Below, piece after piece: positions 1 to 37,264 of a stretch of 37,264 nucleotides of DNA. How positions within the stretch are numbered: position 1 is the first letter of the stretch; each line of letters starts with the position of its first letter. The notes under the pieces were generated by a model that worked only from the letters and a program-made list of their open reading frames with translations, made no database searches and had not been told where the DNA came from. The DNA comes from Candidatus Pacearchaeota archaeon CG10_big_fil_rev_8_21_14_0_10_31_59. GTDB lineage: Archaea; Nanobdellota; Nanobdellia; Pacearchaeales; CG1-02-31-27. Made by a program: the position numbers and the translations under genes. Where the stretch lies: the NCBI GenBank assembly GCA_002763115.1, contig PFCW01000001.1, positions 44,491 to 81,754 on the forward strand, read 5' to 3'.

Positions 1-233
1 TCTTCGTAAGAGGGAACCCATTGAATATCAAAAACTGGAAAATTGGAATTTTTTTCTTTTTGTTTTAAACCAAAAATATGTCCGACAGCAGATGCAACAA
101 TAATATCTTTATTATCAAGCTTAAATTCATAATACGGGACACCTTTCAAATTTTTCTTGGATGCTTTAGATGACAAAGCTGCAGCAATTTTTGCAGCTGC
201 CTGCGGTTTTTCTGCTATAATCAACTGTTTCAT
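1..233 (-). CDS. topA: DNA topoisomerase I (type IA), N-terminal fragment; gene runs off the left edge
   Basis: Not in the ORF track because it is truncated. The reverse complement from ATG at 233-231 reads MKQLIIAEKPQAAAKIAAALS...VASAVGHIFGL...FPVFDIQWVPSYE, the AEKP/GH Toprim N-terminus of type IA topoisomerases. Confidence 0.7.
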   Translation of the reverse strand, partial: MKQLIIAEKPQAAAKIAAALSSKASKKNLKGVPYYEFKLDNKDIIVASAVGHIFGLKQKEKNSNFPVFDIQWVPSYE

Positions 234-294
234 TAAACTTTTTAGAATAACACTATTATAAAGTTTTTGCTGAAGAAAGTTTTATTCGAAACCA

Positions 295-927
295 TCAAAC
301 CTCGATTATCTTCCCCCTCCTTCCAACATTTATTAATCTTGTTTTTCCGATTTGTTCCTCTAAACCGTCTGCTTCGTGAACATGTGAACATAATGCAAAG
401 TCGGGCTGTAATTGTTCTATAGCTTTTCTTACAGCTCTGCTCGGAGAAACTATTCTAGACATTTTTTCCATTTTTGTATCCGAAGGATGAATATGTGTAA
501 CCATTATTTTCTTTGCCAAATCTTTTACTCTTTCACTTCCCCGTTTAAGCAGATTAAACATTTCTTCTTCTGTAATCGGGACTGCCGGTCCTATATTTGT
601 TGTTCCGCCAGCACCGAAAATTCCTATATTATTAAACTTGAAAGAATAACCATGAATATTTTTTGCATTTGGTTTGTAAACTTCCCCCAAGAAATCCGCT
701 GTCGCAAAACTCTCATGATTTCCAGGAATGAACAAGACTTTTTTTCCTTTTTTTAGAAAAGGACCTATAATATTATCTGTTGATGCTTCAGCCATTGTCA
801 AATCTCCGGCCAGTATGACTAAGTCGACATTCTCCCTTTCAGCTTTTTCAGCTAGTTTATACACTAGAGACAAGTCTCCGTGCAAATCACCAGCTGCCAA
901 AATTTTTGTTTTTTTGTTTTCTTCCAT
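295..927 (-). CDS. Calcineurin-like metallophosphoesterase
   Basis: Motifs GDLHGD, AGDL, GNHE and THIHP/SHVH occur in the canonical order of the metallophosphoesterase fold. Confidence 0.8.
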   Translation of the reverse strand: MEENKKTKILAAGDLHGDLSLVYKLAEKAERENVDLVILAGDLTMAEASTDNIIGPFLKKGKKVLFIPGNHESFATADFLGEVYKPNAKNIHGYSFKFNNIGIFGAGGTTNIGPAVPITEEEMFNLLKRGSERVKDLAKKIMVTHIHPSDTKMEKMSRIVSPSRAVRKAIEQLQPDFALCSHVHEADGLEEQIGKTRLINVGRRGKIIEV

Positions 928-961
928 TATTAAAACAAGAATACAATAAATTTAAAGGTTT

Positions 962-1642
962 TTATTTTCCAAATCTTCTTTCTCTGCTTTCAAAATCTTC
1001 AATCGCTTTTATTAAATCCTGCTTTGAGAATTCAGGCCAGTGCTTTTCCGTGAAATAAAACTCTGAATAAGATGACTGCCAAGGTAAGAATCCAGAAATT
1101 CTTTTTTCTCCGGAAGTTCTTATTATCAAGTCAGGTTCTGAATCAAGGTAAAGATTTTTGCTGAAATCCTTTTCTTCAATCTTATTCACTTTGGACTTTA
1201 AAATTTTGTTTACAGCATCTACAATTTCAGCACGACCATCATAAGCCATGCAGAAATTTAATCTATAATTATTATAATTCTTTGTTTTTTCCATTATTTT
1301 TTTCATCAATTCATAAATTTCTTTTGGAAAAAGCTTAATTCTGCCTATAAATCTGACCCTAACTTTATCTTCATCAATTCTTTTTTCTTTTAATATTTTT
1401 AAGAACCATAATTTAAACAACTGAAATAAGAATTTTACTTCAGCTTTATCCCTCTCAAAATTTTTTAAGGAGAAAGCATATAATGTTAATTCTTTAATTT
1501 TGAGTTCTTTGCACCACTCTAAAAAATTTGCTAAATTCTCAGCTCCCTTTTTATATCCTTCCCAAGGATTTAAATTTCTCTGTTTTGCCCATCTTCTGTT
1601 GCCATCTAAGATTACTCCGAGATGTCTTAATTTGTTTTGCAT
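962..1642 (-). CDS. uppS: cis-prenyltransferase (undecaprenyl/di-trans,poly-cis-polyprenyl diphosphate synthase)
   Basis: Carries the DGNRRWA motif near the N-terminus and IRTSGEKRISGFLPWQSSYSEFYF near the C-terminus. Typical length of 226 aa. Confidence 0.9.
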   Translation of the reverse strand: MQNKLRHLGVILDGNRRWAKQRNLNPWEGYKKGAENLANFLEWCKELKIKELTLYAFSLKNFERDKAEVKFLFQLFKLWFLKILKEKRIDEDKVRVRFIGRIKLFPKEIYELMKKIMEKTKNYNNYRLNFCMAYDGRAEIVDAVNKILKSKVNKIEEKDFSKNLYLDSEPDLIIRTSGEKRISGFLPWQSSYSEFYFTEKHWPEFSKQDLIKAIEDFESRERRFGK

Positions 1643-1690
1643 TTAACTACTAAAAAAATTTGATTTAAAAATATTATGAAACAGAAAAAG

Positions 1691-2977
1691 CTACTTCTTC
1701 TTGACCTTTTCTTTTGTGCCAATAACTTTTTGTCCATTCATGTAAGGAACAAGAACTTTAGGTATTGTTATCGAACCATTTTTATTTTGATAATTTTCAA
1801 TTATGCAGACAATCATTCTCTCTGTCGCTATTGCTGTATTGTTCAAGGTATGAACAAATTTCCTTCCCCCGTTTTCTTCATATTTAATGTTAGACCTTCT
1901 TGCCTGATAATCCAGACAATTTGAACATGATGCCAATTCTCTATATTCATTTTGTGTTGGAAACCATCCTTCAAAATCAATTGTCTTTGTCGGGATCCTC
2001 CCAGTATCTTCCGAAGACAAAACAACAATTCTAAACGGTATTCCCAGTGCTTTGAACATCTCTTTTGTATTTTTTAATATAAAATCAAATTCTTTCCATG
2101 AATCTTCCTGTTTACAGAAAATAAATTGTTCTATCTTTTCAAACTGATGAACTCTAAAAATTCCTTTTGTATCTTTTCCATGACTGCCAGCCTCTTTTCG
2201 GAAGCACGGGCTCATACCTGCAAACCTTATTGGCAATTTTTCTTTGTCTATAACTTCATTCATATAATATGCGTTTAAAGCATGCTCGGCTGTTCCTATC
2301 AAATACAAATCTTCATTTTCTATCTTGTAGATCATATCTTCAAATGCATTTAAATTTAAAGCTCCCTTCAAAGCGTCTCTCTTCAGCATATATGGGGGCT
2401 GGACCAAAATAAAATTTTTCTTGGCTAAAAAATTAATAGCAAAATTAATCAAAGCCTGATTTAATTTTACAACATCTTTTTTTAAATAATAAAATCTCGC
2501 TCCCGCAACTTTCGAAGCTCTTTCAATATCAAGCATGTCTAATTGTAAAAGCAATTCTTCGTGACCTCGAGGTTTGAAACTTAATTTAGAAGGTTTTTTC
2601 ACAATCTCTAAAACTTTATTTTTGCTTGCATCCCCAACAGGAACCGATTTATCAATTATATTGGGAATGTTATCTATCGCTTCATTTCTTTTTTCTTCAA
2701 GTTCAATTAATGCCTTTTCTTTCTCCTCTATTTTTTTGGGAATCTCTTTTGCTCTTTTTATTATATCATCAATTTTTCTGCCGTGCTTTTTTGCTTCGTT
2801 GATAGATTCGCTTATTTTATTCCTTTCAGCCCTCAAAGAATCCACTTCCTGCTTAACATTTCTCCATTTTTCATCTAAATGCAGAATAAAATCTATATCT
2901 TTTTCATCTAACCCTCTTTTTTTCTGACTCTCCTTTATTAATGAAGGATTTTTCCTCAGCAAATTTACATCAATCAT
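1691..2977 (-). CDS. serS: Seryl-tRNA synthetase
   Basis: N-terminal coiled-coil arm, class II motif 2 (FRKEAGSHGKDTKGIFRVHQFEK) and motif 3 (LNNTAIATERMIVCIIENYQ). Confidence 0.95.
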   Translation of the reverse strand: MIDVNLLRKNPSLIKESQKKRGLDEKDIDFILHLDEKWRNVKQEVDSLRAERNKISESINEAKKHGRKIDDIIKRAKEIPKKIEEKEKALIELEEKRNEAIDNIPNIIDKSVPVGDASKNKVLEIVKKPSKLSFKPRGHEELLLQLDMLDIERASKVAGARFYYLKKDVVKLNQALINFAINFLAKKNFILVQPPYMLKRDALKGALNLNAFEDMIYKIENEDLYLIGTAEHALNAYYMNEVIDKEKLPIRFAGMSPCFRKEAGSHGKDTKGIFRVHQFEKIEQFIFCKQEDSWKEFDFILKNTKEMFKALGIPFRIVVLSSEDTGRIPTKTIDFEGWFPTQNEYRELASCSNCLDYQARRSNIKYEENGGRKFVHTLNNTAIATERMIVCIIENYQNKNGSITIPKVLVPYMNGQKVIGTKEKVKKK

Positions 2978-3087
2978 ATTTTGAAATAGTTTGCAACATA
3001 TTTAAAACTTTTTAAATTAATTCAAACTTTGCTTATATTCACCACCTTTCTGTTATAACTTTAGAATTAATACAAAAAACATATTAT

Positions 3088-3103
3088 AGAAAGATTTATA
3101 AAC
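3088..3103 (+). promoter_or_regulatory. BRE/TATA promoter (AGAAAGATTTATAAAC) for the 3152 gene
   Basis: Matches the local consensus (C/A)GAAAG(A/G)TTTATA seen upstream of several genes here. A GAGGTG Shine-Dalgarno lies 5 nt before the ATG at 3152. Confidence 0.5.
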
Positions 3104-3151
3104 AAAAGTAATGATTAAGATATATCAATTCGAAAGAATGCATAGAGGTGT

Positions 3152-3451
3152 ATGGTTAATCAAAATAAACAAAACCGAGTAAAAATGATTCAAGACCCAT
3201 TCAACATTTTTTTCAGAAAAAAACCAGCACTTATGTTAATAACTTTAAAAAAGAGCGGAAGAGCGAGGTATGGAAGTATGCTTTCTAAGGAAATAGATTG
3301 TACATATAGTCATGCGGTTAAGATACTTCAGAGCTTGGAGAAATTGGGTCTGGTTGATTTCGAGAAGAAAGGAAGAATAAAACTAATAAAACTTACAAAG
3401 AAAGGCCAGGAGATAGCAGGCCATATGCAAAGAGTAAAAGAGGAGCTTTAA
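3152..3451 (+). CDS. Small winged-helix DNA-binding protein (putative transcription regulator)
   Basis: The segment SKEIDCTYSHAVKILQSLEKLGLVDFEKKGRIKLIKLTKKG has an HTH plus beta-wing pattern. Confidence 0.6.
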   Translation: MVNQNKQNRVKMIQDPFNIFFRKKPALMLITLKKSGRARYGSMLSKEIDCTYSHAVKILQSLEKLGLVDFEKKGRIKLIKLTKKGQEIAGHMQRVKEEL

Positions 3452-3516
3452 TCCCCTTTTTATTTTATTTATTTTTGTAAAATAAATTTTAAAAACCCAC
3501 GATTTAATATAGTTCT

Positions 3517-5562
3517 ATGATAAGCGTAATATTAGCAGCAGGGAAAGGAAAAAGATTAGGTAGCCTAAGTGATGAAAAACAGAAATCAAGTTTGATTATA
3601 AACAAGAACATAATTCTTTTAAGTCAAATATCTAAAAAAATTTATATTGTTGTGGGGCATAGAAAGGAAGATATTTTCTCAGAGGTTAAGAAATTAAGCA
3701 AGGAATTAAGGGAAAAAATATTTTTTGTAGAACAAAAAGAACAGAATGGTTCTGCCACTGCAGTATCTATTATTGAATCCAAATTAGGGGAAGATGATAA
3801 ACAAGAGAATATATTGGTATGTAATGGCGATACACTTTTAAATCTAGAGATAATAAAAAAAGTTTCCAAATCTAAAAATAACTGTTTGTTGGCCTATACT
3901 ATTGATGATCCTTGGAATTATGGTGTTCTGAAAATTGATAAGAAAAATATCTTGGAAGAGGTAATTGAAAAACCGACAAAAGATGAGATAAAAGAGAATA
4001 ATTTGGGAAATTTTGTAAACGCCGGTATTTACATTTTTCCTTTCGAGATTTTTGATGCAATAAGGGAAACTCCAATAAACAAAAAAAGGAACGAATACGA
4101 AATAACAGACAGCATTATGATATTGAATAAAGAAAAACCATTTGAAGTCATTGAAATTAAGAAACCATTACATATAAGCAACGAAGAAGATTTGAAAAAT
4201 GAAAGACTCGGATTTAAAAACATAATAGAATCTTTCTCGGGAATAAGGGTAGAGTTGAAATATCTAAGAGAAGAAAAACTGATTGATTATGCAAATTGCT
4301 TTGCTTTATTTTTAAACGGAAAAAATAAAATAGTTATAGGAAGAGACAGCAGGAACTCCGGAAAAAATATAGCTAAAATTTTAATAAAATTTTTCACTGA
4401 AAGAGGTTTTTTAGTTTATTATGTTGATATAATCCCAACACCGGCAATTGAATTTGCAATCAGGGAAACTAAATCTGATGGTGGAATAATAATTACAGCA
4501 TCCCATAATCCTGAAGACTATAATGGACTAAAATTCTGCAAAGAAGATGGGAGCCAGCTAACAAAAGATGAATTTGAAAAAATGATTTCTTATAAAAATT
4601 CAGAATTAATTGAAAAGAAAAAAGGAGACTGGAAAAATTTAAGGAGAGAAATAGAAAAGAGATATGTTAAATTTATCCTAGGTTTTTTGAAACCGGAAGC
4701 AAGAAGCATAATTAAAGCTGAAAGACTAAATTTGATTATTGATTTAAATGGAAGTTCTGCTTCAAGGGTAATTTCTGAATTAGTAAAAGAATTAAAATTC
4801 AATGCTAAAATAATAAACAAAAAATTCGGGCAGTTTGAACATAAAATTGAACCGACGGAAGATGCTTTGGAAGAATTAATCAGTTTATGCAAAGAAAAGA
4901 ATACTGCCGGAGCAACTTTTGACTGTGATTCAGACAGACTGGCGTTGATAACGGAGAAAGGCAAATATTTATCTGGAAATGAAATTTTTGCTTTAGGTCT
5001 GATAAATTTTCTAAAGGCAAACAGAAGCAGAGTTGTCATAAATAATATGACTTCTTATATCATAAAAGATATCTGCAATGAGGCCGGTATTAAAATTTAT
5101 GAAACTGATGTTGGTGAATGCAATGTTGTTGAAGCCATGAAGGCAAAAGATTGTTTGGTCGGAGGTGAAGGTTCATCAGGTGGTTTTATACTATGGCCTT
5201 CAAGATGCAGAGACGGAATTTTATCTTTGCTGATAATTTTAGATTATATGTGCAAGGAAAACAAGACTTTACATGATTTATATGAAGAATTGCCGAAACG
5301 ATATTACAAAAAGGGAGGTATAAATAAAAAAATTGAAAATTTAAATGATAAATTAGAAGATTGGTGTATGAGGAATAATTTTAATTTTAAAAACTTCGGA
5401 AAAAATGCAGGATTTAAAATTATGTTTACTGAAGATATATGGGTTGCAATAAGGTCCTCACAAACAGAACCATCTTTGATAAGAATAGCTGTAGATTCAA
5501 AATCAGAAGCTGTCACAGAAAAATTAACTGAAAAAATGAAGACTGTTTTGGAAGGATTTTAA
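3517..5562 (+). CDS. Fusion protein: sugar-1-phosphate nucleotidyltransferase (N) plus phosphohexomutase PGM/PMM/GlmM family (C)
   Basis: N-terminal LAAGKGKRLG (GxGxRL). C-terminal TASHNP phosphoserine loop, FDCDSDR metal loop, GGEGSSGG sugar loop and RSSQTEP phosphate loop. Confidence 0.8.
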   Translation: MISVILAAGKGKRLGSLSDEKQKSSLIINKNIILLSQISKKIYIVVGHRKEDIFSEVKKLSKELREKIFFVEQKEQNGSATAVSIIESKLGEDDKQENILVCNGDTLLNLEIIKKVSKSKNNCLLAYTIDDPWNYGVLKIDKKNILEEVIEKPTKDEIKENNLGNFVNAGIYIFPFEIFDAIRETPINKKRNEYEITDSIMILNKEKPFEVIEIKKPLHISNEEDLKNERLGFKNIIESFSGIRVELKYLREEKLIDYANCFALFLNGKNKIVIGRDSRNSGKNIAKILIKFFTERGFLVYYVDIIPTPAIEFAIRETKSDGGIIITASHNPEDYNGLKFCKEDGSQLTKDEFEKMISYKNSELIEKKKGDWKNLRREIEKRYVKFILGFLKPEARSIIKAERLNLIIDLNGSSASRVISELVKELKFNAKIINKKFGQFEHKIEPTEDALEELISLCKEKNTAGATFDCDSDRLALITEKGKYLSGNEIFALGLINFLKANRSRVVINNMTSYIIKDICNEAGIKIYETDVGECNVVEAMKAKDCLVGGEGSSGGFILWPSRCRDGILSLLIILDYMCKENKTLHDLYEELPKRYYKKGGINKKIENLNDKLEDWCMRNNFNFKNFGKNAGFKIMFTEDIWVAIRSSQTEPSLIRIAVDSKSEAVTEKLTEKMKTVLEGF

Positions 5563-5987
5563 ATATTCCTTTCAACAAATCTTCTCAAACCTTCAACATG
5601 GCTGACTTTTAAATTTTTTAATTTGTCTCTGAAAGAGTCATTGATTTTTACACCTTCCTTCTGGGCTTTTTCTTTTATATAATTGTAAAGTTTTTTGCCT
5701 TCATCATCAAAATCTGTAAAAATTATTATAAAATAATTATTTTCAGCGCAGAATTCTACCAGTTCAGCAATTCGATTGTAAGCCCCTTTTTGCGGAGTTT
5801 TCAGCTGGAATATTTTTTTCTCAGGAATTCCTATCCCCACTAAAGATTTAATATCATTTTTTCCCTCAACTACAATAAAAAAATCTTCATCATAAATTTT
5901 TTCAATATCTTCAAGAAATCTTTTTATCTTTTCAGAATAATTCTCTTTTTCTGCTTCTCTTCTTTTTTCACGACGGTATTTTTTCAT
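5559..5987 (-). CDS. Small Toprim-domain protein (RNase M5 / small primase-like)
   Basis: VVEGKNDIKSL (Toprim Glu) and FTDFDDEGKKL (DxD) motifs; 142 aa. Confidence 0.65.
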   Translation of the reverse strand: MKKYRREKRREAEKENYSEKIKRFLEDIEKIYDEDFFIVVEGKNDIKSLVGIGIPEKKIFQLKTPQKGAYNRIAELVEFCAENNYFIIIFTDFDDEGKKLYNYIKEKAQKEGVKINDSFRDKLKNLKVSHVEGLRRFVERNI

Positions 5988-6068
5988 TGACTATCCTTTC
6001 TTTAGAAAAGAAAGGCTCGTCGAATCCAAAGAAACTTATTTAGTCTTTAGATTGACATAATTTTATTA

Positions 6069-6214
6069 TGGGCCTGAGGGGATTTGGACCCCCGACACCC
6101 GCATTTCACTTACGAATCCAAAAACTAAAATAGTCTTTTGGAACTCCTAGAACCTTTTCTTCTAGAAAAGGTTGTAGTAAGAGTGCGGTGCTCTACCAAC
6201 TGAGCTACAAGCCC
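6069..6214 (-). tRNA. tRNA-Lys(CUU) with a 73-nt intron at 37/38
   Basis: Minus strand: GGGCTTG/CAGGCCC acceptor, GCTC/GAGC D stem, CCGCA/TGCGG anticodon stem, loop CTCTTA|intron|A, GGGGG/CCCCT T stem. No encoded CCA. Confidence 0.85.
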
Positions 6215-6235
6215 GTTGAGAATAATAAAGAAATA

Positions 6236-6250
6236 CAATTTAAAAAGTTA
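6236..6250 (-). promoter_or_regulatory. TATA-like promoter for tRNA-Lys (minus strand TAACTTTTTAAATTG)
   Basis: Lies about 25-30 nt upstream of the tRNA 5' end. The RNase P RNA gene has the same AACTTTTTAAAT box upstream. Confidence 0.45.
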
Positions 6251-6263
6251 TTTGCTTATACTA

Positions 6264-6364
6264 AAAATAGAAAACTGCAGTTTTCTATTTTGATACACGG
6301 AAATTAATCATAATTTCCTGTTTTGGAAATTGAAAATTTCCTCAATACTGAAAATTACAGTATT
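6264..6364. other. Cluster of four consecutive perfect stem-loops
   Basis: 6264-6291 is a 14-bp palindrome centred on CTGCAG. 6299-6318 is GGAAATTA/TAATTTCC. 6325-6341 is GGAAATT/AATTTCC. 6344-6364 is AATACTG/CAGTATT. Confidence 0.7.
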
Positions 6365-6394
6365 AAAATAAAAGAAATAAGATGACAATTTTCA

Positions 6395-6709
6395 TCAAGA
6401 GTATTCTCTCCAAGTCTCGTTACATTTTTCACATCTAAAAAATCTTGTTTCTGCTTCATCGCCAGATCTCATCTGTGAAGACCAATAATAAGCTTTTCTA
6501 TGCCCGCATTTCGGACATGTTGCTGAAACCAAGGGCAATACATTTGTATCTTTTTCTTTTAAAATATCTATCTTTTCCCTCTTTTCTTTTATTTCAGAAC
6601 TCATAAGCTTTATTTTTTCATCGGTGGAATAACTGCAATTAGGATTTGAACAACTCCACCTGGTCCTCTTTTGTATCAAGACTGCACCACATTTTGGACA
6701 AAATTTCAT
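6395..6709 (-). CDS. tfs: Transcription factor S (TFS / RpoM-like)
   Basis: N-terminal Zn ribbon CPKCG...CSNPNC and C-terminal CPKCGH...QMRSGDEAETRFFRCEKC, the TFIIS-type ribbon carrying its acidic loop. Confidence 0.9.
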   Translation of the reverse strand: MKFCPKCGAVLIQKRTRWSCSNPNCSYSTDEKIKLMSSEIKEKREKIDILKEKDTNVLPLVSATCPKCGHRKAYYWSSQMRSGDEAETRFFRCEKCNETWREYS

Positions 6710-6753
6710 TCAATACCTTTATTGAATACAATTTATAAAGTTTTCGGAAAAAA

Positions 6754-7395
6754 TTAAAGAACTAAAATTAATTCTTTCCAAGCTTTTCCCCAATTTTCAA
6801 AGATAGAAATATTTTTTTCAAAACCATATCCTTTATCTCCTTTTAGATTAGCTGATAATACTCTTCTTAAGCTAATACCTCCACCACCCCCACAAGTATA
6901 TTGAATTATTTCACCTTTTTTTGTCAAATTTTCTTCCTTTAATAAAAATCTTCTTACCATAATATCACTTGAAGTAAGATCACCATCGGGGGTAGCATAA
7001 TTATCACTAGCACCATGACCTATAAAAACTACGTTATCATACTGGGGATTTACTAATATTTCTAGCATCTCATTTTTTGTTGCATTACTATACCAGTCTA
7101 CCTTATTTCCCATGAGGTTTTGTCTTAACGTTATTGGAGCGTACATAAAAAAATCTATCGCCCCCGCTATAATCGGTTTTGGTAAATGTGTGGGGTCATA
7201 ACCACTACTAAACACTACAGTAGTTGCAGAATCTTTAATATCTTGGTTTAACTTTTGTATATAAGTATTCATTAAAGCATTAGTGCTTACAAATCCAGTT
7301 AAAATCACGGCTAATCCGATTCCTACATTTGCCAAAATTTTATTCCACAATCTAGGCTTAGTATAACCTTTATCTCCATTTTTCATTTTAACCAT
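6754..7395 (-). CDS. Membrane-anchored hypothetical protein with His-Gly / Cys-Gly motifs
   Basis: N-terminal TM helix (ILANVGIGLAVILTGFV). NVVFIGHGASD and IIQYTCGGGGG each follow a hydrophobic strand. Confidence 0.55.
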   Translation of the reverse strand: MVKMKNGDKGYTKPRLWNKILANVGIGLAVILTGFVSTNALMNTYIQKLNQDIKDSATTVVFSSGYDPTHLPKPIIAGAIDFFMYAPITLRQNLMGNKVDWYSNATKNEMLEILVNPQYDNVVFIGHGASDNYATPDGDLTSSDIMVRRFLLKEENLTKKGEIIQYTCGGGGGISLRRVLSANLKGDKGYGFEKNISIFENWGKAWKELILVL

Positions 7396-7458
7396 TATTT
7401 ACTAAGATTTAGAAATATTTAAAACTTTCTATTTGTAATTACTTCAGAATAACAACTA

Positions 7459-8106
7459 TTATTTACATATCCCGGGAATTTTCATATTTTCACAAAGAAG
7501 AACTTTTGGATATCCAATATAAGGAACTCTTAAAACAGATTTTCCTTTTATCTGCGATTGTTTAATTGAAAATTCATAATTGTTTTGTCCGTTATTATGA
7601 TCTCCTTTGGTTTGATAAGTTCCGTCTTCGTTAATGAGAACAATCCTGTGAATTATCGGAGTTTTGGTTTGTAAATTGCTGAAAATTATTACATCACCTT
7701 CTTGGTATTGTTTTTTTCCAACTACAACAATAACATCACCTTTATTCATTCCGTTACTAAATTTCCACTCTTTAAATTCATTTAGGGTTATATTTTTGTC
7801 TTCATACCAATCTCCGTATGATTTCCAATATTCATCAACTAGACCTTCATGATGCATACTACTGGATTCAACAATGACAAAAGGAAGCGGTGTTCCAAAT
7901 ATTAAAGAGAAACCTGGAAAAATTAAAAATTTGACAATTAAAAATATCAGTATTATATCGACAATCCAGGACCATATCGAGTTATCGTGAGCTAGAAAAT
8001 GCCAAAGTTTACCAGAGGCTGTTTTATGATCTTGATAAGTGCATTTAATTTTATGTTTCTTTTCTTTTTCATTAATCTGTTCCATGTTCAATAAAATAAA
8101 CTGCAA
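7459..8106 (-). CDS. Signal peptidase I, archaeal/eukaryotic (Sec11/S26B) type
   Basis: TM anchor followed by VESSSMHH (catalytic Ser box), GDVIVV, IHRIV and TKGDHN boxes. Confidence 0.85.
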   Translation of the reverse strand: MQFILLNMEQINEKEKKHKIKCTYQDHKTASGKLWHFLAHDNSIWSWIVDIILIFLIVKFLIFPGFSLIFGTPLPFVIVESSSMHHEGLVDEYWKSYGDWYEDKNITLNEFKEWKFSNGMNKGDVIVVVGKKQYQEGDVIIFSNLQTKTPIIHRIVLINEDGTYQTKGDHNNGQNNYEFSIKQSQIKGKSVLRVPYIGYPKVLLCENMKIPGICK

Positions 8107-8322
8107 TTTAAAAATGTTTAGAAATCAGTTGAAACATTTTAACTTTTAAAATTGAATCAACATCATTACAAAAGAATTTTATATTTGAAAATCTTCATAT
8201 TTGTTACTTTTGTAAAGTGGTAAATATACAGAAAAGTATTTAAAGTTGAAGGTCTTAGAAGAATTAACTATAAAATTTACTTTCTGTCAATAAGAATGTA
8301 CTATTGTCAGAGGGTAAAAAAC

Positions 8323-8338
8323 CGAAAGGTTTATATAT
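8323..8338 (+). promoter_or_regulatory. rRNA operon BRE/TATA promoter (CGAAAGGTTTATATAT)
   Basis: Consensus box about 230 nt upstream of the 16S 5' end. No ORF lies between them. Confidence 0.5.
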
Positions 8339-8518
8339 GGAAAAATTTTTGGTGAATAATAAAATGACACTAGATGAGTGCTCTAACCTTGGAAATTATG
8401 TTAGGGTATGATCGAGATAGAGCAAGCAATCTAGTCAAACTTCTTGATTATAATTTTAATTTAAAATAATAGATTCGATCATACCAATATTATCGTCGAG
8501 AATTTTCTAGATTGATAG

Positions 8519-8531
8519 TTTTTCCGTCGAT
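8519..8531 (+). other. 16S processing-stem 5' strand (pairs with 10127-10138)
   Basis: TTTTTCCGTCGAT is complementary to ATCGACGAAAAA (12 bp, one bulged C). The two strands flank the 16S gene. Confidence 0.55.
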
Positions 8532-8569
8532 AAAAATTGATAGGAGAGCTTTAAGTTACTTGTAATAAA

Positions 8570-10009
<1,440 letters not shown>

Positions 10010-10013
10010 ATAA

Positions 10014-10120
10014 TTTTTTTCTCTTATAACCAAGAAATTCATAAGAATTTCTGGTCCAGAAAATTTTTCAAATTTTCTTGGAAGAGAAAAAATTTCATGA
10101 AAAAGAAAACTATATTTTAT
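10014..10120 (+). repeat. Structured spacer module, copy A (16S-tRNAAla spacer)
   Basis: AACCAAGAAATTCATAAGAATTTCTGGTCCAGAAAATTTTTCAAATTTTCTTGGAAG plus flanks. About 90 percent identical to 29222-29330 and related to 32790-32848. Confidence 0.8.
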
Positions 10121-10139
10121 AGTCATATCGACGAAAAAT

Positions 10140-10258
10140 GGGCCCGTAGCTCAGTTGGTTTAGAGCGCCTCCCTTGCAAGGAGGAGGCCCCGTGTTCGAG
10201 AAAATTTTTGCTCTATCTCTTCTAGTGAGTAAAAATTTCGAAAGTCACGGCGGGTCCA
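10140..10258 (+). tRNA. tRNA-Ala(UGC) with a 44-nt intron at 59/60 (T-loop)
   Basis: GGGCCCG/CGGGTCC acceptor, GCTC/GAGC D stem, CCTCC/GGAGG anticodon stem, loop CTTGCAA. The T stem CCGTG/CACGG is separated by 51 nt instead of 7. A perfect BHB forms at the insertion. Confidence 0.9.
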
Positions 10259-10259
10259 T

Positions 10260-10286
10260 TTAAACTTCTTTTGAAAAGAAGTTTAA
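10260..10286 (+). repeat. TTAAACTT...AAGTTTAA hairpin directly 3' of tRNA-Ala
   Basis: TTAAACTTCTTTTGAAAAGAAGTTTAA starts 2 nt after the discriminator base. Confidence 0.7.
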
Positions 10287-10435
10287 TCAAGAAACCTGGT
10301 TTAAACCTAGGTTAACGATATGCGTTGAAAAACGTCGTGACATTATATTCATCAATTCAATAGATGAAATTAACAAAGATGAAGCCGGTAAATTTTATTT
10401 ATCGTCGGATTTGTCGAGGATAATAATCCAATGAG

Positions 10436-10455
10436 GCAAAATAACACATACTTTC
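10436..10455 (+). other. 23S processing-stem 5' strand (pairs with 13354-13373)
   Basis: GCAAAATAACACATACTTTC is the perfect reverse complement of GAAAGTATGTGTTATTTTGC (20/20). Confidence 0.8.
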
Positions 10456-10459
10456 CTGA

Positions 10460-13285
10460 TAGATGCTACAAAAGCTACTAGACGGATGGATTGGTTTAGG
10501 TTGCGACGAAGGGCGTGGCAAGCTGCGATAAGCTTGGGGGAGATGCATGCAGTCTTAGATCCCAAGATTCCCGAATGCTGAATGAGTCTTTAGAGACATT
10601 TCGAAAGAAAAGCATACCTGGGGAATTGAAACATCTTAGTACCCAGAGGAAAAGAAAATAGTAATGATTCCCTTATTAGCAGCGAGCGAAAAGGGAAGAG
10701 AGCAAACCGAATCTTTCTTGAAAAAGAATAGAGATGTGGTGTTGGTTTACCTGCAGCTGTTGAATCGAAGTTGACTGGAAAGTTACACTTTAAAGGGTGA
10801 TAGTCCCGTAGATGTAGACAGTATGGCTTAGCCAACAAAGAGTAACGTCCGCTGGATTGGGGGCGTGAATATGGCTTAACTAAAAGCTAACTCTAAATAT
10901 AAACCTAAGTCCGATAGCGAATTAGTACTGCGAAGGAACTCTGAAAAGTACTCTTAACAGAGGGTTAAAAGACCTGAAATCTAGTAGTTATAGACTGTTG
11001 CGGTTCTAAGGAATTGCAACGTACGTTTTGAAAAACGGGCCGGGGAGTTTACCTAATTGGCGAGGTTAATGCAAAAGAAGCCGAAGCGAAAGCGAGTCTG
11101 AAAGGGCGTTTTAGTCAATTGGGTAAGACCTGAAACCGAGTGATCTAGCCTTGGGCAGGTTGAAGCTTCTCTTACGAGGAGTGGAGGACCGAACTAGTGC
11201 TACGGACAAGTGCTTGGATGATCTGAGGCTAGGGGTGAAAAGCCTATCTAACTCGGCGTTGGCTGGTTCCTGTCGAAATATGCCTTAGTATAGCTTCATT
11301 TAGTTGGTTAACGAGGTAAAGCTACGGATTGGGTGTACAAGGTTGTAATGACTGCGGTATCCTATCCAACTCAGAACTTGTTAACAATGTAAAATGAGAC
11401 AAAGCGCGTGCGGGTAAGCTGCATGTACAAGAGCAGAACAATGCAAACTAAAGTTAAGGTCCTTAAGTTCATGTTAAGTGCATCGAAAGTGGTTTTAAGC
11501 CCAAGACAGAAGGGAGGTAGGCTCAGAAGCAGCCACCCTTTAAAGAAAGCGTAACAGCTCACCTTTCGAGGTTTAAAGCGCTGAAAATGGACGGGGCTAA
11601 ACATGGCACCGATACTTTAGACAATTCTCAGTTGAGGATTTGTGGTAGGCAGGCGTACTGCTTGGACAGAAGTTTTCTCGAGAGAGAGGATGGACCGAGT
11701 AGTAATGAAAATCCCGGTATTAGTAGGATCTAAGTTTCCTGAGAACGGAAACCGTCGAAAGGGGTATGGGTTCCTCGGCAATGTCGTTCAACCGAGGGTT
11801 AGTCGGTCCTAACTTTAACCTTAATATAGTTATTGGAATGGGAATCAGGTTAATATTCCTGAACTAGATGGCTAGAGCGCGAGCGAACTAATATAAATGA
11901 CGCTTTGAGATAAGCAGAACATTCTATATGGATGTCTTTCTGTATAACTCTGTGGAGTGTTGTAATAACGAGAAGCAGAAGAAAACAAAAAGCTAAATTT
12001 GTTGAGTCTTAGAGCCAGTGAAAAATTTTATTAGCGAACCATCTAACCGTACCTAGATCTGACACAAGTACCCTAGCTTAATAGGCTAAGACGGGAAAGG
12101 TTAATCTTCGTAAGGGAATTCGGCAATCTAGCCCCATATCTTCGGTATAAGGGGTGCCTATTTCTGTGTTGCAGAAGTTCAGCAGAAGTAGGTTGCAATT
12201 ACAAGGACTGCCCGACTGTTTATCAAAAACGTAGCCGCCTGCAACCCCGAAAGGATATGTATAGGCGGTGAGATCTGCCCAGTAATGGTGTCTAAAACTC
12301 TTTTTCAAGAGAGCTAAGGTCCATTAAACGGCGGGCCTAACTATGAGGCTCTTAAGGTAGCGTAATGCCTTGTCGTTTGAATAACGACGTGCATGAACGG
12401 TTTAACGAGGTGGTCGCTGTCCCTACGAAGAACCTTCCGAACCTTTCATTTTGGTGCAGGGACCAAAGACATCTATTGGGAAGCGGAGACCTTGTGGAAC
12501 TTTACTGCAGCCTGCGACTGTTTTTCACGAATAATTACATAGCGTAAGTAGGAGATGTTATGTTTCAACTTTCGGGTTGGAAATAATCACCAATGTAAAA
12601 CTACTTAGTTGTTCTTGAAAAACTTACTCGATAGAGGACACTTGTTGGTGGGCAGTTTGGCTGGGGCGGCACCCTACCGAAAAGATATCGGTAGGGCCCA
12701 ATGGTAAGCTCATTGTGGTTGGAAACCATGAAAGGAGCGTAGAGGTAAATGCTTGCCTGACTGTGTCTTGCACAGCAAGAGACGCAGACGCGAAAGCGCG
12801 GCTCAGCGAACCCTTATAGTCTTTTAGTGGGACTTAAGGATGACAGAAAAGTTACCCCAAGGAAAACAGGGTGGTCGCGCCCGATAGTTCACATTGACGG
12901 CGCGGCTTGCTACATCGCCGTCGGCTCTTCCTATCCTGGGTGTGCATAAGCATCCAAGGGTGCGGGAGTTCACCACTTAAAAGGAATCGTTAGCTGGGTT
13001 AAGAACGTCGTGAGACAGTTTGTTTGATATCTAATAGATGTGTTGTTGACTGAATGAAAGGACGAAGTAGTACGAGAGGAACCTTCGTCCGGCGCCTCTG
13101 GTGTACCGGTTGTTTTCATACAGCAGGCCGGGTAGCTACGCGCTAACTGATAAATGCTGAATGCATCTAAGCATGAAGCAGCTCGTAAAAATAGTCAACC
13201 AAGGCCGTTATAGAAGATAACGTTGATAGAGTGGGTGTGTAAGATTCAAGGTAACGAGAATTTCAGCACTCCACAACTAATAGCC
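10460..13285 (+). rRNA. 23S rRNA (ends approximate, +/- 20 nt)
   Basis: GACGAAGGGCGTGGCAAGCTGCGATAAGC near the 5' end, GACTGTTTATCAAAAAC, PTC region at 12850-13030, sarcin-ricin loop AGTACGAGAGGAAC at 13069-13082. Confidence 0.9.
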
Positions 13286-13312
13286 TTAAACTTTTTTCGA
13301 AAAAAAGTTTAA
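13286..13312 (+). repeat. TTAAACTT...AAGTTTAA hairpin 3' of 23S
   Basis: TTAAACTTTTTTCGAAAAAAAGTTTAA followed by ACAAAAA, the same flank as after tRNA-His. Confidence 0.7.
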
Positions 13313-13353
13313 ACAAAAAACCTAAACTTTTAATCGGAAATTTTCTATCGAGA

Positions 13354-13373
13354 GAAAGTATGTGTTATTTTGC
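13354..13373 (+). other. 23S processing-stem 3' strand
   Basis: Perfect 20-nt complement of 10436-10455. Confidence 0.8.
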
Positions 13374-13512
13374 TTATAAATTTGGAATTCTAAAATATGT
13401 TTTGAACTGAAGAAATAAATATAAATCTACAAAATATCTTAGTTAAATGAAAAAAGCATGTTGGTATGTTTTCGGAATTATTTTTGTTATTATCTGAGCA
13501 ATTTTTTCATTT

Positions 13513-13713
13513 ATGTGGAGTAATGCTATGACTTTTTGTAATGGAATGGATTCTATTTCAACTTACTGCATTGTTAAACAATCAACATATGGTCCAATTT
13601 TTGTAATCTCTTTTTTATTAGCAATCGGATGTTTTATTTGTGCTTTAATACAAGGTAAAGAAGAAAAGAAAGAAAGAGAATTTAGAAAATTTATAGCTGA
13701 AAAATTAAAATGA
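13513..13713 (+). CDS. Small membrane protein, hypothetical
   Basis: One TM helix (GPIFVISFLLAIGCFICALI). ATGA stop/start overlap with the next ORF. Confidence 0.4.
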   Translation: MWSNAMTFCNGMDSISTYCIVKQSTYGPIFVISFLLAIGCFICALIQGKEEKKEREFRKFIAEKLK

Positions 13714-14189
13714 CTAAAAATGTAAACTCAGAATTAATGGGAGCGATTATAATTCTCGGAATTATTTTGGTCGGGTTATTAGTAGTAATTTTTTATATTG
13801 CGGGAAGTCTTGGGAAAGAAATATCAAATTCAGTTTGTCAAAGACCTTATGTATGGTACAAAGAAGAATGTTGTTTGGATGAAAATAATAATAATATTTG
13901 TGACGACCAAGATTATTACGAATACCTTCTTATCATAGAATCTCTCAAAGAAACGGAAAAAATTAAAGAGGAAACTAATTATCAGTATTACGAACCAGTT
14001 TATGAATCTCAACCAACTTATCAACAAATTTATCCAAAATATATTTGTGGTTACAATGCTTATAATTGTAGAGATTTTAGAACTCAAAGAGAAGCTCAAG
14101 AAGTTTATGAATTTTGTGGTGGAAGAAGCAATGATGTTCACTGGCTGGATGAGGATAAAGATGGAAGAGCTTGTGAGTGGTCTCCATAG
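13710..14189 (+). CDS. Membrane-anchored protein with C-terminal Excalibur calcium-binding domain
   Basis: N-terminal TM helix. The C-terminal YNCRDFRTQREAQEVYEFCGG...LDEDKDGRACEW matches the Excalibur DxDxDGxxCE pattern. Confidence 0.7.
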   Translation: MTKNVNSELMGAIIILGIILVGLLVVIFYIAGSLGKEISNSVCQRPYVWYKEECCLDENNNNICDDQDYYEYLLIIESLKETEKIKEETNYQYYEPVYESQPTYQQIYPKYICGYNAYNCRDFRTQREAQEVYEFCGGRSNDVHWLDEDKDGRACEWSP

Positions 14190-14283
14190 ATAATTTCTAA
14201 CATAATAAATTATTTATATTCATGATTTCAAAAAACTTTAATCTCCTAACTTCTTACAAATTCCCCCCAAGTATTTTGATATC

Positions 14284-14646
14284 TCAGAAATCTTCTTCCT
14301 TAATAATTCCTTCATTTGAAAGATGTAGATAAGCCGACTTCTGAGCTCTCTCTTTTTTGATCTCTTCCATTATTTTCTCAACTGAAGTTTCTCTTTGGTA
14401 CCCGTATTCATCTTTTCTAATTAAAACATTTCTTCCATTAATTCTCTTTATATAAAGAGATCCGTTATAACCATCATTTTCATCCAAAATGGGAATTTCA
14501 TCATACTTGCTTAATCTTTGTCTTGTTTTTGTTGTCTCTCTCAAACTTTTTTCTATTAAAGGGAGGAATTCTTTATTTAGTGCACGGCTTTCAGAAGTAG
14601 TCATTCTCCCGCATACCATCTTTCTTGATTCAATTTTTTTAGTCAT
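14284..14646 (-). CDS. Hypothetical protein
   Basis: Clean 120-aa ORF in an otherwise unoccupied interval. No motif recognised. Confidence 0.45.
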   Translation of the reverse strand: MTKKIESRKMVCGRMTTSESRALNKEFLPLIEKSLRETTKTRQRLSKYDEIPILDENDGYNGSLYIKRINGRNVLIRKDEYGYQRETSVEKIMEEIKKERAQKSAYLHLSNEGIIKEEDF

Positions 14647-14725
14647 ATATAAACAATAAACTTGAACTATAAAAAATTAACTGCATTATAGAAATTTATT
14701 TATAATCTTTCTTCTTAACTAAAAT

Positions 14726-15574
14726 ATGCCCCTGAACAAAAAAAGAGTTTTGATTGCTTCAATCTTTTTGATTTTAGTTGTAGTAATTATTATTCTTGCT
14801 GTTAATCCAAAGCCAACCGGAAATGTAATAAAAAATCTAAATGAAAGAGAAACAGGAGTTGTAACAAAGATTATCGACGGAGATACTGTCATTGTGAAAG
14901 GAGAATCAGTTCGATTATTGGGAATTGATACAGATGAACAAGGTTATCCTTGCTATGAACAGGCGAAATTAAGATTGGAAGAGTTAGTTTTAAGCAAAGA
15001 AGTTGAACTTGAACAAGATGTTGAAGATAAAGACCAATATGGAAGATACTTAAGATATATTTTTCTTGACGGAGAAAATATAAATCTGAAAATGGTTGAA
15101 GAGGGCTTGGCTGTTGCAAGATTTTCCTCGGAAAACAAAAATTACAAGGAAGAAATTTTAAAAGCTGAAGAAAATGCCATGCAAAATAAAATTGGCTGCA
15201 AGTGGTCTGGTTCATCCCAATTATCTGAATATTCATCTTCAACAACTGAAACTGAAAACGAAGAAATTTTAGATCCTAATATTATAAGAGCTTGTTCAGC
15301 CTCTGATTTTATAGGACAGGAAAAAACTGTTCAAGGTAAAATTGTTGATGTTTACAAAAGCAAGACCAATACTGTTTTTATCAACTTTGAAAAACCTTAT
15401 CCGAATACATGCTTTACAGCAGTTATATTTTCTTCTGATTTAAGCAAATTTCCTTCTGAAATAGAAAATTATTTTGAAGATAAAACTGTAAAGATAACAG
15501 GCAAGATTAAGGAATATAATGGTAAACCGGAAATTATCTTGGATGAGCCATCACAAATTGAAATTGTAAAATAA
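14726..15574 (+). CDS. Membrane-anchored/secreted thermonuclease (SNase family) with C-terminal OB-fold-like domain
   Basis: TM anchor, then DGDTVIV...VRLLGIDTDE...GRYLRYIF...NLKMVEEGLA (staphylococcal nuclease pattern). C-terminal TVQGKIVDV...VKITGKIKEYNGKPEIIL. Confidence 0.85.
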   Translation: MPLNKKRVLIASIFLILVVVIIILAVNPKPTGNVIKNLNERETGVVTKIIDGDTVIVKGESVRLLGIDTDEQGYPCYEQAKLRLEELVLSKEVELEQDVEDKDQYGRYLRYIFLDGENINLKMVEEGLAVARFSSENKNYKEEILKAEENAMQNKIGCKWSGSSQLSEYSSSTTETENEEILDPNIIRACSASDFIGQEKTVQGKIVDVYKSKTNTVFINFEKPYPNTCFTAVIFSSDLSKFPSEIENYFEDKTVKITGKIKEYNGKPEIILDEPSQIEIVK

Positions 15575-15633
15575 CTAAAAAGATTATTTTTCTTTACAAT
15601 AAAACTTAAAAACAATTACATTGATAAATAATT

Positions 15634-16653
15634 ATGGGATCAAAAGAGGACTTGGAAAATTTAGTTCTGATTTCTTCAACTAAAGATAATAATTTTGCTT
15701 TGAATGTTGCAAACTATCTTAAAAAATCTTTATGCGAAACAAAGAAAATAGGATTTAAAGATTCTGATTTGAAAACGAAGATAGCAGATAAAGAGACTGT
15801 GAGGGGAAGAGATGTTTATCTGATAATGACTTTTACCCCGACACTTGCTGAAAGATTGCAGGAATTAATTGTATGGACAGATGCTTTAGTAAGCGGTGCA
15901 GCTAAAAGTTTGACTTTTGTCTTGCCCTATTTTTTTGGTAGCAGACAGGACAGAAAAACAGAAAGGGGAGAACCCGTGAATATAAGAGCATATATTAATG
16001 CATTAAGAGGAGCTGCTGGAGGAGACAGAACAGCTTTTATCACAGTTGATATTCATAGTGAACAAAGTTTGGCTTTAGCCAGAGAGTTTGATAATGTAAA
16101 ACCTTTGCCATTATATGCTTCAGATATAAGATCTAATTATGGAACTGATGTTGTAATAGTATCTCCGGATGCTGGAGGTGTTAGAAAATGTGAAAGTTTA
16201 AGGGAAATGCTACAAACAGAAGGTTTGGCATGGATAGCAAAAACCAGACCAGAAGTTGGAAAATCTGAAGTTTTAGGTTTAAGCGGTCATAATGTTGAAG
16301 GTAAAACTGCAGTAATAGTTGATGATATCATCGACGGTGGAGGAACGATAGTTAATGCTTATGAAACTCTAATGAAAAATGGGGCAAAGAATGTTGTTGT
16401 TTATGCAACTCATTTATTGTTAACTGAAAATGCAACGGAAAAATTAAAATCTTTAGAATATGCGAAATTTATAGGAACAGATACAGTACTCCAACCAGAT
16501 TCTGTTTTATCTAAACTTGGAATAAGAATTCTTCCGATTTCTTATGTTGTGGCTGAAGCAATAAGAAGAAAACATTTAGCAATTTCAACTCTTGCGTTAT
16601 ACACTGAAAAAGTTGTAGAAATTTGCGGTCTTGGAAAGTATATCAAAAAGTAA
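15634..16653 (+). CDS. prs: Ribose-phosphate pyrophosphokinase (PRPP synthetase)
   Basis: Contains SRQDRK, VSPDAGGVRK and the PRPP loop VIVDDIIDGGGT. Confidence 0.9.
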   Translation: MGSKEDLENLVLISSTKDNNFALNVANYLKKSLCETKKIGFKDSDLKTKIADKETVRGRDVYLIMTFTPTLAERLQELIVWTDALVSGAAKSLTFVLPYFFGSRQDRKTERGEPVNIRAYINALRGAAGGDRTAFITVDIHSEQSLALAREFDNVKPLPLYASDIRSNYGTDVVIVSPDAGGVRKCESLREMLQTEGLAWIAKTRPEVGKSEVLGLSGHNVEGKTAVIVDDIIDGGGTIVNAYETLMKNGAKNVVVYATHLLLTENATEKLKSLEYAKFIGTDTVLQPDSVLSKLGIRILPISYVVAEAIRRKHLAISTLALYTEKVVEICGLGKYIKK

Positions 16654-16710
16654 TTATTTACAACAGAAATCTATTTAAATCCACCCTTACATTACAAACT
16701 AAAGGTTAAA

Positions 16711-16857
16711 ATGGCAGACCCAAATTGTCCAAAATGCAAAGGTAAGGGGATAATAACAGAAAAAAACGGAACAGTTCATACTTGCTGGGAGTGTCTTAGA
16801 AAGGGAACTATGGACCAGCATTCTAAAGATTTAAAAGACCCCGGAATAAAACTTTAA
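16711..16857 (+). CDS. Small zinc-ribbon protein (48 aa), hypothetical
   Basis: Below the ORF-track cutoff. Reads MADPNCPKCKGKGIITEKNGTVHTCWECLRKG..., with a CxxCxGxG...CxxC pattern. Confidence 0.45.
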   Translation: MADPNCPKCKGKGIITEKNGTVHTCWECLRKGTMDQHSKDLKDPGIKL

Positions 16858-16901
16858 TTTCTATAACTACTTCAATTAACATTTAGCAAGAGAAATAAAA
16901 C

Positions 16902-17168
16902 TTAATCTTCCATCATATTCTTCAAAATCTCATCGCCTGACTCAACAATATTTTTTATAATCTCTCTTTCTGTAACTGAAGGATTTTTGTCCACCATTCC
17001 CAAAGCTTTGGAAGCGCCAACCATTGTTGCTACTTTTTCAGCCCCGGTTCCTTTGGCTTTTCTCATTACATACTGGGAAATTTCTTCGTTGCTAGCAGAT
17101 GGGTTTTCTCTTTTGTATCTTAGAGCAGTTGAAGCTCCGTTCACCATTGCAATTTTTACTTCTTCCAT
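16902..17168 (-). CDS. Hypothetical protein with internal duplication
   Basis: Two repeats of MV(N)GASxAL...NPSxxxxEI. Confidence 0.5.
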   Translation of the reverse strand: MEEVKIAMVNGASTALRYKRENPSASNEEISQYVMRKAKGTGAEKVATMVGASKALGMVDKNPSVTEREIIKNIVESGDEILKNMMED

Positions 17169-17224
17169 ATTAGTTTTATTTTTTTTCCTTTTTAAATTTT
17201 TATATTCTTAATTAACATCAAAAT

Positions 17225-18280
17225 TTAATTGATAAATTCAAATTGCGTTTCATCCTTGTCAAAAGTAGGATATTCTTCAACTCTGGCGATTTTGTATTTT
17301 TTTAATTTTAATATTCCCGGAACAATTTTTTCATCCAAGATTATCCTGTTTTTATTTTTGTCAACATATATTTCCTTGAATTTTTTCAGTTCCTTTGCTG
17401 TTTTATCAACATTTTTTGCGTAAATTGCAAAATACCTGACTGTTCCATCCGGAGTTCTGTAGCCATATTTATAAATTTTATGCAATTTTAATCTGTTTTT
17501 ATACTGGTGCCAGTTTTTTGTTTCTGCAGTGCATAAATGAATTTTTAATTTTAGTTTTTCTTTTTCAGCCTGTCTTATAATCCATAAACCAGCTTTTTTA
17601 GAATCTGCAATTGTATAACCATCCTTATTCAGCTTGTAATTTTTTGTTATAATGTCATAATTTGTCTCGCTTATTTCAAATTCATTCAGATTAACAAATC
17701 CAATGTAATTTTTTAGTTTTTTTATAAATTCCCAAATTTCCTTTTTCCTTTCTGGAAAACAGGGCATTTCAATTCCAATATTTTGTTTTTTCCAGAATAA
17801 TAAAGCAAGTTTTATTTTTTCTATGTCAAAATTTTTATCTTTTTCTGAAAGATTTCTTGACAAAAATAAAGGATGAAATCTTACTTCATCGACGTATTTT
17901 GATAATTTTTGCAATTTTTCTTTTGTAACAAATAGCGTAGGCAAATAAATGTGCATGTGAAAATTTTTAAATTCCTTTTTTAATGCCTTTGCAAATCTTA
18001 TTGTTCTTTCAAAAAATAAAAGAGGATCTCCTCCGGTTATTCCTGCAGATGTCGCATTGCTCTCTTTAACCTCGGAAATAACGTCCTTAACATTTTTGCA
18101 TTCTCTTTCATTTGCCCAAATTTTATCAATATCTTTTCTTTTCTTGCTCAAAGAACAATACCAGCATTTAACAGGACATTTTCCGGTTATAAACAAAACT
18201 AATTTTTCTCCTTTTATACAATATTTGCATCCATCAGCAATTCCGTTCAGACAATAAGATGAAAATTTTGTTTTTTGCAT
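17225..18280 (-). CDS. Radical SAM protein (PFL-activase-related family)
   Basis: CPVKCWYCS (CxxxCxxC) followed by GITGGDPLL. Confidence 0.85.
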   Translation of the reverse strand: MQKTKFSSYCLNGIADGCKYCIKGEKLVLFITGKCPVKCWYCSLSKKRKDIDKIWANERECKNVKDVISEVKESNATSAGITGGDPLLFFERTIRFAKALKKEFKNFHMHIYLPTLFVTKEKLQKLSKYVDEVRFHPLFLSRNLSEKDKNFDIEKIKLALLFWKKQNIGIEMPCFPERKKEIWEFIKKLKNYIGFVNLNEFEISETNYDIITKNYKLNKDGYTIADSKKAGLWIIRQAEKEKLKLKIHLCTAETKNWHQYKNRLKLHKIYKYGYRTPDGTVRYFAIYAKNVDKTAKELKKFKEIYVDKNKNRIILDEKIVPGILKLKKYKIARVEEYPTFDKDETQFEFIN

Positions 18281-18330
18281 CCATATAAAAAATAAATTAT
18301 ATTTAAATAGATAATTGTTTATTACTTTTT

Positions 18331-19536
18331 ATGATTTACAGCCATTCAAGAATTGAAACATTCAAACAATGTCCTTTGAAATTTAAATACAGATATCTCG
18401 ACAAGATAATTCCAGAAGTTGAGACTATAGAATCATTTCTCGGAAGCAGAGTTCATGAGGCGTTGGAATGGCTTTACAAACAGGTAAAAATGGAAAAATT
18501 ACCTGATTTGAAAGAGCTGTTGGATATTTTCAAAAAAAACTGGGAAAAAAATTTCAATGTAAATATAAAGTTTATAAAAGAATTCGAAGACAAGGATTAT
18601 TTTAATACAGGCACAAAATTTCTAACAAATTATTACGAAAGATACAAACCATTTAAGGAGAACACAATAGCGACGGAAAAACAGATTTTTATTAATCTGG
18701 ATAAAGATGAAAAATATCAGATGCAGGGTTTTATTGACAGATTAGTTTATGATGAGACTAAAAAAACTTATGAAATTCATGATTATAAAACTTCAGGATA
18801 TCTCAAAACAAATGATGAATTGGAAGAAGACAAACAGCTAGCTTTGTATTCTCTGGCGATAAGAGAAATGTATCAGGATGCAGACAAAATATGTTTAATC
18901 TGGCATTTTCTCGCTTTTGACAAGGAATTTTGTCTGGAAGTAGATGAGAAAATATTAAAAAAAGTAAAGGAAGAAACGTTGAACACAATAAAGAAGATAG
19001 AAAATACCGATAAATTTGATGCCAAAGCTTCCAAATTATGTGACTGGTGCGAATACAAGCCGATATGCCCCAAATGGAAGCATCTTGAAGAAATAAAAGA
19101 CAAACCAATTAATGAATTTTTAAAAGAGGAAGGCGTGAATTTAGTAAATAAATATTCTGAGCTATTGTTGCAAAAACAAAAAGTCAATATGGAATTGGAT
19201 GAAAACCTTGAAAAACTCAAAGAAGCCCTTGTGAAATATTCCGAGAAAAATAATTTGGACACGATTTTTGGCTCGAACAAAAAAGCAAGAGTCTGGATTA
19301 AAGATGTTTTAAAATTTCCGAATAAAAATGAGATTGGGAGGGATGTTATTAAAACCTTGTTGATTAATCACGGATTTTACAATGATTTAAGCGATGTTGA
19401 TACTTTTAAATTATCTAGGATGATAGAAGAAAACAAGCTTCCAAAAGATTTGATTGAAAAATTAAAGGAGTTGCATAAAATAGAAAGGCTGGAAAGAATT
19501 TATCTGGTTGATAATAATATGGAAAAAGAAAATTAA
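18331..19536 (+). CDS. PD-(D/E)xK nuclease, Cas4/RecB-like, with Fe-S cysteines and a long C-terminal extension
   Basis: N-terminal FKQCPLKFKYRYL, then GFIDRLVY...YEIHDYKTS (D...DxK) and CDWCEYKPICPKW. Confidence 0.8.
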   Translation: MIYSHSRIETFKQCPLKFKYRYLDKIIPEVETIESFLGSRVHEALEWLYKQVKMEKLPDLKELLDIFKKNWEKNFNVNIKFIKEFEDKDYFNTGTKFLTNYYERYKPFKENTIATEKQIFINLDKDEKYQMQGFIDRLVYDETKKTYEIHDYKTSGYLKTNDELEEDKQLALYSLAIREMYQDADKICLIWHFLAFDKEFCLEVDEKILKKVKEETLNTIKKIENTDKFDAKASKLCDWCEYKPICPKWKHLEEIKDKPINEFLKEEGVNLVNKYSELLLQKQKVNMELDENLEKLKEALVKYSEKNNLDTIFGSNKKARVWIKDVLKFPNKNEIGRDVIKTLLINHGFYNDLSDVDTFKLSRMIEENKLPKDLIEKLKELHKIERLERIYLVDNNMEKEN

Positions 19537-20904
19537 CTATCTGAACATTCTAAACATTTCTTCTGGATACATATTATTCAATTTTTCCAGAACATCCTGT
19601 TTTTTTAGTATTTTTACTTCTCTTACTTCCCTAACTTTATTCATTAATAATATATTAATCAAGATTCTCAAAACTCCACTTAGCAAGAAAGCAACTAGTA
19701 TCGGAGTGAGAATAAATAATGTGATTGAAAATGTCAAAATCAAACCTCCAGCCATGGAACCGATAAAAAATCCGATGCTTCTCAATATGTTGAAATATGT
19801 AAAGCAGTGAGCCATTTTTTCTCGTGTTACAGCATCGTAAACAAAATTGCTTGAAGATAAATTGTAGCCAGCCCAGCAAGCTCCAGATAAAGCTTCAACA
19901 GCTATTAAATACGGAACTAAAAATCCTGGATTGCTTTTAATCAAAAAAACAGATGGAAGCCATAATAACGGAATTAAGCAAATTAACCAGCTACAAATTT
20001 TAAGGACTTTTAAATTCCCATATAAGTCAGAGAATTTTCCCCAGAACGGAAAAAATAATATACTTGTTAAGGAACTCGCAACAACTATCAATGTATAATT
20101 AGCATAGCTTAAATTCAATTCCTTTAACATGTAAACAGCAAAGAACGGAGATGCTATCCAAACAGCGACAGACATTAAAGAAACAAACAAAACAAATCTC
20201 CCGAAATTATTATTAAGCATTTTTTTGATAAAATCAAATAAAGTAAAATGATGTTCTTCTCTATGCTTAAAATGAGGTTCATACTTATTTTTAAAAAATG
20301 AAACTGAAACAAGTCTTGCTATAAAAGCTACTGCAAACAAAATTGCGAATCCAAAAAAAACTTTATTTCCCCTAAAAAAATCCAAAACAAAACCCGCAAT
20401 TAGAATACTAGTTAATGTTATTAGTTCTATGATTCTCGTCCTCATAGCAAAATAAGCCCCGGATTTTTCCGTTACTAAATCTTTCATCCAAGAGCTCCAT
20501 GCTGGAACAGTTATAGTTCCGTGAATCATAAGTATGGAATAAATTATTATCAACAAAACTGAAGCCAGATCTGATTTTAAATTGATAAATACCATCAAAA
20601 ATCCCAAGGCAATTATTGGAAGCCACATCAAAGCTTCTATAAAAGCTCCAATCATAATTATTTTTTTTCTTGAAAATTTTCTCATTAATCTCAAAGTTAA
20701 AAGTTGCGTAAAATTCCCGAGCAATAACGGCAATGAACTCAAAAAACCAATCTGAATATTGTTAGCACCGAGGGAAATAGCATAAGGTGTTATATATCTT
20801 CGACCAACTCCTTCAGTTATCCCATTAAATGAACCTTCTGCTATGCTTATTTTTTTAGCTTTTTCTATAGAAAGTTTTTCCTGATGAACCTCTTTTCCAA
20901 CCAT
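19537..20904 (-). CDS. MFS-type transporter
   Basis: 455 aa with about 12 hydrophobic helices and basic inter-helix loops (RLMRKFSRKK). Confidence 0.75.
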   Translation of the reverse strand: MVGKEVHQEKLSIEKAKKISIAEGSFNGITEGVGRRYITPYAISLGANNIQIGFLSSLPLLLGNFTQLLTLRLMRKFSRKKIIMIGAFIEALMWLPIIALGFLMVFINLKSDLASVLLIIIYSILMIHGTITVPAWSSWMKDLVTEKSGAYFAMRTRIIELITLTSILIAGFVLDFFRGNKVFFGFAILFAVAFIARLVSVSFFKNKYEPHFKHREEHHFTLFDFIKKMLNNNFGRFVLFVSLMSVAVWIASPFFAVYMLKELNLSYANYTLIVVASSLTSILFFPFWGKFSDLYGNLKVLKICSWLICLIPLLWLPSVFLIKSNPGFLVPYLIAVEALSGACWAGYNLSSSNFVYDAVTREKMAHCFTYFNILRSIGFFIGSMAGGLILTFSITLFILTPILVAFLLSGVLRILINILLMNKVREVREVKILKKQDVLEKLNNMYPEEMFRMFR

Positions 20905-20994
20905 TTTATTGAAATTGTTAATATTCTTTTTAAACTTATCTTTTCAAAAATCTTAAAAACCTTAAATTCTTTAATCTATCTAGAGGTGTAAAAA

Positions 20995-21210
20995 ATGTTT
21001 TACATGTGGTGTGATAAAAGAGTAAAAAGACTTAAATGTTTCGACCTGAAACTGGTAAAAATTTCTATATTTGGTTTTGCATGGTTTATAGCTGCTTTGT
21101 TTGTAAAACAACCAGTTTGGTTCCACAATTTATGGTGGGTTTGGCTGGCAGTCGGAGTAATTTTAGCAATACATCCATTGATAAGATTTTGGAGTAAAGA
21201 AAAGAAATAG
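20995..21210 (+). CDS. Small membrane protein, hypothetical
   Basis: Two predicted TM helices. GAGGTG Shine-Dalgarno 7 nt upstream of the ATG. Confidence 0.45.
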   Translation: MFYMWCDKRVKRLKCFDLKLVKISIFGFAWFIAALFVKQPVWFHNLWWVWLAVGVILAIHPLIRFWSKEKK

Positions 21211-21234
21211 CGAAACATTTGATGATAAATACAT

Positions 21235-21248
21235 AAACTTTTTAAATG
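21235..21248 (+). promoter_or_regulatory. TATA-like promoter for RNase P RNA (AAACTTTTTAAATG)
   Basis: Lies about 22-25 nt upstream of the P1 stem start. Confidence 0.45.
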
Positions 21249-21265
21249 TAAAAATCTTTCTTGTA

Positions 21266-21573
21266 GTGGTAAGTGACTAACTGACTATCGCTATTTTGCT
21301 GTAAAAGGCAAAGAAGTGAGGAAGGTCCGCCCACCCTCCGAATTTTTGGAGTAGTGTTAATCATGAAAGTGATATGCAGAAATGCATGGCAACATTACAG
21401 AAACGACACAGTTTTTGCTGAGCTGTGAATCAAGCGAGGAGCTAAGAAGCAAAAAATTTGATGAGACGAATGTCCTGACTGGTGCAAGGTCTTTAAGACT
21501 GCTTAGTCAAATGTCAGATGTTCAATTTTCGAAAGAAATGAACAACATAAGGTGGCCTAAAGTCACTTACCTT
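21266..21573 (+). ncRNA. rnpB: RNase P RNA (archaeal)
   Basis: P1 pairing GGTAAGTGAC (21268-21277) with GTCACTTACC (21562-21571). GAGGAAGGTCCGCCC (CR-I/P4) at 21318-21332, ACAGAAAC, and ACATAAGGTGGCCTAA (CR-V) at 21545-21560. GC-rich relative to its surroundings. Confidence 0.85.
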
Positions 21574-21575
21574 TT

Positions 21576-22613
21576 TTAGAAACCATTTATTACTAATTCC
21601 AAACCAGCATTAAAATCATATGTTCTAGTTTCTGAATTGTAAGTTCTAGAAATCTCTACTTTTGGAAGATATCTTGTTATCTCTGTTACATTTCCTTCTT
21701 CCTTAGATGAGTAAAATGCAAAACCCAATCCATATTTAATAATTTCATTACCATATGGGGTTATGCCCTTAGTTACAGACACATCCAATGGAGTTAAATT
21801 TCCAGGTACTATTTGACATCCCACGCTCCATCCATTATAAAAATTCTCTATTTGAGTATCGTAATATTGACCATAAGTACCTCTTATATTTTTTATCTGT
21901 CCAAGTATTGGCACATCCTCACAAAAAGAGATTTGAGTCATAAAACCATTTAAGTCCCATTGATATTCTCTCTTAACATTAATCGGGTCATGAAAAACAT
22001 AAGCACCTTCTGCACTTAAAACAGTTTTTGGTAGCCAGTCCCACTCTTCAAAAAATTGGTCTGTTGAAAATCCAATCTTCCCATGTAATTTCAAAGCTCC
22101 AAGTGGAACATCTAATGCACTAAAAATATTTGTAGCATAATTTTCATAAGTAACTTTTCCTTCAAAATTTTCTAAACTTGCTTTTGTACCAAGTAAAAGA
22201 TGTAATGCATCAACTCTTGTCGTATCTGTGACTTTTATTAAATCACCAAGACTGTCTCTTCTGAGTTCATATTCAAAATGCTGATAATCTAAATCTCCAA
22301 AAATTCTAACCTCGGAACCTTTCTCCCAAAAAGGAACTGCATCAAAACTTCCAAAAGCATTAAAGTAAGTATGTGTTCCTTGTGTCCATCCTATACCTAA
22401 AGATCCACCACCGAAACCATTTTTTACATAATTTTCGAATTGTAATCCAACTGACTCTTCACTGAAATCCATAGTTGTTTCCCCTCTGTTATTAATTCTG
22501 TCTGCACCCTCTCTCCAATCCTGAACTTTTCCCAAAGCTATTGTAGGTGCGAACGTTAAAATCGCTCCTAATGTTAATAATGCAAGATTTTTAAGTCCAT
22601 TTCTTTTAGGCAT
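21576..22613 (-). CDS. Secreted protein with OMP-like beta-barrel features, hypothetical
   Basis: Signal peptide LKNLALLTLGAILTFAPTIALG. About 14-16 amphipathic Gly/aromatic-rich strands. C-terminus YDFNAGLELVINGF ends in Phe. Confidence 0.65.
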   Translation of the reverse strand: MPKRNGLKNLALLTLGAILTFAPTIALGKVQDWREGADRINNRGETTMDFSEESVGLQFENYVKNGFGGGSLGIGWTQGTHTYFNAFGSFDAVPFWEKGSEVRIFGDLDYQHFEYELRRDSLGDLIKVTDTTRVDALHLLLGTKASLENFEGKVTYENYATNIFSALDVPLGALKLHGKIGFSTDQFFEEWDWLPKTVLSAEGAYVFHDPINVKREYQWDLNGFMTQISFCEDVPILGQIKNIRGTYGQYYDTQIENFYNGWSVGCQIVPGNLTPLDVSVTKGITPYGNEIIKYGLGFAFYSSKEEGNVTEITRYLPKVEISRTYNSETRTYDFNAGLELVINGF

Positions 22614-22726
22614 GAGATATATACAAAAAATATCTTTATAAATATTTATATTATTTTTTGATTATATCATAACGAACATTTATCCAAAACAGAAAGTTTT
22701 TTATATGAAGCATTTTTAAATTAAAC

Positions 22727-22888
22727 ATGGCAAAACCAGGAATAAGATTACCAGGTTCATTCGGCGGTATACAAAGATATAGCGAAGAATATAAAAGTAA
22801 AATACAGATAAAACCGATTCACGTTGTCATTATATTAATTGTAGTTGCTGCAGCAACTTTGGCATTAAAATTTCTTATAAAATCTTAA
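22727..22888 (+). CDS. secG: Preprotein translocase subunit Sec61beta (archaeal SecG)
   Basis: Below the ORF-track cutoff. Reads MAKPGIRLPGSFGGIQRYSEEYKSKIQIKPIHVVIILIVVAAATLALKFLIKS, with the GG(I/L)xRY motif and a C-terminal TM helix. Confidence 0.75.
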   Translation: MAKPGIRLPGSFGGIQRYSEEYKSKIQIKPIHVVIILIVVAAATLALKFLIKS

Positions 22889-22895
22889 TTCTAAA

Positions 22896-23231
22896 ATGTT
22901 TAATGTCAACCCCAAACAATTGAAAGGTATGATGAAGAGTATGGGCATTTCTCAGGAAGAAATAGATGCTGAGGAAGTAATAATAAAAACAGCTGAAAAA
23001 AATATTGTAATAAAACCAGCTGATGTCGTTAAAATAAAAATGCAGGGGCAGGAAACTTTTCAGATTTCCGGGGAAATACATGAAGAGGAAATTGATGAAA
23101 GTATAGAGATAGACAAGGACGACATTAAAACCGTGGTGGAAAAAACCGGTTGCAGTGAGAAACTAGCAAGAGAATATTTAGAGAAGAATGAAGGCGATAT
23201 AATAAAAACAATAAAAGAGTTGAAAAAATAA
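22896..23231 (+). CDS. nac: Nascent polypeptide-associated complex protein (NAC plus UBA)
   Basis: NPKQLKGMMKSMGI followed by a NAC beta-barrel segment. C-terminal UBA-like LAREYLEKNEGDIIKTIKEL. Confidence 0.9.
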   Translation: MFNVNPKQLKGMMKSMGISQEEIDAEEVIIKTAEKNIVIKPADVVKIKMQGQETFQISGEIHEEEIDESIEIDKDDIKTVVEKTGCSEKLAREYLEKNEGDIIKTIKELKK

Positions 23232-23268
23232 AAGATAGTTATTTATATTTCTTTAGCTTATAATTATC

Positions 23269-23748
23269 ATGGCTTTCGAAGAAATTTTAAAAATCCTTGA
23301 TGAAGCTGAAAAAGAAATCAGGACCGCAGATCATATAATTTACATAACATTGCCAATAGTCAACGATAATAAATTACTTATCACTGCTATAGAAGCATTG
23401 CATAAAGCTTCATTAAAAATTATTGAAGCATTATTAATTTACGAGCAAATTTTCAAAGGTGCTCGATTGTACAAGGACAAGGAGGAAAATTTCAGGCAGT
23501 TTAAAGAGTTGGCAATTAAATATGAAATAAGCCAAAAACAGCTGAAAGATATTGAAGCTTTGTTTTTTTACATGGAAAAACATGAAGGTTCTTCCATAGA
23601 ATTTGTAAGACGGGATAAATTAGTCATAATGTCAGAAAATCTTGAAATAGAGGCTGTTAATGCAGAAGTTATAAAAAATATAATATTTTCCATAAAAAGT
23701 CTTTTGAATAAAGCAAAAAAACACATCAAAAATAGTTCTGAGGACTAA
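23269..23748 (+). CDS. Hypothetical helical protein, paralog 1
   Basis: Weak but collinear similarity to 23851-24300: ADHIIYITL / AQHLLYVSL and EFVRRDKLVI / EFRKNVALII. Confidence 0.6.
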   Translation: MAFEEILKILDEAEKEIRTADHIIYITLPIVNDNKLLITAIEALHKASLKIIEALLIYEQIFKGARLYKDKEENFRQFKELAIKYEISQKQLKDIEALFFYMEKHEGSSIEFVRRDKLVIMSENLEIEAVNAEVIKNIIFSIKSLLNKAKKHIKNSSED

Positions 23749-23850
23749 AAATTTCGTATCTTTTAGTGGTAAATTCAGAGAGAAAGATATATAAAAAAGT
23801 GATACTTTATTTATAGGGTTGCTCTTTTAAAAGGGGCATTTATTAAAAAC

Positions 23851-24300
23851 ATGCTGAGAGACATTGATAAGGAAATGAAGAGTGCCCAACATCTTTTGTA
23901 TGTTAGTTTGAAATATACGAGAACCGGAGATGTCATCATAAATTTGATGAGAAGATGGGCTAATATGATAGAATTTTCCCTTGAAGAAATACTTATTCAT
24001 GCCAAAAAAACAAAAAAACTTAAAATTATCCCACATGCACCAAAATTAAAACAAAGGGCTGTTATAGATATTTTTAAAAATAATAATACAATCAAGGAAA
24101 TTATCGCATTATACTCATTCTTCAGAAAAGTTGACAAATTACAGAATATAAGATCAAATGAATTCAGAAAAAATGTTGCTTTGATAATCTTAGATGAAGG
24201 AAAAGAAGTTATTATTAATATGGAAAAGCTTAAGGAATGGGAAAAACTTCTTAATGATTTTATTAAAGTAATGCTAAACTTTTTAAAAAACAAAAAATAA
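23851..24300 (+). CDS. Hypothetical helical protein, paralog 2
   Basis: See 23269-23748. Confidence 0.6.
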   Translation: MLRDIDKEMKSAQHLLYVSLKYTRTGDVIINLMRRWANMIEFSLEEILIHAKKTKKLKIIPHAPKLKQRAVIDIFKNNNTIKEIIALYSFFRKVDKLQNIRSNEFRKNVALIILDEGKEVIINMEKLKEWEKLLNDFIKVMLNFLKNKK

Positions 24301-24361
24301 TAAATTAACATGGCAAAATCAAAGATTTTTTTCCTGATTAAAAATCTAGGAGATTTTTAAT

Positions 24362-25127
24362 ATGGCAAGAGTAATTGTTGTAACATCGGGGAAAGGGGGG
24401 GTTGGAAAAACAACTACAGCTGTAAATCTTTCCATGGCTCTGAATAATCTTGGAAAAGATGTCTGTTTGGTTGATACTAATCTGACAACACCTAATGTCG
24501 GAATTCATCTCGGAGCTCCGGTTGTTCCTATAAACTTACATCATGTTTTATCCGGAAAAAACAAGATTCATGAAGCTATTTATCTTCACCACTCTGGAAC
24601 AAAAATAGTTCCTGCTTCTTTATCATTAAATGATTTGAATGATATCAAATATGAAAGACTAAAATATGTTTTAAGAGATTTAAGAAGATTTTCTGATATT
24701 TTAGTTTTGGACAGCGCAGCAGGCTTGGGTCAAGAAACCATATCTTCGATAAGATATGCTGATGAGATTATTGTTGTCAACAAATCCTGAACTTCCGGCA
24801 ATTACTGATGCTTTGAAAACAATAAAATTAAGCGAGAATCTTGGAAAATCTGTTTCTGGAGTTGTTGTTACAAGAGTAAGAGATGATGAGCATGAGTTGG
24901 CAATAAAAAATGTTCAGCATATTCTTGAAAGACCTGTTATCTGCATAATTCCAGAGGAAGATTCTGTAAGAGAATCAATTTCTTTGAGGGATGCTGTTGT
25001 GAACACACACTCAAAATGCGAATCATCCAAAGCTTATTACAGGCTGGCTTCAATGCTGATAGGCAAGCATTATCCCGAGGAAATAAATTATAAAAAAAGT
25101 TTCTGGCAAATATTGTTTAGAAGATAA
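24362..25127 (+). pseudogene. minD: MinD/ParA-type ATPase interrupted by a +1 frameshift near 24779
   Basis: ORF1 carries the deviant Walker A SGKGGVGKTT and ends ...ADEIIVVNKS*. ORF2, in the next frame, continues ...TNPELPAITDALK. Removing one A at 24779/24780 restores EIIVVTNPELPAITDA. Confidence 0.8.
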
Positions 25128-25174
25128 TTATATGATTATTCTAATTATGTTATAACTTATAAATAGTAACAAAT

Positions 25175-25190
25175 AGAAAAGTTTATAAAT
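25175..25190 (+). promoter_or_regulatory. BRE/TATA promoter (AGAAAAGTTTATAAAT)
   Basis: Consensus box 27 nt upstream of the ATG at 25217, implying a leaderless or near-leaderless mRNA. Confidence 0.5.
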
Positions 25191-25216
25191 TGAGAATTCT
25201 TAATCTATTTATTAAA

Positions 25217-25732
25217 ATGGGAATCGGAAAATGTTTGGAGAAGATAGCAGGTGGTGCATGTTCACTACCAACAATTCCAATAGTGGTAGCTGGAGCTTTC
25301 GTTTCAACATTAATTGATTCTGCTATTTCCAGTTATGCTATTTCAACAGTCGCAAAATTAAATAAAAGAAGAAAGGATTCAGGCAGAAACAGCACACCTT
25401 TTCCTTCTTATCTTACCAATTTAATAAAAGATCAGGTTGATAAATTAGATGGTAATATAGATTCTGAATTTTTGAATACATTATACAGAATAAACAAAGG
25501 AGTTTTCAAGACAGTTTCTGATTATACAAATGCTGGAGCAAGTTGCATCTCTTATGCAGCACAATTTGCAGCTTCAGTTTTAGGCATAGTTAAATTGGCT
25601 GAAGGAGATCCTATTGGGCATTTATATCTTACTGGAGCTTATACAAATGCGCTTGATGGAGTTATCGAAGGTGGACGTTGGATTTCAGAGAAGGTTCATC
25701 ATTGGATATCAACTCATCAAGATTTATGCTAG
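25217..25732 (+). CDS. Hypothetical membrane protein
   Basis: The ORF-track start at 25190 is a TTG inside the TATA box, so the ATG at 25217 is preferred. One TM helix (IPIVVAGAFVSTLIDSAISSYAI). Confidence 0.5.
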   Translation: MGIGKCLEKIAGGACSLPTIPIVVAGAFVSTLIDSAISSYAISTVAKLNKRRKDSGRNSTPFPSYLTNLIKDQVDKLDGNIDSEFLNTLYRINKGVFKTVSDYTNAGASCISYAAQFAASVLGIVKLAEGDPIGHLYLTGAYTNALDGVIEGGRWISEKVHHWISTHQDLC

Positions 25733-25790
25733 TTGCCTTAACAAAACCTATAAAAACATTTTTAATCCAATAATTCTTAATAAATGTTAT

Positions 25791-25862
25791 GGCGAATGTA
25801 GCGTAATGGTAGCGTTCACGACTGTGGCTCGTGAGGAGTGGGTTCAATTCCCACCTTTCGCC
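25791..25862 (+). tRNA. tRNA-His(GUG), intronless, with encoded G-1
   Basis: G-1 opposite C73; GCGAATG/CTTTCGC acceptor (one U-U); GCGT/GCGT D stem; CACGA/TCGTG anticodon stem; loop CTGTGGC; GTGGG/CCCAC T stem. Confidence 0.9.
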
Positions 25863-25863
25863 C

Positions 25864-25888
25864 TTAAACTTTTTCCAAAAAAGTTTAA
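25864..25888 (+). repeat. TTAAACTT...AAGTTTAA hairpin directly 3' of tRNA-His
   Basis: TTAAACTTTTTCCAAAAAAGTTTAA starts 2 nt after C73. Its 3' arm also resembles the BRE/TATA consensus upstream of hisS. Confidence 0.7.
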
Positions 25889-25936
25889 ACAAAAAGCGTG
25901 GGCTTTTACTAAGAAAAGAAAAAATCGGAGGAAAAA

Positions 25937-27094
25937 ATGGAAACAGTTAAAGGATTTAGAGATATTAAAGGAGAAGAAGCAAAATTAAGGGAGAAAATTA
26001 TAGATGTAATTATAAAAAATTTCAAACTTTATGGTTTTGAGCCCGCTGAAACACCAATTGTAGAATATGAAGAATTTGTAAAAGGAAATAATTCCAATGA
26101 TGATGTTATCTCAGATATCTTCAAATTACAGGACAAAGGACAAAGAAAATTAGCATTAAGATATGAATTTACATTCCAATTGAAAAGATTAGCTCAGAAT
26201 AAAAAATTGCCTTACAAAAGGTATCAAGTCGGACAGGTTTTTAGGGATGAGCCGGTTTCATCAAATCGTTTCAGGCAATTTACACAATGCGATGTTGATG
26301 TTATTGGTTCAACTTTAAAAGACGAAGCAGAGCTTTTAAGTTTAGCACAGAAAATATTGTCTGAATTAGGAATCAAATCAGTAATTTGTGTAAACAGCAG
26401 AAAATTATTAAATGAAATTCTCGAAAAAGAAGGTATCGGGGAAAAACAAACTGTGATAAAAGAGCTTGATAAATTGGACAAGCTGACAAAAACAGAGGTT
26501 AAAGTAAATCTTAAGAAATACAAGGCAGAAAAAATATTAGATATTTTTGCAAAAGATGAAAAATTCTTTGAAAAATATTCTGCTTATGAAGAAATAAAAG
26601 AATTGAAAAAATATTGCTCTTATTTCAAAACAAAAGTTGAGTTTATGCCTTCTTTAGCCCGTGGTTTAAGCTATTACAACGGAACAATTTTTGAAATTAA
26701 AACATCTGATATTAAGGAGACAATAGCTGGCGGAGGTTCTTATCTTGTTAATGGAATCCAATCAACAGGAATTTCATTTGGTTTGGATCGTTTAACAAAA
26801 ATAACAAAATTAAAATTAGATGAAAAAAGAGTTTTGATAATAAGTATAAACCAGGACAAAGAATCTGTTGATTTAGCTGAAAAATTGCGAGAGGATAATG
26901 TTAAAACTTTGATTATGTATGGAAAGCCGAGCAAAGCTTTGGAATATGCAAACAACTATAATATTCCTTTTGTAATTTTTGTTGGAGAAGAAGAAATCAA
27001 GAAGAAAAAATTCAAGTTGAGGGATATGAAAACTGGGAAGGAAGAATTTTTGAGTTCTGAGGGAATTATTAAGAAATTGAAGGGATTAATGTAA
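25937..27094 (+). CDS. hisS: Histidyl-tRNA synthetase
   Basis: Contains VKGFRD, LALRYEFTFQLKR and FRDEPVSSNRFRQFTQCDVDVIG, plus a C-terminal anticodon-binding domain (IPFVIFVGEEE). Confidence 0.9.
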   Translation: METVKGFRDIKGEEAKLREKIIDVIIKNFKLYGFEPAETPIVEYEEFVKGNNSNDDVISDIFKLQDKGQRKLALRYEFTFQLKRLAQNKKLPYKRYQVGQVFRDEPVSSNRFRQFTQCDVDVIGSTLKDEAELLSLAQKILSELGIKSVICVNSRKLLNEILEKEGIGEKQTVIKELDKLDKLTKTEVKVNLKKYKAEKILDIFAKDEKFFEKYSAYEEIKELKKYCSYFKTKVEFMPSLARGLSYYNGTIFEIKTSDIKETIAGGGSYLVNGIQSTGISFGLDRLTKITKLKLDEKRVLIISINQDKESVDLAEKLREDNVKTLIMYGKPSKALEYANNYNIPFVIFVGEEEIKKKKFKLRDMKTGKEEFLSSEGIIKKLKGLM

Positions 27095-27133
27095 AATAAT
27101 TTCTAATTATATTGGTGCTCTTACGTACAGGAA

Positions 27134-27967
27134 TTACTTAAATTTCATCCCAATTATCTTGTAAATTAATTTTGCTGCTGTGAAATCAGCGTGATGCAAA
27201 TCTTTTATGGGACAAAGTTCAACAACATCAACACCAATAACATTTTTTTCTTTGAACAATCTTGTTAAAAATTGCATAAGTTCTTTCCATAATATACCAT
27301 CGGGTTCCGGAGTTCCGACAGAAGGCATTATTGAAGGATCTAAAATATCCAAATCAATGGAAAGATAAACATTTTTTTTGCATAATTTTATTGCCTTCTT
27401 GTCTAATTTTTTGTAAAAAATATTTTTGTAATTGTTTTTTTTAACATCATCAATTTCATCTTGTGATATGCATCTAATTCCCGCCTGAACAACATTAATA
27501 TTTTTTTCTTTTATTCTTTTCATAACATTCATATGCCCGTATTTTTGATTTTCAAATTCATCATATAAATCTGCGTGGGCATCCAACTGCAGAACAGTCA
27601 AATCAGAATATTTTTCAGCAAAAATCTCGACAGCCGGCAAGGTTATTGAATGTTCCCCACCGATCATTATAAGGAATTTTTCTCCGTCAATTACTTTTTT
27701 TGCTCCTTCTTTTACTTTTTTTTGCATTTCTTCAATATTTTTTGGTTTTAAAATTGGTAGTGTAAAAATATTCATTTTTTCAACAGGATTGTAGTTTAAA
27801 TCCAGATCATATAATTCAATTTCTCTTGAAGATTCGATAATTGCTTCCGGTCCTTTAGAAGATCCTTTCTTCCATGTTGATGTCGAGTCAAATGCAACCG
27901 GAAGAACAACCAAAGAAGCTTTTTCAAATTCTGAATTCGGAAAACCCAAAAATGTTTCATTTTTCAT
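27134..27967 (-). CDS. speB: Agmatinase (arginase/ureohydrolase family)
   Basis: Mn-binding motifs GGEHSIT, LDAHADL and SIDLDILDP. Confidence 0.9.
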   Translation of the reverse strand: MKNETFLGFPNSEFEKASLVVLPVAFDSTSTWKKGSSKGPEAIIESSREIELYDLDLNYNPVEKMNIFTLPILKPKNIEEMQKKVKEGAKKVIDGEKFLIMIGGEHSITLPAVEIFAEKYSDLTVLQLDAHADLYDEFENQKYGHMNVMKRIKEKNINVVQAGIRCISQDEIDDVKKNNYKNIFYKKLDKKAIKLCKKNVYLSIDLDILDPSIMPSVGTPEPDGILWKELMQFLTRLFKEKNVIGVDVVELCPIKDLHHADFTAAKLIYKIIGMKFK

Positions 27968-28033
27968 GTTTATTGGACATTAGATAGCTTTAAAAATATT
28001 TAGTTCTTATGAAATTGAGCTAAAGGAAATAAA

Positions 28034-28258
28034 ATGAAAAGAAAAGTAATTGCATTGTCAATTGTAATTTTTATGTTTTTAATACTTGTAGGAATATTTA
28101 TCGCTATGACTTTAAATCAGGACTGCAATGATGTTGTCGGTTGCAAAGAAAAATATCTTGAGGAAAAATACAACTACAACCCTGTTTATGAAGAAGTTGA
28201 GTTAGTAAAACCAGAAGAAGGATGCAAAACCTGTTCTATGACTGGGGTTCTTCATTAG
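28034..28258 (+). CDS. Small membrane-anchored Cys-containing protein, hypothetical
   Basis: N-terminal TM helix. Its 3' end overlaps the convergent scpA gene by 23 nt. Confidence 0.4.
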   Translation: MKRKVIALSIVIFMFLILVGIFIAMTLNQDCNDVVGCKEKYLEEKYNYNPVYEEVELVKPEEGCKTCSMTGVLH

Positions 28259-29012
28259 TTTCTTCAGGTTTAATTATCTTCTTTGCTCTCAATGTTATAT
28301 AAATTTCCTCAAAGGGAATTTCCTGCTCAAGTTCAACTCTTTCCTGATTTGTTAAATGCAACAATGGAACAAATGTAGCTATTCTCTCCTCTCTTTCACT
28401 ACCAGCTAAATCAGTAAAAGTCATCTTTGCTTTTTTTCCTTCAAACAAGAAAGCTTTAATCTTCTGGTAGATTTCTTTTATTTTAGCTAGGATATCAACT
28501 TTTCTTTTCGGAAGAACAATATTTGCTTCATCAGCTATCCTTTTTAGCAATATATCTCTTCTAATCCTTCTTTGTTCTGTATTCATAGCCCTGTTTAGAG
28601 AGTCAATAAGCTGCTGTAATGTAACTTTTTTCAGTCTTGGCAGAGGAGTTCTAGGCATTATTATCGGAAGTTCATCATCATCTATTTCTATAATTTCTTT
28701 TTCCTTTCCCTTTTTATCTTCGGAGCCAAACAAAATTTCATCTATATCCTTAATAGAACTATGAAGCATTTCTGATTTTATCCTTAACAACAAAGCAGCT
28801 GCAAGCAGTAATTTGCTGCTGACAAAGAAATTATGTTCCTGTAACTCAACTATTTTTTTAAGATACCTGTCTGTTAATCTTGTCAGGTCTATGTCCCATG
28901 GGTCTAGCTGTTCAGAATTAATTAATTCTAAAATAAGAGCCTGCCAGCTGACTTCGTTGCCTGTGATCATATTGTAAAATTCTTCCTGGCCTACTTTATC
29001 CTCTTTTTTCAT
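28236..29012 (-). CDS. scpA: Segregation and condensation protein A (kleisin)
   Basis: SWQALILELINSEQLDPWDIDLTRLTDRYL N-terminal signature. C-terminal winged-helix region. Confidence 0.85.
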   Translation of the reverse strand: MKKEDKVGQEEFYNMITGNEVSWQALILELINSEQLDPWDIDLTRLTDRYLKKIVELQEHNFFVSSKLLLAAALLLRIKSEMLHSSIKDIDEILFGSEDKKGKEKEIIEIDDDELPIIMPRTPLPRLKKVTLQQLIDSLNRAMNTEQRRIRRDILLKRIADEANIVLPKRKVDILAKIKEIYQKIKAFLFEGKKAKMTFTDLAGSEREERIATFVPLLHLTNQERVELEQEIPFEEIYITLRAKKIIKPEETNEEPQS

Positions 29013-29108
29013 CTAATACTTAATTCCGATAAATATTTAAACATTTAGAAACTACTGAAAATATAGAACTTAGTTCTATTTTGTAGTAATTTAAAAGTTA
29101 CAACATAA

Positions 29109-29125
29109 TCGAAAGATTTATAAAC
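29109..29125 (+). promoter_or_regulatory. Orphan BRE/TATA promoter (TCGAAAGATTTATAAAC) with no downstream ORF
   Basis: Best match in the window to the local promoter consensus. It sits between two minus-strand genes and points at a GC-rich hairpin. Confidence 0.5.
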
Positions 29126-29147
29126 TTTTAATTCTATTGAATATTAC

Positions 29148-29221
29148 ACCTCTTTTTCCCCAGGAGAGGCTTTTTCGGCGTCTCTTTGCCCTTGCTGAAG
29201 AAGCTTCTCCCAGGGTTTCAA
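29148..29221 (+). ncRNA. Candidate unknown small RNA (GC-rich 14-bp hairpin)
   Basis: GGAGAGGCTTTTTC (29163-29176) pairs with GAAGAAGCTTCTCC (29197-29210). The segment is far more GC-rich than the flanks and starts about 25 nt after the TATA box. No ATG or ORF. Confidence 0.4.
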
Positions 29222-29330
29222 TTAAACTTTCTTTTTAGAACCAAGAAATTCATAGGAATTTCTGGGCCAGAAAATCCTTCAAGATTTTCTTGGAAAAAGA
29301 AACTTTATAGAAAGAAAAACTACATTAAAA
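29222..29330 (+). repeat. Structured spacer module, copy B
   Basis: Outer stem TAAACTTTCTTTTT/AAAAAGAAACTTTA encloses AACCAAGAAATTCATAGGAATTTCTGGGCCAGAAAATCCTTCAAGATTTTCTTGGAAA. The tail GAAAGAAAAACTACAT matches 10100-10118. Confidence 0.8.
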
Positions 29331-29350
29331 TTATTTTAAGGATCTAAAAT

Positions 29351-29557
29351 CTATTTCTTCAAGAATTCAGTGTAATGACATCTACCACAATAGATTCTAT
29401 TTTTTGCTTCAACTAGGAAAATTCCAGATCCGCATCTTGGACAGAATTTTTTATTAGGAATTGCCTTTTCGCCTTCAATCACATATTTTTCCCAGCGTTT
29501 GCTAGGTTTCTTTGGCTTTCTTTTCTTCTTTCCTTTCTTGACAATTTTTTTTGGCAT
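29351..29557 (-). CDS. rps27ae: Ribosomal protein S27ae (eS31)
   Basis: Basic N-terminus followed by the CPRCGSGIFL...CGRCHYTEF zinc ribbon. Confidence 0.9.
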   Translation of the reverse strand: MPKKIVKKGKKKRKPKKPSKRWEKYVIEGEKAIPNKKFCPRCGSGIFLVEAKNRIYCGRCHYTEFLKK

Positions 29558-29685
29558 TTTTTATTATTTCTGATTGAAACTCCTTAGCCTTAATTGATTT
29601 CTTGATTAAACTTCTTTTTTAAACGCTAAAAATTGCAAAGCAATTTTGGCGCCCCGAAAACTTTGTTTTCGTAGGGAAGTTTATT
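29558..29685 (-). other. Structured 128-nt spacer between rps24e and rps27ae
   Basis: On the minus strand, the TAAACTTC/GAAGTTTA closing stem encloses hairpins CGAAAAC-AAA-GTTTTCG and AAAATTGC-TTT-GCAATTTT. It shares a 21-nt exact match with the tRNA-Ala trailer. Confidence 0.6.
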
Positions 29686-29991
29686 TTAAGACTGCTCAGC
29701 AGTTTCAGACTGAGCATCAGGATTTTCTAATTTAGCTTTTGTTTTCTTTGGAATTTTATTGTATTTTTTTAATCCTTCATAGCTGTCATAGACAAAAATA
29801 TCAACATCAAATTTATTTGAGCCGAATTTCTGGTCTATTTTATTTATAACAATATTCTGTTTTTCTTTTTTTAATTTTTTTGACAATTCTTCCTTAATTT
29901 CTTCCTTTGATGGAGTTGTTTTTGATTCTATTAATAATAATATCTCTTCTCTTTCCAACAAATCATTTCTTTTCTGTTTCTCTATTTTCAT
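29686..29991 (-). CDS. rps24e: Ribosomal protein S24e
   Basis: RNDLLEREEILLLIESKTTPSKEEIKEELSKKL matches the S24e N-terminal pattern. ATGA overlap with spt4. Confidence 0.9.
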   Translation of the reverse strand: MKIEKQKRNDLLEREEILLLIESKTTPSKEEIKEELSKKLKKEKQNIVINKIDQKFGSNKFDVDIFVYDSYEGLKKYNKIPKKTKAKLENPDAQSETAEQS

Positions 29992-30170
29992 TTTATTTTA
30001 ATGGCGTATTCCCCTTTCTGCTTTATATTTAATTTTTTTGCCAATTCAGAATTTTCCGGGTCTATTATAATAATTTTTCCCCTAAATCCATCTGCAAGGT
30101 TTGTGGAATGACATATTGGGCATTCAGTCCCCTTGAATATTAATTTACATTTTTTACAAATCTTTCTCAT
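29988..30170 (-). CDS. spt4: Transcription elongation factor Spt4 (RpoE'')
   Basis: MRKICKKCKLIFKGTECPICHS zinc ribbon plus GKIIIIDPENSELAKKL. The ORF-track N-terminal extension overlaps rpo7 and is discounted. Confidence 0.85.
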   Translation of the reverse strand: MRKICKKCKLIFKGTECPICHSTNLADGFRGKIIIIDPENSELAKKLNIKQKGEYAIKIK

Positions 30171-30219
30171 TTTGTCGAAAACTTCCAGTTTTCTTCCAAA
30201 GTTAAAATTGTTCCAATTT

Positions 30220-30813
30220 TCACTTTTTTTTCTCCTTTGATTCTTTATGCTCTCTTTCAACCTTGGTAATTTTCAAAGATTTTCTTTTTTCTTCCTGTAT
30301 CCATTCCAATTTTCCCAAACCAGGCTGCCTCATTGTCAAACCGATTTTAGGCTGTTTGGTTTTATAACTTAAAGCAACAATTCTTGCTAAGCATAAATCT
30401 CCTTTTTTCAAAGCTCTTTTGGAATTTTTTCCAAGCAAAGAGTTTGATTTTGAAAATGAAACATAATCATCCATTATCTGAGAAACATGAATCATACCAT
30501 CTGTAACTCCAAGATTTATAAAAGCACCGAAGTTTGTTATTTCTTTAATTTCACCAAAAATTAATTCTTGTAGTTCTGGTTTATAAACTATCAATTTGAA
30601 AACTGATTTGTGGTATGCACCGCCATCTTCCGGAATAATCACACCATCCTCTATTTTTGAAACATCCAGAACATCAATAACAAAACCGATTTCTTTGTCT
30701 ATATAGTCGGTATATTTATTTTTTAACTGTGTTGCTATAGCTTCTTCTATCGGCTGGTTAAATAATTCTGGCTCAACTCTTACAAAATCCTCTATCTCTA
30801 ATATACAAAACAT
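30220..30813 (-). CDS. rpoE: RNA polymerase subunit E' (Rpo7) with S1 domain
   Basis: MFCILEIEDFVRVEP start, followed by an S1 fold (GEIKEITNFGAFINLG...GMIHVSQI). The ATG at 30813 is preferred over the TTG at 30834. Confidence 0.9.
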   Translation of the reverse strand: MFCILEIEDFVRVEPELFNQPIEEAIATQLKNKYTDYIDKEIGFVIDVLDVSKIEDGVIIPEDGGAYHKSVFKLIVYKPELQELIFGEIKEITNFGAFINLGVTDGMIHVSQIMDDYVSFSKSNSLLGKNSKRALKKGDLCLARIVALSYKTKQPKIGLTMRQPGLGKLEWIQEEKRKSLKITKVEREHKESKEKKK

Positions 30814-30864
30814 TTTATATAGTAATATGTTCAATTTTGGGTTTTTAAATCTTTTTAATGAGGT

Positions 30865-31239
30865 TTAGAAATATTCAAGCTTTTTTCTAGCTCTGATGAT
30901 TATAATCTTAACATGGATCTTTTTTAGACGGTTGATTAACTCTTTGTCAAGTGTCGCAACAGCAAAATTTTCAGTTTTATGTTTTTCAGCAGTTTTGATT
31001 ATAGCATTATCTGCTTTTCCTTCAACTTTTACAATTGAAATTATTTTATCCTTTTTCATAGTGTCCAGAACAGAAAGAACAACTTTGGCATTATCATTTT
31101 TGACAGCAAGTTTTTCTAGTTCTTCCTCAATTTTATCTAAAACTATGAATTTATAATTAGGACTGAATAAGTCAAGCTGATAAAATAGTTTCTGTTTTAC
31201 CAGATAAATCAAAAAGTTCGTGTCAGGTAGTATTAACAT
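30865..31239 (-). CDS. PIN-domain nuclease, Fcf1/Utp24-like
   Basis: MLILPDTNFLIY start and a later ATLDKEL. Conserved position upstream of rpoE'. Confidence 0.8.
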   Translation of the reverse strand: MLILPDTNFLIYLVKQKLFYQLDLFSPNYKFIVLDKIEEELEKLAVKNDNAKVVLSVLDTMKKDKIISIVKVEGKADNAIIKTAEKHKTENFAVATLDKELINRLKKIHVKIIIIRARKKLEYF

Positions 31240-31316
31240 GATTATGTTAAGTAAGAGTATTTTAAAAAGATTAACTTTATAGAAAACTTTTTAATTACCG
31301 TTAACCTTTTATTTCT

Positions 31317-31874
31317 ATGAAAGAAAGAGGCCATATATTAGAGATACTGAAAAATGCAAAAGTTGCTCTGGAGCAGAATGATTCTTATGAATTAAAAAAG
31401 CTGAGCAATATGACTATACATACTGCTTCTATCTCAAAAGATGTTGACTCAATCAGCGTTGCTGTAACGATTTACGCTTTAAGCAAAATAATTGAAAAAG
31501 ACCAGTATAAGAACAAGAAGGAATGGCCGGATTTTATCAAAAATGCAAAGATTTTTCTTGAGAAGGCAATTGCAAATCTTGAAAAGGATGATGTTGAACT
31601 ATTCAGGAGAGAGCTTACAAAAATAAGAAATCAGGTAAATAGTTTGTCAGGAGATATAAAAACATTTTTTGAGGAAGTTTTTAGGAAAGCTATGCTAAAC
31701 AAAGCCAAGATGATGTATGAACACGGAATTTCTGCTGAAGAAACAGCCTCTGTTTTGGGAATAAGCCAATGGGAATTAATAGATTATTTTGGTAAGGCTG
31801 GCTCTGTTACAAAATATGACAAGACAACAGAAATTGAAACCAGAGTAAAATATGCGAGGAAAATATTCAGCTAA
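31317..31874 (+). CDS. Hypothetical helical protein with C-terminal HTH-like segment
   Basis: GISAEETASVLGISQWELIDY resembles an HTH. A 3-nt gap to the next ORF suggests co-transcription. Confidence 0.55.
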   Translation: MKERGHILEILKNAKVALEQNDSYELKKLSNMTIHTASISKDVDSISVAVTIYALSKIIEKDQYKNKKEWPDFIKNAKIFLEKAIANLEKDDVELFRRELTKIRNQVNSLSGDIKTFFEEVFRKAMLNKAKMMYEHGISAEETASVLGISQWELIDYFGKAGSVTKYDKTTEIETRVKYARKIFS

Positions 31875-31877
31875 AAA

Positions 31878-32552
31878 ATGGTAAAAGCATTAATATTTGA
31901 CTCGAGTTCGATAATCAGTCTGACTTTGAATGATTTATTATTTATTTTAAAACCACTAAAGGAAATTTATAAGGGGGAATTTTTTATTACATCACAAATT
32001 AAAAGAGAATTAATAACAATCCCATCAAATATCAAAAGATTTGAACTTGAGGTTTTGATGATTAAAAAATTAATTGAGGAAGGCATAATCAAAGTTTATA
32101 ATTCAGATATAAATGAATTAAACAAAGAAGTCCAGTCAATAATGAAAATTGTTAATAATACATTCAAAGCCAAGGGAGAGTTTATCAAAATAATTCATGA
32201 AGGAGAGACTTCAATCATTGCTCTTAGAAGAATATTAAATAAAAAAAATTATGAGGTCAATATCATCGTTGATGAGAGAGTAACTCGGTTTATATGCGAA
32301 AATTCCTCAAATTTGCAGGAAATTCTAGAACATAAACTGCATACACCCATAAAAAAGATAAATAATGTATTGACAGAAGAAAAATGCACAGTATTGCGCT
32401 CTTCCGAACTTGCATTAATCGCACTGGAAAAAGGAATAATAAATTTACCAGGCAATAAAAAGGAAGTTGCTGATGCTTTGCTCTATGGTTTGAAATATCA
32501 GGGTTGTGCTATAACAAGGGAAGATATTGAGAAGGCAAAAAAAATGTTTTAG
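31878..32552 (+). CDS. PIN-like domain protein, hypothetical
   Basis: Acidic residues in PIN-like order: LIFDSSSIISL, HEGETSIIAL, IIVDERVTR. The assignment is tentative. Confidence 0.5.
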   Translation: MVKALIFDSSSIISLTLNDLLFILKPLKEIYKGEFFITSQIKRELITIPSNIKRFELEVLMIKKLIEEGIIKVYNSDINELNKEVQSIMKIVNNTFKAKGEFIKIIHEGETSIIALRRILNKKNYEVNIIVDERVTRFICENSSNLQEILEHKLHTPIKKINNVLTEEKCTVLRSSELALIALEKGIINLPGNKKEVADALLYGLKYQGCAITREDIEKAKKMF

Positions 32553-32587
32553 AATACAAATGAAAAGGTATGTTCTAAAATAGTCCA

Positions 32588-32602
32588 AATAAGTTTTTAA
32601 AG
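32588..32602 (+). promoter_or_regulatory. TATA-like promoter for tRNA-Trp (AATAAGTTTTTAAAG)
   Basis: Lies about 25 nt upstream of the tRNA 5' end. Confidence 0.45.
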
Positions 32603-32625
32603 TTCTGATTTTTTAGTTTAAGTGA

Positions 32626-32887
32626 GGGGCCATAGTTTCAATGGCTAAAACAGCCGGCTCCAGAGCAAATCCCTTCTTAGGAAGAAGGTCTTTGCATGTC
32701 CCAAGAACTACTTTAAGTAGTTATTGAGGTGTTGAGGAGATACCGGCAGTTGGGGGTTCGAGAGAAACTTTTTCAGAAAAGTTTCATCAAACCAAGAAAA
32801 TCCAAGGGATTTTCTGGTCCTTGAAATTCGAAAGAATTTCTTTGGAAGCGTGGATGGAGAAGCTTCACGAAAATCCCTCTGGCCCCA
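32626..32887 (+). tRNA. tRNA-Trp(CCA) with two introns (78 nt at 37/38, 111 nt at 59/60)
   Basis: GGGGCCA/TGGCCCC acceptor, GTTT/AAAC D stem, GCCGG/CCGGC anticodon stem, loop CTCCAG|intron|A, GGGGG/CCCTC T stem, T-loop TTCGAG|intron|T. Confidence 0.85.
32790..32848 (+). repeat. Structured spacer module, copy C (inside the tRNA-Trp T-loop intron)
   Basis: AACCAAGAAAATCCAAGGGATTTTCTGGTCCTTGAAATTCGAAAGAATTTCTTTGGAAG. It has the same P1 and linker as copies A and B, with the two hairpins in swapped order. Confidence 0.75.
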
Positions 32888-32934
32888 TCGAGCACTTTGA
32901 AAACATTTTTAAATCAGTTTCTCTTTAATTTTAT

Positions 32935-33477
32935 ATGGTTAAAAAAGTAAAAGAGGTTGTAGAGACTATAACTGAAACTCATAAGACTCCTTCTGGGCAT
33001 ACAAAAATAAAAACAACAAAAAAAATTATAAAGCCGAAAAAAGCTCCAGCTTTAAGCGATAAAAGAAAAGGAAACATTCCACCGACAATTCAGGCATTGA
33101 TTACAACAAACGAAAAAATTGAAAAGATGAATGACATCTCTTTATCCTTGCAAAAAGTTATGCTGTCTTTGATAAAAAAAACAAATGATTTGAATGAAAA
33201 AATTGATTCTTTGCTTGACTTGTATATTGAAGCTGCAGAAAGTTTTTCCGGGAAAAAAGTGGAAGAAATAAAACCAGAAGTAAATGTAAAAGAGAGGAGA
33301 ACTATGGCAGCCAGTGGAGACAAGCTTGATGAGTTGATAGAACAAAATAAGATAATTGCAAAGGGTTTATTGTTGCTTGAGAAGTATGTAAAAGAACAGC
33401 TGCAGGAAAAAGAGAAGCATGTTATTGAGAGAACAACAACAGAAGAGGTAAAGCCTTTACCAGAATTCAACTTTTAA
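32935..33477 (+). CDS. Hypothetical coiled-coil protein
   Basis: Lys/Glu-rich heptad-like sequence. Its stop lies 2 nt before the next start. Confidence 0.55.
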   Translation: MVKKVKEVVETITETHKTPSGHTKIKTTKKIIKPKKAPALSDKRKGNIPPTIQALITTNEKIEKMNDISLSLQKVMLSLIKKTNDLNEKIDSLLDLYIEAAESFSGKKVEEIKPEVNVKERRTMAASGDKLDELIEQNKIIAKGLLLLEKYVKEQLQEKEKHVIERTTTEEVKPLPEFNF

Positions 33478-33479
33478 AA

Positions 33480-34424
33480 ATGGGGAGATTATTTTTTTCA
33501 GAAATTAGTCAGGATGAAAAACAAATGCAAGATTTTCTTTATAAATTTAATTTAAGAGTAATTTTAACACTGGCGAAAAGAAAAGGTTTGCTTACAGAAG
33601 AAAAAATTGAAATTATTGAAAAGAAAACTGAAAAACTAAAATTACAACCAATACAAAAACCTTTTCAGCAACCAAGGCAGATAATAAGGAAAATTCCTCA
33701 AATTAGACATCAGATGCCTGTTTATAATAGGGGTTTACAAGTTCCAGAGCCGTCTATAATGGTTCCTTTGCCAAATTCAAATAATTATGTTGATTTGGAG
33801 GAGATTAAGAAAAGATACGGTGATTTTTTAGCTCCACAATCACCAACATCTCCGTTTATCAGACAGCAAATACAACAACCTGTTCAACAGCCTCAGCAAT
33901 TTATGGGTTTGCAAGTTCCAGTCCCAGAACAACAATTTCAATTTCAACAACAACCACAACAGAATATTATGCAATCCCAGTCGATGCAATCTAATCAGGA
34001 GCAATTTGCTTATAGCGATTACCAACCATCTAAATTTTCACAGGAACATGATTTTAGCTATATTGAGCAGGATTTAAAACCAAAAATTGAGAAAATCCAA
34101 AAAACTGAGACAATTGAATCAAAAGTTCCAGTTATAGAAAAACCTGCTTCAGAGAAAAAAGAATTTGGAAAAATAAGCAATTATTTGTTGGACAGTAATG
34201 TCAATGAGATTAATATCCAGAGCGGTAGGAATATTATTATTGACGGCAAGGAAATGAATAATTCATTAAGCGAAGATGAAATTAAGGAATTAATAAATAA
34301 ATTTGGAGAGAAAACTTCAACCCCAGTCAATGATGTTGTTTTTTCAGCTGTTTATGACAAATTCAGAATTAATGCTGTAAATTCTGAAAGCGGAAATTCT
34401 ATTTTAAGAATAAAAAGAATTTAA
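33480..34424 (+). CDS. Gln/Pro-rich protein ending in a secretion-ATPase (T2SSE/VirB11/FlaI) N-terminal domain without the ATPase core
   Basis: C-terminal LLDSNVNEINIQSGRNIIIDGKE...LSEDEIKELINKFGEKTSTPVN...AVYDKFRINAVNSESGNSILRIKRI, then a stop. No Walker A follows. Confidence 0.65.
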   Translation: MGRLFFSEISQDEKQMQDFLYKFNLRVILTLAKRKGLLTEEKIEIIEKKTEKLKLQPIQKPFQQPRQIIRKIPQIRHQMPVYNRGLQVPEPSIMVPLPNSNNYVDLEEIKKRYGDFLAPQSPTSPFIRQQIQQPVQQPQQFMGLQVPVPEQQFQFQQQPQQNIMQSQSMQSNQEQFAYSDYQPSKFSQEHDFSYIEQDLKPKIEKIQKTETIESKVPVIEKPASEKKEFGKISNYLLDSNVNEINIQSGRNIIIDGKEMNNSLSEDEIKELINKFGEKTSTPVNDVVFSAVYDKFRINAVNSESGNSILRIKRI

Positions 34425-34530
34425 TTATCACTCAAAAATATACAATATCGAAATTTTGCAATTTCGGAATACTAAAAAATATAAAATTTTTTAGCATAAT
34501 ATTTATAAAAGGAATATTCTTAAGACATTT

Positions 34531-35511
34531 ATGGCTAAGGAAAAAAGCAGGTTTAGTTCGAGCAGTATATGGACAGAAAAATATCGTCCGGATAATTTTG
34601 ATGATTTGACTATAGGGCATGAAAATCTTATTAAAAGAGCCAGAGCATTTGTTACAAGCAAAAATATGCCCCATTTGTTGTTCGCCGGTCCTGCTGGATG
34701 CGGAAAAACAACTTTGGCTTTGATTATTGTCAAGGAGCTTTATGGCAAGAATCGGCGAGAGAATTTTCTTGAATTGAACGCTTCTGATGCAAGAGGCATT
34801 GACGTTGTAAGGCAGCAAATCAAAAGTTTTGCAAGAGTTCACAGTTTGGGAGATGTTCCCTTCAAAATTATTTTTTTGGATGAAAGCGATGCATTAACAA
34901 AGGAAGCACAGCAGGCATTAAGAAGAACAATGGAAAATTATACTGAAACCTGCAGATTTATTTTAAGCTGCAATTATTCGTCTAAATTAATAGACCCAAT
35001 TCAATCAAGATGTGCTGTATTCAGATTCAAGTTAATAGACAAAAAAGACATTGACGAGAAAATTGACATTATTGCAAAAGGCGAAAGTCTAAAAATTGAT
35101 GAGAAAGCAAAAAGTGCTTTATATGAAGTTAGCAACGGAGATTTGAGGAGAGCAATAAATCTGTTGCAGGCATCAGCTTCTGTTGACAAACATATAACAG
35201 AAAATTTAGTTTATGAAATAGCGTCAACAGTGAAACCTACACAAATAAAACATATACTCGAAAATTCTTTGGACGGAAAATTTTTGGAAGCAAGAGAGAA
35301 GCTTTTTGATTTGATGTTGAAGGAAGGTTTGTCTGGAATAGACATAATCAAGGCAATTTCTTCCCAATTAACAGAATTAAAAATTTCCAATGAAAAAAAA
35401 TTAAAAATTATCGAGAGAGTTGCAGAGGCGGAATTCAGATTAGTTGAAGGTTCTGACGAGTTTATCCAGTTGGAGGCTTTATTGGCAAGTTTTGGTGTTA
35501 TAGGGAGGTAA
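34531..35511 (+). CDS. rfcS: Replication factor C small subunit
   Basis: WTEKYRP, GPAGCGKTT (Walker A), FLDESD (Walker B), SRC motif (IQSRCAVFRF) and GDLRRAINLLQ. Confidence 0.95.
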   Translation: MAKEKSRFSSSSIWTEKYRPDNFDDLTIGHENLIKRARAFVTSKNMPHLLFAGPAGCGKTTLALIIVKELYGKNRRENFLELNASDARGIDVVRQQIKSFARVHSLGDVPFKIIFLDESDALTKEAQQALRRTMENYTETCRFILSCNYSSKLIDPIQSRCAVFRFKLIDKKDIDEKIDIIAKGESLKIDEKAKSALYEVSNGDLRRAINLLQASASVDKHITENLVYEIASTVKPTQIKHILENSLDGKFLEAREKLFDLMLKEGLSGIDIIKAISSQLTELKISNEKKLKIIERVAEAEFRLVEGSDEFIQLEALLASFGVIGR

Positions 35512-35512
35512 A

Positions 35513-36733
35513 ATGGAATCTAAACTACCTTTAACCCAAAAATACAAGCCAAAATCTCTGAGGGAAATTGTCGGTCAGGAAGAAGCAATAAAAAAACTCT
35601 CCGATTTTGTCCTGAATTATTCTAAACAGAAAAAAAAGATGGCTTTTGTTTACGGTCCATCAGGAACTGGTCTGACGTCTTCAGTTTACGGTTTAGGGAA
35701 AGATATTGATTATGAAATTTTAGAGATTAATGCGTCAGATTTAAGAAACAAGGACAGGATAGATGTTATAATAAAACCAGCAATAACACAGTATTCATTA
35801 TTCAAAAAAGGAAAAATTGTTCTGATAGATGAAATTGATTGTTTGACTGTCAAAGACAGGGGTTGTTTGCAGGAGCTCGCTAAATTAGCTGAAGGAAGTT
35901 CCTTTCCAATTATTTTATCAGCAAATGATGTATGGAACAAAAAATTAAACACAATAAGAAGCAAAACGTTATTGATAGAATTTAAAAAATTAACAATAGC
36001 ATCCATTATAAAAATTCTTGAAGAAATTGCAAGAAAAGAAGATATACAAATTGAAAAAAATGTTTTTATGGAAATAGCATCTAAATCCTCGGGAGATGTA
36101 AGAGCGGCAATAAATGATTTGCAATTACTGAGTTATATTGAACCAACATCCAAAAAAAATATTACAGAAGAGGATTTGAAAATTTTAGGTTACAGGGAAA
36201 AAAGCGAGAATATTTTCAACTCATTAAAATTAATTTTTAAATCAAAAGATATTGAAGTTGTAAAAGCATTTGACAATATCACAAGTATGAACATGGGGGA
36301 ATTTTTATTTTGGGTGGATGAAAATCTTCCTTTAGAATATAAACATAAGGATTTGGAGAAAGCTTACAATTCTCTAAGCTTGGCAGATATTTATTCAAAA
36401 AGAATAATGAATTGGCAACACTGGAGATTTTTGGTTTATATCAATTTATTTTTAACGCTTGGCGTGGCTTTAAGCAAGGAAAAAGTAAATCCGGATTATA
36501 TTTCCTATAAAAAACCCTCGAGAATTTTAAAAATGTATATTCAAAAACAAAAATCACTGAAAAAAATGGCTGTGGTTGAGAAATTAGCGAAGAAAACCCA
36601 TACAAGCATAAAAAGAGCAAGGCATGATTTTGAAATCTTTAAAATAATTTTCACAAACAGTAGTGATGAAATCAAGGAAGACTTGGCTAAAGAATTAAAA
36701 TTAAAAGAAGAAGAAATAGAAATATTAAATTAA
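35513..36733 (+). CDS. rfcL: Replication factor C large subunit (Walker A lysine absent)
   Basis: LTQKYKPKSLREIVGQEEA, YGPSGTGLTS in place of GPPGxGKT, LIDEID and GDVRAAINDLQ. Confidence 0.9.
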   Translation: MESKLPLTQKYKPKSLREIVGQEEAIKKLSDFVLNYSKQKKKMAFVYGPSGTGLTSSVYGLGKDIDYEILEINASDLRNKDRIDVIIKPAITQYSLFKKGKIVLIDEIDCLTVKDRGCLQELAKLAEGSSFPIILSANDVWNKKLNTIRSKTLLIEFKKLTIASIIKILEEIARKEDIQIEKNVFMEIASKSSGDVRAAINDLQLLSYIEPTSKKNITEEDLKILGYREKSENIFNSLKLIFKSKDIEVVKAFDNITSMNMGEFLFWVDENLPLEYKHKDLEKAYNSLSLADIYSKRIMNWQHWRFLVYINLFLTLGVALSKEKVNPDYISYKKPSRILKMYIQKQKSLKKMAVVEKLAKKTHTSIKRARHDFEIFKIIFTNSSDEIKEDLAKELKLKEEEIEILN

Positions 36734-36749
36734 AAAAATAAAAAATTAT

Positions 36750-37115
36750 TTATTGACAAGCGCTGTTTGAACATGAATCATAGCCGTTATTTTCACATTT
36801 ATATTCTGTTGCATCACATACTTTATCTGCTCTGCAATAGTATTCTTTCAAAAGCATTCCTCCTGTAGGGTCTGCTATACATTCATCACCATATGACTTA
36901 TCAGTTAATGAGGAATAGCAAACACCTTGTTTGGTTAAAACTGCACCACCGTCACTATCAGTGCACATAGCTATGTCATTAGTAGAGGCGAAACCGGCAA
37001 TCTTATCATTTAAATTTGTTATCTGAATTGATGTAAATGTTATTCCTACAATAAGCAAAACACCGATAACAAGAACGGCAAGTTTCCAGTTATCTCTTTT
37101 CGATTTATTTTTCAT
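36750..37115 (-). CDS. Membrane-anchored Cys-rich extracellular protein, hypothetical
   Basis: N-terminal TM helix, followed by 10 Cys including CTDSDGG and a C-terminal ...CSNSACQ. Confidence 0.6.
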   Translation of the reverse strand: MKNKSKRDNWKLAVLVIGVLLIVGITFTSIQITNLNDKIAGFASTNDIAMCTDSDGGAVLTKQGVCYSSLTDKSYGDECIADPTGGMLLKEYYCRADKVCDATEYKCENNGYDSCSNSACQ

Positions 37116-37176
37116 TTCAAAACCTCCTTTTAATGTAAAAATAAGAATTTTTCAATATTTAAATCTTTTTAAGAGT

Positions 37177-37264
37177 TTATCCACAACTTGCAGAAGTTGA
37201 ACTGGAAGTTGTCGAATATCCGAATCCTGCTGAAGGTGATTCAGAAGAATAAGTTTTTGAACAT
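37177..37264 (-). CDS. C-terminal fragment of a gene entering from the right edge (Ser/Thr-rich, ends ...SASCG)
   Basis: Open frame from the window edge to the TAA at 37179-37177. Only 29 codons are visible. Confidence 0.3.
   Translation of the reverse strand, partial: CSKTYSSESPSAGFGYSTTSSSTSASCG

Follow-up and report, generated by a model that had tools for sequence, protein, structure and literature searches.

A palindromic double-hairpin repeat of Woese-, Pace- and Nanoarchaeota that resembles selfish mobile DNA

Why should the same short structured module occur in an rRNA spacer, in a tRNA intron and behind a small RNA gene of a single archaeon, all three places belonging to RNA that is discarded during maturation? 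The question is raised by a stretch of 37,264 nucleotides from a Candidatus Pacearchaeota genome (contig PFCW01000001.1), referred to here as the window, in which three copies of the module (A, B, and C) were noticed. The original prediction regarded the module as a portable processing or protein-recruitment element, or else as a small intron-like mobile RNA. The analysis described below, based on direct reading of the sequence, structural comparison and searches of other genomes and metagenomes, indicates that the family looks like selfish mobile DNA and not like an RNA-processing signal.

Copies in the window and their surroundings

The window belongs to an AT-rich (about 30% GC) DPANN-type archaeon and contains a 16S-tRNA-Ala-23S operon, the RNase P RNA and intron-bearing tRNAs. 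Modules A, B, and C were all found by direct reading where they had been predicted and in the contexts described. The relevant features are as follows.

8568..10009, plus strand: 16S rRNA, context of copy A
10014..10120: extended A element, with an outer helix (P0) around the core and a 3' extension common to B
10030..10081, no strand assigned: core of copy A, covariance model 60.9 bits on the plus and 44.4 bits on the minus strand
10030-10054: hairpin I of copy A, CCAAGAAATTC ATAA GAATTTCTGG
10055: centre base of copy A, T
10056-10081: hairpin II of copy A, CCAGAAAATTT TTC AAATTTTCTTGG
10140..10258, plus strand: tRNA-Ala gene in the context of copy A, its T-loop intron (about 10200-10244) having a perfect hBHBh' motif
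29147..29220, plus strand: conserved small hairpin RNA gene, distinct from the repeat, with an 18-bp stem that includes G-U pairs; BRE/TATA-like box at about 29108-29123
29222..29330: extended B element, P0 of about 29227-29236 with about 29294-29305, then a 3' extension homologous to that of A
29241..29293, no strand assigned: core of copy B, covariance model 61 bits on the plus and 48.5 bits on the minus strand
29241-29265, 29266, and 29267-29293: hairpin I, centre base G and hairpin II of copy B
32792..32845, inverted relative to A and B: core of copy C, covariance model 56.9 bits on the plus and 46.5 bits on the minus strand

Copy A follows the 16S 3' end (10009) and precedes the 3' strand of the 16S processing stem, whose two paired strands are 8518-8532 and 10126-10139. 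Its P0, formed by 10015-10026 and 10082-10092, encloses the core, and the whole of 10015-10092, outer helix included, is an independent domain in the 16S 3' trailer. Copy B adjoins the promoter-bearing hairpin RNA (about 29147-29220) on the 3' side of that RNA, and the extended B element is placed between the 3' end of the RNA gene and the stop codon of S27ae. Copy C is part of the T-loop intron (about 32762-32873) of the tRNA-Trp(CCA) gene (32626-32887), which was read by eye.

A 23-base pattern common to the three copies, CCAAGAAAN{8,12}TTTCTGGNCCN{12,22}TTTCTT, is present in A, B, and C, with additional minus-strand matches in A and B, and has 0 matches in each of 100 dinucleotide shuffles. 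The cores of A and B are identical at 48 of 53 positions (91%, against a predicted figure of about 90%), the expected T-A versus C-G difference is present in the second hairpin, and the homology that had been noted past the core extends the similarity to about 92 nt at 75%. The hairpins of C had been described as swapped in order. Judged from the alignment, copy C is instead an inverted copy of A and B with its hairpins not swapped, because its reverse complement aligns better to A and B (76 and 80% identity) than does its direct strand (70 and 73%). The three copies fold better than shuffled sequences both as RNA (z of -3.2 to -3.7) and as single-stranded DNA of either strand (z of -3.9 to -5.5). 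A covariance model run with its filters off detected no fourth copy in 57 kb of the genome of the window organism; a partial match within the S24e gene (29824-29836) is no better than chance.

Other RNA features of the same stretch were recorded. The T-loop introns of tRNA-Ala (10140-10258) and tRNA-Trp (32626-32887) have a central helix in common (TTCG/CGAA), with AGA and A(G/A)T bulges, and in tRNA-Trp a second intron of about 78 nt interrupts the anticodon loop. ARAGORN misses both genes, and Rfam detects part of tRNA-Ala only. At 6069-6214 on the minus strand there is a tRNA of 146 nt (Rfam, 51.9 bits), not called by ARAGORN, which must contain an intron of about 75 nt. The 16S 3' end (9994-10009) reads GGAUGGACCACCUCCU, versus the usual GGAUCACCUCCU, and a recurrent box of the AAAnCnnAAAGnTTTATATA type (BRE/TATA-like; 8318-8342, 22686-22710, 35104-35128, and 29108-29123) precedes the rRNA operon and further transcription units. 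An 81-nt leader is present in two copies of 98.8% identity, one at 5985-6065 of the window (minus strand) and the other at 13333-13413 of locus L154, about 1.6 kb past the end of the window. In either place it runs as far as the ATG of a gene, and the two genes, one a Toprim-domain ORF (5559-5987) and the other a DUF87/HerA-like ATPase, are unrelated; it bears the hairpin CCTTTCTTTTCTAAAGAAAGG just before the start codon and may be a common regulatory leader.

The small hairpin RNA beside copy B has no Rfam match. It also occurs in loci L051 (about 2290-2370, minus strand) and L065 (about 2590-2680, minus strand), with the same promoter box, a covarying stem and conserved ends (5' CACCUCUUUUU(C/A)CCC; 3' AGGGUUU). 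In the window and in L051 it is placed between S27ae and ScpA; in L065 a HicB/HicA toxin-antitoxin pair (1970-2405) takes the position of S27ae beside it.

Architecture of the double hairpin

The module consists of four arms that repeat one motif in alternating orientation (CCAAGAAAW.. / ..WTTTCTGG / CCAGAAAW.. / ..WTTTCTTGG). Its core comprises two imperfect palindromes in inverted orientation, touching or overlapping by one base, of the form N-CCA(A)GAAAA..TTTTC-TGG-N' followed by N'-CCAGAAAA..TTTTC(T)TGG-N, and the family consensus may be written as (C)CCAAGAAAA-x-loop-x'-TTTTCTGG(N)CCAGAAAA-y-loop-y'-TTTTCTTGG(G). Because the conserved part of this consensus equals its own reverse complement, both strands of most copies are recognized, at similar scores, by the pattern and by the covariance model (about 103 sites for the model, among the matches listed). 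Hairpins I and II, of 25–27 nt each, are mutual inverted copies in their conserved parts, and since the core is made of two inverted palindromes the same pair of bulged hairpins can be extruded from either DNA strand or from either transcript. The blocks CCAAGAAA, TTTCTGG, CCAGAAA, and TTTCTTGG are invariant in more than 100 unique copies.

The fold that was first proposed, a P1 helix with a single-stranded linker, is one possible structure. In the minimum-energy folds the "linker" pairs with the outer CCA, giving two tandem hairpins with one bulged base each (hairpin I has an A bulged from its 5' arm, hairpin II a T/U from its 3' arm). Across the family the centre base covaries with the bases that flank the core, which favours the two tandem bulged hairpins over a P1 three-way junction. 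Both flanking bases complement the centre in 36 of the 37 single-centre copies (T-A-T, A-T-A, G-C-G, C-G-C), and a GC centre is accompanied by C...G flanks, so that either hairpin can be closed on either strand. The two flanks are complementary to one another in only 19 of 76 copies, so P1 is not extended.

The hairpins are supported by covariation among 76 unique copies aligned by their invariant anchors only. Stem positions 4–6 are 93–100% Watson-Crick with three to four pair types, the observed pairing is 0.76–0.78 versus 0.40 when partners are shuffled (0 of 1000 shuffles reach the observed value), and the hairpin tips vary among copies yet remain complementary. RNAalifold recovers the same two hairpins from 30 copies (alignment A1), with compensatory changes at 7 of 18 pairs, and from alignment A4 the invariant centre only. 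In the 76 copies G-U pairs are as rare as A-C mismatches, and hence neither strand is marked as the RNA strand. Loops are flipped (AAA/TTT, AGA/TCT) among otherwise identical copies, as is expected of DNA palindromes.

The core is embedded in longer hairpin-forming elements of about 90–216 nt that differ by genome: A and B of the window measure about 105 nt, members of a Nanoarchaeota-type subfamily about 90 nt and those of the Woesearchaeote PCYA01 about 216 nt, the last having imperfect inverted ends (TGTCAAGAACCAC...GGCATTCCGACA). The ends of the core itself, CCAAG...CTTGG, are terminal inverted repeats such as are used to recognize MITEs. In 36 of 37 single-centre copies the core has the same base on both sides (x = z), and the insertion in the EndoIII-like gene described below is flanked by TG...TG; no unambiguous target-site duplication was found, since identical flanks can also be read as hairpin closure.

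Distribution, insertion sites and neighbouring genes

A scan of species-representative genomes with the exact pattern returned 30 loci, of which 27 are in archaeal MAGs, nearly all of them Woese-, Pace- or Nanoarchaeota (DPANN), with ten in PCYA01 alone; the remaining three (two bacterial, one from Methanobacteriota) are chance-like. A looser pattern applied to metagenome contigs gave at least 113 loci, and both scans combined amount to at least 129 copies, at least 105 of them unique. The family thus has many further members in other DPANN archaea. The scan of viral contigs gave 0 matches, and no copy occurs in 57 kb of related Pacearchaeota loci (L032-L038), which points to a patchy distribution. 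Arrays of GAAA..TTTC hairpins were seen adjoining copies between genes (L052, about 1500-1630; L103, about 1270-1311; L047, 6495-6589; L110, 5923-6017), as were three-hairpin arrays with a repeated CTGG-N-CCAG junction, an arrangement like that of REP clusters.

In keeping with the original prediction, the module has no match in Rfam at the gathering score; at E <= 10 the best is Yfr19, with 21.6 bits versus a cut-off of 70. Likenesses to K-turns, C/D boxes, H/ACA RNAs and origin-recognition boxes were checked by eye and dismissed, the defining motifs being missing. The searchable full-text literature contains no description that combines DPANN or Woese-/Pacearchaeota with palindromic, MITE or REP elements, and a 2024 review of prokaryotic MITEs lists no DPANN cases. 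Within the limits of the literature searched the family is undescribed, and the kind of element is already known. Its unusual traits are a core common to several orders, a two-fold symmetric double hairpin and RPE-like insertion in essential archaeal genes.

Among the matches listed, 52 copies lie between tandem genes, 17 between divergent and 13 between convergent genes, 31 are at contig edges and 16 overlap ORFs, several of the latter being spurious small frames; ten short-gap "tandem" cases that were inspected have ordinary stops and starts. Copies occur in both orientations relative to co-directional neighbouring genes (13:9), and the neighbours are housekeeping genes such as those for FtsZ, EF-2, aminoacyl-tRNA synthetases and ribosomal proteins. 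None of the 27 species-representative copies outside the window organism is in an rRNA spacer or a tRNA intron. Location in discarded RNA, to which the original prediction gave weight, is therefore true of A, B, and C and is not a property of the family, most copies being in ordinary intergenic DNA.

About 5 of the at least 129 copies are in clear protein genes, cases that were identified via their open frames, and the majority are intergenic. In the ArgRS gene of L056 a 90-nt element corresponds to exactly 30 extra residues in the linker before the anticodon-binding domain; the insert is missing from homologues of 82% and 80% identity and from eleven others, the flanks are conserved, and translation would yield a peptide such as PKKIIRNFLGPENQEGFLG. 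In an EndoIII-like gene (L030) a 216-nt element corresponds to 72 extra residues, missing from all close homologues (58–65% identity in the alignment; 66% is given for the closest), and the downstream Fe-S cluster motif stays in frame. Copies are also in frame in a gene for a PAP2 membrane protein and in a HEPN-domain ORF, and in all four genes the insertions are multiples of three and free of stops. The fifth copy (L144) is in frame inside the LAGLIDADG homing-endonuclease ORF of a 23S intron and has in one hairpin loop a TAA that flipping of the loop would abolish. A further copy lies within a 447-nt ORF-less 23S insertion (L066). Insertions of 450–800 nt at classical intron sites are thus present in 23S genes of other DPANN archaea (L144, 6027-6827 and 7484-8229; L066, 380-826).

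Orthologous sites without the module were found. Locus L051 has the same gene order as the window around copy B (S24e, S27ae, the hairpin RNA on the opposite strand, ScpA) and L065 retains the RNA-ScpA pair, both without a module after the RNA; copy B is therefore an insertion specific to its lineage, placed between two convergent genes. One other complete rRNA operon was recovered (L144), and its 16S-23S spacer is free of the module. Presence/absence polymorphism was not seen among contigs of the window organism from other samples, which are 99.97–100% identical and all carry the copies. Locus L058, with a module after its 16S gene, was set aside as an informative relative, since 461 nt of its 16S 3' end and spacer are identical to the window; judged from this identity it is read as the same organism, with a whole 16S match of 96.3%. 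When orthologous tRNA-Trp loci were sought via the neighbouring protein, the nearest relatives were about 50% identical and downstream synteny was lost. Taken as a whole, the copies are inserted at unrelated loci and in both orientations, with orthologous sites empty, and the description of the module as a recurrent, structured and portable unit holds.

The search for a mobilizing enzyme covered the neighbourhood of the copies. No transposase is present within about 4–7 kb of them, and after clustering of 839 neighbouring ORFs only housekeeping families recur; neither a RAYT-like gene nor a recurrent non-housekeeping neighbour was found in the 4–20 kb read around the copies, and neither the flanking DNA (about 1 Mb) nor viral contigs yielded an autonomous IS whose ends match and which could be the parent.

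Affinities of the repeat and competing explanations

A family of palindromic DNA repeats, small, non-autonomous and similar to REP doublets and MITEs, has probably spread through Woese-, Pace-, and Nanoarchaeota, and the module is probably its conserved core. By analogy, its closest resemblances appear to be with REP doublets/REPINs, RPEs, MITEs and organellar double-hairpin elements (PMC3116915, PMC2817692, PMC3733652, PMC10969869, PMC2800124).

REP doublets (BIMEs/REPINs) are mobilized by RAYT, an IS200/IS605-like Y1 HUH transposase (PMC3116915, PMC2817692, PMC3733652). Like them, the DPANN repeat consists of short imperfect palindromes with a conserved foot, arranged as inverted pairs (0–2 bp apart in some REP families), whose two units differ in stem and loop ("heterodimers") and whose hairpins form on single strands. 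It is likewise dispersed, mainly extragenic and occasionally intragenic, with most copies lacking an adjacent transposase, and its 25–27-nt units (at least 129 copies, mostly intergenic) fall within the 20–40 bp class. Unlike REPs, it has no GTAG or CGTC tag, the foot being CCA(A)GAAAA / TTTTC(T)TGG with a conserved bulged A/T and the ends CCAAG / CTGG; its host is archaeal (DPANN) and its core is contained in longer elements of about 90–216 nt that differ by genome. Since the tag is missing, the element is not filed as a REP.

Rickettsia palindromic elements (RPEs; reviewed in PMC10969869), of which RPE-4 and RPE-6 are CGTC REPs (PMC3733652), are also palindromic repeats found in frame in unrelated housekeeping genes, where they add a short peptide at tolerated sites, as well as in non-coding DNA and RNA genes. 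The DPANN repeat differs in host domain and in sequence, and only about 5 of its at least 129 copies are in clear protein genes; compared by the tags described in PMC3733652, the consensus is unrelated to RPE-1 to RPE-10 and the CGTC families. Archaeal MITEs and PATEs, such as the Sulfolobus SM elements and the Haloquadratum PATEs (PMC10969869), are non-autonomous, multi-copy and bounded by inverted repeats as well, and PATEs bear terminal hairpins of the IS200/IS605 type. These are genus-specific with an identifiable parent IS in the same genome, unlike the DPANN repeat, whose core is common to several orders and whose parent element was not seen in the approximately 1 Mb of flanking DNA. A further parallel would be the hairpin repeats, double-hairpin elements among them, of mitochondrial DNA in fungi and sponges, as they are cited in PMC2800124 and PMC7218506: going by those citations, they are mobile units of two adjacent hairpins at intergenic, intron and variable-rRNA sites of compact AT-rich genomes, differing from the DPANN repeat in being organellar and unrelated in sequence.

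A trans-acting enzyme would copy or move the element by recognizing the hairpin foot and bulge on single-stranded DNA. Because the unit resembles a REP doublet with a conserved bulge, the most likely candidate would be a hairpin-specific HUH/Y1 transposase (IS200/IS605- or RAYT-like). Copies would persist only where they are harmless, that is, in intergenic DNA, in rRNA spacers and in tRNA/rRNA introns, and would be tolerated in surface linkers of proteins when length and frame allow, in which case 18–72 extra residues would be translated. Modules A, B, and C would be passive passengers of a spacer, of the DNA downstream of a small RNA gene and of an intron, removed along with their host RNA without directing its removal. 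In such a dense genome about 50–100 nt can be added at no cost in few places, spacers, introns and gaps after RNA genes being among them, which would account for the location of all three window copies in discarded RNA. A symmetric bulged foot, exact complementarity without wobble, loop flips, both orientations, non-essential and in-frame protein sites, patchy copy number and empty orthologous sites are all properties of selfish palindromic repeats.

An unlikely alternative is that the repeat has been domesticated by its hosts as a structural element of DNA or RNA (a bidirectional terminator, an RNA-stability hairpin, a chromosome-organizing cruciform or protein site, or a site for a dimeric protein). 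Such domestication as structural elements has been proposed for bacterial REPs. The two-fold symmetry of the conserved part, the T4 run on the 3' arm of each hairpin in either orientation and the mostly extragenic positions are compatible with it, as is the breadth of conservation: the core is maintained across genomes of 30–50% GC, which exceeds the usual range of a MITE and could mean a host function. However, gene 5' sides are as frequent as convergent gaps among the matches listed (17 divergent versus 13 convergent), copies occur inside ORFs, related Pacearchaeota loci have none, and a terminator within the rRNA operon, upstream of tRNA-Ala and 23S, would be harmful.

It is distinctly unlikely that the family is a functional RNA module, that is, a portable protein-recruitment or processing element of precursor RNAs (rRNA spacer, tRNA intron, sRNA trailer), as first supposed. 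In its favour are the stability and covariation of the hairpins, the strong conservation of the core throughout the group, the transcription and later removal of the RNA that holds the three window copies, and the two further copies in 23S introns of other lineages. These facts are offset by the intergenic position of most copies in both orientations, by the several copies in frame within protein genes, by the occurrence elsewhere of the sRNA gene adjacent to B and of another rRNA operon without the module, and by a strand-symmetric consensus with no enrichment of G-U pairs; moreover, introns and spacers of a compact genome tolerate any insertion. The common outer helix of A and B, together with the location of all three copies in transcribed, discarded RNA, does count against the mobile-DNA reading, and a local RNA role of the window copies is conceivable. 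Nothing requires a processing or protein-recruitment role in the window organism alone.

Archaeal bulge-helix-bulge (BHB) introns move between sites, as in the tRNA intron transposition of Thermoproteales. The repeat is similar in that related sequence occurs in introns at different positions, one copy being in a tRNA intron; it differs in not being BHB-bounded and in having most copies outside RNA genes. We regard as very improbable a recognition at the RNA level, besides or instead of DNA, in which a DPANN-wide activity would excise or process the element from any transcript as an orientation-independent mini-intron, although this, if true, would account for the copies in ArgRS, in rRNA spacers and in introns. 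Extremely improbable is an RNA-level mobile mini-intron excised by the tRNA-splicing endonuclease or another activity. It would explain the tolerance in essential genes and fits the copies in tRNA/rRNA introns and inside ArgRS, as well as a symmetric structure that gives the same RNA in either orientation. A strict BHB scan (3-nt bulges, 4-bp helix), which misses the relaxed motifs of tRNA-Trp, recovers the T-loop intron of tRNA-Ala (CCGTG|TTCG[AGA]AAATTTTT with AAAAATTT|CGAA[AGT]CACGG; h = 5, h' = 8) as a positive control. Around A, B, and C and around the insertions in ArgRS, EndoIII, PAP2 and the HEPN ORF it reveals only 3+3-bp matches of the wrong span and no BHB with the correct one; the intron-like RNA of the original prediction is therefore not supported. 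Furthermore, four of the five gene-internal insertions are in frame and stop-free (90 nt in ArgRS, 216 nt in EndoIII), which splicing would not need, an argument of limited weight since the cases were found by looking for open frames; the fifth, in the LAGLIDADG ORF, is in frame with its TAA.

Chance convergence of the compositional GAAA..TTTC hairpins of AT-rich DPANN intergenic DNA, suggested by the other such hairpins and arrays adjoining copies (e.g., L052 and L103), is refuted by the lack of matches in 100 shuffles, by the long invariant blocks in more than 100 unique copies, by the 91% identity of A and B and by the precise indels in genes.

DPANN genomes are tiny and dense and are usually thought to be poor in mobile DNA. 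As a mobile palindromic DNA family, the repeat would be the archaeal counterpart of the bacterial REP/REPIN and Rickettsia RPE elements. Recurrence in a spacer and an intron is, by itself, no evidence of an RNA-processing function. The copies give rise to spurious small ORFs and to unexpected protein inserts, and the repeat provides a marker for strain typing and for errors of assembly and annotation, while its strongly conserved hairpin foot points to a putative enzyme that recognizes it.

Follow-up and report, generated by a model that had tools for sequence, protein, structure and literature searches.

Transmembrane β-barrels are markers of the outer membranes of bacteria, mitochondria, and plastids, and depend on Omp85 insertases. 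The monomeric 14-strand channels OmpG (PF09381) and CymA (PF16941) of Gram-negative bacteria are, by ESM features (0.90–0.91), the named families nearest to a 345-residue protein encoded on the minus strand (21576..22613) of a 37,264-nucleotide stretch of DNA from Candidatus Pacearchaeota archaeon CG10_big_fil_rev_8_21_14_0_10_31_59 (hereafter the window). This protein, referred to as the candidate, shares with OmpG and CymA a Sec signal peptide, the lack of an anchor, a Gly/aromatic-rich and Lys-poor composition, β periodicity, and a terminal phenylalanine; in size it is like OmpG, with a mature chain of 317 residues compared with ~280. It differs from both families in that neither sequence nor profile comparison detects any similarity, in the presence of an asparagine rather than an aromatic residue at position −3, and in its host, an archaeon with no known outer membrane in whose genome Omp85, LptD, TolC, and Skp were not found. 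Direct comparison of the candidate with E. coli OmpG, OmpF, OmpT, and OmpA using phmmer and hhalign gave no signal, and the PF09381 and PF13505 profiles matched nothing in the whole genome.

The best structural neighbors of the ESM Atlas model of the candidate are members of the DUF3570 (PF12094) and BBP2 (PF10082) families from Verrucomicrobiota, Pseudomonadota, and Thermodesulfobacteriota. The TM scores are 0.66–0.74 by query and, for DUF3570, 0.62 by target over 260–283 aligned residues, both sides being predicted models and the query model being of low confidence; neither family matches the candidate in sequence. Our literature search yielded a single mention of an outer-membrane-type barrel in DPANN archaea, in work on the PopA-like porin superfamily, which notes that Candidatus Altiarchaeales may have a distal relative (Nat Commun 2025, PMC12228718). 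That architecture is oligomeric and lipid-trapping, with 549 residues (PMC12228718), and the lineage is known to be double-membraned; the candidate bears no relation to it.

Bacterial-style barrels are nevertheless real in DPANN relatives of this archaeon, as profile searches with PF13505 (OMP_b-brl) and database annotation indicate, and have barely been described in print. Of 401 genomes of the phylum, 20 contain PF13505 matches at E ≤ 0.001, with six above the curated cut-off. Two of the loci that we fetched lie on foreign-looking contigs (L011, 67% GC; L012, 49% GC), and others are AT-rich and archaeal. The best case from the same order (L010, 34% GC) encodes a protein of 266 residues with a signal peptide and the C-terminus FGFRFSF, and is placed between the genes for SRP54 and a RIO/Bud32-type kinase. 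Its 90% cluster includes MBS3076496.1, named by NCBI as [quoted passage not shown], and another member on a 380-kb contig; sequence searches with the L010 protein found no relatives beyond this cluster. The DPANN PF13505 proteins are like the candidate in belonging to the same order, in having a signal peptide and no anchor, in length (260–350 residues), in their Gly/aromatic-rich composition, in being set among archaeal housekeeping genes, and in being, each of them, nearly a sequence orphan. In contrast to the candidate, they reach the Pfam profile and carry canonical β-signals (FGFRFSF, GLKYEF, GVRFSF). Comparison of the candidate with them by phmmer, with filters off, gave E values of 0.38 or worse, and hhalign gave a probability of 0.2% against an alignment of seven PF13505 matches from DPANN MAGs, including L012 from a probable contaminant contig. 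Searches of the related genomes with the candidate as query likewise recovered none of these proteins. The statement in an earlier note on this DNA that membrane barrels are not an established feature of archaea agrees with the literature that we searched, but not with the annotation and profile matches in related DPANN genomes.

For the candidate itself we tentatively propose, at a confidence a little short of even, that it is a Sec-exported, anchor-less, monomeric porin-like barrel of ~14–16 strands that occupies a lipid layer external to the cytoplasmic membrane, inserting there without a BamA-type machine. The Sec system would export this lineage-specific protein, and signal peptidase would free a mature chain with neither a lipid nor a helical anchor. 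The mature chain would then fold as an antiparallel barrel in the OmpG/CymA size class and, with a membrane location and a channel function that we infer, may form a passive channel through the lipid layer in question. That layer could be either an unrecognized outer layer of the cell’s own or the membrane of a partner cell. Because the genome encodes no Omp85/BamA-type insertase, the barrel would need to insert spontaneously or with the help of an unknown factor.

The signal peptide (residues 1–28; 22530..22613, minus strand) has a basic n-region (K3, R4, and K8), a 12-residue hydrophobic core, LALLTLGAILTF, and a c-region ending in A-L-G, with cleavage predicted before K29 by the −3/−1 rule. 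The sole strongly hydrophobic stretch of the candidate at the 19-residue scale spans residues 6–31, where the windows with a Kyte-Doolittle mean of ≥1.6 start at residues 9, 10, and 12. These features bear out the earlier description of the signal peptide as cleavable-looking, cleavage itself being a prediction. There is no cysteine near the cleavage site, and hence no lipobox, so the candidate is not a lipoprotein; nor does the hydrophobicity scan of the mature chain (residues 29–345) detect a helix or a C-terminal anchor. The other β-rich surface proteins of the genome have a C-terminal transmembrane helix and a Lys-rich tail, neither of which is present in the candidate. The mature domain (21579..22529, minus strand) is Gly/aromatic-rich, Lys-poor, and β-periodic, and is the region of the putative 14–16-strand barrel; its structural neighbors in the Atlas align to residues ~33–345. 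The candidate’s glycine content is 10.7% (rank 588 of 602 in the proteome), its combined Phe, Tyr, and Trp content is 13.9% (rank 558 of 602), and its lysine content is 4.9% (rank 32 of 602).

The main rival to a membrane barrel, which we consider somewhat unlikely, is a soluble or surface-adsorbed secreted β-rich protein (a sandwich, jelly-roll, lectin, or adhesin-like fold) that mimics the pattern and composition of a barrel; secreted surface proteins are abundant in DPANN archaea. The β pattern of the candidate was compared with those of E. coli K-12 barrels (OmpF, OmpA, OmpG, OmpT, FepA, NfrA, and the ElfC usher) and of soluble β-rich exported proteins from the same organism (fimbrial subunits, chaperones, and CusF). 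A dyad-pattern scan at a loose threshold finds seven to eight clear alternating nine-residue segments in the candidate, seven of them in the mature part, a count reached by 14 of 500 shuffles. At stricter thresholds the candidate is not above its shuffles and falls below the classical outer-membrane proteins. The dyad densities of the candidate resemble those of the fimbrial proteins ElfA, ElfG, YcbU, and YcbV, and since the dyad score does not separate outer-membrane proteins from fimbrial β-sandwich proteins, it cannot decide between a membrane and a soluble location.

The periodicity test, which expresses the mean period-2 hydrophobic moment as a z score relative to shuffles, gives values for the mature part of 2.45 on the Kyte-Doolittle scale and 2.82 on the interface scale (rank 443 of 462 in the proteome). 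E. coli barrels range from 0.4 to 4.8 (Kyte-Doolittle) and from 2.0 to 4.8 (interface), and DPANN PF13505 proteins from 2.4 to 5.7 and from 1.0 to 5.4, respectively; α/β proteins range from −1.7 to 0.6 (Kyte-Doolittle). The soluble β controls (fimbrial proteins and CusF) span −0.5 to 2.7 on the Kyte-Doolittle scale, on which ElfA, ElfG, YcbU, and YcbV, at 2.1–2.7, are again similar to the candidate. On the interface scale, however, the candidate exceeds all seven soluble β controls (−0.33 to 2.2), which argues against a soluble mimic. The candidate is β-amphipathic beyond its composition. The overall periodicity above shuffles is in agreement with the ~14–16 amphipathic segments described in the earlier note, but only about half that number are clear and the strict counts do not stand out. 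By themselves, sequence patterns do not settle whether the candidate is a membrane or a soluble protein.

The C-terminal segment, YDFNAGLELVINGF (residues 332–345; 21579..21620, minus strand), is an alternating strand ending in phenylalanine, as had been noted when it was likened to the C-terminal strand signature of outer-membrane barrels. Beyond these two features the likeness is incomplete. A β-signal consists of an aromatic final residue and hydrophobic or aromatic side chains at −3, −5, −7, and −9; the candidate has Phe at −1 and Val at −5, but Asn at −3, Glu at −7, and Gly at −9, and the positions that make up the last strand’s hydrophobic face (−14, −12, −10, −8, −6, and −4) do not share the phase of the terminal phenylalanine. 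The residue at −3 in the E. coli barrel controls is a tyrosine (OmpF, OmpG, and OmpT) or a histidine (FepA and NfrA). Alternating aromatic C-termini also occur in the soluble proteins ElfA, ElfG, YcbU, and YcbV.

The ESM Atlas contains the candidate sequence, with a model of its own (pLDDT 0.57, pTM 0.47). In the comparison of sequence features, the closest clusters have scores of 0.90–0.94, and all the named ones are bacterial outer-membrane barrel families (OmpG, CymA, phospholipase A1, Serpulina VSP, autotransporter β-domain, and Phage_OMP). By structure, all ten nearest neighbors with a Pfam assignment or a name are likewise outer-membrane barrels of bacteria or proteins that contain such a barrel (DUF3570, “beta-barrel porin 2”, BBP2_2/OMP_b-brl, and TonB-dependent receptor barrels), with TM scores by query, from the low-confidence query model, of 0.54–0.69 for the whole protein and 0.57–0.74 for the mature part over 240–294 residues. 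No named or family-bearing nearest neighbor, by features or by structure, has a soluble β fold, an observation that counts against the soluble alternative. In calibrations of the Atlas, a feature score of 0.9 was reached by 4–10% of shuffled proteins, and ten concordant families were obtained for a third of them; composition alone may drive the candidate’s match to barrels.

AlphaFold2, run without an alignment, gave no usable fold, with pLDDT values of 29.8 for the full chain and 29.4 for the mature chain. Three long hairpins are common to the two runs, at very low pLDDT, so that we note their recurrence alone: residues 72–87 (22353..22400), residues 211–234 (21912..21983), with two 11-residue strands joined by a 2-residue turn, and residues 318–335 (21609..21662), all on the minus strand. 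Structure prediction and structural search, which had been proposed as a check on the barrel, returned neighbors that, where named or assigned to a family, are all barrels or contain one, but from an Atlas model of low confidence. We infer the barrel fold, at low confidence, from language-model evidence only, and because it comes from one such prediction the case for a barrel is weaker for the candidate than for its PF13505 relatives.

A barrel is made plausible by the Atlas neighbors, the Gly, aromatic, and Lys contents at the tails of the proteome, the periodicity within the range of the barrel controls, the lack of an anchor, the PF13505 precedent, and the recurring hairpins. The lack of an anchor also speaks against a soluble surface protein in that it sets the candidate apart from the other β-rich surface proteins of the genome. 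The low-confidence models, the absence of a match to any barrel profile, and the incomplete β-signal tell against a barrel and favor the soluble alternative, and to these are added the low strict dyad counts, the fimbrial-like Kyte-Doolittle periodicity, and the lack of an insertase; the barrel is unproven.

The genome assembly (0.636 Mb in 16 contigs) is 89% complete and 0.8% contaminated, and in it we looked for the BamA/Omp85-like proteins or second-membrane markers that the earlier note had suggested as a check; none was found. The profiles for Omp85/BamA (PF01103), LptD (PF04453), and TolC (PF02321) had no match, and that for Skp (PF03938) gave only a sub-threshold 13.6-bit coiled-coil match inside a PD-(D/E)XK nuclease gene. 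This result counts in favor of a sub-case of the barrel reading, in our view improbable, in which the candidate is not a protein of the archaeon’s own envelope but a barrel effector delivered into the membrane of a partner cell, where it would serve as a nutrient conduit or a lytic pore; all the evidence for a barrel applies equally. The genome size of 0.64 Mb, with relatives at 0.5–1.0 Mb, is typical of partner-dependent DPANN archaea. It has been argued that Pacearchaeota and Woesearchaeota with small genomes may be attached to bacterial cells, with the SLT transglycosylase as a marker for the suggested bacterial partners of small Pacearchaeota (Castelle et al., 2021, PMC8204110). That marker (PF01464), however, was not found in the genome, the candidate gene is solitary and in no operon with an attachment or secretion system, and delivery into a partner first requires that the barrel fold be correct.

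Searches for relatives of the candidate returned, in effect, the candidate itself. No Pfam family matches it at E values up to 10, and no NCBIfam family does. A sequence search of the PDB and a search of PHROGs found no relative, with one 12.8-bit match and one 15-bit match of unknown function, respectively, both of which are noise. Neither phmmer against 1.84 billion representatives nor a word-indexed search of 5.8 billion clusters found any sequence other than the candidate’s own, and back-translated scans of metagenome and genome contigs found no relative. Six-frame searches of 60 genomes of the order and 400 of the phylum likewise found no relative and gave four weak matches; the three that we inspected are spurious (a PIN-type toxin, a DnaJ G/F region, and a surface protein), and the fourth (L003) is a frame of 51 residues. 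The phylogeny that had been envisaged for detecting a bacterial origin therefore had no bacterial homolog to include, from either the 1.84 billion representatives or the 5.8 billion clusters. The reference set contains no other genome of the family, and under that condition a surface protein that evolves fast is expected to be an orphan.

An orphan of recent origin or very rapid evolution, lacking a stable fold or function under selection and perhaps translated too little to be of use, would also be without homologs in these databases and in the 460 related genomes, and would fit both the failure of AlphaFold2 to find a fold and the position of the gene, at a site where gene order differs from that in relatives. 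We regard this explanation as decidedly improbable. The reading frame, which had been correctly placed at 21576–22613 and runs on the minus strand from an ATG start through 345 codons to a TAA stop (21576–21578), has a composition-based chance of ~5.5e-12 of being stop-free in DNA of 31% GC, and in 30 shuffles of the window no open frame was longer than 186 codons. Its synonymous codon use is above the genome average (rank 513 of 599). The well-formed signal peptide, the non-random composition, and the order-dependent periodicity are further properties that such an orphan would not be expected to have. The same protein is encoded on 37 public contigs of several sources (NCBI, JGI, ENA, and Logan data), the longest of 155.6 kb, and L141H is the only variant observed. 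Moreover, orphan status is what would be expected of a fast-evolving surface protein with a sole family member in the reference set, and the PF13505 protein of a relative is a sequence orphan in the same way. Upstream of the gene, a TATA-box-like element, TTTATAAA (22635..22642, minus strand), has its first base 29 nt from the ATG and would yield an archaeal mRNA with no leader or almost none; because such matches arise easily in AT-rich spacers, its role is only putative. A sigma-70 promoter scan around the gene gave no relevant match.

The candidate open reading frame is a real gene, native to an archaeal chromosome. It converges with the gene for an archaeal RNase P RNA (21269..21570, plus strand; 134 bits, E = 1.2e-37), the 3′ end of which lies 5 nt from the candidate’s stop codon; a terminator-like hairpin (21550–21568) plus a T-run is present there. 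On its other side, it diverges from the genes for Sec61β (22727–22888, plus strand; PF03911, E = 1.4e-6), which begins 113 nt upstream of the candidate, and NAC (22896–23231, plus strand; PF01849, E = 4e-14), with an MFS transporter gene further down. Archaeal 16S (8568–10009) and 23S (10457–13300) rRNA genes are on the same contig. The GC content of the gene is 33% (18% at third codon positions), compared with a genome mean of 31%. These neighbors, together with the codon use and the 37 contigs, confirm the earlier argument, from archaeal neighbors and AT-rich composition, against a chimeric contig. In several families of the order, the RNase P RNA directly adjoins a conserved pair of genes of no assigned function, encoding proteins of 159 and 149 residues; in the present genome, the candidate, Sec61β, and NAC stand between the RNase P RNA and this pair. 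The locus of the candidate has thus been rearranged, and a search beside the RNase P RNA in 29 relatives found no ortholog in the corresponding position.

That the gene is bacterial DNA, as a mis-binned or chimeric piece or as a very recent transfer of a porin gene, is close to refuted, and we reject it on gene context and codon use: contamination does occur in such MAGs, as in L011 and L012, but the adjoining archaeal genes, the rRNA-bearing contig, the base composition, and the lack of a bacterial homolog all oppose it here. The suggestion that the candidate is a horizontally acquired porin is likewise not supported, its codon use having no foreign signature; since homologs are absent everywhere, horizontal acquisition cannot be demonstrated.

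The same genome encodes a second barrel candidate, identified in a periodicity screen (contig C2, 8752–9627). It has 292 residues, a signal peptide, 11.5% Gly, 14% Phe, Tyr, and Trp combined, and a periodicity z score of 5.5, and its C-terminus consists of GAGVRLYL followed by seven residues. Its gene lies between that for NifU and those for L7Ae-S28e-EF1α. It is unrelated to the 345-residue candidate, and no homolog was found in the phylum sample.

In its widest form, which we think quite unlikely, our proposal would be that a DPANN archaeon plants self-inserting, BamA-free barrels in a lipid layer other than its cytoplasmic membrane, in the most interesting version the membrane of a host cell, where the barrel would be a metabolite conduit of a 0.64-Mb parasite; such archaeal porins would form a hidden class, with the candidate as a fast-evolving representative. 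If the candidate is a real barrel in an archaeon without BamA, it raises the questions of which membrane it enters, an unrecognized outer layer or that of a partner, and of how insertion proceeds without an Omp85 machine. It is small, solitary, and easy to express, which makes the question directly testable at the bench, and a real barrel would provide a handle on nutrient uptake by genome-reduced DPANN cells.

The genome under study encodes a second porin-like candidate, which is unrelated to the 345-codon candidate. This 292-residue protein (minus strand; 8752–9627 on contig G000:C2, corresponding to 4753–5628 of the fetched locus L049) starts at a GTG codon, carries a signal peptide and is encoded between NifU and L7Ae-S28e-EF1alpha genes. 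It contains 11.5% Gly and 14% Phe, Tyr and Trp combined, terminates in GAGVRLYLSVPKKLD, and has the highest β periodicity in the whole proteome (z of 5.5 for the period-2 hydrophobic moment relative to shuffled sequences). Searches yielded neither a Pfam match for the protein nor homologues among 400 genomes of the phylum. Its 90% identity cluster comprises 23 near-identical variants, with at most 12 contigs per variant among the 15 variants listed.

Proteins matching the outer-membrane barrel family PF13505 (E ≤ 0.001) were found in 20 of the 401 genomes sampled, six being above the curated cut-off. In AT-rich DPANN genomes, PF13505 proteins carry a signal peptide at one end and a canonical β-signal at the C terminus, as at locus L010 (and also L009, L013, L015, and L018). 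The L010 gene (1495–2292, minus strand), from a genome of the same order as the source genome (G435), is flanked by genes for SRP54 and a RIO/Bud32-type kinase, and a member of the cluster of its product is named 'outer membrane beta-barrel protein [Candidatus Pacearchaeota archaeon]' at NCBI. Two of the PF13505 matches in related metagenome-assembled genomes, L011 (G229:C24) and L012 (G054:C17), lie on contigs with GC contents of 67% and 49%, respectively, whereas the other fetched DPANN loci have far lower values of roughly 30–40%; both probably represent bacterial sequence that contaminates the bins.

A pair of plus-strand genes without a Pfam family (window 23269–23748 and 23851–24300), encoding products of ~159 and ~149 residues, is conserved across several families of the order, where it adjoins the gene for RNase P RNA (L020, L021, L023, L027, L034, L036, and L043). 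In the source genome the 345-codon candidate gene, Sec61beta and NAC intervene between the RNase P RNA gene and this pair. Downstream, a MinD/ParA-type ATPase gene (24362–25127, plus strand) is interrupted: its two parts are overlapping ORFs that do not share a reading frame (24362–24790 and 24756–25127), with the break at the ...DEIIVV/NPELPAIT... junction. In the related locus L023 the ParA/MinD-type gene, adjoined by the same neighbor gene, is open for at least 224 residues, where the end of the locus cuts it. The split therefore reflects either a frameshift, an error in sequencing or a pseudogene.

Directly upstream of the RNase P RNA gene is a 71-residue ORF (20995–21210, plus strand) with no family match, whose hydrophobic stretches hint at two membrane helices. 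Within 21550–21578, the terminator-like hairpin and T-run that lie at the 3′ end of RNase P RNA extend over the stop codon of the 345-codon candidate gene, which is transcribed convergently. Since the first T-run downstream of the candidate gene on the strand that encodes it lies at about position 21320, the candidate mRNA may traverse the RNase P RNA gene in antisense.

Follow-up and report, generated by a model that had tools for sequence, protein, structure and literature searches.

The gene for tRNA-Trp occupies positions 32626-32887 of the window (the whole stretch of DNA that was analyzed, 37,264 nt) and consists of three exons and two introns, all on the forward strand. The introns (78 + 111 nt) make up 72% of its 262 nt, where the original prediction had put them at about 70 percent. 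Exon 1 (32626..32663) covers tRNA positions 1-37, which are the 5' strand of the acceptor stem, the D arm, the 5' strand of the anticodon stem and the anticodon CCA. Intron 1 (32664..32741, 78 nt) lies at the canonical position 37/38, and its interior is predicted to fold into two hairpins. Exon 2 (32742..32762) covers positions 38-59, with the 3' strand of the anticodon stem, a 4-nt variable loop, the 5' strand of the T stem and the T loop up to G59. The T loop is interrupted at position 59/60 by intron 2 (32763-32873, 111 nt). This intron is composite. Its backbone has a 5' part (32763..32791), made up of a palindromic T5 hairpin module (32764-32785) and an A-rich linker, and a 3' part (32846..32873) with the 3' strand of a closing helix (32855-32866), an unpaired A (32867), CGAA (32868-71) and the first two bases of the 3' bulge. 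Nested between them is a dyad-symmetric 54-nt double-hairpin repeat (32792..32845). Exon 3 (32874..32887) covers positions 60-73 (T60, the 3' strands of the T stem and the acceptor stem, and A73); the terminal CCA is not encoded. A promoter-like BRE/TATA element (32587..32602, same strand) was read from the sequence, with a T/A-rich core ~26-28 nt upstream of the tRNA 5' end. It matches a motif of the AAC/G-TTTTT-AAA type, which is present at -38 to -24 of most tRNA genes in the genome, and is the putative promoter of the tRNA-Trp gene.

The host is a DPANN archaeon of the Pacearchaeota/Woesearchaeota type. Its genome (636 kb, ~0.64 Mb; 31% GC) is assembled into 16 contigs and is 89% complete, and the tRNA-Trp gene is located within an 82-kb contig, among conserved neighbors. 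The joined exons (38 + 21 + 14 nt) give 73 nt, which ARAGORN calls as tRNA-Trp(cca) with a full cloverleaf (acceptor stem 7 bp, D stem 4 bp, anticodon stem 5 bp, T stem 5 bp). All stems are perfectly paired except for one G-U in the T stem. The discriminator base is A73 and the first pair is G1-C72, both being identity elements of archaeal tRNA-Trp. The proposal of a tRNA-Trp(CCA) gene with introns at 37/38 and 59/60, whose exons assemble into 73 nt, is borne out in all coordinates, helices and bulges. The unspliced gene at 32626-32887 is called neither by ARAGORN nor by Rfam, even at E<=10; at this threshold, the Rfam search of 32500-33000 returned only chance matches to unrelated families. 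Another intact tRNA-Trp gene, whose presence alongside a lack of spliced tRNA-Trp would have spoken against the original prediction, was not found in the 89%-complete assembly by BLAST with the joined tRNA. A genome-wide scan for CCA anticodon loops, permitting any intron length, yielded only noise.

The gene was compared by BLAST with 40 genomes from the same order. Exon 1 was matched in 10 of them, the matches always ending at base 38-41, and nine loci were read. Eight of these nine tRNA-Trp genes are uninterrupted (72-73 nt) and colinear with exons 1 + 2 + 3. In the ninth (relative G035), the gene is interrupted once, by a 36-nt intron at 37/38 whose 3' junction (...GGAGAT/A) is the same. 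Identity to the relatives is 90-95% for exon 1 and 84-95% for the exons overall, and the joined tRNA is identical to the nine genes at 61-69 of 73 positions, which places the gene far beyond chance. With regard to synteny, the upstream ORF is conserved in one relative (G005; 43% over 212 aa), and the downstream ORFs are weakly conserved at the loci of four others. Because it matches its orthologs and has no second copy in the assembly, the tRNA-Trp gene is considered to be a real and orthologous gene that appears to be indispensable. None of the nine orthologous genes that were read has the 59/60 intron, which was thus probably gained in this lineage.

Both introns are bounded by a 4-bp helix between two 3-nt bulges, with the splice sites following the second base of each bulge. 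For intron 1, the central helix CTCC/GGAG (32658-61/32736-39) and the bulges AGA (32662-64) and ATA (32740-42) adjoin the anticodon stem. For intron 2, the central helix TTCG/CGAA (32757-60/32868-71) and the bulges AGA (32761-63) and AAT (32872-74) adjoin the T stem. The motif of intron 1 is present in the unconstrained minimum free energy (MFE) fold. For intron 2, analyzed in the context of the T arm, the fold with the motif is less stable by 1.7 kcal/mol than the MFE fold, which favors a local hairpin. When the whole precursor is forced into the cloverleaf plus both motifs, it reaches -92.2 kcal/mol, compared to an MFE of -97.0 kcal/mol. Overall, the motif-bearing folds come to within 2-5 kcal/mol of the MFE. 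The inner helix, located on the intron side of the 5' bulge, has a relaxed, imperfect form in both introns, as judged from the predicted folds. In intron 1, it consists of 3 bp preceded by a G.A mismatch or, alternatively, is replaced by a local hairpin that abuts the 5' bulge. In intron 2, the closing helix (32764-32775/32855-32866) has 11 bp (3 + 8 bp around one A.C mismatch), and one extra unpaired A (32867) opposite the 5' bulge offsets this long-range helix.

Bases 32764-32775 serve both the T5 hairpin and the 5' strand of the motif-closing helix. The long-range helix is genuine, because the paralogous introns in tRNA-Gly and tRNA-Leu (see below) have kept it, with three double compensatory changes among the Trp, Gly and Leu introns. 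It comprises 12 and 10 bp in the Gly and Leu introns, respectively, and is part of their MFE folds or at most 0.7 kcal/mol away from them. The original prediction had described intron 2 as modular. This holds for the 5' hairpin and the 54-nt repeat, but not for the third proposed module, a CGTG...CACG hairpin. That stretch (32849-32869) has two bases in common with the central helix, and the hairpin is not kept in the related introns; judging from the folds, the stretch more likely forms the 3' strand of the motif-closing helix than a separate hairpin. From these motifs, the tRNA-Trp precursor is predicted to be spliced at both introns.

In Euryarchaeota (Haloferax and others), the tRNA-Trp intron encodes a box C/D guide RNA. 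It carries C (RUGAUGA) and D (CUGA) boxes, and its guides are complementary to positions 34 and 39. Intron 1 is likewise long, located at 37/38 and predicted to be removed by the endonuclease. It has, however, no D box, no proper C box and no Rfam C/D match, and its family comprises introns from tRNA-Leu and the initiator tRNA-Met. That C/D boxes of the euryarchaeal kind are missing had been remarked upon originally, and we agree: CTGA does not occur in either intron, the only resemblance to a C box in the two introns is one weak 7-mer with a mismatch, and no snoRNA or sRNA family was matched by Rfam at E<=10 over 32500-33000.

The genome codes for the enzymes that splicing would require. The tRNA-splicing endonuclease EndA (176 aa, C12:27556-28083) has both Pfam domains (PF01974 at 8e-28) and aligns end to end, devoid of insertions, with the alpha4 enzyme from M. 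jannaschii (1A79). According to our reading of this alignment, the sequence around the catalytic Y, H and K is conserved. As the alignment with 1A79 shows no insertion, the "L3 loop" reported from DPANN EndAs was not located. The nearest relatives of the protein are from MAGs titled Candidatus Pacearchaeota, Woesearchaeota and Nanoarchaeota. A second EndA subunit was not found by tblastn or Pfam in the 89%-complete genome. An RtcB ligase is encoded at C4:18197-19489 (1.6e-168). Typical alpha4 enzymes are reported to need a strict motif (PMC3239211). In DPANN lineages with an alpha4-type EndA, there is a marked rise in disrupted tRNA genes (PMC5829648), and the genome analyzed here, with its plain alpha4-type EndA and many disrupted tRNA genes, fits this pattern.

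A survey of the genome for further 59/60 introns, as had been proposed, was made by scanning for interrupted T loops and returned tRNA-Ala(TGC) and tRNA-Gly(TCC), both with the splice context TTCGAG/intron/T; the family of intron 2 is also represented at 59/60 in two copies of tRNA-Leu. The gene for tRNA-Gly(TCC) (C12:182125-182294; positions 86-255 of locus L071) has the same two-intron layout as tRNA-Trp, with 40 nt at 37/38 (C12:182162-182201) and 58 nt at 59/60, and is not detected by ARAGORN or Rfam. When the 54-nt repeat (32792-32845) is taken out of intron 2, a 57-nt backbone is left that can be aligned over its full length with the 59/60 intron of tRNA-Gly(TCC) (58 nt; MAFFT and local alignment). 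The alignment score is 56, compared to a maximum of 28 among 2000 shuffles. The first 38 nt of the backbone also align with the whole 37/38 intron of tRNA-Gly (score 50, shuffle maximum 28), and both alignments continue unbroken across the insertion point of the 54-nt repeat. The two tRNA-Leu copies are partial and near-identical (C12:90511-90579 and C10:21378-21446, minus strand). A short run of N masks the middle of both genes, so that their anticodons are unreadable. Intron 1 has relatives of its own. Over its first ~50 nt, it is homologous to the tRNA-Leu(TAA) intron (C12:90115-90367; score 37 versus a maximum of 28 in 2000 shuffles). There is weaker similarity to the ~80-nt intron of the initiator tRNA-Met (C15:2580-2734; AGCGGG... 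acceptor, anticodon CAT), which is assigned to the same family. On the basis of these similarities, both introns of the tRNA-Trp gene are attributed to intragenomic intron families.

The intron-2 family extends beyond this genome. In a relative from another family (G003), tRNA-Leu(CAA) has a related 47-nt intron at 59/60 (locus L086, G003:C1:19900-20400, minus strand), and tRNA-Arg(TCG) has a related intron at 37/38. The same tRNA-Leu(CAA) gene has ~11 extra bases directly after the anticodon, which may be a mini-intron. A metagenome contig (L161) carries a 90-nt 59/60 intron that has the same architecture and ends as intron 2 but a different interior. It is the only convincing case among 80 loci that were tested from >120 matches to a degenerate T-loop/hairpin pattern. 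The junction between exon 2 and intron 2 had no exact match in the metagenome scan. Within the genome, a BLAST match of the intron-2 hairpin (C12:91727-91759) is located inside a coding sequence and was dismissed as a chance match.

The original prediction had suggested that introns spread between genes, based on an insertion site shared with tRNA-Ala and on a shared module. The spacer tRNA-Ala(TGC) (10140..10258, forward strand; spliced form called as tRNA-Ala(tgc)) does have a 44-nt 59/60 intron (10201-10244) of the strict helix-bulge-helix-bulge-helix form, and the claimed identity of the splice context (TTCGAG/intron/T) is correct. As a relative of intron 2, however, it was rejected, its alignment score being at shuffle level and only the splice context being common to both. 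The shared module is a genome-wide repeat of ~18 copies. Being scattered across the genome and in relatives, it is uninformative on intron homology. Intron spread is thus retained, but on account of tRNA-Gly and tRNA-Leu rather than tRNA-Ala.

This repeat, represented by the nested 54 nt at 32792-32845, is present in about 18 copies in the 636-kb genome, and at least six related genomes contain matches to it. A fold with two hairpins is predicted for it in the MFE structure as well as under the motif constraint. The homologous introns of tRNA-Gly and tRNA-Leu lack it at exactly its insertion point and so provide an empty site. This point lies within a run of A, making a target-site duplication ambiguous. 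On grounds of parsimony, the simplest reading is that the repeat would have inserted into an existing intron loop and left the motif undisturbed, as opposed to having been deleted from the Gly and Leu introns. The repeat is probably mobile. It resembles bacterial REP/BIME-type repeats and MITEs in that it is short, dyad-symmetric, multi-copy and mostly intergenic, with filled and empty sites. It differs from them in being nested in a tRNA intron, in its archaeal host and in having no clear target-site duplication.

Taking these observations together, we consider it probable (about 0.8) that the sole tRNA-Trp gene found is the working gene, that its two introns are spliced by the endonuclease and derive from intragenomic families, and that intron 2 was gained and then enlarged by the repeat. 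One 262-nt precursor would be transcribed from the BRE/TATA element ~26 nt upstream. Each pair of intron-exon boundaries would fold into a bulge-helix-bulge motif that stacks on the anticodon stem or the T stem. The single 176-aa alpha4-type endonuclease would cut after the second base of each bulge, RtcB would join the three exons to the 73-nt tRNA, and CCA would be added later. Both introns would be copies from families whose members have reached unrelated tRNA genes of the genome. The T-loop intron would have been gained in this lineage from a family already resident in tRNA-Leu and tRNA-Gly and would then have grown from 57 to 111 nt, when the mobile 54-nt palindromic repeat inserted into its dispensable interior.

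It is improbable that the modules of intron 2 instead constitute a functional RNA, be it a scaffold for processing or chaperoning, or a small stable (possibly circular) RNA freed by splicing. Excised archaeal introns do circularize (PMC7714728). The apical parts of the double hairpin vary between copies, yet they remain complementary. Several copies are located within ~35 nt of stable-RNA genes (after 16S rRNA, after tRNA-Val and before tRNA-Gly(TCC), where the double-hairpin copy ends 3 nt before the 5' end of the gene), which is suggestive of an enrichment there. Most of the ~18 copies, however, are not beside RNA genes, and the repeat reads alike on both strands, as would be the case for a palindrome that acts at the DNA level. 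In the Trp copy, the second stem is partly degenerate, and the sister introns in tRNA-Gly and tRNA-Leu, which lack the 54-nt block, still have a fold competent for splicing. A common processing scaffold, which had been offered as an alternative to intron spread, is therefore not upheld, the module being a precise insertion that is missing from the sister introns.

The 5' module of intron 2 has a different distribution. The palindrome that opens intron 2 also opens both introns of tRNA-Gly, and the 5' part of the T-loop introns is homologous to palindromes in the trailers of stable-RNA genes. In the window, T-rich palindromes with an A-rich tail of the AAWCAAAA type (25864-25916, 13286-13340 and 10260-10297) start 1-3 nt after tRNA-His, 23S rRNA and tRNA-Ala, respectively. 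Palindromes of the same type follow tRNA-Ala in a relative (G009) and are found ~10 nt upstream of several start codons. One arm of the palindrome resembles the promoter motif upstream of the tRNA genes. We read the 5' module of the T-loop introns as a probable palindrome of the terminator/promoter type.

If so, the gene might be expressed in pieces: the T5 palindrome would end a transcript of exons 1 and 2 and promote a short transcript of exon 3, and the two RNAs would then be held together by the 12-nt closing helix and spliced in trans. The occurrence of such palindromes directly after tRNA-His, tRNA-Ala, 23S rRNA and the relative's tRNA-Ala, where a terminator is expected, would agree with this, as would the likeness of one arm to the promoter motif. 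In intron 2 of tRNA-Gly, the spacing (counted manually) would place the start of the transcript just upstream of the motif-closing strand. In the 37/38 intron of tRNA-Gly, however, this spacing would leave hardly any leader. A genome with 31% GC such as this contains T5 runs in abundance, and no precedent was found for a 14-nt exon as a separate transcript. With exons that are contiguous and in order, read-through followed by cis-splicing is simplest, and we regard split expression as very unlikely.

Interrupted tRNA genes are common in this genome. ARAGORN finds 31 tRNA genes and Rfam 28. Among the about 36 that were detected, at least 17 are interrupted, and at least five have 59/60 introns, the motifs of some being relaxed. 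Several introns are put in the wrong place by ARAGORN, which thereby assigns wrong anticodons, so that tRNA-Lys(CTT) is reported as Ser(tga) and tRNA-Gln(CTG) as Pyl(cta). Introns may conceal the several isoacceptors that escaped detection (Phe, Ile, elongator Met, Glu-TTC and others). It is hardly credible that the tRNA-Trp gene is a decaying pseudogene or an assembly artefact and that tryptophan is decoded by a gene in the missing 11% of the genome: the assembly is indeed incomplete and in 16 contigs, and neither ARAGORN nor the Rfam tRNA model detects the gene, but the stems of the joined tRNA are intact apart from the G-U, its exons are close to those of the relatives, both introns keep the exact 3-4-3 geometry, the locus is embedded in a long contig with conserved neighbors, and nearly half of the detected tRNA genes are interrupted in the same style.

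Among the closest parallels are the multi-intron tRNAs of Thermoproteales, other Crenarchaeota and ARMAN-2, which have non-canonical bulge-helix-bulge introns. As in the tRNA-Trp gene, these have the 3-4-3 motif and more than one intron, position 59/60 is recurrent, and they are hidden from standard finders (PMC3239211, PMC4090602). In ARMAN-2, introns are located in pre-tRNA-Cys (59/60) and pre-tRNA-Pro (53/54 and 59/60), and 59/60 introns are cut in vitro (PMC3239211). The 59/60 intron of ARMAN-2 has 13 nt, whereas that of tRNA-Trp has 111 nt with a nested repeat. The organisms mentioned have (alpha-beta)2 or epsilon2 endonucleases with specificity loops, whereas only a plain alpha4-type enzyme was found here. 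In Thermoproteales, similar introns in unrelated tRNAs were read as the result of intron transposition (PMC4090602, citing Fujishima 2010). [quoted passage not shown] The differences are that our case concerns DPANN archaea with genomes of about 0.6 Mb, that the 5' module is shared with palindromes after stable-RNA genes, and that a second repeat has invaded one copy.

Multi-intron tRNAs, 59/60 introns (including those from DPANN archaea) and paralogous intron families have thus already been published, and the gene, though a clear case of archaeal tRNA intron spread, has precedents. What is new is that both introns of one gene stem from intragenomic families, that the 59/60 intron is a recent gain and that a repeat is nested in it. 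With the 59/60 intron missing in nine orthologs and paralogous in Gly and Leu, this is a clean, datable gain, and the intron later offered a safe landing site to a second, probably mobile repeat. About half of the tRNA genes of this organism are interrupted, several of which, including the only tRNA-Trp gene found, are invisible to ARAGORN and Rfam. The tRNA sets given by automated pipelines would therefore be incomplete. That the organism appears to have only a plain alpha4-type endonuclease adds weight to the hint in PMC5829648 that, in DPANN archaea, the subunit type does not limit intron position or motif strictness.

A more far-reaching idea is that the tRNA introns of this DPANN lineage are actively spreading DNA elements, built from T-rich palindromes that end, and possibly start, transcription units, and that the 59/60 intron moved from tRNA-Leu/tRNA-Gly into tRNA-Trp within a lineage of genus level that has only a plain alpha4-type endonuclease. 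We hold this to be possible, with the odds clearly against it in this complete form. If it were true, the mechanism by which archaea gain tRNA introns could be studied in this genome as a tractable natural system, and introns would be linked to trailer and leader sequences, as split-tRNA models predict.

Apart from the T-loop introns, most of the canonical 37/38 introns of the genome have a pyrimidine-rich hairpin with a TAGA-type loop in common. It is found in two tRNA-Ser genes and in those for tRNA-Thr(GGT), tRNA-Val(GAC), tRNA-Lys(CTT), tRNA-Leu(TAA), initiator tRNA-Met, tRNA-Pro(CGG) and tRNA-Ser(CGA), as well as in intron 1 of tRNA-Trp. Some of these 37/38 introns are almost identical across different amino-acid families. 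In the window, the hairpin occurs in the tRNA-Lys(CTT) gene (6069-6214, minus strand) and as a free copy at 5995-6014 (plus strand). Further copies outside of tRNA genes are located at C13:1726 and C2:10367-10413.
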